Below are positions 1 through 64,000 of a DNA stretch of 64,000 bases, piece after piece. A model generated the notes under the pieces. The model made no database searches. It was given only the letters and a program-made list of their open reading frames with translations, and was not told where the DNA came from. The stretch is from assembly GCA_964016885.1 (NCBI GenBank), contig OZ024743.1:186620001-186684000 (forward strand), in the 5' to 3' direction. The position numbers were made by a program, and so were the translations under genes. Each line of letters starts with the position of its first letter. Position 1 is the first letter of the stretch. The DNA comes from Eledone cirrhosa. Its lineage: Eukaryota.

Positions 1-365
1 GTCAATTTGATTTGTCGGACTTAAGCCCACAGGATTCATTGACTTGTTTCTATTTTCCTCTCTTTACGTTGCATTACTACCATGTGTTTGTTTCCTTCCC
101 TCTGTTTTCCCACTGTCCCGATAACTTAATTGAGTTATCGCTCGCACTGATTTTAGGTATCTAGTCTTTAATGCGTCGAAATACCAATGATAATCAGCAG
201 ACTACTGATGAGGACATTTTATCTTTTGGTCTATTTTTATTCATATACAACACAGCATGCCATTCTTCATTTATATATATATATATATATATATATAAGT
301 TATTCCGGGTTGAATCGGAAGTAACCACAGTAAGTAAGGTACTCAATACATAGCAGAGTATATAT
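1..365. mobile_element. Probable retroelement terminus (possibly Penelope-like) carrying the hammerhead, abutting (TA)n
   Basis: CpG-containing structured sequence (hairpin CGATAACTT-aatt-GAGTTATCG 119-140) running into (TA)n at 272-297. Hammerheads are established features of Penelope-like terminal repeats. No coding homology is visible in the window. Confidence 0.3.
147..218 (+). ncRNA. Putative hammerhead ribozyme with non-circularly permuted strand order
   Basis: Core CTGATGA 205-211 and GAAA 178-181; cleavage triplet ATC 159-161. Stem III GGTAT 156-160 pairs with ATACC 181-185. Stem I TAGTCT 162-167 pairs with AGACTA 199-204. Stem II G212-C177, G213.U176, then CATT 215-218 with AATG 170-173. 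Confidence 0.7.
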
Positions 366-739
366 ATATACAGAATGAGAGAGAGAGAGAGAGTCTGTGT
401 GTGGTTATTTATGTGCATGCTTCTAACAGCACATTATGTGTTGGACTATTTATATGATAAAAGTTTTACTTGGAACAATTCAATTTTGATAGTACTCAAA
501 AATGAACGTTTCAATATACTAAACTTTATCTAAGTAAACTGTTTACAAATTTCAGGTTTAAAATGTTATTTGATTGTAATGAAATCTGGCAGTTTTTCCA
601 TTATTCTTTCTGTACATTAACATTAATAAGCTGCCATATTTCAAATGGTACAAAAATCACTTTATAGATGTTTATTCATGTGTGTATATGTGTCTATGTT
701 CACACTTGTATACACAAACACACACATACACAAGTATGT

Positions 740-824
740 ATGTTTGCGTATATATACATATATTGCTAAGTATGTATGTATTATATGTATGTATGTATAT
801 ATATGTATATTATGTATTCATGTA

Positions 825-916
<92 letters not shown>

Positions 917-965
917 TATATATATGTATATTATGTATATATATGTATATTATGCATTCATGTGC

Positions 966-1001
<36 letters not shown>

Positions 1002-1070
1002 GTATATGTGTACATATATGTATATATATATATGTATACACATACTAACACACACACTCATACATACACA
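740..1070. repeat. (TA)n / (TATG)n compound microsatellite
   Basis: Direct inspection; pure (TA)n at about 831-912. Confidence 0.95.
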
Positions 1071-1539
1071 TTTCTTTCTGTTGAGAAATGCAGGCTTAAA
1101 ATTCTCTTTCTGACTTAATAAAGATTTCTTTTAATACCAGTAAAACTGTAATGTAGTTTCTTTTTATTTTTTTGTAAGGCTTGTTTTGTTATAAAGAGAA
1201 ATATATTGATTTTTATGTTTCAGCTAAAACTTAAAGAAACGAACAGAAGTCTATGAAAATTGAGGTTGCAAAGTCACATCAACACTGTTCTTCAAAAGTA
1301 AAGATTATTCCTAGTTTACGCTCCAATTACTATGTTTTAGGCCTGTCAGATTTGCAATAAAGAAAAACAACAAATGGAAGGAAGTATGAAATTAAATGAA
1401 CACATGAAATACTATTAGGAAAGAAATGGCAGATAAATATTGAAATAGAAATGGGATATTTTATTATGGCCTAATTAATACCGATTTTTAATTTTGGCAC
1501 AAGGCCAGCAAATTTTGGGGAAGGGAAGTAAGTAGGCTA

Positions 1540-2008
1540 TCGTCAATTTGGATTTCATGCTAACCTTTACCTATGGTCATGGGTTTTGGGTAATGATCAA
1601 AAGCATACAATCACGAATACAAGCAGCCAAAATGGGATTCCTCCGAAGGGTCTTTCGAGTAATGTTACTCGATAGAGTAAATAGCTCGGAGATCAGAGAG
1701 AGTCACTCCAGGTAGAGCTGCAACTACTCCGAATTGAGAGATCACAGCTCTGATACCACAGGCATGTGACTAGAATGTGTCAGGAAAGAATCGCGAGACA
1801 GATTTTACAGGCAAAACCAACTGGCAAGAGTCCCAGGGGTAGACCCCAAGCAAGATGGTTGGATAACATCCATGATTTTGGCTCATCACGCTTAGGGATC
1901 CAGCAGGACCGGTTGGAGATGATTGCTTCTGACAGGACCCACTGGAAGGAGTGTTTGAGGACTCTGACCCCACGACCTCCTAAGGAATAAATGAGTGAAG
2001 AAGAAGGG
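1540..2008 (+). mobile_element. 5'-truncated RTE-clade LINE (Expander/Rex3-like) 3' fragment
   Basis: Decayed reading LTFTYGHGFWVM..IQSRIQAAKMGFLRRV ... RMCQERIARQILQAKPTGKSPRGRPQARWLDNI; ends in (GAA)n-like tail. Confidence 0.85.
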
Positions 2009-3291
2009 TAAAGTTGATTAAATGAATGAACTTCAATACTTGACAGATATCTTATTTTTTTTAATCCTAGAAGGATGAAAGGCAAAGTTACCCACGACAG
2101 GATTTGAATTCAGAATGTAAAGAGCCAAAAGAAATTCTACTAAGTATTTGTCCAACACTCTAATGACTCCACCAATCAGTGATCCTTCTTGTCTAATCAA
2201 TAATAGTGATTGATGTGTGTACATGTTGAAACCAATTTACTGCCAAAACTGTAATTCCCTGAGTGAGATTTTGTGTTGCTTTTGAATAACTATAATGAAA
2301 ACTAGCATAAATATTAAAACAGAAATATTTTATAAGTGAGCATTAAAATGTTGTGTATACTTCTATGAATTTAAATATGATGTTGAGACAAACTGGATGG
2401 AATCATAAAGTCAGTTCTTTGTAATGGATTTAAAGTCAATGACAGAAGACCAACAGTGGAAATGCAGAAAGAGAATGGCAATCATTTGTAAAGCAGCATT
2501 TTCACAAAACCTGTTATTCTACTGCATATAGGCAAATGAAACAAGGTACACTGATGTAAATGTCCTAATCAGAGATGAAGCTGTTAGTTATGAAATGGTT
2601 TAACCTTTTTGATACCAAACTGCATGAAACTGCTATTGTAAAACAAAACTATTTTAAAGTGTTTATATTTACCTAAAAGTAACCTTCCATCATAATTTTA
2701 TATAAGAAACCTTGTTAAACACCAATTAAAAATGAGAAAGTTAGTTATATTACTAAATCTCTCTAAATTCATGATTATTTTTCAAATTAATATGGCAACA
2801 AAAGAAGTAATCACCCAACCCTTACATTCAAATCTAAAATAACATTTGCCAAAAGTATTATTGGCAGTGGTAGTAGTAATAGTAGTAGTTGAACTCCAGC
2901 TCAGCTGACATAATCAAAAGCATTCCAGTCATAACAATTCATATCTGTTTTACAGAAACAGTGTATAATATAAATCTATTCTAATGTATCCTTCATTTTG
3001 TAAGATAGTAGGGTGTTGTTTAAGAGAGATTCAGCTGATATTTATTACAGGATCTGTAAATTTGTTGAGACTCTACCCAAATGCTGGAATTCTTTTTATA
3101 AAACATGTCACATTTAAATAAGCACTTCTAACTTTTGTCTAAAATTTATAGCTACCATTAATTACTATCATTATAAGAAAGTAAGGTTAATCAACTTTGT
3201 TATTCAAATTTAATTGATTTATTTTAGACAGCATAAAGTAAAAGTTTATATAATATATAAGATAATGAGAGGAAAAGAAAACTTTAGGAAA

Positions 3292-3636
3292 TCATTGGAG
3301 TAATGTTACGAGATAGAGCTCAGAGATCAGAGAATTGCTCAAGGTAGAGCTGCCACTTCTCCAAATTTAGAGACCACAGCTCTGATACTACAGGAATGGT
3401 GTTAGAATGTCTCAGGAAAGAATCGTTGGACAGATTTTATGAGCAAAACCAACTAGCAGGAGATTCCGAGGTAGACCCTGAGCAAGACAGTTGGATAACA
3501 ACTGTGAGCTTGGATAGTCATGCTAGGGTATCCAGCTGGATCATTTAAAAACAGTTGATTCTGACAGGACCCACTGGAAGGAGTGTTTGAGGAATCTGCT
3601 TCCATGACCCTCCCAGGAATATGTGGGCGAAGAAGA
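3292..3636 (+). mobile_element. Second decayed copy of the Expander-like RTE 3' end
   Basis: Colinear with 1655-2000 (gagatcagag...caggaaagaatcg...ctgacaggacccactggaaggagtgtttgagga). Confidence 0.85.
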
Positions 3637-5469
3637 TAAGTTATTGAAATCAAATATTTGACAATATATGTTTTTTAAAAGCATATCCATTTTCAGACAT
3701 AGCTTGCCATGAATCTGTCAGTATTTTAGAGCAGATATATTCTTGTTTATTTTTATTTTAGGAGACAAAATCTAAAATGTTTTTTTTACATAGATGTGAG
3801 ACTTGTTTTTTTTCAAATTCTCTTCTGAAAAGCATTAGATATAAAATATAAGTAAAAAAGGTACAGAATAATAACTAAAACCATACTGTTGATTTGAATA
3901 GCTTTTACTCTACAGTGCTAAATGTAGATAACAAGTTAAAGAACCCCAAATACTAAAAATCCAAAAGGTAATCGTTTATCCAGCCATTGTTTCCTTTACT
4001 TCACTAGTATCACTTAGCATGTTCTTTCAAACCAAAAGTTAGGAGATGTTTTTCTGGTAATCTTGTGACTTTTGAATAGTATTTCATTAAAATCATTATT
4101 AAGATGGTATTTGTAACATAACATATTGTTCTTTATAAAATTGTGTTGGAAGATATTAATTTACATAGGAACCCTTTAAAATAGGTGGTTTTGCTCTATT
4201 GGACCATGGCTGGTTTTGGGAGGAATGGTATCAAAAGAGTTAAAATAGGAAAATGTCCTTGATAAAATGTATCTGAAAAGAAATCTTTCTTTCTAGCATT
4301 GGCACAAAGTCAGCAATTTGGGGGAAGTGGAAAGCTGATTATATTGATTCTAGTACCTAAATTTCACTTTATTTTAACAACTCAAGAAAGATGGAACAAC
4401 AATTTGATATTGGCAGGATTTGAACTCAGAGTGCAGAGAACCAGAGAAAATACCACAAAGCATACTATCACATGTTTTAACGACTGTGCCAACTCACTGT
4501 CCCCATTGTTTGAAATTTAGCCAGAAGGTCTGTAGTTTTGTGGGGAGTGGAAAGTCCATTCTATCAATCTAAGTACTTAACTGGTACTTTATTTTATTGA
4601 TCATAGAAGAATGAAATGCAAAGTTGACTTTGGTAGGATTTGAAATCAGAACGCAACTAAATGATACAAAGCCTTTTATCCAAGCTCTTACGATACTGCC
4701 TAAAAATAATAAAATAGAAAATAGATGATCATGATTAAAACATCAGTGTGATCTTATATCTACTGGGGATCAGGGCTGACTTGGGGCCAAAATAATAACA
4801 CAACACTACAGTATTGAGAATATGATTAACTAAAATCTATAGCCACCCCCTCCTATTAGCATACAAAAATCTTATAAACAGAACACAAACTAAACTACAG
4901 TTTGTTTTCAGTAGAAACTATTGTGTCTGGTTTTATCTGGAAGGATAAACACTGCATATGAAAAATAATGGAAAAAACTGTAGTAAACAGATAGCTGTAT
5001 GAATTATAGAAACCACAGTTTTGAGTTTGTTGTGAATAATCTGGAATATTATTTACAATGTTTTTTTTTGTACTCATATATTATCGCTATTTATAACACA
5101 CACATATGTATGAGTGCATATGCATGTAGCAGGGAAAATGGACATTATATGATATATACACTCATATATATATATATATATATATACACCCACACTCACA
5201 CATAAGTAAGACAGACCGTATATGTCTCAACTAGAATATAAACATATATAAATCAAACCCATGCCATCTATGAATCCAAGCAAGTGCAAATCACAATTCT
5301 ATAATCAACCCTATTTACAACACTGTTACACCATATCGCATTAAGCATAAATTAAATTCAAATATGTTTACAAAATCATACTCCAACTCTCTCAGCTAAA
5401 TGATAACCAACTTGCATCAATTACTTGTAAGGGGGTGTCATATCACATGGTTTCTCTATTACTTTGCAG

Positions 5470-5958
5470 GGAGGATAATTAAAATAAGATTAGTACTAAA
5501 TAGGACAACTGTATCTATTATTTCTGCTTATGACCCCTATCAGGATTACCAGACGTTACTAAAGACAGGTTCTATGAGTCTCTAATGATGCAGTTGTACA
5601 GAAGACCTGACTACCATTGCATACAAACCTACAGTCAGTAGGCACCTCTTAACTCAATATACACCCCACCACCACACCCTACCCCACCATCCCTCTCCCG
5701 TTCCATCCACTGTGTCGATGACACAACAGTCCACACTGTAAGGTGGCTGTATAGGAGACATGGTGAACAGGCTCCCAGTCCACACTGTAAATGTGGTTGG
5801 TGCTAGGAAGGGCATTCAGCTGTAAAAAATAACCTGCCAGAGACGGTTCCGTGTGAGCAAGACATGGTCTCCCGACCATTCCCGCATCGAATGGAATAAA
5901 ACCGTCTAACCCATGCTAGCGTGGAAGATGGATGTTAAACTATGACAATGATGATGAT
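5470..5958 (+). mobile_element. Internally deleted RTE copy: endonuclease fragment fused to ORF end and 3' UTR
   Basis: RIIKIRLVLNRTTVSIISAY...KDRFYESL matches the intact element at about 8708-8821, then jumps to sequence matching about 11445 onward and the structured 3' UTR with (GAT)n tail. Confidence 0.75.
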
Positions 5959-6011
5959 TATATATATATATATATATCCAGATATATATATATGTATCGA
6001 GATCGAGATCG

Positions 6012-6272
6012 TGTAGGTGTCATGAGAAAAAAAACACAGTCCACGCTGTAATGTGGTTGTGTAGGTAACATGGTAAAAAGTTCCCAGTTACACACTGTAA
6101 ATGTGGTTGGTGTTAGGAAGGGCATCCAGCCGTAGAAAACCTGCCAGATAGTCCTATATGAGCGACACACGGTCACCCGACCAACCTTGCCTCAAGTGGG
6201 ACAACTCCCGTCTAACCCATGCTAGTGTGGAAAGTGGACGTTAAACGATGATGATGATGATGATGATGATGA
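6012..6272 (+). mobile_element. Stand-alone copy of the RTE 3' UTR cassette and (GAT)n tail
   Basis: cacactgtaaatgtggttggtgttaggaagggcatccagc...ccgtctaacccatgctagtgtggaaagtggacgttaaacgatgatgat, similar to 11560-11779. Confidence 0.85.
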
Positions 6273-6384
6273 TATATATATATATACATACACACTATGT
6301 GCAGGGGGTAGGTAGAAACTCAATTGTGTGTCCCAAATGCAAATTATAGGTACACAAATGTTTCTCAATCAAGATAAAAGGCAA

Positions 6385-7452
6385 GCTATATTATGCCTGT
6401 GTGCAAACTACATGGAAGCGAAACATGGGCACTGTGTGCCAAAGATCTACATAGATTGGAAAGAAATGAAGCCTGCATGCTCAGATGGATGTGTAACAGT
6501 AGTGTGCATAAATGGCGAAATGTAAATGAACTGAGAGTGAAACTGGACATAAGAGGGATCAAATGCTGTGTGCAGGTGAGAAGACTGGAATGGTATGGGC
6601 ATGTGATTTGCATGAAGTATGACAGCTGTATAAAAAGGTGCAGGGCACTCAAGGTTGTAGGGTGCCTTGGAAGAGGAAAACCTAGGAAGATATGGGATGA
6701 AATGATAAAGGCTGATCTGGCACAGCTGAGCCTCATGATGGAGATGACATAAAACTGAGAGCTCTGCTGCTACATTGTACAACAGGTCTGAGTCAACAAC
6801 CCAGTCCAGCCCACACTGTAAATATGGCTTGTGCTTAGGAAGGACATCTGGCAGTCATGAAATCTCATGAAATGTGAGCAACACAAGTCTCAGTGTGGCC
6901 AACCTGCCAGACCTCCCTTATAACATTCCCACTCAGCTCCCATAATATGAGTCCATTATGAACAGGGTCAGTAGGGCCAAATGGCCAGAGCCTCCTCATA
7001 ATAGGATCACCCAGTTCCACACTGTAAACCTAGTTGGTGTTAGGAATGACACTGAACAGCCAAAATGTAGCCCAGTATGAGCAAGGTATGGTGTGGCCAA
7101 TTTGTTAGACATGCCTCATAAGTGGCACCACCCAGTCTCACATTCTAAATGTGGTTGGTGTTTGTAAAACCCCAGCAAAAATGTGCATGGTCTGGTGCGG
7201 CCAGCTGGCATGACCCTCCCCATAATGGAAATGTGTGTTGCACACTGTAAATGTGGATGTTGTTAGAAAAGGCATCCTGCAGCTGTAAAATTCCTCAGCC
7301 AAAGCACAAGCCCCACTATGAGCAAGGTTGAACATGGCCAACTGGCCAGATCTACCTCATTACAGGTCCACCTAGCTCCTTAATACAAATCTGCTTATGA
7401 GCAAGGTAAGGCACAGCCAATTGGCCAGGCCCCTCTCATAACAGGACCACCT
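6385..7452 (+). mobile_element. 5'-truncated RTE 3' ORF fragment followed by a tandemly expanded 3' UTR
   Basis: ORF 6393-6752 LHGSETWAL..DLHRLERNEACMLRWMCN..IRGIKCCVQVRRLEWYGHV is close to the C-terminus of the intact ORF; repeated UTR modules at 6800-7452. Confidence 0.85.
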
Positions 7453-8186
7453 GTATATATATAGGTGTGTGTGTATGTTTGCATGTCTGAATAAATTTAT
7501 TTGTGTTATCGAACCTTTCTTTCTATTCTTTCATTTCAAAGTGTTTATGTTAGAAACTAAAACTCCCATTGTTAATGAATTGCTGTGTTTTCTTTTACAT
7601 CAATTCCTCTCCACAGTAATATAAAGTAGCAAAATACCAAAACAAGCGTAAGCCACGATTATGTTTAAGAGGATCTACTTATAACAAGATAAATGACTAA
7701 AATAATAACCATGGAAATAATTTGGAAAAGTAAAAAATTCAATGTCAAATTTTTTTTCTTAGAGTGAAGGGCCCCCAAAATCTGATCATAAAAGCACAAT
7801 ATATTATCTGAATATAAAGTTCTGAAAGTTTTAAATTAGGTTAATTTTTCACACAGAATTTATCCCAAACTATACAGCTCTTAACATCTTCTAAAGCAGC
7901 CAACCTTTAGAAATTAGTCCTTGGCTTTCTTCTTTAACTTATCATAATGCACACATGCATACACACAAACACACACATAAATATACAAGCATGCATACAT
8001 GTATATGTGTGTCACAGAAATATACATGCACATATACATCTATATGTGTGTGTGCATGTGTGCATAACAAAGTCGGTTTATTGCAGAATTTAAGCAGAAA
8101 CTGACATTTTGGTCCTATCCTCATCACTGATTTTCATTCGAAAAGCTAACACACACACCCACACAAAAACACATACACACACACCT

Positions 8187-11100
8187 AGCATGCCATTTCC
8201 ACTGCTGCTGCTGCTACTACCTGCCTAACTAACTCTCTCCTCCTCTGGCGCATCCCAACACACCCTGCCATTACCCCACCACCACTGTCCTTCTAGCCCT
8301 CAATTTTCCCACCGTTAGGGATGGATGAGCTGGGAATACACGAGCAACTCTGAATCAATAGATGAAATATGAATCTGCGAGCTACCAAGCACCCACGTGA
8401 AGCGCCAACCCAGAGACCCTCCCCTACGAGTGTCGACAAATGCCCAAAACTCCGAGTTGGTACCATCAATGTAGGCTCAATGAAAGGAAGAGCAGGAGAA
8501 ATCGTAGAAATGCTAGAGCGAAAGGAAGTTGATGTATGCTGTGTGCAAGAGACTAGATGGAGAGGAGGGTCTGCTAGAGTCCTTGTAGGAAAAAGCCAGT
8601 GCTACAAATTTTTCTGGGTGGGAAATGACGATGGGATGGGTGGTGTAGGTATACTATTAGCTGACAAGTGGGTAGATAAAGTAATCTCAGTGTACAGGGT
8701 AAATGCAAGAATCATTAAACTCAGACTAGTCCTGAATAAGACAATTACCACAATAATATCAGCTTACGCACCCCAATCGGGGCTGCCAGACGAACTTAAG
8801 GATAGGTTTTACGAGTCCCTAATACACACTACTGCTCTAACAGACGACAAGGACTTCCTAATCATTGCAGGAGATTTTAACGGACACGTAGGTAAACACT
8901 GCGATGGCTTCAATAGAGTACATGGAGGCCATGGAGTTGGCACAAGGAATGAGGAAGGATTCAGACTTCTAGAATTCTGCGACGCCAATGACATGTCGAT
9001 ATGTAACACAAACTTTAAAAAACCCGACAACCACCTGATCACCTATAGATCAGGGGAGCACTCTAGTCAGTTAGATTTTATCCTCATCAGAGGACGTGAC
9101 AGATGGACGGTCGTAAACACAAAAGCCTTCCCTAGTGAGGAATGTACATCCCAACATAGCTTAGTTGTCAGCGACCTCACGGTCAGAACTAGACGAGCCC
9201 TGAAACAGAGGCCAACCTGGAGAAGAAAGATCTGGAAGCTGAAAGTCCCCTCAACCAGTAACAGATTTAAAGATATTTTACTCAACGCCTACGACAGTAA
9301 AGAAGAACAGATAGAGACATTTAACGTAGAAGAGAACTGGGAGTTCCTAAAAAATAACTTACTAGAGGCGACGGATGAGGTTTGTGGCTGGAGTAAGACC
9401 TCAAGCAGGAGGAGAGTGACTTGGTGGTGGAACAATAAGGTAGATGAAGCAGTCAAGGCCAAGAGACAGGCATGGAAAGAATGGAAGAACGGGGGGAGCA
9501 GGGTACATTACATAGAGACCAAGAGGGAAGCTAGGCGACAAGTATACTTAGCTAGGAGGGAAGCAGAGGATAGAAAATTCAAGCATGTTTTACAACGTGA
9601 GGACCAGAAACAGGAGGTATTCAAGATTGCGAGGCAGTGTGTCAGAGATAGTTGTGATGTCATTGGAGAGAAGTGTATCCGGAATGATAAAGGTGAGCTT
9701 GCCCTCACAAGTGCTGAGAAGAAAGATGCATGGAAGAGTCATTATGATAGATTACTAAATGAGGAGAATGCATGGGAAGAAGAGACCCTACCCCACGTAG
9801 ACCCTATAGAGGGACCAGCAGTACAAGTCAGCGGCAGCGTAGTAAGTAAGGCAATCAGAGATATGAAGATAGGGAAGGCAACCGGTCCATCGGGTATAGC
9901 TGCCGAGATGCTGAAGGCATCTGGGTCTGTAGGTCACACTATAACCACACGTATCGTTAACCAGGTAATACTAGAGGGGGCCATACCAAAAGATTGGTGC
10001 AGTAGCATCATTGTCAACTGCTACAAAGGTAAAGGCGATGCACTAGATAGAGGAAACTATAGAGGTATAAAGTTGATGGACCAGGTCATGAAAGTAACAG
10101 AAAGAGTTATAGCACAGCTGATTAGGGACCGGGTGAATATAGACGAGATGCAATTTGGGTTTGTTCCAGGGAAAGGCACCACTGATGCGCTCTTCCTTGT
10201 GAGGCAATTACAGGAAAAGTACCTAGCTAAAAGTAAGCCACTCTACTTGGCATTTGTCGACCTTGAGAAAGCCTTTGACAGAGTTCCACGTGCAGTAATC
10301 TGGTGGGCTCTTAGAAAACTAGGAGTAGATGAATGGCTTGTGAAAGCGGTACAAGCCATGTATAGGGGAGCAGTCAGCAAAGTTAGGATTGGCAATGAGT
10401 ATAGCGAGGAATTTAGCGTACAGGTTGGGGTCCACCAGGGCTCTGTTCTTAGCCCTCTCCTGTTCATCATAGTCCTGCAGGCAATAACGGAGGAGTTTAA
10501 GACCGGATGCCCATGGGAACTCCTGTATGCTGATGACCTCGCACTCATAGCTGAATCTATGGTAGAACTAGAGAATAAATTCCAAACCTGGAAGCAGGGA
10601 CTAGAGAGAAAGGGCCTCAAAGTCAACATGACAAAGACTAAGGTCCTTATAAGTAGACGAGAAAACAGAACCCAGATCCCCTCAGGGAAATGGCCTTGCT
10701 CAGTATGTAGGAAAGGTGTAGGTAGGAACTCCATTCTTTGCCCCAAATGCAAACAATGGGTACACAAGAGATGTAGCGGGATCTCAGGAAGCTTAATTAA
10801 GAATGTAGGATTCACATGCAGCAGCTGTGCTGAAACAGCAAGCAAACAGCCACAGGAAACAAGTACCACCAATCTCTGGGAGGGCCCTGTAGAAACAGTA
10901 GACAGCTTCTGCTACCTAGGTGACCGAATTAGCAACGGAGGTGGGTGCTCAGAAAGTACAATAACTAGGGTAAGAACGGGATGGAAGAAGTTTAGGGAAC
11001 TACTACCACTGCTAGCTGCAAAAGGCTTCTCCCTCAGAATGAAAGGCAGACTGTATGATGCGTGTATCCGAACAGCGATGTTGCATGGTAGTGAGACCTG

Positions 11101-11779
11101 GGCGCTGAAGGTGGAAGACTTACGTAGATTAGAGAGAAACGAAGCCTGCATGCTCCGATGGATGTGTAACAGTAATATACGTGAACGACAAAGCATAAAT
11201 GAATTGAGAGAGAGACTGAGCATAAGAGGAATCAAATGCTGCGTGCAGGAGAGGCGGTTACGCTGGTATGGACATGTGATGCGTATGAAGGATGACAGCT
11301 GCATAAAAAGGTGCAGAGCACTAGAAGTTGATGGAAACCGCGGAGTGGGGAGACCCAAGATGACTTGGGATGAGATGATAAAAGCCGACCTTACCCAACT
11401 ACACCTCTCAAAGTCAATGACACACGACCGTGACTTCTGGCGTCACGCAGTAATACAGGGTACCCGACCTCCCATGGGTACATGCTGAAGCATATAAACA
11501 ATATGCCCCCCCCCCCCCACCGCAAGGTGGTCGTGGAGGTGCCACGGCAAAAAAGCACCCAGCCCACACTGTAAAGTGGACGTGTAGGCGCCACGAAAAA
11601 GCACCCAGCACTCACTGTAAATGAGGTTGGTGTTAGGAAGGGCATCCAGCTGTAGAAATCAAGCCAGATCAGTTCCTGTATGAGCAAGGCATGGTCAGCC
11701 GACCAGACACTGCCCACAACAGGACAACCCGTCTAACCCATGCTAGCGTGGAAGAACGGACGTAAAACGGTGATGATGA
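8187..11779 (+). mobile_element. Apparently full-length RTE-clade non-LTR retrotransposon
   Basis: Single uninterrupted APE-RT ORF, short 5' leader after a (CA)n tract, about 290-nt 3' UTR ending ggacgtaaaacggtgatgatga. Flanked by CA-rich sequence; no TSD resolved and the 5' boundary is approximate. Confidence 0.9.
8369..11488 (+). CDS. RTE LINE polyprotein: AP-like endonuclease + reverse transcriptase with inserted PHD finger (1039 aa)
   Basis: APE motifs TINVG, VQETRW, SAYAP, AGDFNGH, QLDF. RT motifs KGDALDRGNYRGIKL, QFGF, FVDLEKAFDRV, GVHQGSVLSPLLF, LYADD, FCYLG. RTE C-terminus LHGSETW...RRLRWYGHVMR...GRPKMTW. Confidence 0.97.
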   Translation: MNLRATKHPREAPTQRPSPTSVDKCPKLRVGTINVGSMKGRAGEIVEMLERKEVDVCCVQETRWRGGSARVLVGKSQCYKFFWVGNDDGMGGVGILLADKWVDKVISVYRVNARIIKLRLVLNKTITTIISAYAPQSGLPDELKDRFYESLIHTTALTDDKDFLIIAGDFNGHVGKHCDGFNRVHGGHGVGTRNEEGFRLLEFCDANDMSICNTNFKKPDNHLITYRSGEHSSQLDFILIRGRDRWTVVNTKAFPSEECTSQHSLVVSDLTVRTRRALKQRPTWRRKIWKLKVPSTSNRFKDILLNAYDSKEEQIETFNVEENWEFLKNNLLEATDEVCGWSKTSSRRRVTWWWNNKVDEAVKAKRQAWKEWKNGGSRVHYIETKREARRQVYLARREAEDRKFKHVLQREDQKQEVFKIARQCVRDSCDVIGEKCIRNDKGELALTSAEKKDAWKSHYDRLLNEENAWEEETLPHVDPIEGPAVQVSGSVVSKAIRDMKIGKATGPSGIAAEMLKASGSVGHTITTRIVNQVILEGAIPKDWCSSIIVNCYKGKGDALDRGNYRGIKLMDQVMKVTERVIAQLIRDRVNIDEMQFGFVPGKGTTDALFLVRQLQEKYLAKSKPLYLAFVDLEKAFDRVPRAVIWWALRKLGVDEWLVKAVQAMYRGAVSKVRIGNEYSEEFSVQVGVHQGSVLSPLLFIIVLQAITEEFKTGCPWELLYADDLALIAESMVELENKFQTWKQGLERKGLKVNMTKTKVLISRRENRTQIPSGKWPCSVCRKGVGRNSILCPKCKQWVHKRCSGISGSLIKNVGFTCSSCAETASKQPQETSTTNLWEGPVETVDSFCYLGDRISNGGGCSESTITRVRTGWKKFRELLPLLAAKGFSLRMKGRLYDACIRTAMLHGSETWALKVEDLRRLERNEACMLRWMCNSNIRERQSINELRERLSIRGIKCCVQERRLRWYGHVMRMKDDSCIKRCRALEVDGNRGVGRPKMTWDEMIKADLTQLHLSKSMTHDRDFWRHAVIQGTRPPMGTC

Positions 11780-12198
11780 CACACATGCAAATGCACACAC
11801 AAAATAATACCAAGATAATCTTCCATTTCACATTGTGAGTTTCTTGCTAAATTCCTTGATTTGGAATTATATACATATGTGGAATTTGGCTTATAAAGAT
11901 ATAAATTATATATATATCTGTCTGAAAGTGTCTGGCAGGGAAAGCGTGCTGGATTGTGTGTACATGTTAGTAATAAATAATGTTATTTTTCTAAAATGAG
12001 CATAAACATAGCTTAACCATGCTCAAGCATACATGTGCACACATATACACACATAGGTGCAGGCACATGCACACACACATGCAAACACATAAAATGTTTA
12101 TTGAAGAGTGTGTAGACATCCATCATTTATATAATTTTGCTAAATATTTATATATAAATAGACAAGTGTATGTGTTTTTATATGTATGTGTGTGCATT

Positions 12199-12275
<77 letters not shown>

Positions 12276-13857
12276 ATATATGTATATATACATATATGTG
12301 CATATATGTGTGTGTATATTGCTCAGGAGTGTTGTTTATCTTAGTTGTTACGTAGTAACTTCCTGATGACAAGCAGGTCGTAGCGATCCAAATTACTACA
12401 CGTCAGTAGTTTATTCAAGGTAGGTGATAATGAGTAACGGGGTATTCATTTATCAAATAATAGTAGTTAAGACGGAATTAAATCACCATAATTGTTTATT
12501 ATATATATTTCTGTTACATGGTTATTTATGTGACTTCGTCAGATGCTTACGCAATTATTGGTGCAGCTTTGCAATCATGTTTATATGCCAGTGACCATGC
12601 ACATCCATCCAGTAGTGAAGTGGTTCGGCATATAGATCTTCTGTATGTTAATTCTAGCAGTTTATGTATTAGTTTTCTGATTGGTTATTCTAGTCTTTCA
12701 GAATGTTCTAGTTTTTGACAATCCTACTTCTTACCATAGTTCTTTCTCATCTATATTGTTCTTGGTTGACATCTAACACTCCCACTGTTACCCACCTTTG
12801 TTGTTATCCTAATTTGCCCTTCATTACCATGACACATCATATGCTCTGCACCGTATCAATAACCAGCACATACCTAACACTCACTATCTCCTTCATTATA
12901 CATTTCTGCATTACCCTGTCACTTTATTTCATTCATCACACTCATAATCCCACATGTCCACTTTCCTTTGCTATGACTGGATGTCCTTCCTATTACCACT
13001 CTCTTTCCAGAGTGTACTGCTGCATTTATCATGTGGATCATCAACACTAAGAAGGTTGTCATGTTTTTGACACAACTGAAAAATCCTTCCATATAAAATC
13101 AATTTCTGCCGCTGAGAATTTACTGCATTGCATATATGGTTCTTGCATACACAAACATATAGGCAAAAATGCATTCATAATTTGGTCTACTGACATCAGT
13201 CTACAGGTTGAAAGAGTATAATTGCTTTCTAAGTAAATTTTCAAGCAAATGTACCTTCACAAATGTTGACAAGAAACATTTATATTCAAGCAAGTTGAAT
13301 TAAATTCATATATGCACACACACATGCATACACACTCATACAATTTTATATAAATAAAAATTTGAATGAAATCCTACATCAAATGAAAATGAAAAAGAAT
13401 TATATCAATATTAATGTTTATATCATTTTTTCTTTTAAATTCATATGCCTTTAAAATGTCACTAAGGTTCTTTAATGTTAGAAATACATTTTAAAGTAAT
13501 TTTGAGACATTATGGTTGCTCACAATATCTTTGAAAATAGATTAAACATAAGATTGTTTAAACTGGAATTTTCTTGTATTCTTTGTCCATTTACCTTGTA
13601 CAAAGATTATAATAGTTAGTTTCCATATCAAATAATAAGTGACATGATACGAACACTAGAAAGAAAAATATCTTTATATTCTGTGAGCATATATTTTTTC
13701 TACGTGGCAATTAGATTACTGTTTAGAATCATTTGTTCTGCATCAGTGATTTAATTCAGTTGTATATCAGCTTAAACCCCACCCCCCAGAAAAAAACCCT
13801 GCCAAGAGCTTATCTTATCAAGATGTATATTTATTCTGCTATCTTCATTTTTCAAAA

Positions 13858-13998
13858 AACAAAAAAAACAAAAAACAAAAAACAAAAAACAAAAAACAAA
13901 AAACAAAAAAACAAAAAAACAAAAAACAAAAAACAAAAAACAAAAAACAAAAAACAAAAAACAAAAAACAAAAAACAAAAAACAAAAAATCAAAACAA
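13858..13998. repeat. (AAAAAAC)n heptamer-type simple repeat
   Basis: Direct inspection. Confidence 0.95.
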
Positions 13999-14331
13999 AA
14001 CAATGTTTTGGCTATAGGACTTCAGGGTGATGCTAACGAAAAATATATATAACCTAAATATATATCAATACTGGTTTCTAACTTTGAAACGAAGGTTACA
14101 CATTTGATTGGATGGGAACAGTTGATTAGGTTAATAGACCAGTACATAGCTTATAGGTCTCAGCTAAGCTAAGTGCTGAAGCCCTGACAATATTTGAAAT
14201 CAAAACATAAAGGTATACAACTAAATACTGCAAGGAATTCTGTCCACCCACTGCTCTAAAACAAATAGCAATATTACATTGTTTTTAGTGTAAATGTGTT
14301 CATTGAGAGATAACATTATTTAAGTAATATA

Positions 14332-14516
14332 GGGCGGTGGATTGGCAGTATCGGTAGAGGGTCGGACGCCATGCTTTCCAGCATAGTTACGTCCCTTTAC
14401 GATCTGAGTTCAAATCCCGCCGAGGTTGATTTTGCCTTTCATCCTTACGGGGTCGATAAAATAAAGTACCAGTAATGCACTGGATAATTGCTGGCCTTGT
14501 GCCTAAAGTAGAAACA
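14332..14516 (+). mobile_element. Full-length tRNA-derived SINE with 17-bp TSD
   Basis: A-box-like TGGCAGTATCGG and B-box GAGTTCAAATCC; TSD ATTATTTAAGTAATATA at 14315-14331 and 14517-14533; near-identical copy at 24983-25167. Confidence 0.92.
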
Positions 14517-17489
14517 ATTATTTAAGTAATATAAAAATGGAAATTAAAAGCTAATTCAATGAAAATAAAATTTTCTTCATATATTTTGAAATATTTTCAT
14601 AAAGTTAAGAGACCTATTGGGTGAAACAGGGTCAATGATACACTTTGACATATGGCCCCAAATACATAGTCAACTAATAGTATGTGATTTTGAAATGATA
14701 CAAAATGTTGCCAAGTGGATTATTGCCAAAACAGGAGGAAAGCAGATGATAGTGATAGTAATGCTAATGATCAATAGTTATGTCAAAATTTAAGAATACA
14801 CGAAAAATCAATAAATTTATAAAATATAAATACAGCCCATTGCTTAAAACCTTAAAGGAATATATTTTCTCTTGTTTGAAAGGTTATAGTTTATCTACTA
14901 TGATTCCAATACACAGAAACATTAATGAACTCAGGTTTGGGATTTTGTGTTTACTTAATGAAAGATTTTAATTCAGCACAGTATATTACTGTAATTTATT
15001 ATCAGTGATAATGTACCTTTCCTGTATTTTGTATCTTTTAGTCAGGAGGGATGACAGTGCTTTTTAAAACCTTCAAGACTATTGGGAATGAGGGAGGAAG
15101 GTATCTTCAAACTGGAGCCCAGGTCTGAATACTTGCAGCAGTGTAGGCCTTGCTGAAAACACCCAAGAACCAAGTGGAGATGTTAACCAGGTGATTGATT
15201 AAGTATACCACCCAAGTAGACCATGTTAGGATTTGAACTCAGGATGCAAAGACATAGAGGAAATACTATAAGGCTTACTAGATTGGTACTTTATTGACTC
15301 TGAAAAGATGTAAGGTAAACTTAGTGCCTACTTACAAATTTGTAAGGAAGAGGAAATGAAAGGAAATATTACCCTTTAATCATGCCAAGGACATGACAGC
15401 CTCCCTAGTGCTGGTGATCTACATGATAACTGCACCCCCCAGTACATGCTGTAAAGTGGTTGGTGATAGGAAGGGCACCCAGTCATAGAAAGTTTTTCAG
15501 ACAAAGAGTTGGGAGGACTCTTCAGTTGTGTCAAAGACATGACAACCTCTCCTGTGCACTCAGTAGAATTTGGGATTGTATATAAGTGAAATAACACTTG
15601 GAGGTCAGTAGTTCTTCTTCAGACTAAGCCTGAAAATAATAAATCCTATTAAAATGATGATGATGATGATGACAGTGATGATGATGATGTATTCCACAAG
15701 GGATTTAGTAAAAAAAGGAAGAGAAATAGTTTTGACTTCAAATCAAATATAGCTCAATAAATGAACATACCAGAAACTTGTCTCAAATATATGTTGATTG
15801 GTGTAAGGAAAGGCAAAGGACAAATAACTCCTGATGGAGACATAAGGACAATGTTCTGACACACAGTGTATCCTTATTCTTTTAATCCTGGTGGAGCTCA
15901 TCTCTTTCCAGGTTGGAACACAGTCAATTTCATTCAGGGAAAATGTCAAGCCCAGTACTGAACTGGTACTTTATTTATCAACCTTGGCAGAATGTGAACT
16001 TAGAGTACTGCAAGTCAAAATAAATACCACAGTATTTTTAATCTGCAACCCTAAAAATATTCCCAATACTTTACAGCAATTTCATAAGTACAATATTTCT
16101 TCATTCCCACAAAGAATGGGGTATCCTGGAAAAGCAATTAAAAAATGTTGATAGATTTGCATGTGTGTATGGAGTGGTTAATCGATTACATGAAATACCA
16201 TTCTTTGTATGTCACCTTGCCAACATCAGTATGGATAAGATTAAAAGAATGTGTATGCTTTTATATTTATCAGCATTAGCATTTGAGGATAAACACCCAA
16301 AGCAATATCAAGTTTAATAATTCTCTGGAAAAAGTAGTCTTGTAGCCAAAAGCTTATTTAACAATTTAACTACATGAACAACATAGGATACAAGTTAAAC
16401 AAAGGTTAAAACACTTGAATCTTACTTGCTATTCTTAATACTACTTGTCTACTTTCAATTATCAGAAACTAAGCCTGAAAATAATGAAACCAAATCTCCT
16501 GTACAAACTCCAAACTCTTGCAATCAAGCAAACTATTGAAGTGATTAGTTAGGGTTTTTTTAAAATCAAAATATGTCGACTGTTTATTCAATATTAAAGA
16601 ATTTAGGAGAACAGGTGAAGTAATTCACTGAGAGATAATTTAGTTCTTCATCAATGAACTGGATTTACTGATTTATGGATTCTACATATTCATCTAAACA
16701 TCTTAAATCTCTTATATATGAGAATATATAAAAAAAGCACAACAGTTACCACGTCTTTCTCTTTTCTTTACAGACTCTCTATTTCTCCCCACCCCCTCTC
16801 ACTCTCGCGCACGCGCACACACACACACACACACACACAAGAATGTGTATGTATTATTGATCTTAGATTTTATATAAATATTTAACTGAAAGTGTTCATA
16901 AATATGCAGACATATTGAAGAGAAATTAGTGTACTAGCAGCATTTGTGCTTTGTGTCAATATATTTGTGAACATTACACACACACACTCACAAACACACA
17001 TATATATATATACGTAAGCAGACATGCATACACTCACACATATAGATACATACAAACATATATATATATATACATGTAAGCAGACATGCATACACTCACA
17101 CATATACATACATACAAACAAATATATATACACATATACCTACCTACCTACATACAAACATACATACATACATTCATACATACATACACTTTACTGCCCA
17201 TAAAATGTACATGCCTTCATGGTGTGTCTGCTTGGTCACAGCCTGGAGATTGAAACCTCTACAAGAATTCCCATGTATTCACATGTACATGAGTATATAT
17301 GATTCTAGTTTGATAATGCAGGCTGAGAAATAAATCAATATATAAGTTTAACAATGCAACAAATGTCTGAAAACATTACAGATGTTGTTTAGAAGTTGAG
17401 GAAGATCTGTATGATAACAAAAAGATGAGTGGAGATTATATATTTCTGAATATGGTTGCAGTCTGTTCCAGTTTACAAAACTCTGCAAC

Positions 17490-17703
17490 TATGAGGGTGG
17501 GCTGGAAAGTTCATAGGCTGACTATGAAGGAGTGATGCTAGAGCTGGGAAATATTATATGAAATATTGTATGAATTAATTTCATATCTTTTTATTAATAA
17601 CTGCATTGTTTCTTTCTAGGGACTATGTTGAAAAATAAACCTCCTTTGGTCATTCCATGAGAATATCTTGGTCAGCCGATGGACTATTCAGTTGACTCTC
17701 ATA
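17490..17703. mobile_element. Tc1/mariner-type MITE
   Basis: Imperfect TIRs tatgagggtgggctggaaagttcataggctgac / gtcagccgatggactattcagttgactctcata with TA ends. Confidence 0.75.
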
Positions 17704-20700
17704 TATTTCTGAATACAGCTACATTCTGTTCCTGTTTACAAAACACTGCAACTATATAACCAGCTAACCACTGACAAATAGCTCAGCATGCTGACATGTT
17801 GGTTAACTAATATAATTCCATAGAATCAGAACCAGTTTAGGCTGGGTTGGTATCAAAAGGGTTAATACTCTGTACACCATTTTAAAATTGCTCTTTCCCT
17901 TTATATTTATAGGAGAAAAAGGAAAGAGTCTAATACCCTTTTACCAAGGCTTTTCAAAATCGATGGAGATGAAATTGAGGGAACATTAACAACTCATGTT
18001 TTGCTGCAGTGAGAAGCAGTACATCAAGAAATCATAATCTCTTTCTTCATTAGTCTGCAGCTAAGGCGCCAAAGGGATACACAATGGTGTCAAATTGGGT
18101 GATGGATTAAGTCTACCATGCATAGAAGGCATATACATACACACATGCGTACATGCACATATTAAATTTCTTGTGTCATATATTACTGCACTAAGATCAC
18201 TGATTATTGGTTCTGTGAAGTGATATATTTTTGTGTATGTATGTGTAGTTATATATATATATATGTATATATATATACCTATGTGGGTGTGCTTGTATGT
18301 ATGTTTGTATATATATATATATACATATGTGTGAATATAAATGTGTGTGTTGTATATTGGAATGTATGTATATATATATATGTGTGTGAGTATGAGTGTA
18401 TGTTTATGTATTTGTATATATATATATACATATGTGTGTGTTTGTGTGTGTGTGATTCTCATAATCAGTGTCATTAGATTAAATCTATTTGTGGATGACC
18501 TGAGAGAGAAATTGTGTTTAAAAAGAATCAAATATAATGTGCACGAGAGAGAAGATTGCATTGTTATGGCCTTATGATGGGTAAGCTAGTAATATAATAA
18601 TTTGAACAATAAGGTCAACAAGCTTTTCTTAATAAAGAGAAATACTCCATTATTGTAATAATTGTATGCATCCATTAATATTTTCATGAAATTCCACTTT
18701 AAATAGTTTCTTATAATGCAGCTTTATAAAACAAAACAACTGAGAAAAAAAACTAACTTTTTACATGTTCTTAATTATCGTCTTAAATTACTTTTACTTT
18801 ATCTTCATTAACTTCAGTCTGTCTTCTCCACATCATTCTTAGTGTTCATCTTTGTCTTATTGGTAGCCAGAGTAGAAATAGTTGTAGTAGTAGTAGTAGT
18901 AGTAAGAACATAATACAAACTGTAATTGTAAATATAAACACAAAGATTACTGGGACTGAATCTTATGAAGAAATATCCCCTCACACATCTCTTTAGTTGC
19001 ATGTTTAGCAAAGCTGAAGAAACATTGCATATTTTTTATCATCATCATCATTTAACGTCCATTTTTTCCATGCTTACATAGGTAGATGGGTTGTCACATT
19101 ATGAGACAAGTCTGGCCCAGTGACCAACATGCTCATACGGATCTGTATTTTGGCTTGGTTCCTACCATTGGATGTCTTTCCTAACAGCAACTATGTTACA
19201 TTGTGAACTGGATGCTTTTTATTGTGGTACCAAAATGACCATCTAACAGAGTTGACAGGGTACTTTTTGTCATTTCACCAACACGACCAACTTACAGGGT
19301 GGACTGGGTGCTTTTTGATTGTCACCAGCACAACCACCATTTACTCTAATATTTATATCAAGTTTTATATATATATTTTTAATTAAATTGTGAAATATTA
19401 AGTTATTTGTTGTTATAGTTAGACTAGCTGACATATAATCTTGGTCGCCTAAGACATAGTTCATATTCTCAAAGAAGATGGAATTTGTTGAGGGAGATTT
19501 GTTAGGCTGAATGTCTAAACAAAACCACCCTCATTAATCCAAATGTAGAAAAATGTATGAGAAAGTATGCTTTTGAATTTTTTTTAATGATTTCTAATTT
19601 AGGCACAAGGCCAGAAATCTAGGGGGTGGGGAAAGTTACTTAAATTGACCCCAGTACTCAACTAGGGCTTTATTTATTAATCTTGAAAAGATGATCTCAG
19701 TGGCATTTAAACCCAGAATATAAAAATCTAAAATAAATACTGCAATGTATTTGTCTGGCACTCTAATGATTCTGCCAATCTGCCAACCTTGAAGTTTCTT
19801 AAATGAAAACTTGTGTATCTAAGGATTTCTGTTACACAAAAATATTTCATCTTTAATACTGAGTATCTGTTGCATAACTCAACATAATCTTAGTAAACAG
19901 GATCTTGTTTCTCTAGAGTAATGATGAAAAAAAGAAAACAAAATTAGAGTAGGGAAAAAGTTAGTGAATATCTCAATTTCAAATTATTAAAGTTTTATTA
20001 AACTAACCCTTTGAATTTTATTGGATTTTTTTGTCAATGATAAACATAGTGAAAATTGGATGAGACAATAAAATAGCAAGGGAAATTATTAATTCTTTAA
20101 ATTAGGTTAGATTTTCATGAAAATCGTATAACTATTAAATTTTAATATCCTGTTCTATCCTAAAAGAAATCCCACAAAAATATAAACTTATTGATTATTC
20201 TGCCAACTTGAAATTTGCTGCTTTCATCGTTCTGTCTTCTTCTCAGTTCTTAAAGTGTCATTTAAAGAATGTGGTTTTAATTCTAATTGAAGATTTACTT
20301 CTCCATATATTTTACTTTAATTTATTTTTGTCTCATATAGTCAGCCAGAGAATGGTTTATTCATCATAAAGTAGATTAGTATACGTCTCCATAGGTACAT
20401 AGTGCATTATACAAGTTTCCATTAATTTATATATTGATTAAACAATGTCATTCCCGTGTACATAATCCTGAATGAAATATTTATCTGCAATCATTATTAG
20501 AACAAAATTGTCGATATTTGCTGAGCTCTATACATATGTACCTATTAGGCTATATTTTTACACTCAAACAGTTATTCAAACAGATGCAATCACCCACACA
20601 TAGAACCACACACATTATCATATTTATTGTATTATAGAGGCATATACCCACTCAATACGTGTACAAAATTCCAATCAGCTGAAGGTTAAAATAAAATAAA

Positions 20701-20779
20701 AGATGATAATAGCAAATATGTTTAAGTAGCAGTTTAAATGTAGTGGCGATAATTCTAGTCATATATCCATGTGAATTAT

Positions 20780-21260
20780 GAGCAAGTTTAACAGCATAGC
20801 TGATATATGTGACACTGAATTGGACTTAGGCCAGAATGACTGGCCATATCTTACAAAATAGTAGGGGAGGATAAGAAACCAGACAGAAAACCTTGATGTT
20901 AATGGAGGTTTTATCACTTCTTTGAACAGCTACATGCTATAAATACTTTGAAGTAGATGTAAATATACTCTGGATAGCACATGACTAAGAATGAAATTCT
21001 ACACTAAACTTAGAAGAAGATGAAAATGAATAATTTCTTTGAAATAGAAATCAATATTTCACATGGCATTTGAATTACCAGTATTTTGTATCAACATTTG
21101 ATAACTTGATTGGTTATTCACAGAATTATGCTTTATTGGCCAGAAAACAAGGGCAATGCTGGAAATTGATGGCAACATTCACCTAAAAAATGATAGAGGT
21201 AGATACTTATAAACAAAACTAGATATGGGAAATTTAAGTTCAGTCCAAGCTGTATCACAG
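20780..21260 (+). mobile_element. Heavily decayed R4/Dong-like LINE fragment
   Basis: Remnant readings CDTELDLGQN (cf. DIxMxFGLDKC) and LDWLFTELCFIGQKTRAMLEIDGNIHLKNDRGR (cf. W..EL..IDRKTRK.L...G..HP.SD..RLY). Confidence 0.5.
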
Positions 21261-22688
21261 GGAACTGTTCAAACAAAAATCTGATACATTAAAAAATACA
21301 TGAAATATATATAAATTAATTAAAAAAAATAATTTAACTTGATTTTAAATATTTGCAAGAACATTGACCTCTAAACTTTTATTACAATATTTTTAATGAA
21401 GGACACTACCAAATGGCTTCAATTAATAAAGGAAATAGTCAACATTCTAGAGAAGTTAAAAAAATAACTAATTCTTTTATTATTTAGCTGGTGTCTGGAA
21501 CATTCCTGAACAAAAAATTATTACAATTTATATCAACCTCAGTACTTAACAGTACTTTAATTTCCCTGGAAGTATGGTGAAGTTGACTTCCACAGGATTT
21601 GAACTTAGATTGGGAAAGTCATAAGTTATGTTTTTCTCCATTCTGAGTTCAAATCTCGTTATGACTCATAACTAAATGTTGCAAATAATTTTCTTCAACA
21701 CTCTACCAATACTGGCAATTCACATTTTTAGAGCTAAACAACAATGATAGCTTTTCCTTCCTGCTGCTTACACATCCATGGACATTAAGTTATATGTCAT
21801 GTTGTCAGCACAGTCTTCTGTAGTTTATAGTATATGAAATAAAAATGATCTTAATTTTCTAGTTTTCTGTTATTACAGAAGGGATATAACTTCTGGGAAC
21901 ATTGACAATCAAAAATAGTACCTTCACACCTTAAAACCTTATTGTTGCACTTCTTATGAATAATTTACCAGCATTATTATTTAAACAATATTAAACACTT
22001 TGTAGATTACAGTGAAAAGCATTATGAATCTTTCAAAGAGTTTTGTTAATTTTATTTGGCTAAAGGACCTGTTTTGTATATATAAAAAAGTAACACTGAA
22101 TAAATCAATATATCTACAGTTTGGCAATGAGCCAATAAAGAACAATAAATAACTTTAAGACAGAAATAATTCTGCAAAACAATCTGGAAACATAAAAACT
22201 AAACATTGACAGTAAGATAGAGAGATGAGAGTGATAGAGAAGATAATAAATTATGTGCAAAATATTTAATTTTGTTAGTGAAATGGTAGGGGTCAAATAA
22301 AGAGTTTGGTCACTTGAATATATGAATATTTCATATGAGTAATTCTTAAATGAAAATAAAAGTTTGTATGAGTTCATTAAACTCATTTGCTTTAATGCAT
22401 TTCCTTCAGTATGAAGAGTAATAAAGTTAACTAAACAAGTAAGAATAAAACTTAACATACAGAATTAAAATTTAGAATTTAAGCAATTGATAAAGATAAT
22501 GATAAATTTACAGTGATGATGATGAATTTCTATCAAGCCAAGGGAAAGTTAGAAATATAAAATATAAAAAACAACATTGAATAACATCCTTTAGAGTAGG
22601 TCTCTGTTATCATGGATACACTTTAGCTGTTATTTTAATTTATTGATGGCGTTCATAGCTTTTAATATCCATAATGTATGTATTTAAT

Positions 22689-22847
22689 CCAGTCATATGC
22701 AAACTGCGCCTTACGAGCCACAGGCAGCCCATTTGGCCTTGTAAATGGCACACCTAATTTCAAAATTGAATTTCTAGTAATGCAGCCTGTCTTATGATGA
22801 GCCCCATTCTATGTTACACACTTCTTAAAGAAGGTTGCTTATGCCTG
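22689..22847. mobile_element. Decayed hAT (Charlie-like) MITE
   Basis: cagtcatatgcaaact... / ...aggttgcttatgcctg imperfect TIRs. Confidence 0.45.
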
Positions 22848-23654
22848 CTTTAACCCTTTAGTAGTTACATTAGTTTATACATACTATTATATTTTCATGG
22901 TAAAATCTTTTTCTCACATAATATTGAGCCTATGAGATTTTGATATTACTTATTTTGAGAATAATACCGTAACATCAGTATGAGTTGCCAGTTACAGCTG
23001 GTTTGAACAGAAAGAGGTGAAAGAATTCTGGCCGGATAGGGCTGGTTTAAATGTACAAAACAATTTGATTCCCAGAAACAGTTTCTTGAAACAAAAGAAC
23101 ATATGATCAACAAATACAAGATGGAATCAATATTTCTAGCCTCTCCTCCAATAAATGTGCAGAAATATGAAATCTTGGAAATGACGTCAAACTTAGAAAT
23201 GGAAAGGTGAACAAATGCCATGTTTTTCAGTTTAGAAGTTAAAATAAAATAAATTATTCTGCTAATGATGGAATGTAACGACTCTACTAAAAATTGATTA
23301 TACTTTTTTAGGGGACACAAATCAATCAGTGTTTAATGGTTATAAATGTTTTGAACAACATAAATGATCAAGGGACACACCAGTAACTGACTACCATATT
23401 CAGTTTGACCATCTTGCTGTGAAACAGAGATTACAAAATTATTTTTTCTCAACATGTCCTCCTTTATAGGGTATTGATTGGGCAAAAGCAAACCCTGGAA
23501 AACAAATGATTAGTGAAAGCTACACTTGGTGAGTTAACTCTATCTGGTATAACAAAACAGCTAAAGAAAATCATGCATAGGCATACTCCCAACATTTCAT
23601 CGGTAGTGATAAAAAAGACCTAGATGTTACCTACAATGGACCCATACAAAAACC

Positions 23655-23832
23655 TGACAGAAGACCAAAGAGTTTGTCAGATGACTAGAAAGTTTGTCGA
23701 CTAGAGAGTTTGACGGACGACTAGAGAATTTGACAGAAGACTAGAGAGTTTGACAGAAGACTAGAGAGTTTGACAGACGACTAAAGAGTGTCACAGAAAT
23801 TCAGAGAATTTGACAGAAGACCAGAGAGTTCA
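23655..23832. repeat. ~20-bp minisatellite (GACTAGAGAGTTTGACAGAA)n, about 8-9 units
   Basis: Direct inspection of tandem units. Confidence 0.9.
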
Positions 23833-24043
23833 GATGTCTTTGAGTTAGTGTATGAATAGAAACAACACTGTCCAAGATGTGAGTGCAGTACTCCATTATG
23901 TGTCACACCTGAGCATTGTAAAGGGTTAATAGCTGTGGGAGAGAGAGCTGGAATAATTTCTGACTCTGCAGGAGACAAATTATAATTGGTTTAAATTTTA
24001 TATCTAACTTATACTAGTGGGAGTGGTGTGGAGGGGCAAAGTT

Positions 24044-24140
24044 CTATAGAGGATTAGTGGTCGGCAAGTGCGACGACGCACTCGGAGAGGCTTTGGGCGT
24101 CGAGGAAGTCGAACTAACCAGTCTGTTCCGGAGGACTTTC
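24044..24140. mobile_element. 97-bp CpG-rich insertion flanked by a perfect 23-bp direct repeat
   Basis: GAGTGGTGTGGAGGGGCAAAGTT at 24021-24043 and 24141-24163. Confidence 0.7.
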
Positions 24141-24529
24141 GAGTGGTGTGGAGGGGCAAAGTTTGCAAAATAATGTGATGGAAAGAAAGAAACACAAAAA
24201 GATAGGGTTAATAGCCATATCAATGCCTACAACAATAATGTAACATATCGATCTAACTTGTTGGCTACTGCATTTTATCTCACCACTTACCTTAATGGCA
24301 GTTCAGGTAATTGTCTTGAATTATTTATAATAATGTGGTAAAAATACATACTGGGAATATTACCTCTTGGGTATGTATAATAAGGGAGAGCGAGAATGGT
24401 GTGTGGTAGAGGGAGGTAGAACATGGTATTGGAAACACTACAGTGTCAGTGAAAGACAGACAGGGCATGTGTGACTATGTCGGCATGTAGGTGATTGTTG
24501 TGTGGGGAAATGAGTGTAAGGAAGTGAGT

Positions 24530-24852
24530 TATGTGTTTATGAGAGAAGTTTGGTGTATATGTGTGAGTGTGGTGGTGGTGGTGGAAGTGTGTATGTTTGT
24601 GTGTATGGTGTTGTTGGAGGTGGTGATGGTGGTGTGGAGTATGTGCATATGAGTGTGTGTGGTGGTGGTGTCTGGTGGTGTGTGGTGTATGTATCTGGTA
24701 GTGTGTGTGTGTGGTGTTAGTGGTGGTGATGGTGGTGGTGTGTGTGCATGTGTGTGCGTAGTGGTGTGTGTATGTGGTGGTGGTTGTGTGTGCATGTGTG
24801 TGTGTGTGGTGATGGTGGCTCTGTGTGTGTGTGAGTGTGTGTGTTTGAGTGC
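24530..24852. repeat. (GT)n/(GGT)n low-complexity tract
   Basis: Direct inspection. Confidence 0.9.
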
Positions 24853-24982
24853 ATATTGGCTACAAGTAAGCACAGATTGTGACACAGTAAATAAAGTGTA
24901 TTAGCAGTAAGTAAAAGTCTGAGTGTAATTAGATAGATGTGATGTATGTTCATTATTGGCAGTATTTTCATTATTGGCAGTA

Positions 24983-25550
24983 GGGCGGTGGATTGGCAGT
25001 ATCGGTAGAGGGTCGGACGCCATACTTTCCAGCATAGTTACGTCCCTTTACGATCTGAGTTCAAATCTCGCCGAGGTTGACTTTGCCTTTCATCCTTACG
25101 GGGTCGATAAAATAAAGTACCAGTAATGCACTGGGTAATTGCTGGCCTTGTGCCTAAAGTAGAAACAATTATTGGCAGTATCAGTAGAGGGTCGGACACA
25201 ATGCTTTCATGCATAGAGTTACGGCCCTTGCCATTCTGAATTCAAATCCCGCCAAGTTTAACTTTGCCTTTCCCCCTTACGGGGTTGATAAAATAATGTA
25301 CCAGTAATGCACTGGGGTAATAGCTGGCCTTGTGCTAAAAGTAGAAACAATTATTCACTCAGTGGGCGGTAGATTGGCAGTATTGGTAGAGGGTCAGACA
25401 CCATGCTTTGTTGCATAGAGTTATGGCCCTTGCCATTCTGAATTCAAATCCTGCCGAGGTTAACTTTGCCTTTCATCCTTATGGGGTTGATAAAATAAAG
25501 TACCAGTAATGCACTGGGTAATTACTGGCCTTGTGCCAAAAGTAGAAACA
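24983..25550 (+). mobile_element. Three head-to-tail tRNA-SINE copies
   Basis: Units at about 24983-25167, 25171-25349 and 25364-25550. TSDs ATTATTGGCAGTA (24970, 25168) and ATTATTCACTCAGT (25350, 25551). Confidence 0.92.
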
Positions 25551-26486
25551 ATTATTCACTCAGTAATTCCTGGAGAAAGAAGAAGAGAGACAGTTTGTCT
25601 TTAGCACTAAATCAGAAGATGGACAGAAACATCAGTACAATACGCTTTCCTTTACCTTTCCTCTTTTGCTTGGCTGTAAAATTATAACATGAGTTGAATC
25701 AAAGGATTTACAAGATAATTGATCATAATTAGTAAGTCTATAGTGAAATGATTTAAGAGTTTGAACTAATAGATTCCCAATCACCTTAGATTAATTCAAA
25801 TACACTGCATGTAGTATAAATATGAGATTTTCTTTCCATCTTCTGACACTGGTTGCATGGCTTTACAAATTTATATATTTGTATATATTTCTAATGTGTG
25901 CATGTATTTTATATATATGTATGTATAACCATGTATGTGTACTTGTATGTGACCATGTGTGTATGGGTGTTTGTGCATTTGTGTGAGTGTGTGTGTGTCT
26001 GTGTGCATGTGTGTGTGTGAATGCATCTGTGCATATTTCTTTATGTTACTGAAGACAGGAAAGCATCATCTATAAGTGAAGATGTCACCAAATACAAGCA
26101 AAGTATTTATATAATGACTGAACGAAATTATTCAAGGGTGTCATTTGCTTAAACAATAATAATCAAATTAGAGCCATCACACTTAATGAAGTGAAGAAAA
26201 AAAAAAACTAATTAATTAATAATACTTATTCAGTGAAAAGAGAAAACATTAGGTTAATGACTAATAATAATTTAATCTAATTTTGGCAATTATGGCCAAC
26301 AATTTCAGACATATTTCAGTATTATTAGACCACCTCAATAAAACACAGACTTTTCCTTACTTGCCAGATTAGGGATAAGGGAATACTGATGTACAATAAC
26401 AAACAAGAATACACATTAAACATTATCATGATGACTGAAGGATTATTATCTATGCCTGCCTGTATACATTGTATGTATGTATAGAC

Positions 26487-26920
26487 CAGTGGTGAAGGGT
26501 AACCTGGAAAGCAGGGCATGCAGTCCAATCGCCATGGTGGAAACTGGGGCTGTGCAGCCTTACGCCTCCCCCCCCCCATGGTGGAAACTGGGGCTGTGCA
26601 GCCTTACGCCCCTCCCCCCCAATTCTCTCTAAATGACCCTCTCGGTCAAAGCTGCATGTAGTGTTATCTTGTGTGTGTGTGTGTTATCTTTTTATGTGTC
26701 TACGATTTAGCAAGCAGCCAAAATTCTGCTTGCTTCAACCGACGCTGTCATGTGTTTGTGTGTGTATGTTGTCTTTTTATGTGTCTACGATTTAGTAAGC
26801 AGCCAACATTCTGCTTGCTTCAACCGACACAATTGATCAACTCAAGATTCTATAACGCATGCACTGTGTGAATTGCACGCATGCACTGCATGCATTGCAC
26901 GCATGCACCCTTCGCCCCTG
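26487..26920. mobile_element. Non-autonomous hAT element with 8-bp TSD
   Basis: TIRs CAGTGGTGAAGGGT / ACCCTTCGCCCCTG (12/14 match); TSD GTATAGAC at 26479-26486 and 26921-26928; internal 39-bp and ~78-bp tandem duplications. Confidence 0.85.
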
Positions 26921-27154
26921 GTATAGACCCATAACTTCTGGTGGAGTTGTAGGGGTGCCATGGTGACATATGGCATTTCTAGGGCATATTAAACCTGGCA
27001 GAGCCCATCCCTCACCAGGTCTGAACACAGCTGATTTCTTCCAGAGAAAGAGAGATTGATAGAGAGGATGTGAGATAAAGATATAGAGGAAGAATCAACA
27101 GCAGTATTTAACTGGTACTTTTTTAATCAACCTTGAAATTGCTATTATTTGAAC

Positions 27155-27360
27155 GTTTGACAGAATCGGTAGAGCGTTGGACACCAACTTTGCAACACAG
27201 AGTTACATCCCTTTATGTACTGAGTTCAAATCCAACTCAGGTTAGCTTTGCCTTTCATCCTTACAGGGTCAATAAAATAAAGCACCAGTAATGCACTGGG
27301 GTTGATGTAATCGACTTTCCCTCCACCAAAATTGTTGGCCTTGTGCCTAAATGAGAAACC
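27155..27360 (+). mobile_element. tRNA-SINE nested in an older antisense SINE
   Basis: B-box gagttcaaatcc and family body; TSD ATTATTTGAAC at 27144 and 27361. Confidence 0.8.
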
Positions 27361-27588
27361 ATTATTTGAACTCAGAAAGCAGAAAGTTACAAAGTATTTT
27401 AGCTAATATTCTAATGACCCTGCCAATTCACTGCCTTCCTTGTTACATTACTGTACATCAATATAGTGATTCTCTTATCACTGATCAAGCAAATATGGAA
27501 AAAATCTATACCTTGTTGTGAAGGTCTAATAATACCAAAACATGTACAGAGTTATTGCTCATAATTGCTAAGATCAGATTAAAATAAT

Positions 27589-27760
27589 TGTTTCTACTTT
27601 TGGCACAAGGCCAGCAATTATCCCAGTGTATTACTGGTACTTTATCGACCCCGTAAGGATGAAAGGCAAAGTTAACCTCAGTGGGATTTGAACTCAGACC
27701 ATAAAGGGCCGTAATTCTTTGCTGCAAAGCATGGCGTCCTACCCTCTACCAATACTGCCA
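27589..27760 (-). mobile_element. tRNA-SINE, minus strand
   Basis: Reverse complement of the family consensus; TSD ATTAAAATAAT at 27578 and 27761. Confidence 0.88.
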
Positions 27761-29765
27761 ATTAAAATAATATCAGTCATTGATTTAATATTTTTCTCAC
27801 TGTATAAGTAATATTAATTAATTAGATATATGTCTAATCATATATCTGGGTAGGTTTGTATATGCATTAGGGCAAACATGTATCTGGGTAAGTATGTATT
27901 TGTATATGCATTAGGGCCTAGGTTTGTTGTGATTTTGTAAGGAGTAGACTATTACAGTGTATATACATCTGCTTGCATGTATGTATAATCATGTGTATGT
28001 CCTTCTATTTCCCTGCTTATGCACATGTATGACCTAAATGACCTCCTGCATAGCTTGTATACCCACACTCTGATCTATAATTCCCCTTAACTTACACTTC
28101 TATAAATATTCTTCCACCATTACCTGTAACAATACAATCTAGATTTTAAAATCCCAATTGCCTCCATTTGTTATCAATATCATTCACAATCTTCAAATAA
28201 TTATCTTGCATTTCAATACTAGCTTTGAATTTTCTATAAACATATGATAACTACACAAACAACACTCTAAATTCTTTGAATATTTATTAACAATTCCTCC
28301 AAATAAAACTGGCCACCATTTCAAACACATTGTCTTTTTCCATGCACCCCAAAGTTCTTTAAAATTAACTAATTAAATACAAACACTTTACATTGCACAC
28401 TAGTGAACATCTTCCCACATTGTCTGAGTATGGAAGTGCTGGTGCCGTGAAAAAAGCACTGAACCATAGAAATCATGCCAAAATAAATGAATGAGCAAGA
28501 CGTCTGACCTTCCTGTCTAGCTTCAGAGTGGAATAACCCATCTAACCCATGCTGGCATCGAAAATAGATGAAAATGGTGCTATATATATAATTATTTATC
28601 CTTTTTTAATGTGAAGTCTATCTGTTTGTTTAGTATTTCAATAAATTTATGCAGTATCTTAAATGTCTAAGCACTGAAATCACAAGTCAATATAATTTCA
28701 ACTATTTTCATCCCATTTAATTCCAAATACCATTGACCACTTTTTTTGCTATTGTCTACCAAAATCAACCATTGTAAATTATAATATGAACAATTTTTTG
28801 TGATATAATATTTTAAATATTATAGATTCTGCAATGGTTTTTTCTCCATGTTACACACTTTCTATGCAACAATAGATCATTGTTTATTAGGTTTAATATG
28901 CAATTTAGCAATCCAATACATAATGTATTTCAATCTTTTCATCCTTAAACACCTGATATTGCTGTATGTGCTATGACTCACTTTATTGTTTCCTCCTAAT
29001 GTTAATCTGCTTTTTTTGATAACTGTCACTTGTTTATTTAACATACTAATTTCTTCATGGATAACTTATATACAATATTCTTTCAGGCAATCCATATATA
29101 ATTTGCCCATATATTTAAAGGATTTAAGCTCAGGCACTTATTTTGAAACTGGGTTATATATATGTTTGAGTTTATACATTTCATCATTTTGATAAATCAT
29201 TTTTCTGTATGTCATTGATGTTGCTGTTATTCCAACGACCATTATCTTCACTATTGTCAGAAACACTGCTACCATGACCATCATAGCTGATATTGAAAGC
29301 ACTTGTATACAGTCACACAACCTGCTAGAAATAACAGTCACATATCTCACAGATTATACCCTTAAATAGGGACACATTGGATGATGTTGACTTAGATACA
29401 TTATGTATCCTTATGGGATCGATAAAATAAAGTACCAGTAATACACTGTGCCAAAAGTAGAAACAATTATGTATGGAAATAAAATACTGGATAGTTATAT
29501 CTGGAATATTTTTGATACTTATTTGATACTAATATTTTTGATACTTATTTTTGATACTTATCTGGGTTGATCTAGTATTAAACAACAAGGACAAAAACAA
29601 CAACATAGGAATAGCTGAAAAATTATTTGTGAAACAATAAAGCACCAGTAATGCACTGGGGTCGATTTAATTGACTTTCCTCTCCCCTTTAAATTGCTGT
29701 CCTTCTGCCTATAGTAGAAACCATTTTTATCATTATTATTTTCATTGTGTATTATTACTGCTTTA

Positions 29766-29882
29766 CGATCTGAGTTCAAATCCCGCCGAGGTTGACTTTG
29801 CCTTTCATCCTTACGGGGTCGATAAAATAAAGTACCAGTAATGCACTGGGTAATTGCTGGCCTTGTGCCTAAAGTAGAAACA
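29766..29882 (+). mobile_element. 5'-truncated tRNA-SINE inserted in the tail of a Dong/R4 element
   Basis: TSD ATTATTACTGCTTTA at 29751 and 29883. Confidence 0.85.
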
Positions 29883-30112
29883 ATTATTACTGCTTTAATG
29901 AGCACAGTTCTGTGCGCCTTGTTTATGAGTAGTGTAGTTTTTGCTGGTGTTGTTTCTATTGTATTAATACATTTCATAATGTCTGTACAGGGCCTAGTAG
30001 TGCTATTTTTTGTATGTTGTGTGTATTTGTAAGTCCTGGGCTTTTGGTTATCTATTTGTCTGTGTGTTTTTTTAATCATTCCCAGGGCACCTACTATTAT
30101 AGGTTTGCTTTT
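29883..30112 (-). mobile_element. R4/Dong-clade LINE 3' end (restriction-like endonuclease C-terminus)
   Basis: PIIVGALGMIKK... then frameshifted NIQKIALLG, typical of the R4/Dong C-terminus; (TAA)-type tail. Confidence 0.75.
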
Positions 30113-30498
30113 CATCTGTACGGGGTTGATAAAATAAAGCACAAATAATGCACTGAGGTAATTGCTGGCCTTATGCCAAAATTAGAAACATTACGGGGTT
30201 GATAAAATAAAGCACCAGTAATGTACTGGGGTAATTGCTGGCCTTGTGCCAAAAGTAGAATTATTATTATTATTATTATTAGTGACTTCAAAATGGTTGA
30301 CTAAACAAACACATCTTCCTCCCATAAGAAATTGTTTTCCTGTTTCTTTCTCATTCTAGTTTCATTTATCTTTCTATTTCTTTTTTCTATCTCTCATACT
30401 ATCTGCTTCAGGAGAAATCACATGTGAAATGTTAAGATTCCTTTTCTACTATATTAAGTGTTAAACTAATAATATATATCATTATTGTACTGTATCAT

Positions 30499-30633
30499 AG
30501 AGTTATGTCCCTTTATGATCTGAGTTCAAATCCTGCCGAGGTTAACTTTGCTTTTCATCCTTACGGGGTCGATAAAATAAAGTACCAGTGATGCACTGGG
30601 TTATTGCTGGCCTTGTGCCAAAAAGTAGAAACA
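30499..30633 (+). mobile_element. 5'-truncated tRNA-SINE
   Basis: TSD ATTATTGTACTGTATCAT at 30481 and 30634. Confidence 0.85.
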
Positions 30634-30899
30634 ATTATTGTACTGTATCATTCTCCTATATTGTTTTTAACATACATACATACATATATACATATATACA
30701 TAACAGACATATATACATCTATATATTCCTACCACATCTGAAGAGCTAGATATGCTGCTTTACAGATAATCAAACCAATTGCAATGCATGAATAAGCAAA
30801 ATTGTTATTCATGTGCGCTAACAATACTCATCCAGCAAACCAAGCATGCTTCATTTCCTTTTAGCCATTACAAATCTTCTGCACTCAGGGCCCATGTCT

Positions 30900-31485
30900 C
30901 ACTGCATCATCAGTCTGGAACCCCTATCTTGCTCAGAACATTGACCTCCTGGAAACTGTTCAGAGACGTGCAACCAAGCGCATACCCTCCATCAGACACC
31001 TACCATATTCTGAACGCCTTGCTTCCCTGGGCATGGATTCATTGAAGCTCCGACGTCTGGCAATGGACTTGGTAAACACCCACAAAGTTATTAACCATCT
31101 TGCCAACAACAACCCTGAGCACCTTTTTGATCTCCATGTGTCTAACACATGTGGACATGCCTACAAAATCAGAAAACAGCACAGCTCCCATGACTTTCGG
31201 AAACATTTTTCACGCTTAGATTTGCTGAAGCATGGAACAAACTGCCTGCATCAGTTGTTAGCTCCCGAGATACTGCATCCTTTAAACCCTTCATGCTTCC
31301 CGAAATTCGCCAAAACTACACCTGATGTACCTCTTCCATACACATGCACACATGTGTATATAATGACTCATGCACTGTTCATTTTCCTGACGTTTGTACA
31401 TTACCCTATGTACTATACATACACTTTTTGATGAGTTGTAGTGCACCTGAGCACTGTACACAATATTTTCATTATTATTATTATA
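30900..31485 (+). mobile_element. CR1-clade LINE 3' fragment
   Basis: ASSVWNPYLAQNIDLLETVQRRATKRIPSIRHLPYSERLASLGMDSLKLRRLAMDL...TCGHAYKI..., then WNKLPASVV after a frameshift; (ATT)n tail at about 31471-31484. Confidence 0.9.
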
Positions 31486-31519
31486 ACAGTTTGAAGACAT
31501 GATTCATATAATCTGCTCT

Positions 31520-31975
31520 TCACTATGACATTGTAGCCTTATGTTGCCATATGATTGATAATATACAACATACAGCCTTATATAACATGCTGACATACCA
31601 CCAATAAAATATATACTGTTTAGTAAAACATGATATATCACAGAAAGCCTAATATGAGATGTTGCCATATCCCATAGTCAGTCTAATATGACATGCTGAC
31701 ATACCACTAATAAAATATCATGGTATATAACATAATGTTTAATATAACAAGCTGGCATACCACTAATATAATATGACGGTATATAACATACTGTTTAATA
31801 TCACAAGATATACCAATATACAGATAGCCTAATATGAGATGCTGGCATACCATAAATAAAATATGATGGTATGTAACACACTGTTAATATCACACGGTAT
31901 ACCACATCCATAATGGCATATCTTAAAGATAGTTTAACATGATATGATGACATACCACTTAGGATGTAATACGTC
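31520..31975. repeat. Degenerate tandem repeat (units like ATATAACATGCTGACATACCAC...)
   Basis: Recurrent gctg(a/g)catacca and taatatga motifs with irregular spacing. Confidence 0.65.
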
Positions 31976-34187
31976 ATAATGACAGGGTAACTGTTAAGAT
32001 GGTAATGGGAGATAAATTAGCAATCAGTTAATATAACAGAAAAGAAGCAGCTGAATAAATTGATGTGATTTTATGCAAAATTGAATGTTTGCAGTTTGCA
32101 GCTGCACATTTAATTTCATTAGGTAGAAAGGTGTATACATACAACAATAAATATATATATACAGAATGACATACAGATCTCTACATAGGACTGCTATTAT
32201 TTACATATGTGTACAGGGAAGTTATAATCTGTACACATCTTTATACTAATTCAGATACATACTCACATTTACATACAAACACATACATTAATAAATAGAT
32301 ATTATGCATACATAAACATCTATACTAGTAGGTTCATAATTACACATATGTTGGAGTTTGTGTGCAGGTGGATGCACACATACATGTAAACACATACATT
32401 CACAAATGTGAGCATATGGATGTGCATCTCAGTTCAGTAGCAGACAATTGCAATGAGTCTGGATCAATAAATGTGCATCACCATAAAAACTGGTTCTAAA
32501 GCAGGAATTTTGTGAAGGTTATGCTGTAGAAATAATCACAGTGCTATCAACATTATCAGAAAACATGGCTGAAATTGTATTGCGGTATTTATATTTGTAT
32601 TGCTCAGTTAGCAGTTTAAATATAATTGTCTTTTTTTCTCCAGCCATCCAGGGTCAAGAGAATAAGCATCACAATATTCTGAGAACTGCACCACCTAACT
32701 ATAACATCTTTCTAAAAAACACGAGTTTGTATCGACACTCAAAAATATATATTACAGTTTACTCTGGAACCACAGCGAAAATTTACAAAATTCAACGAAT
32801 TTCAGAACCTATATGAGACAGGTAGTTGATAAAATAAATATTACCGATTTATTTGTGAGAGACTGTATCAATTTGAATTGATTCATTTTTATGTGAATTT
32901 CATATTATTTTACCACCCAAAACCCAGTCTTATTATTCACCAGCACAAAGTTTAAATTCTTTAATAATTAAAGAAAAATTATTCAGCGGTAGTCTAGTAA
33001 ACAGGAACATGTTAGAAGTTGTTTACTAAATTGCTTCAGTTTTTAATTCATTTGGATTTTGGAATTGTCTCCCTTGCCTTTCTCAACAATAATTTATTAC
33101 TATAACTAATGAGTTTTCTAGTCACTATGGATGTAATTTTAATTTATGAAAATATTTTTTTTCTGCTACATTAAGTATACTATCCTCAACTTTACTATAT
33201 ATCCATATAAGTACATACTCAAACCATACTGAAAAATCTTTAAAAATGAAAGGGTGCATTCAACAATGTAGATCATGATATACAAACAGAAAGGATGGTC
33301 ATTGCTGGAATACCTCTGAATATGGGTATGCTTTATAAAAACTGTCATAGACTGAACAACAATAACAACACAGTATACAAGGCACATTCAACTTTAACTC
33401 ATTCATTACTATGATTTTAACAAGAGACACTATGATTTTCAAATAATTTTGAAACTAGTGAAGAATTTGAAGGGATTTAAGAAAATAACTAACGTGCTCA
33501 TTATTCAGTTGGTGTTTGGGACACAACAAATTTCTTATATAAAATTATGTTTGAAGGTTTTTTTAGATAAACATAATCACTTTAACCCTTTAGTATTTAC
33601 ATTACTCTTACATTACTCTATATTCACTACAGCCGGTTTGAACAGAAAGAAGTGAGAGAATTCTGGCTGGTTACGGCCAGTTTAAATGCTACATTAAGTA
33701 TACTATCCTCAACTTTACTATATATCCATATAAGTAAATACTCAAACTACATAACTACATACTTAAAACTAACAGCTCTGTAAAGTAAAAATGAAGGGTT
33801 TCAGGCACTCTGGTACTGAAACAGTTAAGCAAATATTCTAATGGAACCAAATAGCCAGTGTAGTTACTTTCACTACCAATAGGCAATGTATTTTTGAAAT
33901 TTTTGTAGTTGTAAGTAGCAACAAAATGAATAATCAACAAATTGTTTTTAGAAACGTTGAACAATTTACTGATTTTTGAAAATTAAGTTAACTTAATTGT
34001 ATTTTATACTATGAAATGACTGATTGTTAAGAACCTTAAAAAACAGAAAGGAATGACCAGCCTCACTCTGGTCTAATGATATCACAGCTGCATGGTATTC
34101 AACAAGTGGGATTCAACAAGTCCCAGAGGTAATGCTGTCCTCTTCCCCACCTCTCTTGGGGCTTATTTGCCCAACATACATTACTTT

Positions 34188-34272
<85 letters not shown>

Positions 34273-36369
34273 GGAGATACACAAACATACACCATTCACT
34301 GTTGACATAATGTCTGACATCAGGTTATTTCAAAATGGTAGTAGTGGTTGTAGTTGAAACAATGTACAGTGGAACCTGCATCTTAACTTTTCTTGCAATA
34401 AAATACAATCAACTTTATAAGTATATATCCACATAAGTCATTCTTAGTATTCACATTATTTTCATAATTATATTTCTAGACTTGACAGTTAATTAAACAA
34501 TGTGGTTGAGAGGCAGAAAATATTAGAATTCAGGTTTAAATTCATTACAACCTTTATTTTCAGAAAAATCAGGTATAACTGTAGATGTGGGGTGGTGGTG
34601 GTGATACAAACACTAACCATGTACTAGAGGTGAATTAATGAACTATGCACCTCTTTATGAATTTGTGTTTTCAGGCTAAGTAAAGGGTGGTCATGTGACC
34701 TCAAAAGTAGAATGCTTAAATAGATGCATTATATATAACTAGGTCGATAAAATAAAGTACCAGTAATGTACTGGGTAATTGCTGGCCTTGTGCCTAAAAT
34801 AGAAACAATTATATATAACTAGTTCAGAATCCCAGAAATGAGTACTGCATGCAATATTTAAACATTAATGTTCTTTTTCTAGTTAGCTATTGAGAAGGCT
34901 TTAACTTCTATACCATAACATCTGCCCACTTTCATTTAAACATTTCATAATACTTTCACCAAAGTCTCTTTGTTAATTACTGAATACAGAATTAGCCATA
35001 GTAAATGCAAAGTAAAGTCAAAAGCCCTTATCAATACAATTATCAGCATTCCATGTTAAAGTCTATCATCCAGTAAATGTATTCAATTGAATGTTTACAA
35101 GATTTGGTACAAACGAGTTAGTGACCCTTCAAGTTTACACTTGAACTGAAATAAAGAGAAAATATGACTCTAGCAATTATTCAATGAACATATCTGTAAG
35201 GCAGTTCACAAAAGCAGTGTCTCCTTTTATTGACTATCATTTACAAAATATTGATGTTAAATCTCTGCCTTCAATTAGCGACATTATAGAATAATACCCT
35301 CCAACTCTCTAAACTCTTAAACTGATACAGAATTCTCTTCAAGTATTTCAATAGCTGACAGTTTACAGAGCATAATTTTATATAATATTGATGCTCCAGC
35401 ATTCAATTGCACTAAGCAGGAAAGTTTTGACACCTACTTGTATTGAAATTTTAATGTCAGCCATTTCTAATTATAGCCCATTTTATCAGTTTCTCTACAT
35501 ATATGTTTCAACCAATTTTGATCCCATATTTTACATTAGTAACTTCAAGAGTTAAATATTGATAAAAGTAAAGCCGAATGGGAGTATAAAACTTAATTAT
35601 CATCAAAATCTACCCTCCTAAAAGAAACCAAATCAATATCTATTGAATATATTTTATTATTGGTTGCGCAAACCACATAATTGGGTAGCAGTCACTGCAG
35701 TGTACAACAATACAACAGCTGCAACCTGATGATGTCTGTCACCCTCAAAACCATTAATTGGATCAGGTTAGTTGTTATTTGGTTGAGCTGGCATTTGCAT
35801 TTGCTTCAATTCATGGATAATATGGGTTTGGTTTGGATTTGTTGACGTTCTAGTTGAAGTAGGTATGGTCTTATATATATCCATTTTTGTTGGCCTAATT
35901 GTTTACCATCACTAAGTACTCAGTTATAAAGAAAGAGTGTATAATATTAAATATGGAAAGTAAAGATTCAGAGGTGTTACATTTAAAGTTAGCAAGTATC
36001 ATGAATTATTTATTATTTGCAATGAATGTGATGGTTTTAGTTACGTAGAGTTTATAAATATGGAGGATAATGCGAACCTGTTTATGACAAAAATGTTCTG
36101 TCAGTATGGACAGAATTGGGAGATCTCTGTGGGTATAGATATAGATAGGTAAACCATGAACATGTGGCATTTAGATTGGAGTCAAAGGAGTAGAAAAAAA
36201 TATGTTTGGAAGTAGGAAGTGACCAGTGTCATGTGTGTGCGTGGTAGGAGTATTTTATTGTGGGGCAAATCTTTATATTAAATATCACTTGTTTAAAAAG
36301 CTATTAGCTTATAAAAAATTATAGGCATTATATCTTCCTTTATATGGTATGGTTGTTGCATGTATTCAG

Positions 36370-36935
36370 AACCCCAACGTGCATGCCAAACTCTTCACTC
36401 TAGTTATTTTAATTTTAACCTTGCTGACTGCACCTCTGTATATGGCTTGTACTGCCCTCACAAGCCACTCTCTTACCTCTAGTTTCCTAAGTGCCCACCA
36501 TATTACTGAATGTCAAAAGCTTTTGCTAGGTCAACAAATGCCAAGCAAAAGCGGTTTACTTTTAACTAAGTACTTCTCCTGCTGTTACTTCACAAGGCAT
36601 CTATGGTACTATTACCTGGCCCAAATCTGAACAGTATCTAATCTAGTTTAATTCGATCTCTAATCAGTTGTACAATCTCTCTTTCTGTAACTTTCATGAC
36701 CTAGTCCATCAGTTTGATGCCTCAGTAGTTTCCTCTGTCTAGAATACCTACTCTGCTTAACTTGTAATCATTTCCCACACTCCAAAAATTGTAGCATTCT
36801 TGCTGATCCCCTCTTCATCTAGTCTCTTTTACATAACACATGTCCACTCTTTTTTTTGCTCTAACATATCCCAAATCTTTCCTGATCTTCCACTCAATGT
36901 GCCTGCATTAATGGTCACAACTCTGAAGTTTTGGA
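36370..36935 (-). mobile_element. Decayed, internally deleted RTE (EN N-terminus joined to RT segment)
   Basis: Minus strand FRVVTINAGTLSGRSGKIWDMLEQK (EN start) followed closely by NY.GIKLMD..MKVTER and LRKL.V.EWLVRAVQAIYRGAVSKVKI. Confidence 0.8.
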
Positions 36936-37599
36936 ATTTACTGGAAAAGGGGGATGGATACTTGAGAAGGGAGGTGGAATCTGTATTAGAATTGGTGCCA
37001 ACTTTACATGCTTGTAATAAAGAAGGTTTCTTTGGTCCCCTGTAGTCAAGTGGATCCATGCAGAAAAGAAATGTTCAAACCCTGTAGTCTAGCTGCCTCA
37101 CAATCCACCAAAACACACAATACTAGTACCTTTAGTATATTAATAGTGATAGTGAAAATAAAATAATACATATTAAAATTGAATTCCAATAATACAAACA
37201 CTAGAACTAAAGATTAATAAGTACTAGAGAAATGTAATTATGTAATCTTGTTGCAGAGCTGTTCTGCTATAGAAATAGTTGCAGGTGGTATAGAAATAGT
37301 TGCAATATGGCCACCAGATATGATGTTTAGTTGCAATAAAAACAGACAGCTGCTGGGCAAATAAGCAACCCCAGATCAACAACAGTCAACTACTAGGGGA
37401 AATGGAGCAATGTGTGACACCTGTAGCTCCCAAGAAAACTCTCACAAGCCAGTGATGTAGCTATGATGATGTGAATAAAGGCTGCATCTAAAAAAGCCTA
37501 GTCTTTGCAGGTTTGAGAAAGTACCAGATTTGTGATTGGTGTGAATAAGACCACTAAAACTGAAACTGCAATATGGTGAGAGATACGAAAAATAACCAT

Positions 37600-38425
37600 G
37601 CCACATCAACCTTTGTGTAGGTTAACAAATAAGGGACAAGATTGCATATCCTGAGACCCCAAAGGGGTTCAGAACAAAGCAAATCTTGACAATTGGAACC
37701 TGGAACATGACAACCCTTACAGATAAGGAGCAGGAACGGAGGAGACTAGATGCTAGCAGCTGGATATAGTTTGGGTTTCCTCAACAAAGTTCTGTAGATT
37801 TGAATGGAGAATGGAAACTCTACTATTCAGGTGTGGTACCAGAAATGACTAGACACGTGGGAGTGGGGATACTCACAAGCTCCCTGGCTGTCAGAATGTG
37901 TTATGGACTGGATACCATTAGGAGAGAGGATTTGGTTCTTGAAGCTTAGGCTGGAAAATAGGTCTCTGTTGGTGGTGCAATTTTATGCACCAAACAAGGA
38001 GTTCGAAAACAGATCCTTCCTTGATGAAGTCACTGCAGTATTAGATGAAATGGGGTTCCTCTGAAGGGTCTTTGGAGTAGTGTTACTTGATAGAGTGTGT
38101 AGCTCGGAGATCAGAGTCACTCTAGGTAGAGGCACTACTTTGACTTGAGAGATCACAGCTCTGATACTATGGGCATGTGGTTAGAATGTCCCAGGAAAGA
38201 ATCGCTGGACAGATTTTACAGGCAAAACCAATCAGCAGGAGACCCAGGGAAAACCCCGAGCAAGATGGTTGGACAAAATCTATGAGCTTAGTTGGTATCA
38301 CTTGGGGATCCAGCCAGATTCGTTGGAGACAGTTTCTTCTGACAGGACCAGCTAGAAGGAGTGTTTGAGGATTCTACCCCCATGACCCTCTCAGGAATAA
38401 GTGGATGAAGAAAAAGAAGAGAGAA
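37600..38425 (+). mobile_element. Expander-like RTE, bipartite (5' EN part fused to 3' end)
   Basis: LTIGTWNMTTLTDKEQE...GVGIL...LLVVQFYAPN (EN) joined at about 38050 to the 3' segment matching 1632-2000. Confidence 0.8.
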
Positions 38426-38800
38426 GAATCTTTAGCCAAGTTGAAAGAGTAGCATTAATATTGCATTATGTTTTACCTTTAAAGAGGTTACAAAAACTAC
38501 TTTCTATCAATTATCCATTGCATTTGGGTTAAAAAAAAATTCTTTATAGATAACATTTGAAATAGTGAATGACAAATCAGGGTTTTAACATCAAGATAAA
38601 CTTTACTGTATTAAGAATATCCAGTAAAAGGATATGGGTTTTTTTCTTTTAGCTTTATTTGTTAAAATGCCTTATTATTGAATAGATATTATTAGGTAGC
38701 TGTTCTCTGAACACAATAAGAAATTGCATCAGTATATCAGATCAGACCAAATCTTATAGATTAGATTTACTACTTCCCTTATATATATATGTATATGTAT

Positions 38801-38859
<59 letters not shown>

Positions 38860-38892
38860 GTGTGTATGTGTGTGTGTGTGTGTGTGAGAGAG

Positions 38893-39290
38893 AAGATGCA
38901 TGGCTTTGTGGTTAGGGCATTTGGCCCACAATTGTAAGGTCATGAGTTGAAACCTGACGATGCATTGTGTCCTTGATCAAGACACTTTATTTCACTTTGT
39001 TCCAAAACACTCAGCTGACAAAAATAATTTGTACCTGTAATTCAAAGGGCCAGTCTTGTAATATTCTGTCATACTGAATCTCCCTGAGAACTACATTAAT
39101 GGTACAGATATCTGTGAAATGCTCAGCCACCTACACATTAATTTCACAAGTAGGCTGTTCCCTTGATCAGATCAACTGGAACACTTGTCTTCTAATTTAG
39201 ACTTTAGTAGATGACACTTGCCTAAAGTGTTATTAAGTAGTACTGAACCTCAAACCACATGATTGTGAAGCAAACTCCTTAAACACACAC
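38893..39290 (+). mobile_element. Second tRNA-SINE family with CORE-like central domain
   Basis: tggctttgtggttagggc (A box), gagttgaaacc (B box), then tgtgtccttgatcaagacacttta resembling the CORE domain start. Confidence 0.6.
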
Positions 39291-42087
39291 CCACATATTT
39301 TCAAATTTTAGGGTTTATATATTAAAAATGGACTGTTTCTATAAAAAATTGATGTGAGTAAAACAATATGTTGGGATAGAGCATAGAGTTATATCTTCTA
39401 CTAATATGGTAGCTGTAACCTATGAAGAAACATTCACTGTATTAACTCTAGATCATCACTACGCTTCTACTAAAAGCAAAAAATGTTATGTTGACTAAAA
39501 TGATAGAAACTCCTATATGGTGCTTCACATTGGTATATACAACATTTAAAGATGGTTCAGTTGTCTAGCTATATATTACTATGAAGCATTATAAAAAGAA
39601 AGAGTCTAATTTTTGTGCAGTTAAGAATATTAAAATATAGAACAACCTGCCTACACTAGGGCATATAAAAAACCTTTTTTCATATGACAAATGTTCCTTT
39701 CGAAAATATTAGTATCTACTTTTTGTAGCACATGAAAATAAATGTTTGCGTTTTAATTTTCATTGTTTATATTTCCCATCGAATCTATGATTAAGCTCTC
39801 ACATATGCAATCGGGAAGTGAAAAGCTTTAATCAACTGAGATTTTCCACACAATTAGTGAACGAAAAACAATTGCTGTAGTGATGTTTAAAATCTAGAAA
39901 CAACACACATTTGATGATGTAGACATTGTAGATTGAAGTGGATAGTATGCACATCACAACCCTGAGGAATTTTTCCTTAACTGTTTTATGGGTATACCAC
40001 TCAAGGCTACCACTATATAACCAATTCTATTGACAATCCTTAGAAAGGTATATAGCCTTCTTTATATACAAATCAAGGAAACCTTACACACATTAGCTAG
40101 CATTTCAAAACAGTTTCCTACTTTCCAGAACTGTTGTGGTCAGAACTGCCAGAACATATTAACATCAAATAATGTTTTGAGCCATCTATTTAGTAGGTCA
40201 ATGATAGAAAAAGAATAAATTCCATTTACTGCGGTTCTTTGGGGAATGCAAAAGAATAGTTGGCAGAATTCTTTGACTGGCTATTAAATTACTCTTTAAT
40301 AGTTGGAATGACACCAATATAGAGGGTTGCATGTCAGATATTTGAAATTGCATCTAAATACTTATATCAATCTACTAATAAAAGATGTCAAAATTTACTA
40401 TAGACTTTTACTTGACTCATGTTTAAGATTAAGATAAGAAAATAGTTAATGTAACTGAAGAAGTAATTTCAACTATCTGAGAACAGTTAACTATATAGTA
40501 TTCAGATTTGAAAACCAAGTCGATCACACTCTTTTATTGATTGACAGTCTATCTGCTACATAGTGCAAGGATAATCACCACAACTACAGACACTACCATC
40601 ATCCCTCCTGCTTTTATTACTACTACAACATATATTATATATATATATATATATATACATAAAAAAACGTTAATATTAGAGTACCATTAATTATCTCAAA
40701 GGGTTTTATAATTTGGGCAATCATTTCATTTCTAGATCTTTTTTCTATTTAGATAAGGTAGCCGATTTGGCAGAGTCGTTAGAGTGTTGGATATTTGTTA
40801 TAGGTCTCTGCATTCCAAGTTCAAACCCTACTAAGGTCTACTTTACATTTTAGCCTTCAGGGTCAATAAAGAAAGAACCACCCCAACGCTGGTGTTGCAT
40901 TGTCTCCTTTCAACTCTCACATCCTGGATGTTTGACTAGGTCAAAGGAGTAAGGAGTGTCTATGCCTGCTTATGATTTCATGGGCACCTAAAAGACTTAG
41001 TGAAAGAATAGTAAAAATCACCAAGTTATACTCAATTTTGAGTAACAGCTGTAGTAATAATACTATTTATATATTTTGAGACAGATGATTAGTCTAACAA
41101 TAAAGCACAATGATACAATAGAATATCAGAAAGTGTATCTCTGTAAAGACACTTAAATCACCCAAATTGATTCGATTGTTAAACAAAAGGCCTTGCAGTG
41201 TATAATTGCATCTGTTTGCATTTTGAGTTTGAATTCCATTGAAGTTGGCTTTATCTTTCATCCTTCTGGAGTCAATAAAATATATACCAGTCAAATACAG
41301 TTCCCTACTTGAATATTTTGGTCTTTGCCTAAAGCACAAGATTGTTAGAAATGTTACAACACCAGACTAAAAGCATGACATCAGTTACATTTCATCTTGC
41401 TATATTTTCAGTTCAAAAACTTGTGGCTGATGTAAAAGAAACAATTCCAGTTGTAAGGGTCCAATAAACTGAATGAAGGTAGGAACAAAAAGTGAAAAAT
41501 TTGAAACTGAAACTTCAGCATAGAAAATTCCTTTATGCTGGTTGATGAGCATTGTATAAATAAGAAAGTAATTGAAACATGCTTATATATCTCTTGTCTA
41601 ATAGGTGAGACAAGCTCTGAATACATGATGCAAACAAATGTGTATTCTAAAGATGGTTGTTGATAATGAGTGCACAACAAAATACAAATTTAATGAGCAT
41701 ACAAGCCATGCCATGTAATCAGTTTAGATTAGGTACACCATATCCCTGTACGTTGTATGATGTAACTCAACGAGTTGGTGTCAGGAAGACTATCCAAGTG
41801 TAAAATGCTGCCTCAATAAGTCCTGTCCAACTCATATCAACATTGAAAAGTCAACATAAATCGATGATAATGATATAATGACTGACTGCCATGTGGTTAA
41901 GCCTACCAAATATTATATATACGCACAATGAAATGGAAAATTATTTATGTTGAACAATTTGATGGGAAGCTGTCATGGATGCAGAATTAGTTGTGAGGTT
42001 AAGAAGTTAAATTTATAACCATGTAGGTTGGCATTTGATCCTACTTCAGGACATTTTAGGTAAGTGTCTTTGTCCATTAGCTTCATT

Positions 42088-42279
<192 letters not shown>

Positions 42280-42723
42280 TGTATCTGTGTATATTTTTGC
42301 TATCACACTTTGGCAAAGTATATAAACATTAGAGTGAAAAATGTTAAGAAATAAATGAAGTCCCTCAAAATATTTGTTCAGCATCAAGTTACATATATTC
42401 CCTTGTAACTCTCATCATTAGAAATATAGTGAACCATTGATTTGCCCATTATTTTGAAACAATATAATATAAATAGATCAATGACAATATGCTAATTTGC
42501 ATAAATACCACAAATGTTAATATCAATGCAGATAGAGCTATGATAGTGAATACAATAGATATAGTGATCCCCAGTAGAAGACTTGCTTTTTCAGTGAGGT
42601 CATGGCCATAAACAATGTTTGACTGCTGACAAATGAAAACAAGAGGATTAGCACATCTTGCGACATAAAGATCAAAATCAAATGAATATAGAACTCTGAA
42701 ATGAAAATCGAGCCAGCTAGCAT

Positions 42724-42933
42724 TTAACCCTTTAGCATTTAAACCGGCTGTATCTAGCCAGAGTTCTCTCACCTCCATAACCAGTCACTCATACTGATGT
42801 TAAGGTATTGTTTTCAAAATAAATAATATCAAAATCTCATAGATTTGATATTATGTGAGATATTATGAGAGATAAAGCCTTTACTGTGAAAATACAATAG
42901 TATATATAGAGTAATGTAAAACTAAAGAGTTAA
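42724..42933. mobile_element. TTAA-flanked (piggyBac-type) MITE
   Basis: ttaaCCCTTTAGCATTTA ... TAAAACTAAAGAGttaa. Same family at about 22849-23052, 33582-33691, 44109-44413, 63368-63541 and 63815-64000. Confidence 0.8.
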
Positions 42934-44108
42934 GCTATGACAGCTAATCTTTCAAAAGATTCAACAGTTAAACATATGCCACAAAATAATTCAATGATTA
43001 TCTATTAAGAATTTAGAAATATTGGGAAGGATAAGGATAATCATTCTAATAGTTAGTATTTCTTGTATTGCAAGAATGATTAGGATGTGAGAAGACCTGT
43101 CTAAATACAGGTGGAACAATCTTGATCAGAGAAATTTAAAATCTTCAACTGGTTGAAAATGGGATTTTAGTGAAAAAATTCCTAACATTGAGATAATATG
43201 TTTTTACTTACATAATATTTGAGTTATAACAAATCATCATATAAAACTTTGATATTCAATAGCACCCAGTTAGATTGTCTATGGCATTAGTTCTGGCTAT
43301 CTGTACTCTGTGTTTCAATCCCTCCATGGTCAACTTTGCTTTTCATTCTTTTATTGGTGATAAAGTAGCAGTTCAGGGCAGTAAATTAGTGAAATTATTA
43401 TAACATTAGTTGGGATGTCTTGCAGAATATCTTTCCCAGTTATGTGTCTTCTGAGTTAGAATCATGCTTCCTATCATTGGAAAGATGGTGACATGACAAT
43501 ACATTAAAATAACCAACAAATCTCCTATGAGATGCAGCCTTACATAAGTTTGGGGAAACCTGCACAGGTTGTGATGAAGTTTATTATATTCATTTTTGTT
43601 TGGTTTGAATGGTATTTTAACAGTTTTATATGATAAAGATAAATGCTAGTAGATTATTATTTTCAGGAAATTGAGGCAAACAATCCCTTAAATCCCTACC
43701 ACAGTTAAATGAAGGACAGATTGGACAATACAGTTTTTGATACACAAAAAAAAACAGTATGAAGGCAATTGGAATGTTTTTAATAATAGGTTTACTGGAT
43801 TAAGGCTGACCTGGAGCACAACAACAACTATTCAGTGTTTGATAACATGTAGATTATTGTTATATACAAATAATTCATTAATTCATTAATTGCTTTTTTG
43901 TGTGATTTGAACTGCATATAATTAGTATTAGGAATGTTCTGAGTATTAATAGCATGAGAATGGTTCTAAAGTGTTAAGAGGACTGTTGGTTAAAATTAAT
44001 TTGAATAGATTTTATTCCACCCCGATACTTGTGAACACTGATTGACAAACATCATCATCGTAAACATCTTATATAATACAAAACATGTGCTTTTGTTTAG
44101 TCCATATT

Positions 44109-44413
44109 TTAACCCTTAGCATATCTGGCCAGAATTCTCTCACCTCTTTCTGTTCAAACCGGCCTTAAGTGGCCACTCATACTGACGTTAAGCTATTGTT
44201 CTCAAAATAAATAACATCAAAATCTCAATATTATGTGAGTTAATTATGTAAGATAAAGCCTTTACCACAAAAATATAATAGTATATATAATTGTTTCTAC
44301 GTTAGGCACAAGGCCAGCAATTACCCAGTGTATTACTGGTACTTTATTTTATCGAACTCGTAAGGATGAAAGGCAAAGTTAATGTATATATAATGTAAAT
44401 GCTAAAGGCTTAA
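44109..44413. mobile_element. piggyBac-type MITE interrupted by a truncated antisense SINE (44292-44383)
   Basis: ttaaCCCTTAGCA...TGCTAAAGGCttaa; SINE TSD GTATATATAAT at 44281 and 44384. Confidence 0.8.
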
Positions 44414-44538
44414 AGCAGTCAATGGTTAACTCAGCACAATCTAGAAGGAAAGAAATATATAAAAATACTGGGACTTGACCATTTCATGCTAGTTGGACAA
44501 AAATACAGATGAAAAGCAAAATGACCATGAGATTTACA

Positions 44539-44800
44539 TTGAGACCTCTGGTGTCTTTGGCTCCTACACTGCTACTTTCCTCCACAAAATTGGAAGGTCT
44601 AACTCTCACCTAAGGAAGGAGCCTCATGAGGTTGAGTGGCTGAGGCATGGGTGCCACTGGCTGTTTTCCATGACAATGCCTTCATCATCAACAGCAGGGT
44701 GCAGTTGAGATATACTGTCTAGACAAGGGTGCACAGTCTGTTACTCTCTCCACTCTTTCCTTATCTTCACTATTTTTTATTCTCTTTCTCTATGCAAACA
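44539..44800 (+). mobile_element. 3' fragment of an RLE-type (CRE-like) non-LTR element
   Basis: IETSGVFGSYTATFLHKIGR...KEPHEVEWLR; related copies at about 51030-51500 and 56340-56590. Confidence 0.6.
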
Positions 44801-47800
44801 TTATATAACCTAATTAACATTTGTTGAATTAGAATTGAATTTTAGGCCATAAAATAATCAATACTATGCAGTAGCTTTACTTTTTGCAGATGTGTGATGC
44901 ACTCCACCCTTATCTAGGGAAATAGCAGTGGTAATAAACTACAAACCATTACACTCAACTATCTGACCTATACCCTAATAAATTGTCAACTGGAGAACAT
45001 GGTATTGTGATATTTAAACAAAGACTTCTCTATTGACAAAAAGTTTGACAAAAAGTTCAACAAAAATACAGATGAAAAGCAAAATGACCATGAGATTTAC
45101 ACAAAGCATTTTAATGGTATTATCAACACATTGATTTAAAGTAGCTGGGAGATTGTATCAACAATTATATAAAACAGCATTTGCACAGATACCAGATATA
45201 AATTGAATGTTTCTTTTTGAAAAAGGGGACTGAGTAGAATATGAATAAATTGAATGTTTCTAGAGACTGCAATAATTTTCAACTCTTTATTGGGAGTTAT
45301 TAAAAGTATATAAACTGTGTGTGTATCTAAACCATGCATGTCCTGGTTTTTAGGACAGATACACTGTATTGTCTGTATTGACAGATACACTGTGTGTTGT
45401 AGGGGTTAGCATCAGGAGGGGCATCTAACTGTAAAATACTGTCTAAAACCATCCTGTCTAACCCATGCTAGCATCGAAAAGTGAACATAAAAATGATGAT
45501 AATGATGATGATATCCTCTTCAAAGAAGATTAGTTTTAAACATGGTCACTTAAAATTTCAGAATAAGATCAAAACAAACACTGAATGGAAGCTTAATATG
45601 TTCCTAAACTATTTTAAAATATTTTTACATTTAAAAAAATTTAAACCCTTGAAAATTTATGCCATCAAATGTAAATGTATCTAAAACCTTGTTACCTAAA
45701 ACAGAATATGATAGTAACTCAGAGATAATTTGGAATATTATATTTAATTGATTGAATTTACAAACGAATTTGAAAACTAGAAATATGAAAAGAAAGCAAA
45801 ACAACACCACTAAAGTAATCATTGTATTATTTTTCCTGTCATGTTATTTCTCTTAAATTCTAGAAATATACTACCTAAAGCTTCAAAGAGAAATAATTAA
45901 AATTTAACATAACATTTCAAAGAAAGAAAATTAATGAAAAAGGCAGAAGAATATTTTGAAAAATTAGAAGCCTATCCTTTAAGCTGAGGATGAAACAATC
46001 TATTTGTGAATACAAAGCCACTCATTGAGAGTAATAATTAAAATTAAAATGTAATGGGATGAATGATTTCTAATTCTGGCACGAAAATGCTTTGTTCCAT
46101 TGCATCGCTCTTTATGAGATCATTGACAAAGATTTAATTCCACAAGAGCCTGTTTATTAGAAAATGATGAGGTTTCATGTACATGGATATTTAGATGTTC
46201 AGTTAAAGCTGAACAGCATTTTACATCATGTTATCTTTGATCTGGAAAATGTTTTCCTGAAAATTGAATCATAGAACTTCCTTCTTTATATATAAAAAAG
46301 TTGATTTATTGTAATTATGAAGCTGGTAATTTAATATGTTCATGCAGCAATAAAAATGCATAATTGTTTCATCTCACCAAAATGTCTTTTATTATAGATA
46401 GAATCAATTTTTTTACACAAAATTACATTGCAGTGGGTCAATGATATGATTATAAAAATTTAGTTCAAAGATTTTTGCTTTGATTGATTTTTATTATTTT
46501 AATTTCATTATTTCCTACTTAAAGAGAATAATAATTTATGAAATAGAAAGTTATAATATTTGTAAAGAAAAGCTTTGTATGAAATATATATCAGGATGGA
46601 TATAATCATTTTTGACATTATATAAGTAATTGAGACAACTAGCAGAAGGAGTGTTGAGAAAATTTATGTTTCAAGTAAAAGATATATTTTATATGTAAAA
46701 AATCAAAAAATCTTATAGAGGTGCACAAACTGAATACACATATCTGTTGTAAAACCAATCTTTTCTAATCATCATGAGGATGTAACACTTTATGTTGAAA
46801 ATATTATACAGTTGAAAGTCAGACATCACGACCCTTGCTCTTATCATTATTAATATTTAGATCATCACAGATTGAATCAATACTCAAGCAGATACAGACT
46901 GCCCAAATGATCCAAAGGTCTACATCTAACTTACTCACATTCCTGCACTTAACTCTATATCTGAAACTCTACAAGTTAATTTATACTGAAGAGTAATATT
47001 TAAAGGTTTCTGTATGGTTGGTACACTGTAAAAAAGTATCTGCGGCTTTATATGAAACAAATATTTGATGATTTTAATAACTTCAAGTCATTTTAGACTT
47101 AAACAATATCAGGGGGATTTCAGTAACTTCAAACAATCTTAGAATGGAAGCAATATGTGAAAATGACAATGACAGCAACCAATATTAAGACAAAAGCAAA
47201 GCCTAGAGATTTATAAAATTAAAGTAGTCTTAAGATAAAAATTATATCTTTTAAGATCACCATGACTACAATCTGAAATTGATATCTGGAGATTATCCAA
47301 ACAATTTCATTATGGAATCATCCTAACTTGAGGCAGTGAAACTATAATCAATATATGGGCTTTGCTATGACTGCTGGCAACATTAGGCTGAAAAAGGCAA
47401 GAATGCATGACTGGAGGCTAGCTGAGATATAAATTTCAGCAAGTAAAGTAAATACAATGTTCAGATTAAGTATAGATTACTAATTATTACAATGTAAATT
47501 AAGTTAGCTTTAATAATAATAATCGATTTGGGTAGTAAAGGAAAAACAAATTATTTCAAAAACCAATAATTTCAAGATCTACTTTTGATATAAACAAATT
47601 ATTTTGATGCTTTTTTTGTAAAGTGAACTAATAAATAATGACGATTTCAACAAAGCTAAGATAATTATTTGCATGATATAACATCAGAAATAATATATAA
47701 AAACAATGATTTTTAACTAAGGAACAAAGCCACATAAACTCAGAGAAAATGGAATAGACAATCAAATAGACTTGACAGGTATGTATTTTGTCAAACCCCT

Positions 47801-49329
47801 GAAAGATGAAAAGCAAAGCTAGCCCTTTTGGTATTTGAACTCAGAACACAATGGAATATAACTAAAAATATTGGACATGGTTCTTTAAATCAAGTGTTAC
47901 ATTATATAAAAATAATATTTATGGGAGCATCTATTGGCACTAGTAGTAGAGCATTTGACTAAACAGCACCTTGATTCATCAATATGATATGAATTTAAAA
48001 CCCACAGAAGTTCAACAATCATCATTTCAGGCTTAATAAAGTCAATGGCAGTAATCTAATAGGATCCAATTATCACCATCCTCCTCATCATCATATTACA
48101 TCTATTCACTCATGTTGGCACAGTTTCTATGGCTGGATGCCCTTCCTAATACTAAACAATTTACAGAGTTTACTAGGTTCATTTCATTTTGGTGCCAACA
48201 CAAGATAAATTGTTCTATCCCTGATGTGGTTAAAGAGCCCCTTTTTGGCATGCTTTCAATGGCTGAATGCCCTTTCTAAATCCAACCACTTTACAAGGTG
48301 TACTGCTTTATCTTATGACACCAGCACTAGAGAGACTTATGTCCTAGACAATACATTAATATATGAAGCACACTCTCTCATAACAGAATATGGCTTTGTA
48401 TCTAGTAGAAAAAAAACTTTTATAAGCTGTACATAGATATGCATACATTATGTCGATAATAATTTACATAAAATAGAAATATTTTCTTGGGTTTTCTTAG
48501 GATGGTGGTTGGGGGCTTTTCTTTACAAGTCTTTCATTTTTCTCTTTCATGTACTATGTGTTATCTGTAACAATATTTTCTTGAATGTAAACATGTATTA
48601 ACCCTTCAATCTTGAGTTTAACAGGAAATAAATTTTACTGAACTGTCAAACTTTTCTTTTACAGATTAGAAAATAAATATGAATAAAAGTCTTGCAGTGA
48701 AATTGAGGTAAGGTACAAATTAAGTATGAGCTAATATTTACAGTTTAATCTATAACCAGGTCCATGGCATGCCATATCGTCAATGAAGTTCACTTGTATT
48801 AATGTCTTTATTCTAGCTTGCTTGAATAAAGTATTGTGCTTATAATGCTGAAGCATCAAGAGACACATGTCTATTTTCTATTGAGTGTTCATATGTTTAT
48901 CCTCCTTCATGTACTTTACACTTGGTATTCATAACCATCTATTTATTCCATTCATAAGTAATAAGTGTATAACTGTCCAAACTATTGTGTTGAATTTTAT
49001 CCCTTTATATTAAAAAAGTAACAGCCATTGATAAAATAAGTATCTGTGTAGAGCATTGCCTGAGAGATTGTAAAACATGAACTGTTGATAGAGAACCTTT
49101 ACTGCAGACTTGTTATTGAACTAGTCAGAAGCGACGACACTTCTAGTGAGACAGGTAACAAGACCTGGAATTTAGGGATAGATTGCTCCTTCTTACATTT
49201 ATAAATGTTTGCAATAAACAACTGTTCAACAAATGACCATTTATTGTTATTTTGCATATAGCTTAACTAAAGCTATAACAGTCTGAAATAAGTATATTCA
49301 ACTAAAACACTGAAGGTCATGCCCCAGTT

Positions 49330-49560
49330 TATCTACAAACCTATGAGAAACTAGTAAAAGAATAAGTAAACTTTCGTTTGACATTTAAACAAAGTGTTAA
49401 GCAAATATAAAAAGACCTCTGATATGGTTCTAGACTCTGTAGTCTGGAAACTAGGTGTAGATGAATGTTTTGGGAGAGCCATGCATGCCATGTTTAGTGC
49501 TGTCATCAGGAAAATGAAAATTGGCAATAAGGTCAGTGAGGAATCTAGCACACAACTATT
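49330..49560 (+). mobile_element. Decayed RTE RT fragment
   Basis: WKLGVDECFGRAMHAMFSAVIRKMKIGNKVSEE matches LRKLGVDEWLVKAVQAMYRGAVSKVRIGNEYSEE of the intact ORF. Confidence 0.7.
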
Positions 49561-51029
49561 TAAAAGTAATCGATAGCTTCCCTTACCTAGATTGCATAGA
49601 TCAATCACAAATATAAATACTATTACTTTTTAATCAATCATTATCCTCACTGTTTTACATCTATTTTCCATGCTTGTATAGGTTAGATGGGTTGTCACAT
49701 TCTGAGGTTAGACAGGCAGGTCAGACAACTGTGTTTTACACATGCATTCTTTTTTGGCATGAAATCTACAAACAGATGCTCTTCCTAACCTAATGCCAAA
49801 CACTTCATGGCATGTACCAGGTTTGTTTTCTCATTGCACTACCACTACCATCTGACAGGGTTTTTTTTTGTGACACCAGCACTACCACTTTACAGTTTAG
49901 ATTTTATTAGAGAAACCAAGTATCTCCATATCATTATTTAATTCTGTTTTTAATTATTTATTGTGGTAGGATTCTCTTCATCTCTTGATCTAAATATTCA
50001 CTCCAATGGTTGCAGCTCAACAAAACAAAACGAATATTCATATAAAAGACCTTTGAAACAACTCTAATGATGAAGATAGAGTCACTAGATGCAACAGAAG
50101 AATGCAATGCAATAGCTCTTTCTAATGATTTTGCACAAAATAATCTTGGCTCTAAAACAATAAAGGATTAACAAAACAAAAGAGATATTATTTCATTCTA
50201 AATCCTCAAAAGTTTGGTTGAAGTGTTAATTAAACTAAAATATTTAACAAAATTGTGATTGTCAACTATAGTCAGTCATGGAACAAAAGACATTGCTTTG
50301 AGAATTTATTTTGAATAAGGACTTTGTTAAAACTAAAAATTCTGAATGAAAGCTTTCATAATTGATTCCGTCTCAAATTGTTTTATTCAGATTCTAAAGA
50401 TGTTAAAATGTAATTGTTTATTAAAAGAATCGTGAAATGGCAAGGATACAATGATTTATCCTTTATTTCTAGAAAACTTGTCACTTAAAGAAATAAATTT
50501 TAATTGACTAGATTTGAAATATATTTAATTTTGAATCTTGAAATAAAATGGTTAAGACTGGAAACAAAGAAGAGAGAAGGAAAAAAAGAATGACAATGGA
50601 TATAAAAGATAAGAAAAAATACTAATACAGTTTCAATATTTATGACATTGCACTTTTAGCTATATCCTTATAAAAAAAATGCAATTTTCACTTTTTTATA
50701 TTACTAAATTCACTGAATGAATTGAAAATGAAGAGAAAACACACACAGACATACACACACAGACATACACACACACACACACACAGACACCCACACACAA
50801 ACACAAAGGAACACTATAAAGTAATTTTTGGTGTTCGCACAGAAAATTTAAGCTGCAAAGTGTTATGCTATGCAGTAGTTTGAATGTATGAATAATCCCT
50901 GTTATTTCATCAAAGTTCAGAAAGTATGACTGAAAAATAAATATAATCCTAATTCCATGAAAGCAATATATCAGGTGCCTTGATGTGGCTTCTTATCACA
51001 ACTGGAGCCAGCTGGCCTTGATCATGGTG

Positions 51030-51500
51030 ATGGTAAATGCTCAGATGGGATAATCTCTTCTCATTTGAGAGAAGTAAATCCCTAATCAGGGATGCCACGT
51101 GCTGCAACTCATTCTCTGCCTCCAACCTTGTCATCTCAGCTGCAAACCCAGGCATTGCCACCCGCAGTGCAGAGGAGAGAAACATTGCCAAATACTGGGG
51201 TTTGATGGACCGCTTCCCTTTCACGCCAGTTGCTGTTAAGATTTCAGGTGTCCTAGGTCCCCAATCTACCATTTTCCTTTGTAAAATTTAAAAAATGGCA
51301 GCCCGCCTAAGGAAAGAGCTCTATGAAGCAGAGTGGTGTTGCTGGCCATTCTCTGTGGCAATGCCTTCACCATTTTGTCCTCAGCATGAATTTGAGAGAT
51401 ACTACTTGGACTGGGGTGTAGAGTCTGTTGCTCCCGTCCTCTCTTCCATTCCCTTCATTCATTTTATTTCTTTTATTTTTCTTCTGTTCTTCATTTCCAT
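51030..51500 (+). mobile_element. CRE-like RLE non-LTR 3' fragment
   Basis: LFSFERSKSLIRDATCCNSF...PGIATRSAEERNIAKY..LMDRFPFTPVAVKISGVLGP resembles the PD..W.G.L.WD.T...AE..K..KY...F.P.A.ET.G..GP restriction-like endonuclease of CRE-type elements. Confidence 0.7.
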
Positions 51501-51682
51501 TATTTAATATACTACTAAAAAGCTTATAATGCATTAATAACCAGATATGATATAAGAAATGAGAATGGCTAAACATATATACAAAACTGTGTCAGTCACA
51601 ATTAATCCATCAACAAAAATGATTAAAAAAGAATAAAAAGATAGTCCAATTACATAAAATAAAAAGATAGCAGCCATGAGAG

Positions 51683-52066
51683 AAATGAAGGAACCATGCT
51701 TCATTGGATGTGCAATGTAAATGTGAGAGAAAGGCAGAGCTTGGATGACCTGAGGGAGAAGCTGGCTTTAAGAGGAATCCGAGATGGTGTGCAGGAGAGA
51801 AGACTGCATTGGTATGGACATGTAAATCACATGGACAATGGTCGGTGGGAGAAGAAATGCCAGGAAATCCAAGTGGAAGGAAGCTGCAGTAGCGAAAGAC
51901 CAAGAAAGACCTGGACAGAGGTGTGAGAGCTAACCTCAAATCGCTAAGACTGGCAGAATAGTTGATGAAGGAACGTGATGAGTGGAGAGATGCCGTGCTG
52001 AGAAGGACCCGTACAACCCATGCAAGTGTGGAAAAACAGATATAAAAATGATGATGATGATGATGA
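51683..52066 (+). mobile_element. RTE sister-family 3' fragment with short 3' end
   Basis: MLHWMCNVNVRERQSLDDLREKLALRGIRDGVQERRLHWYGHV..., ending acccgtacaacccatgcaagtgtggaaaaacagatataaaa(tga)n. Confidence 0.85.
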
Positions 52067-52137
52067 TATATACTTTGGGAGGGTCATGCTGCCAATAAAA
52101 ACAAACATACCTGTTGGATTTCACTCCAATTTCAATG

Positions 52138-52195
<58 letters not shown>

Positions 52196-53097
52196 CACAG
52201 TTCTAGAGTAAACCAATCTTAAAGAGAGAGATGGAGATAGGAGAAGAGAAGACAGATTGGTGAAGTTGTTAGAAGCCAAAAGCGTAGAGGCATGTACTCA
52301 ACGTGCAATATGCAGTGGAAGGCAGCTATAGGGCTGGGTTCATGCAGAGATTAGGTGCACAGAGCTGAAAATATTCATTAGTTAAGCAAAACAAGACCAC
52401 AAAATTCATATATATATATACACACTCACATATACTCATGAGATCTATTGTAAAGTATTCAACTTTAGGCTGAGAAAAGATTATGTACTTGGGGTTTTTA
52501 TTTATATTCTTATAGCTTGGGTTGAAATTATTATTGGTACTGTTTCCATCTTCCTATCTATTTCTATTTTTAGATCCTTGTTTGTCTGTAAGCCTTAAAC
52601 ACAACAGACGTGATATTGTAGTTATTCTCAGAAATAGGTATGAATGCCAAATTATTATCAGAGTGTTGATGTCACGACTCCAGGAGACAACAACAATATA
52701 ACCTTTAAAGAAATTGAACAAAAAAGAATCACAAAAAAAAGATCGAAAATGATAATAAAGTATTTTACATAATATTAAAGCATAATATTCTTCTCAAATG
52801 AGATCTCATGACTTATGTATATTGAACTGGGATTGAAACTGAGTCACAGACACGATGATCTGAGCAATTGTTGCTACAAGGCAGATTTTACTAACCTTAT
52901 GTTGGTAGTATCTATTTTATCACATGAAGATATGAAATATATCTTTCTTGGTAATATTTAAACTCAGAGCAATGAACTCATCATCATCATTGACCTGTAA
53001 CTTCATATGGAGTAGTAGGGGCACTCTCATGACATATGACGTATCTTGGGCAGTTTAACATGGCAGAGCCCATCTCTTTCAAAGTCTTAACTCAGTT

Positions 53098-53161
<64 letters not shown>

Positions 53162-54619
53162 ACTAAAACTGGACCTTTGTATTGGATTGGAACTTTATTT
53201 ATTGACCTCATTATATTGATAGTATTTATGTTATTAAATTCTCTTGTGAAATGAACTAGATATGACTAAATACATTATGACTAATCTAGCTTCCTATGAC
53301 TGGCACTAAATTCACTTACTCTGTCAGTAACAATAATAATTATTGGTATCTAAATTAAGGAACAATTATTATAAAAAAAATAACAAATATCAAACAAACA
53401 CAATTATAATATAAAATATATCTATAGAATAACCAATATTCCCAAGCAACAGATTCTGACTGAAAGGAAGTTTACTTTTTGTACTCAATAAACTTGATAA
53501 TTTGTTTGGCAAATGTAGGTGCCAATATCCAGAATTAGTTTGAAAGGCAACTTGGCACTAATTTCCCTTCTTAATCTACATATATCTCCAGCTACTTGTT
53601 ACTGTAGACATTTTTTTCTTCCAAAGCATATCCTGTAAACTGTCCTGCTGTGATGACAAATATTTTCTTAAGAGATGTATCAATGATATTATATAATGAC
53701 TGCAGAATATTACAGAGAACACAGTGATTGCTTAGTAGGACAATGACTTTATCCAAATAATACATTTAACAAACATATTAGCTCTTAACATCCTGTAATG
53801 ATTTAATAGAAAACTACCAAAAAGCTTGTTTTCTCAATTCAAATGAGTATCGCTATTTTTCTAGTGGATATATCATTAGGAAAATCTGCAGTATTAGTAA
53901 AATAGAGACTTTTATTTCTAATTTAATACAGTTATAGTGTTGTTTTGAACCTTTCAAGAATATCTTGCTAATGTGGTTTTATGTGACACAGGATGTTAAG
54001 AGTTAATAAATTATAGATGAGTTAAAACCTTATAAATGATCAAAGCACTGGGAATGTTTGAAATTTGAAAATGTGAAAGTCCCAAATGTAGAAAACAACT
54101 ATATTAACATCCAATCACTACAGATAATAGTTGAAAATACTGGATAAATTACACTTAGAGATTGAAAAGATTAGACAGAGGTGCTTCTGTCCACTTGTTC
54201 TCATCTCTAAAGATAAATAAGTTTAACAAAGTATCAATCTATTTTAATTGCAGAATCCAAATCAATACTACATCATACGACTGAAGATGATGACTGAAAA
54301 CACGACTGATTTTTTTAAATGTTGTTAATAGTTTGAAAAAGGATAGTGATTATGGCACAAAAGTATTTCTATTAGAAAGGGAAGGGTGGTGAGTTGAAAC
54401 ATATTAAACATAGTTATTATTATTGAAATAAAAAAAATATTATTTAATGCTGATGAGTATTTGTTTTCTAATGAAAGTTTCAATAACTATTCAATATGGT
54501 CTTGATATTAGTGACATGATTAGCTAGTAGATTCTGGATGTGTTATGCTTTTGTTTTACTCTCCCTCTAAAAACAAACTTGTATTGGTATAGGTAACCTA
54601 ATAATGTAATGTTGATTTT

Positions 54620-55040
54620 ATCATTAATATTATCTAATGTAATTTTATTCTGCAGAATTGTTGTTCTTTGTGACATTATCATTAATTAGCCTACACATTA
54701 CCAGTGAATTTAGTGGCAATAACCTTCAGGGATGAGCTTCTAAACACTGCTTCATTGTTGGAAAAAAATGTTTCAACAAACAAAATTCTTATATAAATTT
54801 AATTAATCTTTCATCAGATGAACTTATAAAGAGAACATTTCTCATTTCTCAAGACAGTTTACTAATTTCAGCTGTCATGGCAAAAAAAGAAACCATTTAC
54901 AAGATAGAGGATGTAGCATAGTAAAAGAAATCTATGGACATATTGATCAAGTCAAAACTATAAAAATATTTTATCTCAGTACAACACACCAGATGCATAT
55001 AATACATATGCATGGGTTTTATGTGATTAATTGTCTTCAT
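54620..55040 (+). pseudogene. Possible decayed pogo/Tigger-like transposase remnant
   Basis: Weak remnants SCHG.K and LSQYNTPDAYN reminiscent of the region preceding the DETG motif; many stops. Confidence 0.3.
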
Positions 55041-56339
55041 CAATATTATATTAGGTTTTCTGAATGTTCAATAAATGAAATAAACTTCAGCTGATATAAT
55101 TTTTAGTACATTGAAAACATTGTGAACTACTAATATTAATTCATAAAACCCTATTTGTTCTTCATTTTGTCACAACTGTCAAAATCCTTTGACAGCTTTT
55201 TGTTTAAATATATTCTGCAACTAATTCATCCATCCATTTCTATTAGTTATAATATATATTTAAAACAAAACTTTACTCATAAATAATGCAGCTATCATGC
55301 ATTGAATGAATGAAGATAACTTAATTTCTTTAAATACATTTTACTAAATACAAATGGTTATAATTTTAGTATTCTGTAGGGATAAAATAACATAATTCAT
55401 TTCAAAGTATTTCTCCTGTCTTGTCAAAACAAACAAATGAAATAAATGATAAAAACCATGACAGAGAGAGAGCACAAATCCATCACTTATACTAACCAAC
55501 TTCATTTCATCTAAATCCATCACTGTGAAAATGTATATTCTTATATCTATAAGACTAACAGAGGAAGCAGGAAACTACTGTAATACTCATATATAATCTG
55601 AGAAATATGTGACAAAAAAAAAAAAAAGAACATATTGCAACAATAAAGTAATCTACCTTTAATACATAATGCAGTGTCAAAGGAAGCAATTCATAAAAAT
55701 TTCTAGTGTGCTAAAGGTTAGTACATAAATATCCCATACACACACACACATGCACACGTTTGCCAACTGTTTTCCTCTTAGTAATACTTTTTCTTATGTA
55801 AGATTGAAATCTTATTTCTGACTTGTGTTTTATTGCTCTCATGCTCTTTCTTCTTGCTCTGCCTCTCCTCTCTCTCACTTGCTGTCTCTCTATCCCTCGT
55901 CTACTCTATGAATCTCTGTACAAAGTTCTCATTGAATCTCTTGCTACCAACAACTCCTAGCATGTGAGAGGCCAGAAGTAAACAAAAATTCAAGAAACTT
56001 GAAACTTAACAAAATGGATAAAGTGGTAAAAAAAGCATTACATTATATAGTTATATAGTTGTGAAACAAAAACGATATTCTAAAATATTTTAAAACAGTT
56101 TAAACATCGAAATATTAAAACTTTATAAATATATTTTATACTCATGAGCATTTCAAAACCAGGTCATCTAAACAATATGTTGACTAGCTATCTTAATTTA
56201 TAAACAAGGTTTGGATTTTTGCCCATTTCACACACATAAAATAGAAGTCAGCTTATATTTGGATTGGCTTATATTCGAGTATATATGGTAATTCTATTGG
56301 AATAAACTAATGATAATGTCATATAGGTTTTAAAATTGC

Positions 56340-56590
56340 TGCAATTCAGGGCGACGAGGGTAAACTCTCCAAACTATCAGTTGCTCTCAAGCAGCTTTAA
56401 GGTTGAGCCCGTAGCAAGGGAGACTTCTGGTGTCCTTGGCCCTAGGATTACCACCCTACTCACCACCATTGCCACAGAATTGGCTACATGCAGGTGTGAG
56501 CCTTGCGAGTTGGAACGTCTCTTCCAGTGTGTCTCCCTCATATTCTCTGGGGAAATACCTTCTCTATTCTGTCTGCCGGGGTCACAGGGT
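56340..56590 (+). mobile_element. CRE-like RLE non-LTR 3' fragment
   Basis: FKVEPVARETSGVLGPRITTLL....ELA....EPCELERLFQCVSL... Confidence 0.6.
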
Positions 56591-57731
56591 AGCCAGTGCA
56601 TGGGTCCCCATTTGTTCACAATAGTAAGAGATGGGGAAAGTGGGAGGGATGAAGGTAGTGACAGTGGGAGTTTGGTTCCATTGTGTTTGGACCTGGTATA
56701 TATGTATATATTTATTTACCACACCACATTAACTGTATATAAGGTATATTATTATAGTTTAGATATGAGATATTTTAGGTTTGACAATTAGTCATAAAAG
56801 AGAATATAATGCAAAATTTAGATTCAATTAATGATCATTCTCTCTAAGAGAAGAGAAATCTTAAATAGACACAATAATCTTCAATTGCAGGTTAGCTTTC
56901 CAATAAGAAATGTTGACTGCTTCACAATGTAAACATCATTAAGTGATGTGCCTAGGGACAGGACTAAATATACCACCTACAATAAAAATATGAACTGATA
57001 ACCAGACATTAACAGCATTCACAATACAAAGATGCTTATCTATTCCTTTTGTTTTATTGTACCTTTCTTCCTCCATATACAGACACAAAACAGAATCTGT
57101 TTTGATTAACTGTGCATAATGTTGAAGCTATTAACTATATTCATTTTAATGTTCCAGTTAGTCTGAGAACTGTAGAAAAATTGTGAAAACCTAGAAATAG
57201 TTTTTATTGGATTTAACAATTTTTAATTTAATATATCTATATGAAAATAGAACAAAGGTTTCAAAACTAAACAAAACCAAAAATCCTTGTTGCCGTTGTC
57301 AAAAACAGGATTATCAAGAAATCTTTCATGATATAAAACTATGTTTAGACAAGCATGGTCGTAAACTGAATATTAGATATATTTTTTAAAATTCATTGTA
57401 AAGATACCAAACAACATTTGGCTTACAATATCGTCCTCAACAAATAGAGAAGAAAAAAGAAAATGGAATCTCTACAAAGATTTTTTATATTTCAACACAT
57501 ATATTCAAATTTTTAAGAAGAATGTAAAATAGAAAACAGACAAAAAAAATATATATATATAAATAACCTTTGAAACCATGTAGAAAGAAAAAGTATTTGA
57601 AATATTCTCACAATGTTAAATGACAAAAAGTTAATAGATATATAAAAGATTTCTAAATAACATATCTGATAAAGTTAAAAAACAGGAAAACGAAACTAGC
57701 AAATGAGGCTTAATTTTGAAAAGTTTCTTAC

Positions 57732-57839
57732 CTTCACAGCCTTTACTTTCTTCTCTAGCAACTGACTCACTTTTTTTGCAGTTTCAGCAACAATTGTTGA
57801 ATGTTTTTTCTCCTCTGTTTTTAATTTTGTTTGGTATTT
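57732..57839 (-). CDS. Internal coding exon of a voltage-gated calcium channel alpha2delta-family (CACNA2D-like) gene, N-terminal helical region
   Basis: Acceptor ttttttctatattacAG and donor GTAAG; 108 bp, phase 0-0, encodes KYQTKLKTEEKKHSTIVAETAKKVSQLLEKKVKAVK. From memory this aligns with vertebrate alpha2delta-3 KYKEYEKDVAIEEIDGLQLVKKLAKNMEEMFHKKSEAVR, including exon boundaries. Confidence 0.75.
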
Positions 57840-60744
57840 CTGTAATATAGAAAAAAATATCACTAAATCTTCAATTTCTTATTCAAATAATACAATCAAC
57901 TATTTGACATTTTATCAACATGAAAGCATACAATTAACAAAATAGCAAGTGCAGTGGTTCTCAGGAAGGTTATTTTAAAGAAACTCCATGAGTTGAGATT
58001 TTGTAAGCTAAACTGTTAAATACACAAGCAAAATTGAATAATTTGAATTTGAAAATAATCAATAATTTCATTAGATTTAAATCAGTCTCCAAAAGAAATC
58101 ACAATTGGTTCATATCTAATATAAACACTCCTGCATCTTTGTTCATGAAAAAAAGTTATTTTTACAGAAATAGGAAATATATTACTGATACTATGCAACA
58201 AATTTTAGTGTTAAATATTGTTGGATAGTCATAAATTCCATATTTGCATTGGTACTTCCCCAGTGTTGGTTGTAAGAAAGGCATCCAGCTATAGAAAACA
58301 TGCCATAGAAAGGGTATGGAGGATTCTTCAGCTGTTTCAAAGACATGCCAACGTTCTTAGTGTTGGTGCTAATATAGAATGCATTCAGTAGAACATGGGA
58401 TTGTATGTTGGGTCTCTGGACCACTTATAGGTTACAGGTTTCACCCGAGTACTGGCCAGTCTGTGACGGCACATTCAGCATGTATATAATGCTAGAAATA
58501 GCAGTCAGCATACCTGGGATGTTTTTCTTCTTCTCTGATTTAAAACAAATGAGTATCAATAAACCTTCCTGGGTTATTCCATTGATGTACTTACTTTTTG
58601 ATTGTCAGTTTACGTTTTTGTGTGATGTGCAAAAGAACCAACCAACAAACATCTCACTTTTATATTATGTATGGATAGGAATAATCAACTAGATATCTAC
58701 TAATGACTTTTAAGTACAAATGATATTTATAGATATCACACACACACATACAAATGGCTGTTAACGTTCTAATATCAATTCCATTAAGTTTAATAACATG
58801 TCTTATTAACCACGAATAATCAAACCTGAATTGATATAAACATAACATTTTCTAGATTGATATTTAACAACTAGGCAATTATTTAACAAGTTTAGTTAAA
58901 TCTTATTCCTCAATGTTGAAGCAAGCTCAGCCTGTGTTATCTGTATTGTGTATGTTTACTTAAGTGTTAGGATAATTTCAGCACTTAAGGATTTGTTGAA
59001 ATACATGATTTTAATAGGGAGTTGTCCTAAGCAATGATTTACATGTTTTTGAAGTATTAAATTGTTAGATTTTCTTTCTAAATCTATTGCTGAAGATGTT
59101 GTGCCTATAGGGATATAAACTTTTGCAAGTAGAGTAGGAGAGGTTTGTCAATGAAGCAGTAGTCTATCAATGAGTCATAATTTGATTTCAGAGTTTAATC
59201 TCACTACATAAAAGCATTATAAAGAAATTAATAAAATTGATTGAAATAAAAAAAGATTAATAAGAAACATTTAAACATATGAAGCCAAAGAAGAACATTT
59301 GATTAAGAAAAAGTTAAAAAGAAAACCGAAATGTTTAGTTTGCTTTATGGATTCAACAATAAGGAAAAGACAAATGTAATTTGCTGAAATAATTCAAGAA
59401 AAACAGCATTATATGTAAAACAGGTGGCTAAATCAAGAAGTGAAGGTTAATGATATTTTACAAATATTTGAAAACCAACATCAAAACGAAAACTAGGGGT
59501 AAAACGTGAGTTAAGAGGTTTACTAATGTTTAATGCCTTTGCCAGACTTGAAGCATGTTGTCCAACTGAGGGAGTTTTTAAAATATATTTTTGCTTTCAT
59601 TTTTAAATTAATTTTTTTTAATGGAGCATTTTAGATGTCTATTCTTTTCAATAAATATTTAGCACAAGTTAGAAAATGTATGCTACTGTTGAACAAATAG
59701 ATAACAATAGTCATCAAAAACAAAACATAGCACAGTAGGGCCGTTTGCTTGGAAACAAATCGATTATTATTATAATTTGTTATAACCTATATTTACATTT
59801 AGCACAAGTCTAATGAAGTAAATGAAATATACTATCATTTACAACATGGTCAGAGGTTTATTTAGCTAAACATCTTTGTGTAATAATGTTTACAGAAATA
59901 TTGCATATATATGGATCAAAATGAATGTAATAAAAAATAATTCTAAAAATATTTTCAGTTAATAAACATTCTCATTTTTTCAGATAAATGTCAGATATAT
60001 ATTTAGTTTGGATTCATTTTGTTGCCTATTTACTGTAGTTTAAATAAGAAAATTTACTACATTCAGATGTTTTTTCTTGAAATAGCAATTAATACTAATG
60101 CAAGTTAAATATTAAAATCATGGATAGTAGTAGAGATTACTGAAAATGAAGTACATTCAGGCACGTGTATATATATATATATATGTGTGTGAGTGTGTTT
60201 TGTGATAGTGTGTGTAAAGGTGTATCGCTTAGCTAGAAAGTTGAGAGGAATACACTCTATTTCACTTTGATCTAGTTCAGTCAACTGTAGAAGCATCATT
60301 TCATCATGCCATTCAAGGGGTGTACTGAGGCAGCAAGAGTACAGTTTGACAACAAGCTGACAAGAAGATCTGGTTCAACATCCCCAGGTATTGAAGTCTC
60401 CTGAGCGCCATCTTACTGACAATGGTTTCATAGACACCTTTGTGCATGTTGATGATCTGTGGCTTATAGCTGACAGTCAGGTGAGATCTATACAATGCTT
60501 GATCTTTGGTGCATAGTCCTAACTGATTATAGTCCCAAGCTGAATGTGACCATATCAGAGGTGATGGTGGTATCTGTGTGCCACAGCATGTCCAGAAGCC
60601 CGCTTATGGCCCACCACTACAGCAGGTAAACAGTTCCAAATGCCCCAGTGCAGGATTTTGATAGTAAAGCAGTGAAGGAAGCAGCTATAAATGACTAAAT
60701 TAGCATTTAAAATAGCAATGTAAGTATGCTATACTCTCTTTTGA

Positions 60745-61232
60745 ATGAAATGCATGTCCTAGGGAAGGTCAAAGTTGCCATCTAAAAGATTCACCTATTA
60801 CCTGTCCTGTTGTATGGGTGTGAGTCCTGGACTGATGATGCAGTGCAAAAGCTGAGTACAGGCAGTGGAAATGCAGGCCCTACAACTGATTAAGGGTGTT
60901 ATGCAGAGAGACAGACTCTGGAACGATGTTATTAGGGAGGAGTTGGGTATGAAGAATGTCATTAGAGCCTCCAAGGAGGCCTAACTCCAGTGGTACAGTG
61001 ACATCCCACATATTGAAGATAGAAGAGTCCTCTAAAAAGGATTCAATTGGCATCTGACTACAAAAAGACCATTGAAAAGATGGATTCAGAACATCAAGGA
61101 GGAAGTGGAGCAAAAGAGATCAACAATGGTGACCCTTGAGGAGATTCAGCTGTTCCTGGCCAGAAGAACATGGAGGAACTTCTGGACTGACAGGCTATAG
61201 GCCTACCTAGTGTTGGGTGAGGATGAGGATCA
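60745..61232 (+). mobile_element. Decayed RTE-type LINE 3' fragment (third family)
   Basis: KVAI*KIHLLPVLLYGCESWT...AVEMQALQLIKGVMQRDRL.N..IREELG...LQWYSDI...KRPLKRWIQNIKE. Confidence 0.75.
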
Positions 61233-62804
61233 GCAAGAAAACTTTCCTATAGTGCCTGATAACTCTAATTAATTACAAATTCCATTGTTATTTCAATTCT
61301 AAGAATTTAATACTGAAACATAGAGCTTTAAGTATTTGCAAGTACACACACTTGTATTATAGCAGATAGTTGTATGTATAAATGCACTTATTAATTACAG
61401 CTTCATATCACTAATAAACAAATAATATTCTTTGAATGATAAAGAGATATATGCTGCTTTCTTTCTATATGTAAAATTATTCATGTTGAAGCCAACATTT
61501 GGCTGGCATATGTTCTCAGAAAATTAGTAGTTATATATCAGCAGAGATATAGAGTTTTTGAGACATTTGCAGTTTGCCTAATGTAGAAAATCTTCCATGT
61601 AGACAGTATTTGTTTTCCTATTAGGTTTTAAATGAAGTATTGATTTTTATCTGAGTTGATTTCGTTTTGAGTTTAGTTGTTTCCTGTATTGCTTTGGTCT
61701 TGATACTACTCTCCGTTTTATGAAATGTATTATGCTTCTAGCTTTCAGACACAGTTGTATAGTCAAGTATAGGATAATGCTTTTTTGTTACTCAATAAAT
61801 CTTTTCTAATTTCTTTATCATGTTTACTATAATTGCAATCATGCTTATATATATTAAATATGCATATTTAAAATCCACTCTTATAAACAGACTGTAATTA
61901 TTTTATTTCTCACCTTGTATATAAAACTAAAATATTCAATTTATAATTCATACAGCATTCAGAGATAATAGGAAATGTGATCCTAATGCTTGTGAAACAC
62001 CTTTAAACAGCGCTAACCATGTATGAGAGGTTGAATTATGGTTTAATAAGACTAATCAGCCTGGTACTAACAGATTAATAAACCATTATTCATGTTCATA
62101 CTGAAACAGTCATGTGGGTAGCAATATCATATGCAGGAGATGATTCCCTCTAATTAATAACTAGATTAACCCTTTTGTTACTATATTTCTAATGAAAAAC
62201 AGTATTTATGAAAAAAAATCAAATATTTTCAGGGATTTAGAAATATAATTATTTTAAAGTTTTTTTTTTGAATATAACTTAACAAAGGTTCTTACATAAA
62301 ATTATAATGAAAACATTTTAGATAAATATAAACAGTCCACCTGTAAGGTGGTTTTAGTGGTGCCATGACAAAAGATCCCAGTTCATGTTGTTACCTGGTT
62401 GGCATTAGGAAGAGTATCAAGCTGTAGAAACTCAAAATGGAGTACATGAGCACGATGTAGTCACCTGACTTGTCTAACTGTATAATGTGACAACCCATCC
62501 AGCCTATGCATGGATAAAAAAATAGGCATCAAATGGTGGTGGCAATCACGATGATATGATGATAATAATAAATACTTTAAGATAAATATCTTAGGATAGT
62601 ATCACAAGAGGATATTGCAGGTAGTTATGTATGTATGTATGTATGGTCCCGTAACTCCTGATATAGTCGTAGGGGCACCATATGTCAATACAGCATTTCT
62701 TGAGCACTTTTACAGACTGGCGGAGCCCATCCTTTTCCAGGCCTGAGTACAGAGAAAGATAGAAAGTAAGAGAGGAAATGAGAAAGAGATATAGAGGAAG
62801 AATC

Positions 62805-62955
62805 GACACCAGTACTAGACTTGTACTTTTTTTTATCGACCTCGAAAGGATGAAAGGCAAAGTTGACCTCAGCAGGATTTGAACTCAGAGAGCCAGAACG
62901 AATACCATAAAGCATTTTATCTGACGTTCTAATGACTCTGCCAATTTGCCACCTT
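62805..62955 (-). mobile_element. tRNA-SINE (related subfamily), minus strand
   Basis: ggatgaaaggcaaagttgacctcagcaggatttgaactcag...ctgccaatttgccacc is the reverse complement of the A box, B box and body. Confidence 0.8.
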
Positions 62956-63367
62956 ATATAGTTAGGTATAAAAAGGGTTAAACAGCAAGACAACAACATT
63001 GGATTTATTTTCTATAGTTAACACAATAAAATTGAGATGAAATTGTTATCTTCTTGTTTTCATGAAAATATCTAAACATGGGTGGACATTGAAATTGTTT
63101 TATATGCCTCAAGGACCATTGATTTTTAATTGATATTTACCAGACTAAAATTGATAATTGTTTTCTTTATTTTTTCTTGAATTTTGTAAAAGAAATAAAT
63201 GAAAAGCATATTTTTATCATTAACAACAGCATCAATATCTATTTTGCTATTCAAGGGCTATATGTATACACAATAGACATTTTATAAAGTGAATATATAA
63301 AGTGTGCAGAACTGTACAACAAAATTATATAAAAGTGAAAGATGGGGCAGGAACATTACACAGTAAA

Positions 63368-63541
63368 TTAACTCTTTAGCATTTAAACTGGCTGTAACCA
63401 GCTTCTCATACTGATGTTAAGGTATTGTTCTCAAAATAAATAAAATCAAAATCTCATAGATTCAATATTATGTGAGATAAAACTTTTCCCATGAAAATAC
63501 AATAGTATATATATAGAACAATGTAAATGTTAAAGGGTTAA
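63368..63541. mobile_element. piggyBac-type MITE
   Basis: ttaaCTCTTTAGCATTTA...TAAATGTTAAAGGGttaa. Confidence 0.8.
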
Positions 63542-64000
63542 GACATTAGCATATTTTAAGTTATACAAATAATAACACAAAGTAATTAGATTGTATAAAT
63601 CTTAGAGGCAATTATAAAAATATAAATAAAAAATAGGACAACCCAGCACTTTAGTTTGATTAAAGCACCCCACACGCTACCTTCTACTCTTACCTAGTAA
63701 TCCAAAAGTGCCTGTAAGAAATGTTTTGATCACTGGCTGTAAGGAGCTCTGAATGCTCTGGGCATAATCCTTTAAATGTTTATAGATCACCAATCTTTAT
63801 CAAAACACTGCCACTTAAATCTTTAACATTTACATTACTCTATATATACTATCGTATTTTCATGGTAAAGACTTTATTTCACATACTTATCTCACATAAT
63901 ATCGAATCTATGAGATTTTGATATTTATTTTGAGAACAATACCTCAATATCAGTATGAGTGGCTGGTTATGGCCAGTTTGAACAGAAATAGGTGAGGGAA

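Follow-up and report, generated by a model that had tools for sequence, protein, structure and literature searches.

The 64-kb stretch of the 3.0-Gb Eledone cirrhosa genome analysed here (contig OZ024743.1, 186,620,001-186,684,000; henceforth the window) carries near its start a set of hammerhead-like sequence blocks in a non-circular strand order, which raises the question of whether they form a real ribozyme motif, to what kind of element they belong, and what they might do there.

A hammerhead core in S-G-C order

Every conserved hammerhead nucleotide is present within 156-212, as can be read from the letters. Block S (156-167; forward strand, as are all element features below) holds the 5' strand of stem III (156-160), C17 at 161, 3' of which the cut is predicted, and the 5' strand of stem I (162-167). 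The next stretch (168-185) comprises a 4-nt link (168-171), the 3' strand of a predicted helix P3 (172-175), N11.1 (177), block G with GAAA (178-181) and the 3' strand of stem III (181-185). Block C (199-216) comprises the 3' strand of stem I (199-204), CUGAUGA (205-211, with G5 at 207), N10.1 (212) and the 3' strand of a predicted helix P1 (213-216). Stem III has 5 bp (156-160/181-185, including U16.1-A15.1), stem I has 6 bp (162-167/199-204), and stem II opens with G212-C177 in this copy. The letters, coordinates and stem I and III pairings of the original prediction were all found at their positions, and the non-circular order it proposed (A-C-B, i.e. cleavage site, then GAAA, then CUGAUGA, or S-G-C) is read directly from the window. 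Such permutations are indeed rarely reported, but the order had already been named (type SGC) and tested by Eckert et al. in 2023, with cleavage shown for five RNAs (PMC10085705).

Relaxed descriptors in this strand order match this site alone within the 64 kb and find nothing in 24 Mb of order-3 Markov sequence modelled on the window, which rules out chance, while an exact two-block pattern has 159 genome matches versus 1 for its reversed control. Standard searches miss the motif, as had been foreseen: Rfam gives no hammerhead match at E<=10 in positions 1-3000 of the window, nor at gathering score in five loci. The published SGC descriptors (RNAMotif, re-coded here) miss it too because the second extra stem II pair fails, which may explain why the genome copies went unreported.

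The core letters CUGANGA, GAAA and NUH are kept by homologous copies across 11 subfamilies, with C, A or U at H17. Stems I and III, with U16.1-A15.1, flank the core and are 98-100% paired with double changes in both; stem II opens with the 10.1-11.1 pair, which P3 continues instead of a plain helix. The linker from stem I to stem II is short (2-4 nt), as in type SGC, but the type SGC helix between stems I and II, whose second strand lies 3' of stem II, is replaced by a helix (P0) with an upstream partner. From these sequence features, the window motif is a real, strongly conserved hammerhead motif in SGC order and a predicted ribozyme.

A predicted extended fold with a four-way junction

Comparison of copies indicates that, past its first pair, stem II draws on upstream sequence, which means that the motif spans 114-216 rather than 147-218 as first proposed. 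The pairing and double changes across subfamilies imply a four-way junction made up of three helices (P1, P2 and P3) and the one core pair, and it is this fold that is predicted here. P1, in which the 5' strand at 114-118 pairs with 213-216, would close the fold as a whole (98.5% paired across subfamilies B-H, two of four pairs double-changed). The P2 hairpin (119-140; 97.8% paired, five of seven pairs double-changed) is the predicted junction arm, and also appears in the minimum free energy (MFE) fold of the window copy. The predicted 5' strand of P3 (143-146) pairs with 172-175 and substitutes for the distal 5' strand of stem II; P3 is 92.9% paired with two of five pairs double-changed in 17 copies of subfamilies B-H, and 87.5% paired in a 32-copy set. 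P0 joins 147-152 to 192-197, the latter ending one base 5' of stem I, with 96.4% pairing in the 32-copy set and five of six pairs double-changed in both sets.

Over 32 copies from nine subfamilies (up to 5 per subfamily, chosen from 129 distinct copies), the 35-pair model is 94.4% paired with 17 pairs double-changed, a level reached by none of 500 shuffles, while slid controls are 24-44% paired. In the 17-copy set, which leaves out subfamilies A and J, and in which P2 went uncounted (A and P2 owing to register shifts), a 27-pair set is 96.5% paired with double changes in all six helices tested; since the subfamilies share ancestry, covarying cells are not independent, and independent changes are fewer than these counts. 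Three of the six stem I pairs are double-changed. Stem III, which was part of the search pattern, is invariant in the 32-copy set, and two of its five pairs are double-changed in the 17-copy set once the independently found subfamily H is added. The pair 177/212 occurs among the 32 copies as C-G (8), U-G (8), U-A (7) and A-U (6), and is unpaired in 3. The compensatory changes sought in copies are therefore found for stems I and III and the 10.1-11.1 pair, but not for the rest of stem II, whose conserved part is one pair, non-canonical in most subfamilies. Subfamily J was left out of the pair counts (MAFFT mis-registered it) and parsed by anchors instead; it keeps all helices with other letters. 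Stem I is broken in the subfamily H copy of that anchor-parsed set. Among copies passing the core filter, 203 of 251 have the core and stems I and III intact. In subfamily A, the register of P1 is shifted by one base and U142-U176 is unpaired.

Two other pairings were considered and rejected: a helix 189-193/219-223, as in the published SGC, is not kept across subfamilies and is replaced by P0, and a register with G212 as an extra base (213-215/175-177) fits subfamily A only.

P0 would have to bridge the far ends of stems III and I via 3- and 6-nt links, and a similar geometric puzzle has been noted for type SGC (PMC10085705). The complementarity of 147-152 and 192-197 had been taken for a possible switch. 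The pairing stands and covaries, but P0 is better read as belonging to the active fold than as an off-switch, because it covaries, shares no base with stems I-III and occupies the place of the stem I-II helix. Judging from the predicted fold, P3 likely stacks as stem II, with P0 as the stem I-II helix. When the SGC strand path is drawn as a circle, the RNA appears opened inside the 5' strand of stem II, which is unbroken in the three-block scheme.

The host element and its spread

Extension upstream showed that the motif lies in a copy that starts 52 bp before the window, of which positions 1-271 are the 3' part: a 5'-truncated copy, with one ribozyme, of a 532-bp tandem, non-coding, pyrimidine-rich element (subfamily A1). 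It consists of unit positions 320-532 followed by 1-130, has a 12-bp deletion in its tail, and is 91-94% identical to copies at another locus. Its end region (236-271) includes the first preferred 3' end (about 243-246) and an optional 45-nt tail with an AC-rich motif common to subfamilies, and directly adjoins a (TA)13 target microsatellite (272-297). The placement at a mobile-family terminus beside (TA)n had been correctly recognised: across 50 insertion sites (from 60 loci), 44 of 52 3' ends lie at 85 or 125-132 nt past the predicted cut and are followed by (TA)n. These two fixed ends, 45 nt apart, recur in subfamilies B/D and E (one in C), and the AC-rich motif stands just before the second. 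They are likely the start sites of reverse transcription, and the two ends match the tail signature that was traced, in the accessible text of PMC11167929, to two internal reverse transcriptase (RT) start sites in an AC-rich stem loop.

Across the family, units of 515-640 bp are arranged head to tail, are about 68% pyrimidine, and match no Penelope protein; truncation at the 5' end varies from copy to copy, and opposite-strand pieces occur at 8 of the 50 insertion sites. Truncation, partial tandems, inverted 5' pieces, the optional tail and the microsatellite target are all features of Penelope-like elements (truncation, tandems, inverted pieces and targets are listed in section 6 of PMC8557442), here in non-autonomous form. 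The units being non-coding, the open reading frame (ORF) with an N-terminal GIY-YIG before the RT that defines Naiads is absent, and no such ORF signature was found in the genomic loci examined. The uncharacterised mobile family of the original prediction is accordingly mobile, but can now be read, from its sequence features, as a non-autonomous Penelope-type tandem element.

No autonomous element with this fold was found among about 70 of the 150 listed GIY-YIG matches (10,596 candidates), and the sequence flanking about 300 ribozyme loci showed no autonomous partner. The Penelope ORFs that do occur close to ribozyme copies were rejected as partners, as they lie on either strand at varying distances and belong to other families; where such an arrangement recurred (L228/L229), it reflects a segmental duplication with 98% identity across 8.5 kb.

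Searched with an exact 29-place pattern drawn from blocks S and G, the genome gives 8,458 matches (control 0). Of 58 matches sampled, 50 have CUGANGA 12-30 nt downstream and 49 of these also stem I, the core being mutated or cut off in the other 8. Subfamilies H and J fall outside this pattern, with 950 and 843 first-look candidates, which are not copy numbers. Diverged relatives were met by chance in loci chosen for other reasons. The element family thus has multiple thousands of copies, with the ribozyme motif itself in thousands, and comprises eleven subfamilies, four of which were compared (units of 528-637 bp, 65-75% alike). Matches of the S-G pattern in metagenomic (74 loci) and viral (7 loci) contigs were discarded as chance, none having CUGANGA within 45 nt.

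Neighbouring and related sequences

Just upstream of the window (L001, 960-1230), a different Penelope-type element has left a decayed end, which includes a minimal type I-like core. Inside the window, an unbroken 1,040-aa LINE-type ORF on the forward strand (8366-11488) encodes an endonuclease, RVT_1 and a PHD finger after the RT, and the element is probably young. Three copies of a 300-bp repeat (1707-2006, 3292-3636 and 38048-38416) are 79-84% alike to a fourth upstream in L001, and their sequence resembles a LINE 3' end. A short repeat, which we take to be an octopus SINE, occurs in tandem copies of 181-202 bp and 73 bp at 24992-25564 and 30119-30260.

Elsewhere in the genome, a different Penelope-type family (L312, about 7250-7310, reverse strand; C1:34.44 Mb) carries a minimal type I hammerhead. 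Its core and stem II 5' strand share 13 identical nt with the end of block C of subfamilies B and D, and its stem II equals their P1. This likeness may possibly mark a route from type I to the four-way form, or be due to chance. L312 and L313 (C1:34.43 and 35.46 Mb) share a segmental duplication of 8.5 kb with 98% identity. The genome also has Penelope-type families with C-terminal GIY-YIG, at least six of which were met (L091, L092, L094, L097, L101 and L108), some with ORFs of 900-1,100 aa, and several of these lack a recognisable hammerhead core in the 2 kb 3' of the ORF.

Relation to type SGC, retrozymes and Penelope-like elements

According to the accessible text of PMC10085705, the first non-circular permutations, demonstrated in 2023, came from RNAs of unknown hosts, with none reported in genomes of known organisms; SGC was found in metatranscriptomes only, CSG rests on two metagenomic sequences, and the helix joining stems I and II is needed for cleavage (SGC-3). 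With the RNAs described there (HRIMA-1 and SGC variants), the Eledone motif shares the S-G-C order, the short link from stem I to stem II, a helix beside stem I joining it to stem II and, in subfamily J, the extra U before G10.1 of one published descriptor. It differs in being an animal genomic repeat, in a stem II whose 5' strand is interrupted after 10.1 and supplied from there on by upstream sequence via a four-way junction, in the upstream rather than 3' partner of the stem I-II helix, and in giving no match to the published descriptor. A further paper merely cites type SGC in its accessible text (PMC13725137). Full-text searches (subscription papers lying outside them) listed no paper that places non-circular hammerheads in animal genomes, retrozymes or Naiads. 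The Eledone motif, whose activity is predicted, is a structural variant not described before, in a setting that is likewise new and very abundant.

With the animal non-LTR retrozymes, as described in the accessible parts of PMC7229834 and of a preprint (bioRxiv 10.64898/2026.07.22.740005), the family shares non-coding head-to-tail units with one hammerhead each, many copies and a proposed Penelope origin. However, those retrozymes are defined and searched by type I hammerheads (the 2026 preprint, as far as its accessible text goes, by type I alone), whereas the present motif is SGC; their units are mostly 150-450 bp (PMC7229834) or 51-972 bp (preprint), and circular RNA has been shown for them, while the Eledone family is known from genomic DNA. 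Penelope-like elements (accessible text of PMC4209133 and PMC11167929) have in common with the family the 5' truncation, partial tandems, inverted 5' pieces, optional tail, AT-rich targets, a hammerhead near the 3' end and an AC-rich motif at the second end; here, however, an RT/GIY-YIG ORF is lacking and SGC takes the place of the minimal type I hammerheads of PMC4209133.

Naiad elements

Craig et al. (2021) describe Naiads as lacking canonical hammerheads, with eight 'half cores' whose second half may lie on either side (PMC8557442, accessible text). For comparison, about 300 nt of 44 published record ends were read by eye, without computation. Read in this way, the 3' ends of Naiad_Obim and Naiad_Ovul (Octopus) show S-G-C order, stems I and III and P0-P3 in other letters, with a P2 loop resembling subfamilies C, E and F, and in Naiad_Esco S-G-C order is accompanied by stems I and III, P0 and P1. 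By the same reading, six nematode ends (Naiad-1, -2 and -3_Nbra, Hcon, Hpol and Asuum) are C-S-G with stems I-III complete: 2-5 nt lead from stem I to stem II, and the position of P0 is taken by a helix of 9-17 bp. Non-circular motifs were therefore seen by eye in 9 of the 44 ends and in four of the eight half cores (Parc, Smim, Dst-3 and Dst-4 gave no clear parse); no such motif was seen in the roughly 300 nt of the remaining ends.

Naiads have the same (TA)n target and tail as the Eledone family, but in the published records they encode an endonuclease-RT, and their post-core sequence is G/U-rich, unlike the tail of the Eledone family. Two short Naiad_Obim motifs have no match in the Eledone genome, so these Naiads are not the direct partner of the family; conversely, five motifs of the family are absent from the accessible Naiad supplement (PMC8557442).

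It seems reasonably probable, from these by-eye readings, that non-circular hammerheads, far from being a rarity of environmental circular RNAs, serve the Naiad-type Penelope elements of animals, together with their non-autonomous offspring, as a regular ribozyme, with CSG in nematodes and the stem II-opened four-way-junction form in cephalopods. This would explain the 'missing' Naiad hammerheads, would place well over 8,000 such motifs in one genome, and would constitute a natural rewiring series (CSG, SGC, split stem II).

Other ends in the accessible supplement of PMC8557442 look different. The end of the record before Naiad-2_Movir resembles a twister ribozyme by eye, and some Naiads may use another self-cleaving class. 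Bivalve and hemichordate ends carry a conserved GC-rich 3' motif without a hammerhead core, and several of the arthropod ends (Darwinula, spiders) place a run of C ahead of a CUGANGA-like core, some with GAAA upstream.

Likely processing of the element RNA and competing readings

The SGC motif in this truncated Penelope-type copy is likely a self-cleaving processing site of the element RNA, as far as sequence comparison can tell. A transcript through a unit would fold such that P1, P2, P3 and the 177-212 pair form the four-way junction, with P3 stacking on 177-212 as stem II and P0 tying stem I to stem II, upon which the RNA would be cut 3' of C161. Two cuts in a tandem array would free a monomer of 515-640 nt, the ends of which would be held together by about 19 base pairs (P1, P3, P0 and stem III), so that circularisation would be favoured. 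A Penelope-like RT-endonuclease would then act in trans on the monomer, with reverse transcription starting 85 or 130 nt past the cut site and the copy being inserted into (TA)n. The window copy, having one ribozyme, could be cut once, without release of a monomer. Monomers of type I retrozymes are circularised mainly by RtcB, with 1-3% self-ligation (PMC7229834, accessible text); since 19 pairs would hold the two products together, one may guess that self-ligation is stronger here.

Insertion ends lend modest support to cutting, with a mild excess of 5' ends at the upstream cut site. Among 128 copies selected solely by their ribozyme, 18 extend to this site, of which 8 stop within 15 nt and 10 run through, and the rate of 5' ends there is 0.014 per nt versus 0.003-0.009 elsewhere (p ranges from 0.0005 to 0.05 with the choice of baseline). 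It thus seems that cut and uncut templates are both used. The same 10 read-through copies would fit a real fold that rarely cuts itself, acting instead in protein binding, RT positioning or as a protein-assisted ribozyme, with uncut tandem RNA as the template, as would the weak stem II and the anole Poseidon hammerhead, whose cleavage depends on protein and which in vitro insertion does not require (PMC11167929, accessible text). The MFE fold of the window copy is moreover a different, inactive one that competes with the predicted active fold and is no more stable than shuffles (z +1.1, -1.2 and +0.1). Nevertheless, 11 subfamilies with varying helices all retain the catalytic-core letters and NUH, and 5' ends do mildly pile up at the cut site, which makes rare self-cutting unlikely. 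Units folded as circles give no uniform signal (z +0.2, -4.2, -0.3 and -3.6; 20 shuffles). In A1, the 3' flank can fold back on block C in the MFE fold (199-232), a possible off-state that is not clearly kept in other subfamilies.

The form of the active fold in the window's own subfamily is a second matter. The original prediction extended stem II over 170-177/212-218 and joined stems I and II by a 2-nt linker. If this simple SGC fold were the active form in subfamily A, P1 and P3 would be an alternative or a switch. Subfamily A can indeed form six such pairs, a crude nested-layer estimate puts the two folds about 2 kcal/mol apart, and alignment columns 67/114 and 68/113 can pair too in several subfamilies. 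Across the 32 copies, however, the extended stem II is 45% paired, with only the first pair (177/212) conserved, compared to 93-98% for P1 and P3, both of which persist in subfamilies H and J even though the letters differ there. The extended stem II, and hence the 2-nt linker, holds in the window's own subfamily only, and the simple fold appears distinctly improbable as the active form even there.

Cleavage through the four-way fold of a single RNA is also preferred over a dimer, in which the blocks would act between two molecules or tandem units. Minimal Penelope-like hammerheads are thought to work as dimers (PMC4209133, accessible text), arrays exist here, and dimerisation would ease the geometry of P0. 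Stem III is non-palindromic, however, all partner strands lie within 103-117 nt, and the SGC RNAs tested cleave as single constructs (PMC10085705), so that a dimer is very doubtful. A chance match in a repeat, which has nothing in its favour beyond AT-rich short helices and is refuted by the descriptor and pattern controls and the covariation, can be dismissed.

Implications

If retroelements use a non-standard order, surveys of retrozymes by types I, II and III undercount them. The split stem II means that a hammerhead 'block' itself can be split, and since the fold would keep its cleavage products paired, the motif is a candidate for self-circularisation and for ribozyme engineering. A testable reading is offered for the unexplained Naiad half cores. 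Non-circular hammerheads are given a host and a likely job, i.e. the processing of Penelope-type retroelement RNA in animals.
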